Below are positions 1 through 33,972 of a stretch of DNA of 33,972 nucleotides, piece after piece. Location of the stretch: assembly GCA_964234715.1 (NCBI GenBank), contig OZ174278.1; one strand, given 5' to 3'. The notes beneath the pieces were generated by a model that was not told where the DNA came from, did not search any database, and saw only the letters and a list, made by a program, of their open reading frames with translations. Made by a program: the position numbers and the translations under genes. How positions within the stretch are numbered: position 1 is the first letter of the stretch; each line of letters opens with the position of its first letter. Source of the stretch: Podarcis melisellensis. Lineage: Eukaryota.

Positions 1-157
1 GAAGGAAATCCAGGAAAGAAGTCTCCCTTGAATGATCACTTGCATTCACCATAGGCAAAATGTAAGCAAATGACAATAACATGGGTTGAAGAAATGAATG
101 GCAAAGTGATGCTAAGAATCCATTTTTGTTTCCAAGTTAAATGCATTTATAATTAAG

Positions 158-158
<1 letters not shown>

Positions 159-201
<43 letters not shown>
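159..201. repeat. (TG)n microsatellite
   Basis: Directly visible dinucleotide run. Confidence 0.95.
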
Positions 202-203
<2 letters not shown>

Positions 204-291
204 ACACTTAGTAAATGAGTCTGAAAGCTCACCAGGGCAACCTAAATATTTCACAGGCAAGGAAATACCTATTTATTTTTAATCTTTATCC

Positions 292-435
292 ATAGCTCAG
301 CCGGTAAAGCATGAGACTCTTAATCTCAGGTTCATGGGTTGGAGCCCCACGTTGGGCAAAAGATTCCTACATTGCAGGGGGTTGGACTAGATGACTCTCA
401 AAATCCCTTCCAACTCTACAATTCTATGATTCTAT
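292..435 (+). mobile_element. SINE with tRNA-Lys(CTT) head and CR1-LINE-derived 3' tail
   Basis: 293-357 closely matches vertebrate tRNA-Lys-CTT (anticodon CTT 319-321), followed by GGGGTTGGACTAGATGAC..CCCTTCCAAC..ATTCTATGATTCTA, the CR1 3' end with its octamer repeat. Confidence 0.85.
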
Positions 436-2197
436 AACCGTTTCCAGTAAAGGAACAGTTGGGACACAATGCAAGGGGAAGCTGGGTTGATGTTTTATTT
501 GCTCAGGCCCCACTGAAACAGGAGATCTGCAACAAAGATTTATTCAAGATTGTCATTCTTTGTTTTATGCTTGAGAAATCTAGCTTGCCACACAAGTAGT
601 TTAGCCTGATGCTTCTGACTGCAGTCAGCTCCAGAAATTCCCATTTGTTGAAATAAAGAATCCTTATATGTTCCAAGGATGTTTTGATGCTAGCACATAT
701 TTTCTGGATGGATTTTGCAGATCATCACCAAGTGAATAGGGGAAAGCTGTTCAGATTTCCATAATTTCGGAATACATGACTCTTTTCAGTTGACTGGACC
801 CCGTTCACAGTTTTAAAAAGATTTATCTGCACTATTCATTATTTACCCTCTATGTATTATTAATCACTTGCCATTCATTTCAATTTGTTTATCAATAATG
901 CATGAGGGTGAGTTGGTTTTTTTTCATTTTTAAAAAGGGAAATTCGCCGCCTCATTGGCTATGGTTGAAAACTGCAATTTTCTATCTCCAGAAATCATTG
1001 TTTTGGCTTAGCTCACTGAAACCATATTCTCTGAATGATATTTTTCTCATGCCAAGTGCCTGCCGAACCTGCAAAAGGGTTGCAGCTGCCTTAGCTGGCA
1101 AACGAACAAGCAAAAACAAAAAAATTGGTGGCAAGAGTTGATTGTGCAATACTTGAGGACTGAAAGCTCCTCACCAAAGAATTGCCTTTTTAATTCAAAT
1201 AAACGAAGGGCTCCCTCCCTTGCTTGCCCATTTTCTGCCAATAGTTCCCAGTTCATTCTGTTTCCAAGCACCAACTCAACCACAAATCTTTTCCTCAGTT
1301 TTCTGCTTCTCAGGTCATTGCCTATGTCACCCCACATCCTTTGGTCACCTTTCTGCTGACTGGAATCCCTAGTCCATTTTTAATTTAAGTGCTATGAAGT
1401 TTCTTCAGAGCCGCTTCTTTGCTAGCTCCCTCTTGTCTCAGTTTCCTGCCTCCCCAGATCTTTCCCTCAAGTCTCATTATCTGCCTATACTTCCTTCAGG
1501 TTTATCATTCTCAGCCATGTCCCAGTCCACTGCCTACTACTACATTGTCCTCCCTCAGTCTCCATGCTTTCTAGTTTAGCACATAGCTGTGACATGGGGC
1601 AAAATGTTAGGTTCCCCTTCTCTTCCATCACCGATCCAAATTAGGATCACCAACCAACACTTGGTTTATGTAGAGAAAAATGAGTCTGGTCATGCAACTC
1701 CCATGTTATGTGCAATGCAGCTTAAAATTCTGAGCCATTGTACCAGCTCAGCTAATCAGTGTAAGAGATTTCACCTTCACAAGCACAATTCAATATAGAT
1801 TCTCCTTTGCTCTGAGAATATATTCCAGGAACAATGTAGGGATCACACAGGCTCATAGGTTATGCTAAATAAGCTTTCCCATTGCCAATAGAAGTCAAAT
1901 GTAGGGGCTTTCTGTGTCATATGCTGGCCTACTTTCTGCACAAAACCTTCAGTCTGAAGAATATACATATACAAAAGAGTTTCAGTTAGATTTTTTTATC
2001 TTCATGACCTTCAAATAAAAAACTACTGGAACACAATGCAGCCAAAATAGGTTTTTTTATATTAAAAAAAAGTCCACTGACTTGAGTAGAAAATATTTAA
2101 ACACATGCTTAACTCGCCCATTTTAATCATTGGGACTTTAAAGTGACTGACTTTGTAGTGTTATGTTCAATGCGCACCAACAATCTGAAGATGTATT

Positions 2198-2227
2198 GTG
2201 CTCACTTCGGCAGCACATATACTACTA
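2198..2227 (+). pseudogene. 3'-truncated U6 snRNA retrocopy (first 27 nt plus CTA) with 13-bp TSD
   Basis: GTGCTCACTTCGGCAGCACATATACTA matches U6 nt 1-27 with one mismatch; flanked by CTGAAGATGTATT at 2185-2197 and 2228-2240. Confidence 0.88.
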
Positions 2228-2504
2228 CTGAAGATGTATTTGATTTTCAGGCAGACAGGAGAGTTAGAACCTCTCCAAACTAGTGTTACTTTGTGGGTGT
2301 ATTCTGTAACATGTCATCAGTGCAGTAGTGGTGGATTTATACTGGACCATACAAACATCATTCCACTTTATGAGTTGTTCTGTGATGCTGCCCCAATTGC
2401 CATTTTGAGTAGTACACTTGCATTATAGTGCAACAGAAGTGAGGTTCCTTCCCTCCTCCACTCGAACATGAAAAGTTACAAGATTTCAGCAGAAAGCTCC
2501 AAGT

Positions 2505-2758
2505 CATGGGTAGGCAATCCAAGGCCCGGGGGCCGGATCCGGCCCAATTGCTTTCTAAATCTGGCCCACGGATGGTCCGGGAATCAGCATGTTTTTACAT
2601 GAGTAGAATGTGTCCTTTTATTTAAAATGCATCTCTGGGTTATTTATGGGGCATAGGAATTCGTTCATTTATTTTCCCCCCCAAAATATAGTCTGGCCCC
2701 CGACAAGGTCTGAGGGACAGTGGACTGGCCCCCTGCTGAAAAGGTTTGCTGACCCCTG
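2505..2758. mobile_element. Non-autonomous hAT (Charlie/OC1-like) MITE
   Basis: Imperfect TIRs CATGGGTAGGCAA / TTGCTGACCCCTG; perfect 8-bp TSD CTCCAAGT (2497-2504, 2759-2766); GGCCC subterminal repeats. Confidence 0.88.
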
Positions 2759-3002
2759 CTCCAAGTCATGCATCTACTGTAATCAAAGCAGTATGTCCAC
2801 TCCAAAACCTTTGCAGTACAAACAGTATTCAAAGTGGAAACACATATAATGCTTCCGATACCATCATGAGCACAAATAATTTTGAATGCACAATAAAAAT
2901 GACAGTTGGAGGGGCCCTTGTTGGAGGGGCTTAGCACTGTGGCAGTGATATTCTCTGGAGCTTTGGAAAGCTCTTGTGGCACCCAATTAGAGTAATGTAT
3001 GG

Positions 3003-3273
3003 CAGGGTTGCCATTTTTCATAAAGTGAAAATCCAGACACAAAAGTTGTTGAGCTTCTTTTGCAAAATCTCCAAAACAAATGAAGTTTTTAAGCTATTTT
3101 CTTTTACAAAATTTGCCAAAAAAAAAATCCACCCCAACACTTCCGATATGGGCTGCCATATGCCCAAGTATTCCTGGACATTTAAACCAATTTTCAAAAG
3201 TTGCATCCATACGCTGTTTTTGATCGACAAATCCCGGGTACATCTGAGAAATTCTGGACGTATGGCAGCCCTA
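3003..3273. mobile_element. Non-autonomous hAT (Tip100-like) MITE
   Basis: TIRs CAGGGTTGCCAT / ATGGCAGCCCTA; perfect 8-bp TSD ATGTATGG (2995-3002, 3274-3281). Confidence 0.88.
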
Positions 3274-3627
3274 ATGTATGGGCTACTGCTGAAAGCAAAC
3301 GGGTTTATATTTCCTCCACTTCTATCCTTCATAACATCTGGCCAGCTAAACTATCCAAGATGACAACATGGTGCTTCTGTGAGTTTCCCCAACCTCAACC
3401 CCATTCCCATTCCATGTCACCCATTTGCAGGTCAAAGAAACTCAAAAAGCACTTGCATCCTGCCATACATTTAAGATCACTAGCACTGAGGGGCAGAGAG
3501 AGGAGACTCTGCTATCAACGGCAGCCACACACTACACATACGATCTAATTTTACCTTTATAAAGTAGGCAAACTGGCTATTTTCCAATGAACCTGAAACA
3601 TCAATGGAACTTACTCCTACCTAATCA

Positions 3628-4740
<1,113 letters not shown>

Positions 4741-7110
4741 AAAGCATTTTAAAGAAAATTTAGCTCCTTAGAAAGCTGTTGAAATATGTTTTTGCTTATT
4801 ACAGCTACCGCTGTTGTGGGGTTTTGTTTTGGGTTTCATTTATACGGCCTTTGCTCTCATATCAAATCTTGTTATCCTGTCAATATTTAAAGTAAACAAA
4901 GGTGGTTTTTTTATACAGACCTTTATCTCAAGTAATTTGATTCATATTTCTGTCCAGTATCTGTCACGCTTCACGCAAAAATACAGGTATACATGGGTGA
5001 TTTCACACATCAAGGTTTACACAAACTACTAAGGGTTTCTTTTGCAACTGCAGTGTGAGAATGTATGTATGAGAAACATACTGTGACACATCAGCAAGGG
5101 AACATCTAGGTGATTTCCTCCAACTAGATATAAGAGCCTGTTTACAATCACCATTTCATTTTTGTCATGGTTTTACTGATCTCTCTCCTCTACCTCTTCC
5201 CTCTTTGTCTTTTTAGTTTGTAAGCTGCTTTTGGATACAATAGTCGTATTTGAAAAGCAGGGTAAAAATATGACAAGCAAAACAATTTCCGCAAAGCAGT
5301 CACTTGAAACATGAACGCTATACATCAAAAATATACCCATGTAAAACAAAACCCAAAGAAACATGGACATTTTTGTCAACCTCCTCCTCCCACATAAGCT
5401 CTCCAAATGTTACCTATCATGGTGAAAGTGTGTTCTAGAACGGTGACACTTTTCCCTGTTCCATTATGAGAATATTAACAATTACAGAGTTAAACCTATT
5501 TCAGTGTGTTCCCAAATTGTGTGGGCTGGATGATTTGCATTTTATATGCTTGTCAAAGGAGCTCAAAACCACTAAAGGTTTGCATAACATTTTGTTAAAT
5601 TGAAAAACACCTGACTTTTTTTTTTTTAAAGACTAGAGATAGGAGTATCATTATTTACAAGAGAAGACTCTGAATCCAAGTTGGCACCCCTGGTGAGTGT
5701 TTCAGTAGTTCTTGTTAGCCATGTAATAAAGGAGACCTTGACACAGCAGAGAGTGGTGAAGTGGTAACTCGAACAATTGCAGTTCAGCATGCTGTCACCT
5801 CTTTTTGTGCCAGAATAGCTATGCCTCTCAGGAACTATAAAAGGTGGGGAGGGGATTGTGGAAGCGGAGAGTGTGGGATGTCACCCAGAAGCATATTTTC
5901 CACCCAGCCTACAAGAACGCTCTAGGAGACAATCACCCTATGCACTCCAAATTGTTCATGTTTGAGCAGGGTAGTGTTTGATGTGCCATTTTCTTTTTCT
6001 GTTTGAAAAATGGCAGTGCGTAAGACTCTGTACTGTAACATATATATTATTATCGCTACCGCTCTTTTTAATGCTGTGTCCCACAAAGGAAACCGGGAGT
6101 ACCTGGAACAAAGCAGCGGCCTCTGTATTCTCTGGGAGCTTGCTAGGAATGCAGTTATGCAAAGTGCACTGAAACGGGCAATTAAAAAAGCAAAACAAAA
6201 CATGGTCTGACGAAGGCGTATAGTCAGGACACCCTGGAATACCAAGGGTGTCAACAGGAGCGTTTGTGTGAATGAGAGGGAAGGGTGGCAGTAGAATTGG
6301 TCCGCTAGCAACTAGCAAATTATCATATTCTGCAAATGAGTGTCTGGATCGGGACAATGTGCAACGATGAGGATTTCTCTGGTGTGTTACTTGGTGTCGT
6401 TCCCTCTTACAATGAAAGTACTGTGTGTACTGACCGCAAAGATGCTCTAAGAACAGAACCTATTTTCCATCCTTGACACCAGAGTCCACATACATACATC
6501 CTCACTGTCGTAATGAAGGGCATTTGACTAGTAATTAAATAACTACGAGTGGTCCGTCTTCTTCTGGGATAAGGGGAAAATTCCACATATGCAGAAAGTA
6601 CCTAGGCTGTGCATTTACGTCATGAGAACATGAAAGATCTGTTAAATATTGCTACTGACTTAGGTGATATTGGTGCAGGGGAATTACATAGGCCACGATT
6701 AAGGAATAAGTGAAGTACATTTTGAAGCAATAAATATTTTCCTGCACAAAAGCGGTTTCCTGAAATTAGCTTAACTTTGTTTGTGGTGTGACATTATTAA
6801 TTTTTTTCCCTTTAAGAAAAGAACCAAGGTATGATTTTACCCAACCCCTACGTTTACTATACTCCTGTTATGAAAAAAATAAAATAAAATATGGGTATGG
6901 CCTGCTGATGGTACCCTCCTGTCTGAGCTCATTATTACTGTGATTTTGTGTGAGGAAATGTTCTTTCAGAAAAGTGCGGGGCAAACTTGTCAGTTGATGA
7001 AAGAAAAAAAAGGAAAGAACAAATCGGTAAAGGATTCTAACTGCGCTTTAAGAGTAATAATAATAATACAAAATGGCACACTTTCAAAATTGGTTGACAT
7101 TCGCCTGGGC

Positions 7111-7338
<228 letters not shown>

Positions 7339-7480
7339 TTAGGAAAATAAAAACTTTTTAATCACATGCAAAAATTATGATTATCCACACTGACAGATGC
7401 AGAAACTAGGAGTACTGAACCTAGAAATCACCATGAAATTTCTTTAACTATAACCTCCAGGGTGCCACAGGTCCAAGGCA

Positions 7481-7533
7481 CATCACATGCTCCTCAGGCA
7501 GAATGTCCTAGGTTCAGTCTCTGGCATCTCCAG
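7481..7533 (+). mobile_element. Degenerate tRNA-derived SINE fragment (Squam3-like 5' part)
   Basis: GCAGAATGTCCTAGGTTCAGTCTCTGGCATCTCCAG, a B-box-like motif resembling the recalled squamate SINE. Confidence 0.5.
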
Positions 7534-7670
7534 AATGATCAAGTGGATGGAGCAACTCCCACATTAAATACGATTCTTGTAATGCATTAAACGTAGGGCT
7601 TCTTCTGAAGGTGGTTTGGGAACTTCAGCTAGTGCAGAATTCAATGGCCAGGTTGCTCCCTGGGGCAAGG

Positions 7671-8109
7671 TGCTTGGGAAACTGTGTACATGCAGCTACT
7701 CACACAGAGTCAATTAAGGTTTGGCAGACAGCCAGAAGGCAATCTGAAGGAGTAAGTCTACCTGGAGATAACAGACATGGAGACCGCTCCCTGATTGGTC
7801 AAGCTCTCTCAAGGGAGTGATAATTAATGGCCTACTAACTGTTAGTTCAGAGTTTGTGAGTTCAGTAGTTCTGTGTCAGTGTAGGAGTTGTGAGTCGTGT
7901 CAGAGAGAGCTAGCAAAAGATCCGTGATCTGTTCCTGTAAATAGTCCACTGTATATAATAAACACCTAACTACAAGTTCCTGGTTCCTGGTTCCTGCTTC
8001 GTCTATCCTGTCTGCAGCCAAGTTGCCATTTGCTTCCGTGGATTCTGCATGTACTCTGCTAGATCTGGCTAAGGTCGTGCAACTAGTCAGAAAGTTGTGA
8101 AACACCAAA
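7671..8109 (+). mobile_element. Degraded solo-LTR-like insertion inside the L2
   Basis: ~440 bp non-L2 segment starting TG(C)TTGGG; contains CTGATTGG, TGTAAATA and AATAAA; ends ..ACCAAA; TSD not clearly preserved. Confidence 0.5.
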
Positions 8110-8335
8110 TAGGTTTTGCCAATATGAACCTTCCCACACCCGAGTTCATCCTCCGAGGCCCTTCTTCGAATGCCTCCTCCATGAGAGGTCCAGAGGGTAG
8201 CAACACAAGAACTGGCCTTTTCCGCAGTGGCCTCCGGGATTGTGGAATGGTCTCCCCGGTGAGGTTCGCCTGGAGCCTTCATTATACACCCTTATGCGTC
8301 AGGCAAAATCATTCCTCTTTAACCAGACCTTTGGA

Positions 8336-8375
8336 TGATTGACATCTGATGCCCTTGATTGACATCTGATGCCCT
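8336..8375. repeat. 20-bp perfect tandem duplication TGATTGACATCTGATGCCCT x2
   Basis: Directly visible. Confidence 0.9.
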
Positions 8376-9384
8376 TTTAAAAAGTGTTGGGGAGGGGGTG
8401 GGGTTATTGGGTTGTTCTTGTTTTTATTTTTATTATGCATTTTGTATCTTTATATTGTAATTCACTCCAGATTACAGAACAGATATGTTTAGGAGAAGCC
8501 ATAAATCTCAGTCAAATGCATGTTGGGTACACACTTTGATTACAGTCTAGTCTAGCGCTGTAGCCAAATTGGACTGGGTACATCGCACTGATAATGTTTT
8601 GCTCACTACATCATCCCTGGCTGGAATCATGCTGTAAGGAAAATGAAAACAACCCTGGAGAAACAGCAGACAGGAAAACCTAGCTGGCTGTGAACAGACA
8701 TTAAAAACATTGGAGAAATACATTTTGTTTCCACCTCTCCCCCTACCCCCTGCTTTGCCACGAACAATTCCCATGGGGGAAAAGAAATCAGCATATTTAT
8801 TTGAATTCTGGCCCAGCCACATGCAGTATTCTAAGGCCTACATTTGTTCCATTTTGAACTTTTTATACTATACAATTTTTAAATGCATTCATTGGTTGGG
8901 AAAAAAAAGTCACTCATTTCGAAACCCCTGAGCCAATTTTGCTCTCACATCAGTACTATGCCACCCAAGTGGAATGTGTGAACAGAGTTTGTTCTTTGGA
9001 CAGAATAGAATCAAACAATATTTTGAACAGTTGTCTGATCAGCTGTGTGCCACTTGGATTTCAGAGCTTATCAGAGCACGCACTGTGGGAAGCTATTGTG
9101 AAAACTTGAGAAAAGAGGTGTTTTGCCAGGTGTTGTTCATTCTGAAATTACTGAATTTTTCTAGTGCTTCAAAGAGCCTCTTAAACAATACGGGGAGGAG
9201 ATGAAAGCAATGCTCTGGTGTAAGTGCCAGGAATCTATATGATAGGGGGAAAAAACCTGTACAGTATCAATACTGAACCACAGATTACCTTCCCTGAGCC
9301 CTCATCCACGTAAATAAGGTTATAATTAGAGGCGCACATATTTGTATAGTGTCAGTGCAATGGATGGAGACTTACTCTGAAAGA

Positions 9385-9471
9385 ACAGCACAAACCATGT
9401 CTACTCAGAAGTAAGTTCTGTTGAATTCAATGGGGAGTGCTCTGGGATAAGCAGAGTTAGAATTGTAGCCT
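9385..9471. mobile_element. Short degenerate palindromic MITE-like repeat
   Basis: CTACTCAGAAGTAAGTTCTGTTGAATTCAATGGG..AGAATTGTAGCC, with central dyad TTGAATTCAA; resembles a common sauropsid repeat. Confidence 0.55.
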
Positions 9472-10818
9472 GAAGTATCAAATAACAAGTTTTCTGATAC
9501 TATGGCACGTCATTTATTAATGCGAAAAGCAGGGTGACATTGTTCCCTGTCTGGAGGACATGCGGCAGATGATTAAATGTGCAATATCCCCAAAAGTATA
9601 TGTCAACCTGTAATAAGCCACTTTTAATAATCCGAATGCTTTGAGAAATAAATAAGGGCATCTACAATGTGACCAAACTAGAAATTCTTAGAAGGGGAGA
9701 CAGTCTGCCAAAGGTTTGTTTAATTTAGGCAGGGACTGCAACTGAAATAGGGCACGAATATTTGGAGAACCATGACCTCAATTTTAAGCACAGCTAGAAG
9801 GTGGTGGGGAAGTTGGATCAAAACGCCTGTCCCCGAGTACTCCATCTTCTATGGAGCAAATGAAAACCGCCCCAGGGAAATAAAGCTTGAATCGGCTTAA
9901 AACAGCTGGAGTAAAACAGATCCACTATAATCCAGAATGTCATGTAGATTCTGGGAATAAGAGGTGGGTTTCATTTCATTTCATTTTAATTTTATTTTGT
10001 TTTGAGCATTTGTACTCCACTCTTCAGCCACAGCAGCTTTCATAGAACCAAAACAAGACAGACCCTACCCACAAGTTGACAATCTAAAAGAACCCCATGA
10101 ATCTAAAATACAACAGAACATTCTGTGAGTGGGTGAGTCTTCTTACTAAAATTAATTCAAAATCTTGATAATTGACATTTTCCACTTTTTAAACATGCTT
10201 GGAGTAATATGGGTCAGAACCCAAATCAAAGCATGATGCTTCTAATCATGGAGTTCCATGTGGTTCGTCATCTACTACCTTCTAAATTGCTCAGTCTCCT
10301 TCCAGCTTTCGGAAGGGGTAGGACAATATCTTCAACAGTCCCTTCCAGGTCTGTATTAACAAGGCATTTACATCACTGCCTTAGTCTACCTTGAAGAATG
10401 GTACCATTTACTTAGGCTTCCAAAATCTGTGTCATCATTATGTCTCCCCCCCCCATTTTGTCTTGAAACAATACCAGCTTATTACACCCTCTGTGTGCTT
10501 TTTTTAATCTAAAAGTCTATAAACTCTTTATGCCTTACCCTCTGTGTTCTATTTCTTATATTGCATCGCATATTTTCTTTTGACATTTGTTTTCAAACAG
10601 ATTTTGATACACATTGATGTTTCTAATACATATAGCAGGTCTGGGTGAGCAATTATTAGAAAGATGAAGATGAAGATTTGTCTCTTGTTTAGTGTTAACA
10701 AGACATATTTGCAATGTGAATTCTTGCTTTCCTGCCTTCCGTGATTTGATTGCATCCATCAATAATTTGTTCATGGATATATGAATTTCTATATCTTTCC
10801 CACAATGCCATTATCTGT

Positions 10819-11030
10819 GGGTGACATCCAATAATTTCCACCCAACTGTGCAACACACTTGCCCAACAGGACTTCCCTTTCCTCCCTCCCCTTTGAAGGC
10901 TCCCAAAATCTGCTCCAAAGGATCTCTCAACCCTTTAGAACAGATCTGGGGGCAGAACAGGGGTGAGGAGAGGAAGGGTAAGTCTCCTTGTGCAAATGGA
11001 AGTACCGGTACATTCATATGCCACCGGATA
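10819..11030. mobile_element. Imperfect palindromic MITE-like element (related copy near 24085-24235)
   Basis: Arms ACTTCCCTTTCCTCCCTCCCC / GGGGTGAGGAGAGGAAGGGTAAGT and CCCAAAATCTGCTCCAAAGG / CCCTTTAGAACAGATCTGGG. Confidence 0.55.
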
Positions 11031-11032
11031 TT

Positions 11033-11374
11033 AGGTAAAGGGACCCCTGACCATTAGGTCCAGTCATGACTGACTTTGGGGTTGCAGCGCTCATCTCGCT
11101 TTATTGGCTGAGGGAGCCGGCGTACAGCTTCCGGGTCATGCGGCTAGCATGACTAAGCTGCTTCTGGCGAACCAGAGCAGCGCACAGAAACGCCGTTTAC
11201 CTTCCCGCTGGAGCGGTACCTATTTATCTACTTGCACTTTGATGAGCTTTTGAATTGCTAGGTTGACAGGAGCAGGGACCGAACAACGGGAGCTCACCCC
11301 GTTGCGGGGATTCAAACCGCCGACCTTCTGATCAGCAAGTCCTAGGCTCTGTGGTTTAACCCACAGCACCACCC
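11033..11374 (-). mobile_element. Sauria SINE (Squam1-type), near full length
   Basis: Diagnostic GGTAAAGGGACCCCTGACCATTAGGTCCAGTC..GCCGTTTACCTTCCCGC..GGTACCTATTTATCTACTTGCAC..; tRNA-like head at the right end. Confidence 0.92.
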
Positions 11375-11942
11375 TTATTTCCTTGTCACTTTATTTCTGT
11401 ATTTATCTGCAAATTTCTAAATCAGCCAAAGGAAGCACAAAGGAATCTACAAAATATTAGTCTTGGCAGTGAGGCTGAGCTTCCTAGGAACTAGTGTGGT
11501 TGACACAAGATAGAAGGAATATCAGAAAAAACATCATGGCAGCAAAATAAGAAGAATCACAAAGGCCTTCTTGTAAGAAAATGGAACAAAAACAGCTCAA
11601 TATTTTGCTGCTATTTATCATGTTTACATGACTCTAGTGATTTTGATGTCTACACCAAAGCGGGGAGTATTTTTCTAAGGCTTGCCACTCTGGCTTTGAG
11701 TACAATGCACACATGGTGCTTGCTTGACTAGTGTACTACTGGTGCTTTTAGCAAGAAATGCAGAACTTTATTGTGACATTTCCTTAAAGATGAAAAGACA
11801 TTTTTCTCCTTCATAAGTTGCAATTTAAAATTGTGCAGGAAGTGGTTGTTTCTGTTTGTGTGTGTTTTGGTACAAGAACTGACACCCAACTAAGTCTTAC
11901 TCTAAGCAGACACACTGAAACCAATCAGCAAATCACTTAGGT

Positions 11943-12137
11943 CAGGGCTGTCCAGCTCCCAAGAGACTGCGATCTACTCACAGTATAAAAAAACTGGCAG
12001 TGATCTACTCATTGTCACTGGGGCCAAAGTTGTTGAGCTTTTTTCTTTTTGTTGGGGGGTACAAAGATTGATCAGGATCAACCAGATGCATCCTGCGATC
12101 GACCAGTAGGTCGCGATCGATCTGCTGAGCAGGCCTG
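11943..12137. mobile_element. hAT MITE nested in the centre of an older palindromic repeat (~11880-12195)
   Basis: Ends CAGGGCTG / CAGGCCTG; perfect 8-bp TSD ACTTAGGT (11935-11942, 12138-12145); repeated GATCTAC/GATCGAC subterminal motifs. Confidence 0.85.
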
Positions 12138-12211
12138 ACTTAGGTCAATTTATTTCAATTGGCCTCCTCTATGTTTGACTGCTGGATATCACTCTATAGC
12201 GGATGCATTCA

Positions 12212-12302
12212 ACATGGTACCCTCCAGATCTTGTTGGACTACAACTCTCATCATCCTTTGATGCTAGCATCATCTAAAGAGCACCACATTGGCTATTGCT
12301 GC
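12212..12302. mobile_element. Degenerate hAT-Charlie (MER5/URR1-like) MITE fragment; further fragments at ~19060-19161 and ~22625-22682
   Basis: GGACTACAACTCTCATCATCC motif shared with the intact copy at 14182. Confidence 0.6.
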
Positions 12303-13561
12303 CCTGGCTCTCACTAATTCTTCCTTTAAGTCAGAAAGAATTAATTCTTTAAAGCAGAAGGTCTTGATGCAAAATACCAACATTGACTGTGCCTGAGCTG
12401 CAAAAAGGTAAGAAAGTGCTCTTTCATTGTCAGCTGCAAAAAGAGAGCGAGAGCGAGAGCACTAGAAACTAATACCTTTTCTTGGTAGGTATTTATAGGT
12501 AAATACTCAAAATTGCCCAGATACCAAGATCGCATTTTAAACCAAATGTCAGCTTGTAAACAAGCAAGAAGATCGACGTCACATCATTGTCTCTAGGACA
12601 ATAAAGTTCCCAGCCTTTCAACAACCATAATTTGGTTCCAAGAAATCTAGAGAGTGACAGGTATATGATAAAGGAAACCTAAAAATACAACAGAGAGTTC
12701 ACAACAGCAACACATTTAGATGATTATCCATTCAAGCCTTAAGATTGCTGACCAATCGTCACCTTCAGAATACAAACTTTTCTGTACTTTGTCGAAATTA
12801 CAAAGTAAAACTTGAGTAAGTTAAATTATCGATTGACTGCTTTCCTCTTTTGCTTAGCAACCACATTTAGCACCTCAGAACGAAAATTATTCCTGCACAA
12901 AAAGAGTACAAATAATGCAGGTTAAGTACTCTCCTGGTGTGAATGTATGAAAGGTAGGCTTGTTTTCTGGCTTTGTCCAGTTCATTGTAGCCATTGTCCC
13001 CTATACGGTTTTATCAAGAATGCTTAAATGGCTATCATCAAATAGCATTTGAATACACTGTAATTCTAGTGCACAACTAGGTTTTATCAGGGTCACTGCG
13101 CTGAACTGAGCACAGGATGATGAAGAGTCTGAAACATGGGCTATTCTCTACCAGAAGAATTAGACACCATTAGATTCCCATTCTTCTCAACGTGAACAGC
13201 AGCTGAGGCTTTGGCAGAATTCCCCACGCTGATGCTCCTTTGATTCCTATATTGTCTGAACCTTGGCATTCACACAAGGAGTGAGCAGACAGAGGTGGTT
13301 TTAGGGTGGTGTGCCCACTGGGTGCCAGATTGCAGGGGGCACCAAAACAATGCTGAAGAATGGGGTGTGAGAGGCAGTGGGTGCAAAACTTTAGTGTTTA
13401 GAACGTTTTTGCCTTTGTGTCTCAGAAAGCACAGCATACAGAAAGAAGAGCCCCACTGGATTCAGCAGCCTTGCTGGGGACCAGATTGAGCCTATGGTTT
13501 GACAGCTGCCAATCATGTTGCCCTTTTTATAATTATATGTCCGTTTTGGATATCTTCCCTG

Positions 13562-13725
13562 CTTTATTTTTATTTTTTACGTATTTCATAAAATTTGTAT
13601 ACCGCTTGATTGTAGAAACCCTCAAAAGAGGTTTACAAAAACAATAAAACAGTAAGATTATTGGTAAAAACGACCACAGAATTAAAACCAGCAAAAAAGG
13701 AAAAAACACATAAACATTCTAAATA
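13562..13725 (-). mobile_element. L2-type 3' tail relic
   Basis: TTTATT.. TTTGTATACCGC..CTCAAAAGAGGTTTACA.., the reverse complement of an L2 3' end. Confidence 0.55.
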
Positions 13726-13766
13726 TTTGTATATATATCTCTTCCATTGTGCCAGTGAGATCAGAA

Positions 13767-14119
13767 TGTTGGACTTGCGTTCCGTTACTGAGCTGATAAA
13801 GCTCATCCGACGATGATTAACGACCTGAGCCTTTGATAAGGCTCCAAGCACGTTCCCCCATTGCCCAGCGTATACAGCAGCATGCGGAAGGACGAGACAG
13901 TATGAGCTACATGGCTAAAGAGTTTTATTCCTAATAAAAGACAGAAAAGAAACATCCTCTCTCTGTGAGAGCAGAGAGCAACTGAAACACAAAGGAACAG
14001 GAAACCAGAAAACATCACATCCGTCTCCCGTGAGACTTCCAACAGTGTGGAAAGTCTGGAAAGCAAAAAAGAGTCTTGTGACTCCAAGCACTGCATAGTG
14101 GCACAAACAGAAACTAACA
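13767..14119 (-). mobile_element. Solo LTR (353 bp, Copia-like termini)
   Basis: TGTTGG...CTAACA termini; perfect 5-bp TSD CAGAA (13762-13766, 14120-14124); AATAAA on the minus strand at ~13924-13929. Confidence 0.85.
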
Positions 14120-14181
14120 CAGAATAAGTCCTTCAATCTGAAGGTGCTTAGTTAGCATCCAAGCATATGTACCCACTAGAG

Positions 14182-14317
14182 CAGTGTTTCCCAACCTTGT
14201 GCCTCCAGCTGTTTTTGGACTACAATTCCCATCATCCCTTGCCACTGGTCTTGCTAGTCAGGGATGATGGGAGTTGTAGTTCAAAAACAGCTGGAGGCAC
14301 AAGGTTGGGAAACACTG
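14182..14317. mobile_element. Near-perfect palindromic hAT-Charlie MITE (136 bp)
   Basis: Long TIRs CAGTGTTTCCCAACCTTGTGCCTCCAGCTGTTTTT; 8-bp TSD CACTAGAG (14174-14181, 14318-14325). Confidence 0.93.
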
Positions 14318-14470
14318 CACTAGAGAACACTGTATAGTTACATTTCTTTTGTACTTTTGCAGAATTTTGTTTTCTTTTGTCCTGGAAATAACACAAAGGA
14401 TTTGCAAAACCTGCTTGCCAGAGGCGAAGGTAGAGTATGTAGACAAACAATGAGAAGCGACTCATCTGTT

Positions 14471-14494
14471 TTCTTCTTCTTCTTCTTCTTCTTC
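14471..14494. repeat. (TTC)n microsatellite
   Basis: Directly visible. Confidence 0.9.
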
Positions 14495-15219
14495 CCCAAA
14501 ATGGCTTCAGTGCTCTGACAAAGCTGTCTTCCGTCTCAATGGCCTTGCTAGTGAATCTGGACAAAATGTACACTCTGTCTTGAGAAGCATTTCTCAGCTG
14601 GTACTTTCCTCAAGCAACTAATATTTCCTAATTTAAATTCCTTTTTAATACTCACACCTGCTCCCATCTCAGTATCAGGTGAATCACAATGTTCATAATA
14701 TAGGAAACACATAATTTATTCACTGCTTCCCTTATTTGTATGTTATCGTAGTAGTCACCCAAGTGAAAAATCTAAATGGTCCCTTACCATCACTACCACT
14801 TGGACTGGACCTCATTTTTTAAGGGGCATAGCGGTCCCTACTTTTTGCTGAAGTGGTAAGGCTGTGCCTGGGCTGTGTGGAAAGTAAGAGTCAAGGAGGA
14901 CATAGACGGGAATGCTCACTTCCCCAAACCACAGTTTGGAGGAGGTCACGAAAGCAGCCATAGTATCTGTGACGGAATGGTAACTTTAGAATGCGTAAAG
15001 CACTCCTGCCACTCCTGTGGAAATGTATTATGGAAATTCAGATTATCAAAGACTGCATCCCTACCCTACACTCAGCTCTCACCAGTAGTGAGAGAAGCTG
15101 TCAGCATGAGAAAGCAGCTGCACCCTGGGAACAGTTTTGACAAGTTGGCTAAACCAGGTGAAGATAGCTGATGGGTCTCAAACCCTTGGTGAGTGGGGTG
15201 GGCCAATTCCCCACCCATG

Positions 15220-15268
15220 GTGTAGACAGTGCTGAGCTAGGTGGACCGGGCTAGCTTCCTATGTTCCT
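15220..15268 (+). mobile_element. Squam3-like SINE 3' fragment
   Basis: GTGTAGACAGTGCTGAGCTAGGTGGACC..GCTTCCTATGTTCCT tail. Confidence 0.6.
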
Positions 15269-15299
15269 GACTGAACCATCCTGGTTTGGAGGGCTCATT

Positions 15300-15420
15300 G
15301 GGTGGTATTCAACTAAGTTTCACTCAAGAGTGGACCCATCAAAATTAATAGACTTAGCTGACTCATGTTCATTAATTTCAGTGTCGCTCCCTCTGAGTAA
15401 AAATTAGTTGAAAACCACCC
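15300..15420. mobile_element. Palindromic MITE (possibly PIF/Harbinger-derived); related copies at ~11880-12195 and ~33248-33345
   Basis: TIRs GGGTGGTATTCAACTA / TAGTTGAAAACCACCC with internal ACTCA/TGAGT symmetry. Confidence 0.7.
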
Positions 15421-17520
15421 ACTCAAGCCAGTTTGCTGTTCAGGCATTTTGGAAACAATGATCTGAATAGACAACACATGTGAAATGCTTGAGCTCATTG
15501 CTGAGTCCAACCATCTAAACCATGGTTGGGGGGAACTGTAAGAATGCTGCCAGCATCTTCCCCCATAAAAATGAATCTTACATCATATATGCACAGGTGT
15601 CAACATAGGTCAACAGTTGTGGACACAAACTTTCGGATAAGCTTTGGGACCTATGTATAATGATGTTTTATGGAAGGCCTCTAGGCTAATTCATTCATAT
15701 AGCAGCGCTCCTGAATGTCTTGTACACAAATGTCCTCAGGTTAGAACTTGTACACATTCCTATGGAGAAAGTAACAAGGCAATGTTACCATAAATACAGG
15801 CATACCTGTTTAAATATGATCGCTGCGATTCATTCAGGTGAATCTAAAATGTGAATCCAGGTATGTGGAACTACCTATACTATACCATTAATAGATATAA
15901 CCACCTATTGGGTTGACTTTTTATATAGACTATTAATGTTGACTAAAAGATATGTAATATTAATATCCATCAAGTTATTGAGCAACATGGGAGTATTTTG
16001 ATTGTTTGAAAACCAATTGCGTGTGTGCAGTGAAAAGAATATTAATGAAGTTACCAAAATTTTGTTACCGTTATCAACTGCATAGGATTTGAATCAGAAA
16101 TCCCTCACCTTTTCTTGCTTTGCTTAATTGCTATGCCTTTTTTTTGCAAAGCTTAGGACAAAATTTGCATATAAAAGTAGAGGGTGCTTTGAGATAATCA
16201 AATGCTCCAGTAGGAAGAAAATGATCAGATGATTAATTTGTATTAATGAAGATTCGGGGGGGGGGGTTAGATTCACAGCCTAATCTCTAGCAGAACAGCT
16301 GCTGTGGAAATAAATAGGCTGAAGATGACAAATGCCTGAATCTCCATGCAACTGCTGGAATCTGGTATGAACAGCAGTGGATAGATCTCTCCATAAATGA
16401 AAGAAGACTCTTCTAAAATATACAGAACTAACCATTGTTATGATACTAGGGTGGGTGTTTAAAAACTGAACACAGGGAAAAGGGTAATCCATACACAGGC
16501 AGGACCACACTGAACAAAATCTCATCCACCACTGAGATAAGAAGTGACTCCTTATAAATAAAAATGATACAGCACATTGCAAAATCGATTTTACTAGACG
16601 GTAAATTGTACAATCAATGTAAAATGTCAGGATCCAAATTCACAATATTGCAGTTCTACCTCTCTGTCTCTTTTTAAGAACATTATATGATTTTAATTTT
16701 TTTTATAGATGTAACTCTTCCCAAAGAGCAAATTTATTTTATTTTAAATATAATCATAAATCTTCTAGAAAGTACCTTTAAGCTACAATCCTATAACTAC
16801 TTTCCTGGAAGAAGGGTTAACACAACTTACTTCTAAGCAAACACACCTAGTAAATTATGCTCTTAATTTAGTATATTTTCTATCACAGTAGCAGACATCC
16901 CTTTGCATAATGTTGTCTTGGCTAAGCAGGTTGGGCTATGGATCTGACCCAAAATAAGAGTTGTCATTTTAAAAAGATTATGGAGCCCGAATACACAGTC
17001 TATGGACACTGTGGTTGCAATGGTCCTTCTCCTAAGACATTGCTCACCTATTCTCAGATTTTATGAAGTCAGTATTGTCACATCATGGAGCCCTGCAGGA
17101 CCATATACAGCTTGTGATTTGTGTTAGCATCATTTGATGTCCCCTGAGCCACAAAGTTAGAATATGTGCAAAACTGGGATACAATTGGTTTCATCTACAA
17201 ACTTCTAATAAATTGGTATTTCAGCTCTCAGCAACATTCTGGTAGGAAAAACTACATAAAGTAAATAAGGAAACATTGTCAAACTATATCTGCGGTCCGT
17301 ATGTATGTTGAGAGTAATAATTCACATACATGTAAATGTGGGCTGAAAATTAAGCTGGTTGTGTTTTGGTGTAATCAAATGAGTGCTTAGCTGAAAGATT
17401 TGCAATCTCAATGTTCTGATCTGGATGTAATATATCTTGGTATATTAACCTGAGAAGTGCATTATAATTCAACCTGCGAGCTCTGCCAATCCGTGGCCCA
17501 CATGGGTATATTTACCTAAG

Positions 17521-17664
17521 CAGGGGTGCCAGCTTGGCACCACGACAGTGGGTGCCAAGCAGCGTGCATGGCCCTGGCACTGAAATTTGTGGGTGCCTGG
17601 CCGCTTCATGGGGAATTTTGTGGGTGCTCAGGCACCAAGCGAGCCCAGGGGCCCAGCACCTATG
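17521..17664. mobile_element. Older hAT MITE
   Basis: CAGGGGTGC / GCACCTATG ends, GGTGCC/GGCACC repeats, degenerate TSD TACCTAAG / TACTAAAG. Confidence 0.5.
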
Positions 17665-18352
17665 TACTAAAGTTGCCTGTTACATATAAACTGAGAAGGA
17701 TGTACACAAGCTTCAGAACAAACCAGGAAGAAGGAAATGGTAGTACACTACAGAATAATATCTGGCTCCCAGATAATACTTGCACTTTGCTGAGACTCAG
17801 TTGCCTATACTAGCACAGGGAAGTAGAATGGGCAGAACCCTAAAATGGATTTGGGGCTGTACTTTCCCATGTCAGATGGCTGGAGTTAAGTACCTTGCAC
17901 AACTACCTGCCTATTATATACATGCCTCTCATTTTTATTTATTTATTTGGCAAATAAACTTACATCCATTAAAAATCTCAATCAAGTTTATCATATTAAA
18001 TATTAGATATCCCCCACTCTGTGTATATGCATTTCCTTTCTCTGTCATAGATATATTATTATATAAAGTTTAGTTTGTCTTGCTTGGTCTAATTCAAGAC
18101 AAATTTTAGTCCCCTCCTTTTTTTCTAGTTCCAGGAGCTCAGGTATTACATGAAGGTAAGCAAAGGCTGTTCCATCTATTTCCTGTGCAATAACAGGAAC
18201 TTTATATAAATGCTGGAGTGCAGGAATACTTCAGGACTGTGGCAAAATTATTCTCTCTAAGAAGGTTTATTGGGCTAATTTTCATCTGTCACCCAGCTCC
18301 AAGAGCACTGTTTGATGATGCTAGATGAAACATTCTAATCAGATCATATTAT

Positions 18353-18639
18353 TTGTTTGTTGTTGTTTAGTCATTTAGTTGTGTCCGACTCTTTGTGACC
18401 CCATAGACCAAAGCACGCCAGGCGCTCCTGTCTTCCATTGCCTCCCGCAGTTTGGTCAAACTCATGCTGGTAGCTTTGAGAACACTGTCCAACCATCTCG
18501 TCCTCTGTCGTCCTCTTCTTGTGCCCTCCATGTTTCCCAGCATGAGGGTCTTTTCCTGGGAGTCTTCTCTTCTCATGAGGTGGCCAAAGTATTGGAGTCT
18601 CAGCTTCAGGATCTGACCTTCCAGTGAGCAGTCAGGGCT
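18353..18639 (-). mobile_element. Bov-B (RTE) LINE 5'-truncated copy
   Basis: Translates SLEGQILKLRLQYFGHLMRREDS.EKTLMLG; (AAC)n tail; TSD GATCATATTAT (18342-18352, 18640-18650). Confidence 0.93.
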
Positions 18640-19808
18640 GATCATATTATGCCAAATGTGATTATTGATTAAAAGCTTTGAGGGTTGGGTAAAATAAAGC
18701 CCCATGAAGCCTACAACATAAACACATATGGCTGGTGTAGAAACAACTCTCTTAATACTTAATACAACAATCTCAATCTCTTAATACTGGTTGAAACTAG
18801 ATTAGGAGTGAGCCACGAGACCACTCTCTTTCCCACCAAAACAGACCCTACTTGACTGCACACTGACATTAATAAATCCTGGTTCAGAGAGAAACTGTTT
18901 ATGATTCAATATTGTTAACACTGGTACTAATATAAGTCATAGTCACATAAAGACAGGGAGGGGGTAATTTGCATGCAATCAGTGATTGGAATGGGAGAAG
19001 AGAGTACATGAACTGCCTTGGAACCTAAAGTTCAAAGGTGAGATTTAAGTATTTTAAGCTAAATGTTGTTGGACTATAACTCTCGCTAACTCTAACCATT
19101 GATCATGCTGGTTGGAGCTGATGGGAGTTGGAACAACATCTGAAAGGCCACAGGTTCCCATGTTTGCTTATTTTTTTTTAAAGAGGATCTTAAAACCTGA
19201 TCCAGACCTCTTAGCTATGGTTAAATGAATATACCATACCATTTTCCTGTAATTACATTTTAAAGTTTAATTTGAACATTTACTATACAGAGCATTGAAT
19301 GACCAGAGAGAAAAGTCTTATAATGAAATTTTAATTATACTTATTTTAATAAAATAGTGAAATTAGCAAACATAATCCACAGCCTAGTTAATGTCAAAGT
19401 TCTTTGATTTCAGTCATTTTAGTTCCACTGAGGTCAACAAGATTAAAATCAGCTACTTTATCAAAATAATTAAAATCACTGCGCTGGGATCATACTTAAG
19501 ATTTTTTCCCTCCTTTCTGGTAAATGTTTCTATTGAAGCTAACTTCAAAGGATTTTTTGGGGTAAATAATAATAATAATATCAGCATCAAACATACTTTT
19601 CAGGCCACGATGTAAAGCTCTTCAGACAGCTCTGTTCTACATTTGCGATGTGAAAATTATTAATTGCAAATTCCCAAAAGAATCAGAAAGATCTCTTGGG
19701 AGAATTTTGGGGCGTACTGCATGATATAGTGATATGAAACAGACTCAGAGAGGTTTTTCTTTTGTGGGGGGGGGGGAGCTGCTGCTGCTGCTACAAAACC
19801 CTGTTCCA

Positions 19809-19981
19809 TGAGGGCACAAGGAGAAGGGGACGACAGAGGACAAGATGGTTGGACAGTGTTCTCGAAGCTACCATCATGACTTTGACCAAACTGTGGGAGG
19901 CAGTGGAAGACAGGAATGCCTGGCATGCTCTGGTCCATGGGGTCATGAAGAGTCGGACACAACTAAATGACTAAACAACAA
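19809..19981 (+). mobile_element. Bov-B 3' end fragment
   Basis: EGTRRRGRQRTRWLDSVLEAT.. followed by GACTAAACAACAA tail. Confidence 0.9.
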
Positions 19982-20028
19982 ATTGGTGGCTGAGGTATGT
20001 ATCTTTACAGTGTGCTATGAGACACATG

Positions 20029-20065
<37 letters not shown>

Positions 20066-20112
20066 GGTTTTGGTGTCCTCGGGTGTCTTCCCGTGTAAAA
20101 GTTGGGGTGTCT

Positions 20113-20154
20113 AGGCGACGTTTCGACGAGGTCTCACTCGTCATCTTCAGGCTG
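20113..20154 (-). ncRNA. Minimal hammerhead motif, inverted pLTR copy 1 (sense in NALCN pre-mRNA)
   Basis: Exact reverse complement of 22310-22351. Confidence 0.6.
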
Positions 20155-20522
20155 GTGCTTTCGGCTTCTTGTTACTGGAACAGAGCAGGATCTCAGTGTT
20201 TGAGTTCCTATAAATACTGTTGAGGGGGTGTGGTGTATAGCCTCCAATGTTCTGGGCAGAGAGGAAGTTCCCAGGCTAGTGTGCCTTTTCTTCTTTTGTT
20301 CCTTAATTAGTAATAAATTAGTAATTAATTTATTTAAGTAATAAATTAGTAATTAAGGAACAAACGTCGCCTAGACACCCCAACTTTTACACGGGAAGAC
20401 ACCCGAGGACACCAAAACCTGCATTCCTGTACCCGTGAAAATCTACGAAAGCATATATATATATATATATATGCAGGTTTTGGTGTCCTCGGGTGTCTTC
20501 CCGTGTAAAAGTTGGGGTGTCT

Positions 20523-20564
20523 AGGCGACGTTTCGACGAGGTCTCACTCGTCATCTTCAGGCTG
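20523..20564 (-). ncRNA. Minimal hammerhead motif, inverted pLTR copy 2 (sense in NALCN pre-mRNA)
   Basis: Exact reverse complement of 22310-22351. Confidence 0.6.
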
Positions 20565-20887
20565 GTGCTTTCGGCTTCTTGTTACTGGAACAGAGCAGGA
20601 TCTCAGTGTTTGAGTTCCTATAAATACTGTTGAGGGGGTGTGGTGTATAGCCTCCAATGTTCTGGGCAGAGAGGAAGTTCCCAGGCTAGTGTGCCTTTTC
20701 TTCTTTTGTTCCTTAATTACTTGAGGGATATCTTGAGTGATTTCTTGAGTGATATCCTGAGTACCACTTAGGTGGGTCATTAGGTGTGGATTAGTTGCTA
20801 AAGTCTTTGTGTCTTGACCTCTTGAACTTTGTGAAGAGTTTTTCTGAGAAGATGGCTGTACTGCACTTAGTTGTGCTCTGGCTATGA

Positions 20888-22330
20888 TATGTTGACGACA
20901 CCTTTGTAATTTGGCCACACGGGAAGGAAAAACTGGATAGCTTCCTCACACATCTCAACAGCCTACACCCCAAAATACAATTCACTATGGAAATAGAAGC
21001 CAACAACCAACTTCCGTTCCTTGACGTCCTAATCTACAAAAAACCTGATGGCTCCCTAGGACACACTATCTACCGGAAAAAAACACACACCAACCGCTAC
21101 TTACATGCACAATCACACCACCACCCTGCACAAATAAACTCCGTAGCCAAGACTCTCATCTCCAGAACCAAACGCCTGGCTGACAAAGACCACTTGACAA
21201 CTGAGTTACAGAATCTCTCTAATGTGTTAATTGCCAATGGATACCAGCAAAACAGGGTTACGAAGCTAATCCAAAAAGAAACACCCCCCAAAAACCAAGA
21301 CACAGAAGAAAACAATGGCATGGCCCTCCTTCCTTATATCAAGGGCACTACAGATAAAATTAGCAAAATCCTCCATAAACACAATATCAAAACAGCCTTT
21401 TGCACCAACCAAAAAATAGCCAATATCCTCAGAAACCCCAAGGATAAAATCCAGTTGGAAAACCAAGGGGTCTATGAAATACCCTGCAAAGTCTGCCCAG
21501 CCACGTACATTGGACAAACAAACAGACGAATAAATGCACGTATCGCAGAACACAAGAATGCCGTCAAAAAAGAAGAAAAAACTTCCTCTCTTTTCCAACA
21601 CATGAAAGAAACAGGACACGAAATTAATTTTGCAGATTCCAAATTGCTCTTTAACATGGAACATCACCACAAGAGAATAATCATGGAAGCCATCGAGATA
21701 GAGAAACACCCTCACAACATGAACAAGCGTGACGACACATCCCGCTTGCCAGACATCTGGAAATTAGCCCTCCCCACAAAAACTGACACCAGATCCAGAG
21801 GCACACAGAACGCCATCACCAATCAACCACACCAGACCCAAACCCAGACCCTCTCCACAGATAAATTACAGACACCATCCAGTAGCCAAACCATGGTGGC
21901 ACCTCCGGATGCTGCACCCCCCTGCAATCCCTACACAGATCTGGCTGACACAGGCCACAAAACCACAGCTCGCCCCTATACACGAAGCCAAGCCAGAGCA
22001 CAACTAAGTGCAGTACAGCCATCTTCTCAGAAAAACTCTTCACAAAGTTCAAGAGGTCAAGACACAAAGACTTTAGCAACTAATCCACACCTAATGACCC
22101 ACCTAAGTGGTACTCAGGATATCACTCAAGAAATCACTCAAGATATCCCTCAAGTAATTAAGGAACAAAAGAAGAAAAGGCACACTAGCCTGGGAACTTC
22201 CTCTCTGCCCAGAACATTGGAGGCTATACACCACACCCCCTCAACAGTATTTATAGGAACTCAAACACTGAGATCCTGCTCTGTTCCAGTAACAAGAAGC
22301 CGAAAGCACCAGCCTGAAGATGACGAGTGA
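20888..22330 (+). CDS. 5'-truncated PLE ORF: RT C-terminal part (from YVDD) + GIY-YIG endonuclease + low-complexity tail; first ATG at 20987
   Basis: YVDDTFVIWPHG..LPFLDV..YRKKTHTNRYL; GVYEIPCKVCPATYIGQT (21467-21520) with CxxC and H..H zinc ligands; EAIEI..NMN; open for 480 codons; in-frame TGA immediately upstream (20885-20887). Confidence 0.9.
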   Translation, partial: YVDDTFVIWPHGKEKLDSFLTHLNSLHPKIQFTMEIEANNQLPFLDVLIYKKPDGSLGHTIYRKKTHTNRYLHAQSHHHPAQINSVAKTLISRTKRLADKDHLTTELQNLSNVLIANGYQQNRVTKLIQKETPPKNQDTEENNGMALLPYIKGTTDKISKILHKHNIKTAFCTNQKIANILRNPKDKIQLENQGVYEIPCKVCPATYIGQTNRRINARIAEHKNAVKKEEKTSSLFQHMKETGHEINFADSKLLFNMEHHHKRIIMEAIEIEKHPHNMNKRDDTSRLPDIWKLALPTKTDTRSRGTQNAITNQPHQTQTQTLSTDKLQTPSSSQTMVAPPDAAPPCNPYTDLADTGHKTTARPYTRSQARAQLSAVQPSSQKNSSQSSRGQDTKTLATNPHLMTHLSGTQDITQEITQDIPQVIKEQKKKRHTSLGTSSLPRTLEAIHHTPSTVFIGTQTLRSCSVPVTRSRKHQPEDDE

Positions 22331-22351
22331 GACCTCGTCGAAACGTCGCCT
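22310..22351 (+). ncRNA. Minimal type I hammerhead ribozyme motif in the pLTR
   Basis: CUGAAGA 22314-22320, stem II GACGAG/CUCGUC, GAAA 22340-22343, palindromic ACGU stem III, GUC cleavage triplet ending 22347; stem I is weak (2 bp next to the core). Confidence 0.6.
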
Positions 22352-22429
22352 AGACACCCCAACTTTTACACGGGAAGACACCCGAGGACACCAAAACCTG
22401 CATTCCTGTACCCGTGAAAATCTACGAAA

Positions 22430-22493
<64 letters not shown>

Positions 22494-24269
22494 GCATCAA
22501 TGGGAAATGAAACAGAGAAAGACTTGTAAAAAATAACAACAAAAAACTCCCTACTGCAGTGGAACATAAAATAGTTCATGAAAGTGCAAATGAATGTCGG
22601 AAGAGTGAGGCATTGTTGATATATCCCTAGATGGGAGCTGTAGTCAAACGATAGTTGAACAACAACAGGTTGGGGAATACTGGGTTTATAAGGACGACGT
22701 TTCCCTCTCCCTTTACAGGCCTCACTCATCTGAAACTGAGTGAGTTCTGACACTATGGAGGGACAGGTGTGGGATAGATACCCAGTTTTTTTGTGACATT
22801 ATGTCTGCCATAAAAATGTCGGCCCATATTCCACCTCCCGCCCCCCCCCTAATACAATTTACTCTGGTAGAATGAGGGTGTGTGTGCATTTTTCAAAGCC
22901 TTGGATTGTCTTGGGGAAATGATCTGAATTTCCCCCGATTAAAAAACTCAGCCCATCACCCCACAACCACCACTTTAATGTCAAAACGCAATTCTGGAAT
23001 GTAATCTGAGCCTTGTTGCTATGGTGTCGTTTCAAATACTCACATCTCTTTTCTATAGAAAATTCTTAGTATTGTACTGAAATAAAAACAAGCCCACATT
23101 TAAAAGAATGCCATTTCAAAGAAATCAAGGCAATTTTGCTACCTCCTCTACTGGGGGAAAAAATAAATAAAGCAGAAAGGAGATATGTAGATGGGGAAGG
23201 GGGGGGGGAATGCTGAAGGAGGATCCATAATGATTCCCCAAATCTGGCAGTTTTACTTTATAATGCTGGACACAGTTTATATACACAAAGTAATCAAACA
23301 CAGTTTTATACAGCTGCAGAAAATTGAAGGATTTCCTACTTTGGTGGGGCAGTGGTGGTGGAACAACTATACTCCCAATTCTCAAAAAGCTTTGAAGACA
23401 TAAATTACACATCTATTAGGAGAACTATGCATTAAAGAATTTCAGAATGTATGATTATGTCTAGAATGTGCATCTTACACTTAAGCCTCTATACATTTGA
23501 TGGGTGGCCTCAGGTAGACTGGGGGGAATAGGGTGGTGGTAATCCACAGTGGTAGAATGGACTTCACGGGACTTCAGTCTGCAGGTAGGGGAAACATAGT
23601 ATTTTTGACCACATCCCTGCATCATCATCATCGTTGTTATGTTTAAAAAACCCTGCAAGCAGAAAAGTAGCACACAAGGGAGTGGACTGGCCTGGAACTT
23701 CCATCTCAGTTGCAGCCAGCACTCTCCCTACAGAGACATCAGTGCTGCTTATTGGGGTGGTGTGGGGGCGGTGATATCAGAGCTGTGAAGCACTGGTGGA
23801 TCTGATCTTCTGCTCTCATTGGTGCACCTGCACAATGAGGCTTTTGCAAACCATGTCCAGCCTGCCATGGTCCTCCCCTGGCCTGCCAAGTTGTGCTGGG
23901 TCATTGAAGGAACTGCTTTGGAAGAAACTGTTTTGGGAAGGGCTGAAGCTCAATGGAAGAGCACCTGCTTCGTTTTCCCTGTGGTGCAGCTTCAACTTCT
24001 TAAACTGTTTCCCATAATTGTGTGTACTGGAAACATGGGGCGAGATTCGCCCAACAGACTCCATCAGCAGAAGCCCTGGGCAAGGACCCCCACTTACACA
24101 ATGGGGCTTCCACCCTCCACCCTCCCACTGCACTCCTGAAATTGGCTCTGGGGGATCTGGAGAACTCCCTGAACAGCTCAGCAAGATAAAGGGAGATTGT
24201 TCCATCTGACAAACTGCAATGCTTATGCTAACTCCAAGTTCATAACAGTACAAAACTGAATTCCACCCG

Positions 24270-25745
24270 TGGTTGACATCTGTCTGACCCGAGAGACAAC
24301 GGAGAAGTGTGCCTTTGCGGGTGAAGTCAAACTGTTGGAAGGTTACAGCACCTGTTGTGCTGTAGAGACTGATATGAGAGAGACATGCTTTGCAATAGCT
24401 GGGGCAGATAAAGGTGTTCGGTTGCACCGCTGCAGATGCACCATGGCGTTTCTTCTCTTCCTGGCGGTCTTTCCCCCTCTGCTCACTGCTATGGTTGCAC
24501 AATGTGACTGTCTCCAGGCAATGCACTGATCTTCATGCCACGTTTGCAGACATTTTTGCAATGCATAGTTGGTCTGCCAATGGGCCTAGTGCCTGAAGCC
24601 AGCTCCCCGTACAGCATGTCCTTAGAGACCTTTCCGCCCTCCATTCCGTGGACATGACCAAGCCACCATAAATGCTGCTGAGGCAGGAGAGAGCATATGG
24701 GCTTGGGAGAGCATACCTTTGTTTGAGATTCTGTCCTGCCATGTGATGCCTAAAATCTCCCTGATGCAGCACATGTGGGAGGCGTTGAGGCATTGCTCCT
24801 GACAGTTGTAAGTTATCCACGGCTCACTTCCATAAAGCAGTGTGCTCAGCATGCAAGCCTGGTAGACCTTCATCTTGGTATTGGTTGTTAACATCACATT
24901 TTCCCATACTCTTTTGGAGAAGTGAGCTACTGCTGTAGCTGCCTTGCCTATATGCTTGTCTAGCTCAGCATTGATGGAGAGGTTGCTAGTTATGGCGGAT
25001 CCCAGGTACACAAAAGCATCTACCCCCTCAAGAGGGTGGTCACCAATGCTGATGTGTGGAGTGCTGATGATGTCCTTGTTAGGATATTTCCATTCCTCCT
25101 TAAAAAGGGAACAGGCTGTTGTGTGTCACAAGCCTGCTCACAAGGAGTTTCCGTTTTGTATATAGCTTTTGTTTCTGGCTGTTTCCTCAACATGGGCGCA
25201 AGCAGTCATGTTTTTCCTTTGTTCTGACCAACGTTGTAAATATGCTCTTCTGGGTGAATATTCCATTGTGGAAACTCTGCAAAAAGGGCGTGCATGAGTC
25301 CTGGAATGTGTCTGAGGCTTGTGTCGCTAATTGACTGATACTGTTCCAATGGGAGACCGGGAGATCGTCCGGAGACGACATGGATGGCTGCCTGGTGCCT
25401 TGGACTCCCTGGCAGTATCCCAACAGTCCTGACCCAGGATGTTGGTCTTTGTCAGGCTGATGGTAAGACTGAATTCCCAGCAGGCTTGGGCAAAATGGTT
25501 GATGAGACTCTACAGAGCTTCCTCAGAGTGCACTGTAAAGGCTGCATCACCTGCAAACAACATCTCTCAGATAAGGACCCACACTTTGTTATTGGCGCGG
25601 AGATGCCAGATTGAACAGACCTCCCATCTCTCCTTGAATTAAAGTACACACCGTCTTCAGTAGAGCTCAAGGTCTAAGAGAGCAACAAGGAGAACAATAT
25701 GCCAAAGAGAAAGAACACCTGTTTCATACCACTCTTTGATTCCAT
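24270..25745 (-). mobile_element. Decayed RTE-clade LINE (not Bov-B): RT and C-terminal zinc finger, split by a solo LTR
   Basis: Frameshifted pieces: EMLFAGDAA (degenerate FADD), YLGSAITSNLSINAELDKHIGKA, LSTLLYGSEPW, FICPSYCKACLSHISLYS. Confidence 0.88.
25077..25425. mobile_element. Solo LTR (349 bp, Copia-like termini) nested in the RTE
   Basis: TGTTAGGATA...TATCCCAACA (9/10 inverted); perfect 5-bp TSD GTCCT (25072-25076, 25426-25430); removal restores RTE frame ..TNILGQDII.. Confidence 0.9.
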
Positions 25746-26335
25746 ACTCCTTAGAAAACTGAGTTTCTCAGGAACCTGAACACTGAGCATGATTGCAGTT
25801 CTGTAGGAAACCAAGATGAGGTGTACCAATGAGGTGTACCAATCGGAATGTGCATTCTTAGTTTTAGAATTCTTTTCACTGGTGGATTAATTCACTGGTT
25901 CTGCTGGCAGTCATTTGCAAGCTATCTTTGCAGCTAAACTGATGTCATGGGCCATAGGAGTATTCAATAGAACTATTAAAATTTAATGTATAATTTTAAT
26001 TTCTTCTACAAAGCTTGATCTGTAGGGTTAACTAGGTCCAGTATTTCAAACCCCATCAAACAGGCATTTAAATTGCCATGTAGGTTTCTCTCTCTCTCTC
26101 TGTAGCACAATTATAGCAATCAAAGCACACTGCTGACTAAAATGATCGCCTCAGTGAGACACAACTGATGACAGATTTGGATGAAATGGAAAGCCGAGGA
26201 GGCACAGAGTAAAATTGGGAAGTTGCTAATACTATCTTCAAAAAGGAAGACAGCTATGGTGATACTTAAATGAGCCTTATTTCTGATTATGTATAGGACT
26301 GTGATGCCAGCATCCCAGTATCATTTATTGATTGC

Positions 26336-26378
26336 TCCATCCATCCATCCATCCATCCATCCATCCATCCATCCATCC
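26336..26378. repeat. (TCCA)n microsatellite, probably expanded from an L2 tail
   Basis: Directly visible; followed by a minus-strand L2-like tail. Confidence 0.9.
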
Positions 26379-26636
26379 AATCAATCATTTAACAAATTTG
26401 TATACTTCATTTCAATGGAAAACCCCATTCTTCCCAAGGCAATTCACAAGTTACACAATACAATTCAGTTTAACACTGTTTAAAACAACCAAATAATTTT
26501 GGACAGTATTATATGAAAAGACTGTTAAAAGTCAAGGAAAAAACACAACAGTTCACCATAGTGCAAAACTGCTCAAACTGGGGCTAAAGAACCAATTACG
26601 CAGCTTCGAACATAATTAGCAACTAAAGGCCACAAT

Positions 26637-26996
26637 TCTTTTGAATTATGGTGCTGGAGGAGACTCTTGAGAGTCCCATGGACTGCAAGAAGATCAAACC
26701 TATCCATTCTTACGGAAATCAGCCCTGAGTGCTCACTGGAAGGACAGATCGTGAAGCTGAGGCTCCAATACTTTGGCCACCTCATGAGAAGAGAAGACTC
26801 CCTGGAAAAGACCCTGATGTTGGGAAAGATGGAGGGCACAAGGAGAAGGGGACGACAGAGGACGAGATGGCTGGATAGTGTTCTCGAAGCTACCAGCATG
26901 AGTTTGACCAAACTGTGGGAGGCAATGGAAGACAGAAGTGCCTGGCGTGCTCTGGTCCATGGGGTCACGAAGAGTCGGACACGACTAAACAACAAC
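26637..26996 (+). mobile_element. Bov-B (RTE) LINE 5'-truncated copy
   Basis: FELWCWRRLLRVPWTARRSN..; (AAC)n tail; 12-bp TSD AAAGGCCACAAT (26625-26636, 26997-27008). Confidence 0.95.
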
Positions 26997-27480
26997 AAAG
27001 GCCACAATAAAAATATGCCCAGAGGTTGTAAACATCAGCCTGTTAGTGTTGTAAAAACACAGAATTCAGAGTCGGATGCAACCCCGAGGAAAACAGGAGC
27101 TAATTCTAGATGCTCTTTAGTATCTTTTCTACAAGACTTGCCATACGGCCTTGGAAAATCGCTTTTAAGTTTCCTCAGCTCCTCATTACTTGATTATTTA
27201 AGTTGAATTCTTCCGATGCAAAATTATAAGAGCGCTGATTCTTCTCAACCCTAGGAGTTGGCAAGGGCAGTAACCTCTTCCCACTGCCACAACCATATAG
27301 CGCAACCAACTAAAAAGGTGGGGAGGGGGGAGAGAGAGGGATGAAAGGTGGTTAAACTATGTAAGTTATAGAACAGTGAGGCAATACCAGCACAGTCAAA
27401 ATCACAACATCATAATTTCCAGAAAGCAAAAGCTTTCATTCCTTTCAGTTTGCAAGACCAGATTAAGGAAGCCAAAAATA

Positions 27481-27641
27481 ATAAAAACAAAGAATTGTAG
27501 TGTTGGAAGGGACCCCCAGGGTCATCTTAGTCCAACCCCTTCAAATGCAGGAATTCTGCCCATAGCGGTCCCTAGGTAGGCTTGAACCACCAACCCTCTG
27601 GTTAACAGTCAGACTCACAGACCCGTTGCACCACTGGAGGC
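27481..27641 (-). mobile_element. SINE with tRNA-Asn(GTT)-like head and CR1-derived tail
   Basis: Minus strand GTGGTGCAACGGG..CTGTTAACCAGAGGGTTGGTGGTTCAAGCCTACCTAGGGAC resembles tRNA-Asn; tail ATTCCTGCATT..GGGGTTGGACTAAGATGACCC..GTCCCTTCCAACACTACAATTCT. Confidence 0.75.
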
Positions 27642-27771
27642 CTATTGCATAAAATAGCAGATGGAAGTACAAAAGAGAGTTCCATTTCCACCCATGCTTT
27701 TCTGTTTTGTTTATGGATCAGAGACATCAGGCATTTCGACTGGACAGCGTTATGATAAGAATGAACATGTG

Positions 27772-27822
27772 ATAATATAATATAATAATATAATATAATA
27801 TAATATAATAATATAATATAAT
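27772..27822. repeat. (ATAAT)n microsatellite at an L2 3' end
   Basis: Directly visible. Confidence 0.9.
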
Positions 27823-28415
27823 CTGCCCCAAACAGGGTTGCCTTCAGATGTCTTCTAAAAGTCAGCTATAGTTGTACCTCGGCTCCCAAATACCTTTGGA
27901 GTCGAACATTTCAGCTCCCGACAGATCGAAAACCAGAAGCGGGTGTTCTGTTTTTCTAATGTTTTTTTGGAAGCCAAATGTCTGGTGCAGCTTCCACTAT
28001 CGTTTCTAGCACGCCTGCGCAATCAGAAACTAACCGGAAGCCGCGTCTTGGTTTCCAAACGTTTTGGAAGTCGAACAGACTTCTGTTCCAAGTATGACTG
28101 TAGTTGTTTATTTCCTTGACATTGGAAGGGAGGGCTTTCCACAGGGCGGCCACCACTACCGAGAAGGCCTCTGTCTGGTTCCCTGTAACTGCACTTCTCA
28201 CAGTGATGGAACCGCCATAAGGCCCTTGGAGCTTGACCTCAGTGTCTGGGCTGAACGATGGGGCTGGAGACACTCCTTCAGGTATACTGGGCCGAGGCCG
28301 TTTAGGGCTTTAAAGTTCAGCACCAACACTTTGAATTGTGCTCGGAAACATACTGGGAGCCAATGTATGGTTTTCAGAGCTAGTGTTTTATTGTCTCGGT
28401 GGCCACTCCCAGTCT
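27823..28415 (-). mobile_element. L2 LINE 3' relic
   Basis: Minus strand encodes ..AQFKVLVLNFKALNGLGPVYLKE.. and AFSVVVAALWKALPSNVK, typical of the L2 ORF2 end. Confidence 0.85.
27869..28100. mobile_element. Tc1/mariner (Tigger-like) MITE nested in the L2
   Basis: TIR-like TAGTTGTACCTCGG / CCAAGTATGACTG with TA on both sides; L2 is colinear across it. Confidence 0.75.
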
Positions 28416-30825
28416 AGCTATTCCAAAACCACTACCATAGGCAATCCCATATATAATTCTAGAGCCCAGCTGTGCCCCTTTCCTTTCATGTATGAACTTA
28501 CACCATATTTTGAACTCTTTGGGTGGAATTACAAGATCTCTGACAGGCCTGAAGGCTATTCTTTCCCAACTATGCATGCCCTGTTTGGGAATTCCCCAAC
28601 TTACATGATTAAGAATTAAGGGAAGCAGATAGGCCAACCACCATTCACATGTAGGGGAGGCATTTTGCAGAGCTGAGCCTATAAGTGGAGAACCCTGCAT
28701 GTTCAGGACACCAGGCACCTCTCTACAGAAATCTCTTAGTGCTGAGTGGGAGATGTTGGAAGGACGTGATGTCAAACCCTAGCTCTCTAGTGTTCATGCT
28801 GCCCATGGGAGAGCTAGAGAGATCCCTAGAACGCAGTTTGAAAAGCAATTATAGATGTTAAGTTGTACAATTAGAGTACCTATTTAAGATCTGATTGTAC
28901 TCTAGGTCAGGAAACTTGAGAAACTGAGAGTTGCTTCGTCTTTGTATGGAGAAAATCAACCTTCCTTTCGCACGATAGGAATTTTTCTAGCCGTCCCCCC
29001 CCCCCCCAATAAATCATGGAACACTATTCTGATGTGTAAGAAATGGCAAATATAGTTCAATCCAAACAAAATAAATAAGCACAGTATGGAGATGATGTTA
29101 GTAAGCTAGTTAGCATTCCCTCTTCTCTATCATTAGGTGAAAGCTGTTGTTTTCAAAGGACTACACAGGTGATTTGAAAGAAACTCCCTGTTTATTATTT
29201 TTAGGCTTGTGGTATATACTACTTTCATTTTATTCTGCACAGATTCATAGAGTAGTCTGCAATCTTCGGGTGGAATGGGGTCTGTTGAACTTCAGACAAT
29301 GTGTATTTTTTTATTTATCCAGACCCTGGGTGAAATCATTTTATATTAGTGGGCAGAGATTGCCAGGGGAACTGTTAAGGTATATTGGAAGTTTCTGGAA
29401 CACAATAAAAATGAAGCAAGTTGGCCCCATGTTACTTCTCTGGAAAAATTCCATAAAAAACACCAATAAACAAGTTGGTAGATTCTGTCTTACAGAGCCC
29501 ATTACTACTGAACATCAGCTTAATCTAACTATAGTGGCACAGACATAGCACAGGTGAAAAAGATTGGAATCAGAGCAAGCCCAATGAATTTCAGAACTGT
29601 TATTTGTTGTGAAAGGGGAAGAGTAATTTCAGTCTCCCCTCTACTTCTGCCATAATAGAATTCTGAAGAAAATAGAATGTTATCTGGTCCTTACGCTCTC
29701 TCCTCAAACTGAGGACTCACCTCTCACTCCTTCAGTCTATCACAACGTAGCTGAATCCTTTCCAGCTGTGCTGAGCATGTTGTGCTGCCCAGCTTCTGGA
29801 ATCCTATGCTAGCATACTGCAACTTTTTACCTCAACACAGTATTCCTTGTCATATATGCAAAGTGTACACACTGTAATTCAGTCAGTCAAAATCACAACA
29901 TCTTCTCTACTGCTATGTTACTTTCATTATGAAAAGCATGAGGTGTTTTTTTAATGAGTACCTTGCCAATTTTTGTTGTTGTCAAACGACAAGTTTTGAT
30001 GCAAAACGTGAAACTCGTGGAAATTTAGGCTCTGCCCAAATTTCACCTTTACCCTAAAATACTCGAGCTATAAATAAACCAAGTCATTTCAAAACGATTT
30101 AAGCACTTAGGTGCCACCACATTTCACATATCAACACACAAAGATCCGAAAACGATGAACATAACTCTCCTACAAACCCTATAAACCCAAAATTCAGTTC
30201 AAGACTATTCATTCCCATTGTAATCCATATGGCATTTCTGGAGATAAATGGCTGGGCAAGGAAGCCATGCAGACACTGGCACTAATCCAGGTGATAAGTA
30301 AAATTACTAGCTGTTACAAGACTGATACAAAACTCCCTGGAAAGGCTGCTTGATGCCTTTCTCCATGTCTTTATCAGGCCATGCATATTCTACACATGTT
30401 ATAAAAAAAGAATGTATATTCAGCAAAAGAAACAAAAAAAAAGGGGGCGGGGGGAAAAGTAATAATGAATACCCCCCTGTTATTTTGGACTCTTAACAAG
30501 AGTAGAAACAATGAAACAGAAAGCATGCCTTTCGCACAGTATTAAAAGAATGTGCTATTTCCTGCAGAGTTGGGAAAGAAAGCCTCTGAAACCTGGCACT
30601 TAGGCTAATGTTTCCATGAGACAGAGAACTGCACACAGTGTAACAGCAGGAGCAATTTATGGTACGCAGGAACAAACCAGAAGTTAAAATACGCTATACC
30701 AGCGACGATAGCAAGAGCAAATAACTTATCCAGGCAAGTTCCCTAATAGGAAGAAAGCACATAATTAATAAAAATTAGCTTGCACACTCGCAAACCTCCT
30801 GGATGCCATAGGCAACAAGAACATA

Positions 30826-31067
30826 AAGTGGTACCTCGGGTTACATACGCTTCAGGTTACATACGCTTCAGGTTACAGACTCCGCTAACCCAGAAATAGT
30901 ACCTTGGGTTAAGAACTTTGTTTCAGGATGAGAACAGAAATTGTGCTCCGGCGGCGTAGCAGCAACAGGAGGCCCCATTAGCTAAAGTGGTGCTTCAGGT
31001 TAAGAACAGTTTCAGATTAAGAACGGACCTCCGGAACGAATTAAGTACTTAACCTGAGGTAGCACTG
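30826..31067. mobile_element. Tc1/mariner (Tigger-like) MITE
   Basis: TIRs AAGTGGTACCTCGGGTTA / TAACCTGAGGTAGCACTG, TA TSD, internal repeats GCTTCAGGTTAC and GTTAAGAAC. Confidence 0.88.
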
Positions 31068-31789
31068 TAGTCTTCGGAATATAGTCAGATTCAGCGACAG
31101 CTAGTGACCCACCCTGAAAATATTAATTACCTTCAATCACATTTTCCATGATGCATTCTAAGGAAAAAGACCCATCTTTAGAATGAAACATGAAATATAT
31201 TTGTGCAGCTGGCTGAAGTTTTCAGGGGAAACAAATGATCGTTTTAATTAACTAAATAAAGCTGCCTCGTTATGATGGATAGGTGCATGTGGATAGAGGG
31301 CCTGAGTTGTGCAAGGGCCCCTGGAGGGTGAGACATAAGAAAGGGAGTCCCAGCTCCTACGTGCAGGGCAGGTTTGACCCAATTGTTCTTCAGAAGTCAG
31401 TGTCAACCACTCATGTATACAGAAGAGAGCCAAGGGATGTGGGTAGGGGCAAAGTCTGCTTCCTGCCTCTGATGGCTCTCGCAACTAGTGAGGGGCAGGT
31501 TTTACTCAGTCTCAAAGCGACTCACAAGCAGCTTTCTCAGACATGCTAGGGTTATGCTGGGGACTGTTTTAACAGAGACATGACTCTGAGGGACAGAAAG
31601 AAAGTGTCCACCCTCACTAGCACACAGGATGCCCCCCTCCCTGAAGATATTTCCTCTCAATAGTTGCATGTGCAAAATTCCCAGTCTGCTCCACAAACTC
31701 CTCTAGATTTAAAACAGTTTGGGGGTGGGGGAGAAATGTGAAGATTTGGCCCGCGAGAAAGTTAAAGTTCATGAAGCCACCCATTAGTA

Positions 31790-32174
31790 TATATAGGGTC
31801 CTACCTCCAACAGAGCAGAGACACAAAAATTGGAGTTATCTGCTATTGCCCTTGTATTATGGAATGCCTAGCTCCCTGTCAAATGTGAAGCAGCAACCAT
31901 CAGTTGCTTCGGATGTCCTGTAAAGGCTAACCTCTTGCACAGGCTTTTTCTGACCCATAAGATTGGACCCTGCTTTATTTATTTGAACCTCCCCCCCCCC
32001 AATTCCTGTTTTATTTGCTTTTATTTGTCTTTACGTGCTTTAACACTGGTGTTTTATTGGTTTCTGGTTGTATTTTTGTTGTAATGGTACGGTTTGCTTT
32101 GATATTGTACATTGCTTAGAGAGTTTAAAAATATTATGTGGCTTACTGATGCTTTTAAACAAACACATAAATAA
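31790..32174 (+). mobile_element. Old L2 3' end relic
   Basis: TGGAATGCC..CTCCC, CAGGCTTTT, T-rich UTR, TGTAC.TTGCTTAGAG.. and an AATAAATAA-like tail. Confidence 0.6.
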
Positions 32175-33972
32175 CTTATTGAAGAGCTCTCAGGCCAAAT
32201 CTCCAAGCTGCTTTTTCACTTTCGTGCAATTTCATTCCCCCTTCTTGCCCACCCACCCCCTCCCCACCGGTACTGTATTACCTTGGCTACCACCTGTAGA
32301 ACAAAAGCTGAACCAATGATTATCAAGGCTATTTCCAAGAAAACACGTAGCAGGTTATTAGAATACTGTAATCCTGCTGGGTTTGTGCTTTGAGGTGCCC
32401 CTGCTTCATCAGTGACCACTATTCCCTACCATGCAAATAAAAGCAGAACCCGCTTTGTCAGGCTGTGAATGCATTCGCTTCTGTAAGCAAAGTTTCCTGC
32501 ACGTACGCACTGTTTATCTCTGATTTGTGTTTGTATATGGCTTGAGCAAAGAAATCATGCAAAAGCAAACACTAGAAAAACATTGTCAGCGTGCATTAGT
32601 TAAGACTTCGGCCTTGTCTCTGACAGTTTTCTAGCACACATCTGAGGCAATTTGAGGCCGTTATAATGTGCATCTAACCTGCAGGTGCTCTAGAGACACC
32701 CAGAAATCTCGTAACCACACAGTCCTTGATAGAAAGGAAATTGCAGCTGACACAGGTGCAATGTTCCTTTCTTTCCCTGCTCGCTGTAACGCACTACACA
32801 GGCCTGTTATCCACTGGCAACTACTGGGTCTACAACACAACAGGAATGCCCACTGCTATGTTGATGGTACATTTTCAGCTACTGCACTGATCTTATGGAG
32901 GCAAGTGGTAGTGTTAAGCAGCCACCATTTTAATTTACCATGATACCTACTGCACAGAATCATGCCCTTGGGGATCCATCATTTTAATTCTAGTGGGGTC
33001 TACCCTTTTAAGTTATCACCATTTCCCAGAATGATGCTATATTAAGGGCATTAGGGAAAAATTAAAAATATGGTTGGTTGGAATTTGGAGCATTGTAGGC
33101 AGGAACAATCTGAAGAGGAGAACATATCTTACCCAGGAGGCAAAGAAGCTCTCTAGAATTCTTAATCTCCATGCCACAGATGCTCTCATGCTGTTTTCTA
33201 CCCCTGCTTTAAGAATAAGGTTTTATTGAGTACAGTATTTCCAAAACTGGGCGGTATTCAGATAGGTTTTACTGAGAGCAGACCAATTGAAATGGATAAA
33301 GATGAAGTTAGCTCCATTAATTTCAGCGGGTCTACACTGAGTAATTTTTTTCCTATATGCTCAGTAATACATTTATAGCTGCATGCTGGAACAATTCACA
33401 AGAATTATCAGGTATTTTATTATCCTGTATCAAATTTGAAATGGTACCTTAAGAAATGTCCTCATCACCACAAATGTCTGGACCCCCCCCCCAAGTTTTG
33501 CAGTTGTTTGTTATAGTTTTGGTTACGTCTTTATGAAAAGAAAGCTTTACTATTTGGCCCATTTTTTTATTTTCCCGTTTTGAAATGGAGGTTTGGGGTA
33601 TTTCAGATATGTACCTGCATTGATTGCAATATGAATTTGTATTTGCTGACATCACTTTGGAAATTTGTGTTCCTAGCTGGAAAGGTTCTTGACTGGCCTA
33701 CATTCAGGCTTGGACCCACCCACGAAGGAACAACAGCCAAGGATGTGTTTCTTAGGAGATTATGCATCTTGATCATAAGCAGAGACATATTTCTTGGATG
33801 CTACGCTTATTGATTGAAGAATGAGCCCGTTGGACAGTGTGCACAATTCTGCCAAGATAAACATATAATCTGGGAGACTATGCATATTATCTGGAGAATA
33901 TACAAAGATACACTCCTTTCCTAAGACCTGTTAGAAATTATTCAAAGTGCACAGAGTGCGCACAAAACCCTT

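Follow-up and report, generated by a model that had tools for sequence, protein, structure and literature searches.

The window, by which we mean the whole stretch of 33,972 nucleotides of DNA analysed here (without any N), contains a coding exon of the host gene NALCN and, in one of the introns of this gene, a 5'-truncated Penelope-like element (PLE) that is arranged in two adjacent insertion units (Table 1). The host gene was found by a Pfam search with translated open frames of the minus strand, for which the 150 longest ones lying outside the element were used; one frame matched Ion_trans. The frame of this exon aligns with the human NALCN structures 7cu3 and 6xiw over residues 376-425 (E 9e-22). 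NALCN is located on the minus strand and is transcribed from high to low plus-strand coordinates, so that two minus-strand hammerhead motifs of the element are sense in its pre-mRNA, as a preliminary description of this DNA had proposed. About 13 kb separate the exon from the element, which is upstream of it.

Directly beside the insertion we noted a very highly repeated SINE-like segment (19702-19981), whose contig word depth is in the millions. It has good RNA read coverage, and many reads leave it at 19809/19810 and 19981 into other sequence. The sole Rfam match at gathering threshold in the window is tRNA-like (290-355, plus strand; 30.2 bits, threshold 29) and may be the head of a tRNA-derived SINE rather than a tRNA gene.

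Table 1. Positions of the host exon, the insertion units and the hammerhead copies in the window.
Feature	Position	Strand	Description
NALCN coding exon	7165-7296	-	132 nt; about residues 377-420 in human NALCN, domain II S1; AG acceptor, GTGAGT donor
(TA)n target microsatellite, left flank	20031-20062		sequence
Unit 1 inverted arm	20061-20309	-	249 nt, inverted repeat I2; reverse complement of 22155-22403, 100%; ends at ATG+84, no tail
Minimal hammerhead copy 2	20117-20150	-	within the smaller unit (249-nt inverted arm); follows copy 1 at a distance of 410 nt in the transcript; predicted cut after C at + 20117
AT-rich junction filler	20310-20361		52 nt; sequence
Unit 1 direct 3' end (fragment, tailed)	20362-20453	+	copy of 22341-22432; direct repeat D2, inverted repeats I3 and I4
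(TA)n between units	20454-20472		sequence
Unit 2 inverted arm	20471-20883	-	413 nt, inverted repeat I1; reverse complement of 21991-22403, 100%; no tail
Minimal hammerhead copy 1	20527-20560	-	in the full 413-nt inverted arm; first transcribed in NALCN pre-mRNA; predicted cut after C at + 20527
5'-truncated PLE ORF	20888-22330	+	from the RT motif YVDD through the GIY-YIG endonuclease, long C-terminal tail
Direct 3' arm and tail	21991-22432	+	arm 21991-22403, 29-nt tail 22404-22432; element end at ATG+113
Third identical hammerhead	22314-22347	+	direct 3' arm; sense to the element, antisense to NALCN
(TA)n right flank	22433-22491		sequence

Architecture of the insertion

The architecture of the locus can be observed directly. 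Two adjacent units, 20061-20453 and 20471-22432, occupy a single (TA)n microsatellite. In each of them an inverted 3' end terminating at ATG+84 is fused to a direct 3' end extending to ATG+113. The arms of the largest inverted repeat, I1, are 1107 nt apart. The direct copy in unit 1 can be followed over 111 nt (20362-20472 corresponds to 22341-22451) and yields two local inverted pairs of 63 nt (I3 and I4, 100%). Since the direct fragment of unit 1 begins inside the hammerhead (AAACGTC...), there is no complete ribozyme at this place; in the NALCN transcript the fragment 20362-20453 provides the antisense strand of the 63-bp duplexes. The junction filler closes with 12 nt (20350-20361) that repeat the end of the arm, 20298-20309, in reverse complement, a scar of snap-back or template switching. 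The identity between the repeat arms is 100% throughout, which indicates that the insertion is very recent.

With an inverted, 5'-truncated copy beside a direct copy, a tail at one end (optional in such insertions, with 30-40 nt) and (TA)n at all three boundaries, the locus fits a Poseidon-type insertion (PMC8557442, PMC11167929). Complex tandem and inverted insertions as well as (TA)n targets are typical of PLEs (PMC8557442). For PAc, the Poseidon_Ac element of Anolis carolinensis, it has been demonstrated that AT-rich targets are preferred and that both target strands are cut and extended; PAc has two internal start sites of reverse transcription, and its tail lies at nt 85-119 (PMC11167929). 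At the present locus, both strands of the cut target may have primed reverse transcription at the two internal start sites of the element, giving rise to the inverted and the direct 3' ends. We infer this mechanism because the unit ends coincide with the reverse-transcription start sites and the tail of PAc. The hammerheads probably reached the NALCN intron passively, carried by a pair of neighbouring, very young units inserted into a single (TA)n microsatellite; the inverted arms put two of them on the NALCN-sense strand. The two copies are no designed tandem; each belongs to the inverted arm of one of the neighbouring units.

Nested repeats of this kind could also arise as an assembly artefact, for instance a fold-back chimera or a collapsed repeat, in which case the real locus would hold a simpler insertion or none. 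In favour of this, all arms are perfectly identical, the short-read contigs of the best-matching DNA run break at repeats, with none spanning the whole stretch, and PLE insertions are known to trouble assemblies (PMC8557442). However, the junctions obey the rules of PLEs, with ATG+84 and ATG+113 ends and (TA)n in both units and with the template-switch scar. Moreover, a minus-strand hammerhead upstream of a plus-strand hammerhead, as in the window, is found in the independent relative loci L064, L063, L055, L013 and L073, and a second, independent run from this taxon contains both flanks of the insertion. We therefore regard an artefact as very unlikely.

The open reading frame of the element

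The ORF contains a GIY-YIG endonuclease domain (E 4.9e-4). It is 99% identical to LOC144326219 of Podarcis muralis, 74-75% identical to proteins of snakes and agamids and 46% identical (E 9e-83) to P0080, the PAc-like protein of Anolis, which equals that of PAc. In a comparison involving proteins P0009, P0017 and P0080, the RT/EN part is nearer to beetle proteins (Anoplophora, Pyrocoelia; ~59-60%) than to the PAc-like protein of Anolis (46%), and these similarities could reflect either old paralogous Poseidon lineages or a horizontal transfer between insects and squamates.

Beyond the endonuclease, the frame stays open for ~190 codons (21750-22330, plus strand), across the whole terminal repeat and up to a TGA in hammerhead loop II. 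It thereby overlaps an ATG at 22320, which is in another frame. Relatives have a short TRS-type motif in common in their C-terminal tails. The ATG at 22320 is built from A9, the extra U and G10.1 of the plus-strand hammerhead, and the ORF that starts here begins with MTSETSSKRR. When the 38-residue peptide starting in the hammerhead was compared with the N-terminus of PAc, the homology was not significant (E 0.52), so that our claim is limited to the same layout.

Three copies of a minimal hammerhead motif

By pattern search we identified a motif of 34 nt that occurs in three identical copies in the window, two on the minus strand and one on the plus strand. It is composed of CUGAAGA, one extra U, a 6-bp stem II and then GAAACGUC. 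The chance expectation of the exact motif is 0.00 per window, and the looser pattern CTGANGA-N10-30-GAAACGTH was likewise found three times, compared to 0.02 expected. The plus copy lies downstream of the YVDD/GIY-YIG ORF and is sense to it, and the minus copies lie inside the inverted arms of the element.

The catalytic core C3-U4-G5-A6-N7-G8-A9 / G12-A13-A14-A15.1 / U16.1-H17 is present in all three copies (CUGAAGA ... GAAA-CG-UC), and each of these cores aligns to the core columns of a covariance model of related hammerheads (R1, see below). A single U is unpaired between A9 and G10.1. Helix II (GACGAG/CUCGUC, with a 6-nt loop) is closed by G10.1-C11.1, lies within the 4-8 bp expected of minimal hammerheads of PLEs and forms in the predicted fold of the isolated motif. 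Stem I has two contiguous pairs adjoining the core (GC/GC), and its third position is A.C; for helix I of this class, about 3-5 bp are expected. The motif has no loop 3, and positions 15.2-16.2 are palindromic (A-CG-U); hence helix III can form only between two copies, and a monomer cannot form it. Searching 19800-22700 with Rfam, whose hammerhead models include types I/III, HH9 and HH10, returned no hammerhead family, neither at gathering thresholds nor at E values up to 10.

These observations agree with several points of the preliminary description. The CUGAAGA-stem II motifs that it had placed on the minus strand, 410 nt apart, are exact copies of the motif, the cuts predicted after GUC fall at the same two positions, and the stem I of 2 bp next to the core was described correctly, GC/GC alone being contiguous.

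Hammerheads in related elements

As relatives we used 80 PLE loci from metagenome contigs. Scanning them with a simple descriptor revealed 23 minimal hammerheads in 19 loci, compared to 0 in reversed and 0.15 in shuffled sequences. Two features that the descriptor does not impose were nearly constant: the extra nucleotide after A9 was found in all 23 and the G10.1-C11.1 pair in 22. The inner palindrome was CG in 15 and CATG in 4 of the 23, and helix I had a mode of 3 bp, with 2 bp in two cases.

A covariance model (R1) was built from six hammerheads in unrelated PLE loci, with the window excluded. In the 34-kb window it matches solely the three sites (34.8 bits, E 2.7e-8), and its match to copy 1 spans 20521-20566. 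Over 35 distinct sequences, 93.6% of the cells were paired, compared to 56% after shuffling and 25-46% in slid controls, and 113 double-sided changes were counted, where shuffling gave an expectation of 33; the underlying alignment was fitted to the model and thus somewhat favours the structure. Covariation was found for five of the six pairs of helix II and for all three pairs of helix I in this family alignment. Judged by their sequence, the motifs are genuine minimal type I hammerheads of PLEs, of the Poseidon type. The core, the covariance model and the covariation all agree with the earlier view that they are Penelope-type hammerheads with a palindromic ACGU helix III.

In two further relatives, L025 and L056, we found closely spaced hammerhead pairs on opposite strands. 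Such pairs are frequent among the relative loci, and the inverted-arm architecture is thus a habit of the family. Pairs of minimal hammerheads on opposite strands, 100-700 bp apart, have also been described previously (PMC4209133). Neither a core ATG nor an ORF that terminates within the hammerhead proved to be general among the relatives: in 8 loci A9-x-G10.1 reads AAG, ACG or ATG, and the upstream ORFs end 32-480 nt before the core.

Predicted fold in the NALCN pre-mRNA

We folded a transcript of 2521 nt, reaching from 22520 to 20000, and obtained a minimum free energy of -1420.6 kcal/mol. In the predicted fold every base of copy 1 is paired to the antisense arm (22302-22364), within a perfect duplex of 413 bp. 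Of copy 2 only stem II forms, and AAACGUC together with the downstream flank lies in a 63-bp duplex with 20362-20385 onward. When shorter transcripts were folded, reaching 5 or 30 nt beyond the position where copy 1 would be cut, this copy was already in the duplex. The hammerhead fold, when imposed, lies 28 kcal/mol higher for copy 1, 20 kcal/mol for copy 2 and about 92 kcal/mol for both, with the reservation that minimum-free-energy folding ignores kinetics, helicases and proteins and that stem II can form fast and locally. A dimer of the two hammerheads, which in cis is a pseudoknot and was evaluated as a two-strand structure without stem I, reaches -20.3 kcal/mol, compared to -20.4 kcal/mol for two monomers; the ACGU/ACGU helix III thus adds no net stability. 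This fits the low in vitro activity of minimal hammerheads (PMC4209133).

On the basis of these predictions, copy 1 would be zipped into the 413-bp perfect duplex while it emerges, the cut site of copy 2 would be held in the 63-bp duplex, and a helix III dimer would need both copies to be free at once. It had been suggested earlier that the antisense arm is transcribed first and masks the motifs, and in the predicted fold this is the case. From the same masking a potential folding-dependent switch had been derived, which our data do not support: the masking is not balanced, consisting of a perfect duplex of 413 bp and a local duplex of 63 bp.

The feature that is relevant for the host might be the long intronic hairpin itself (a 413-bp stem with a 1.1-kb loop, plus the 63-bp hairpin), with the hammerheads as bystanders. 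It could serve as a substrate for A-to-I editing or for small RNAs, or it could hinder transcription or splicing. The inverted repeats I1, I3 and I4 are complementary at 100%, the fold of 2.5 kb is dominated by their duplexes, and the 63-bp hairpin obtains miRNA-precursor-like, sub-threshold scores in Rfam. The RNA differences that might have pointed to editing are, in contrast, family variants, as shown in the next section. We consider this possibility unlikely on balance, although worth keeping in mind; it is compatible with the reading that we prefer, in which the hammerheads are passive and probably silent.

The smaller hairpin (20362-20533) is perfect over 63 bp with a loop of (TA)n, and its similarity to the plant miRNA precursor MIR537 reaches 60.9 bits at a threshold of 100. 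The (TA)n tracts, too, receive sub-threshold miRNA-like scores in Rfam. We rejected the hairpin as a member of a miRNA family; with scores below threshold, it is a structural look-alike.

RNA and DNA reads

No RNA run is on record as containing the stretch. In two raw-read RNA runs, which are labelled as another species than the best-matching DNA run, the element is covered at a depth of ~5-40 in both directions by reads that are 95-100% alike, and the depth is zero on the unique intron flanks. The reads therefore stem from other copies of the family. According to the contig depth in DNA the element family is highly repeated, and it looks active and transcribed.

In these family reads no sites of piled-up RNA starts or ends were found on the element, the cut sites included, with the restriction that at the low depth of the two runs (~5-40) weak cleavage could be missed. 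Standard libraries capture 5'-OH ends poorly. Differences of the types A>G and T>C between RNA and the window are likewise seen in the DNA contigs that carry this label and are thus variants of the family and not editing.

Discussion

Overall, our data indicate, with a probability of roughly 0.8, that the motifs are genuine minimal hammerheads of a PLE which were passively inserted and which, within the NALCN pre-mRNA, are in all likelihood without catalytic activity. The identity of the motifs, their strand and their place in the PLE family were determined directly, and the silence in vivo is what we infer from the predicted masking and from the behaviour of PAc. In the life cycle of the element itself, where the hammerhead overlaps the start codon of an ORF, it would, by analogy with PAc, cleave weakly and only with the protein of the element.

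The preliminary description had envisaged a more active role, in which the sense hammerheads pair via ACGU and cut the NALCN pre-mRNA co-transcriptionally, the antisense arm acting as an on/off switch that tunes the expression of the channel. Several of its premises hold: the motifs are real, share the NALCN-sense strand at a distance of 410 nt, and are preceded in transcription by the antisense arm; dimer-dependent activity of minimal hammerheads has been documented (PMC4209133). A co-transcriptional self-cleaving pair is nevertheless not what the other results suggest. About 92 kcal/mol would be needed to free both copies, copy 1 pairs with the arm once it is made, the 4-bp helix III of a dimer brings no net gain, and stem I has 2 bp. 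The hammerhead of PAc showed no cleavage without the PAc protein, and no RNA-seq read ends were seen at its cut site (PMC11167929, Frangieh et al. 2024); nor do the family reads pile up at the cut sites here. Furthermore, the insertion, with its identical arms, is too young to have been shaped by selection on the host. We consider this mechanism most improbable.

Even if a cut occurred, its consequences would probably be small. As summarised in PMC2995048, citing Dye 2006 and Fong 2009, introns cut co-transcriptionally by a hammerhead are still spliced efficiently, and only a fast ribozyme aborts processing. Slow cuts of this kind are thus compatible with splicing, and little effect is to be expected of a minimal hammerhead that is weak and depends on a protein, which also speaks against a tuning of NALCN by the pair.

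It has been shown that the PAc protein assists the cleavage of PAc's own RNA in vitro (PMC11167929). The family in the present genome is apparently active and transcribed, and help in trans from the protein that it encodes is conceivable. By analogy, in cells that express it, the RT/EN protein of the family might bind the sense hammerheads of the NALCN pre-mRNA, open the fold-back and assist in cutting. Such an effect would couple the activity of a transposon to an allele-specific loss of a neuronal leak-channel transcript; of all the possibilities raised here, it is the one to which we give the least credence.

For the biology of NALCN the pair is thus probably of little importance: minimal hammerheads are standard in PLEs, intronic copies are common, and according to the predicted fold double-stranded RNA keeps the pair locked. 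The modest value of the locus lies in a clean and very young PLE insertion architecture in a lacertid, the ends of which fall exactly at the in vitro start sites of reverse transcription in the Anolis element. Should the insertion be polymorphic, it may offer a natural test of the effect of a fold-back and of hammerheads on a host gene.

The intronic ribozymes HH9 and HH10 are type I hammerheads that are likewise sense in an intron of a protein-coding gene. They are single and canonical, are stable with tertiary loop contacts, have long been conserved at orthologous loci and are recognised by Rfam. In contrast, the window motif is minimal, dimer-dependent and Rfam-negative and lies in an insertion too young for conservation. 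A host-functional ribozyme of the HH9/HH10 kind was therefore rejected, given the very recent insertion, a monomer without helix III and a hammerhead fold 20-92 kcal/mol above the predicted minimum.

The non-LTR retrozymes of animals also have same-strand hammerheads a few hundred nt apart and of PLE origin, and in Xenopus ~44% of the retrozyme copies overlap introns (bioRxiv 10.64898/2026.07.22.740005). Retrozymes, however, are head-to-tail tandem units able to give circular RNAs, whereas the copies in the window belong to two inverted arms that are split by antisense sequence.

In the minimal hammerheads of metazoan PLEs, helix II is long and helix I short, a single nucleotide stays unpaired between 9 and 10.1, G10.1 pairs with C11.1, 15.2-16.2 are palindromic and loop 3 is missing; they have low activity, and none as monomers (PMC4209133). 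The whole signature is present in the window motif, and we see no essential difference to the hammerheads of this group (Cervera and de la Pena 2014). Their helix I usually has 4-5 bp, with 2 bp in Drosophila virilis (PMC4209133), which places the window motif at the short end.

The closest parallel among these systems is found with PAc, whose activity has been assayed; the hammerheads of the window are known from sequence alone. The endonuclease-to-hammerhead region differs, with ~520 nt in frame here and 126 nt of non-coding sequence in PAc. Both have the core CUGANGA (CUGAGGA in PAc) followed by the extra U, a 6-bp stem II with G10.1-C11.1 and GAAACGUC, and neither has a loop 3. Stem I is very short in both (3 bp in PAc, 2 bp here), and the RT/GIY-YIG proteins are 46% identical. 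The ends at ~+84 and ~+113 agree with the tail of PAc and with the two sites at which its reverse transcription begins, and the target is AT-rich in either case. In both elements the start codon of an ORF is formed by A9-U-G10.1, with the cut ~25 nt past the ATG. All pairs of stem II except G10.1-C11.1 differ (GACGAG/CUCGUC here, GCCUGC/GUGGGC in PAc), so that stem II has changed in a compensating manner around this one pair, and the layout with a start codon inside the ribozyme is extended to a second lineage of squamates.
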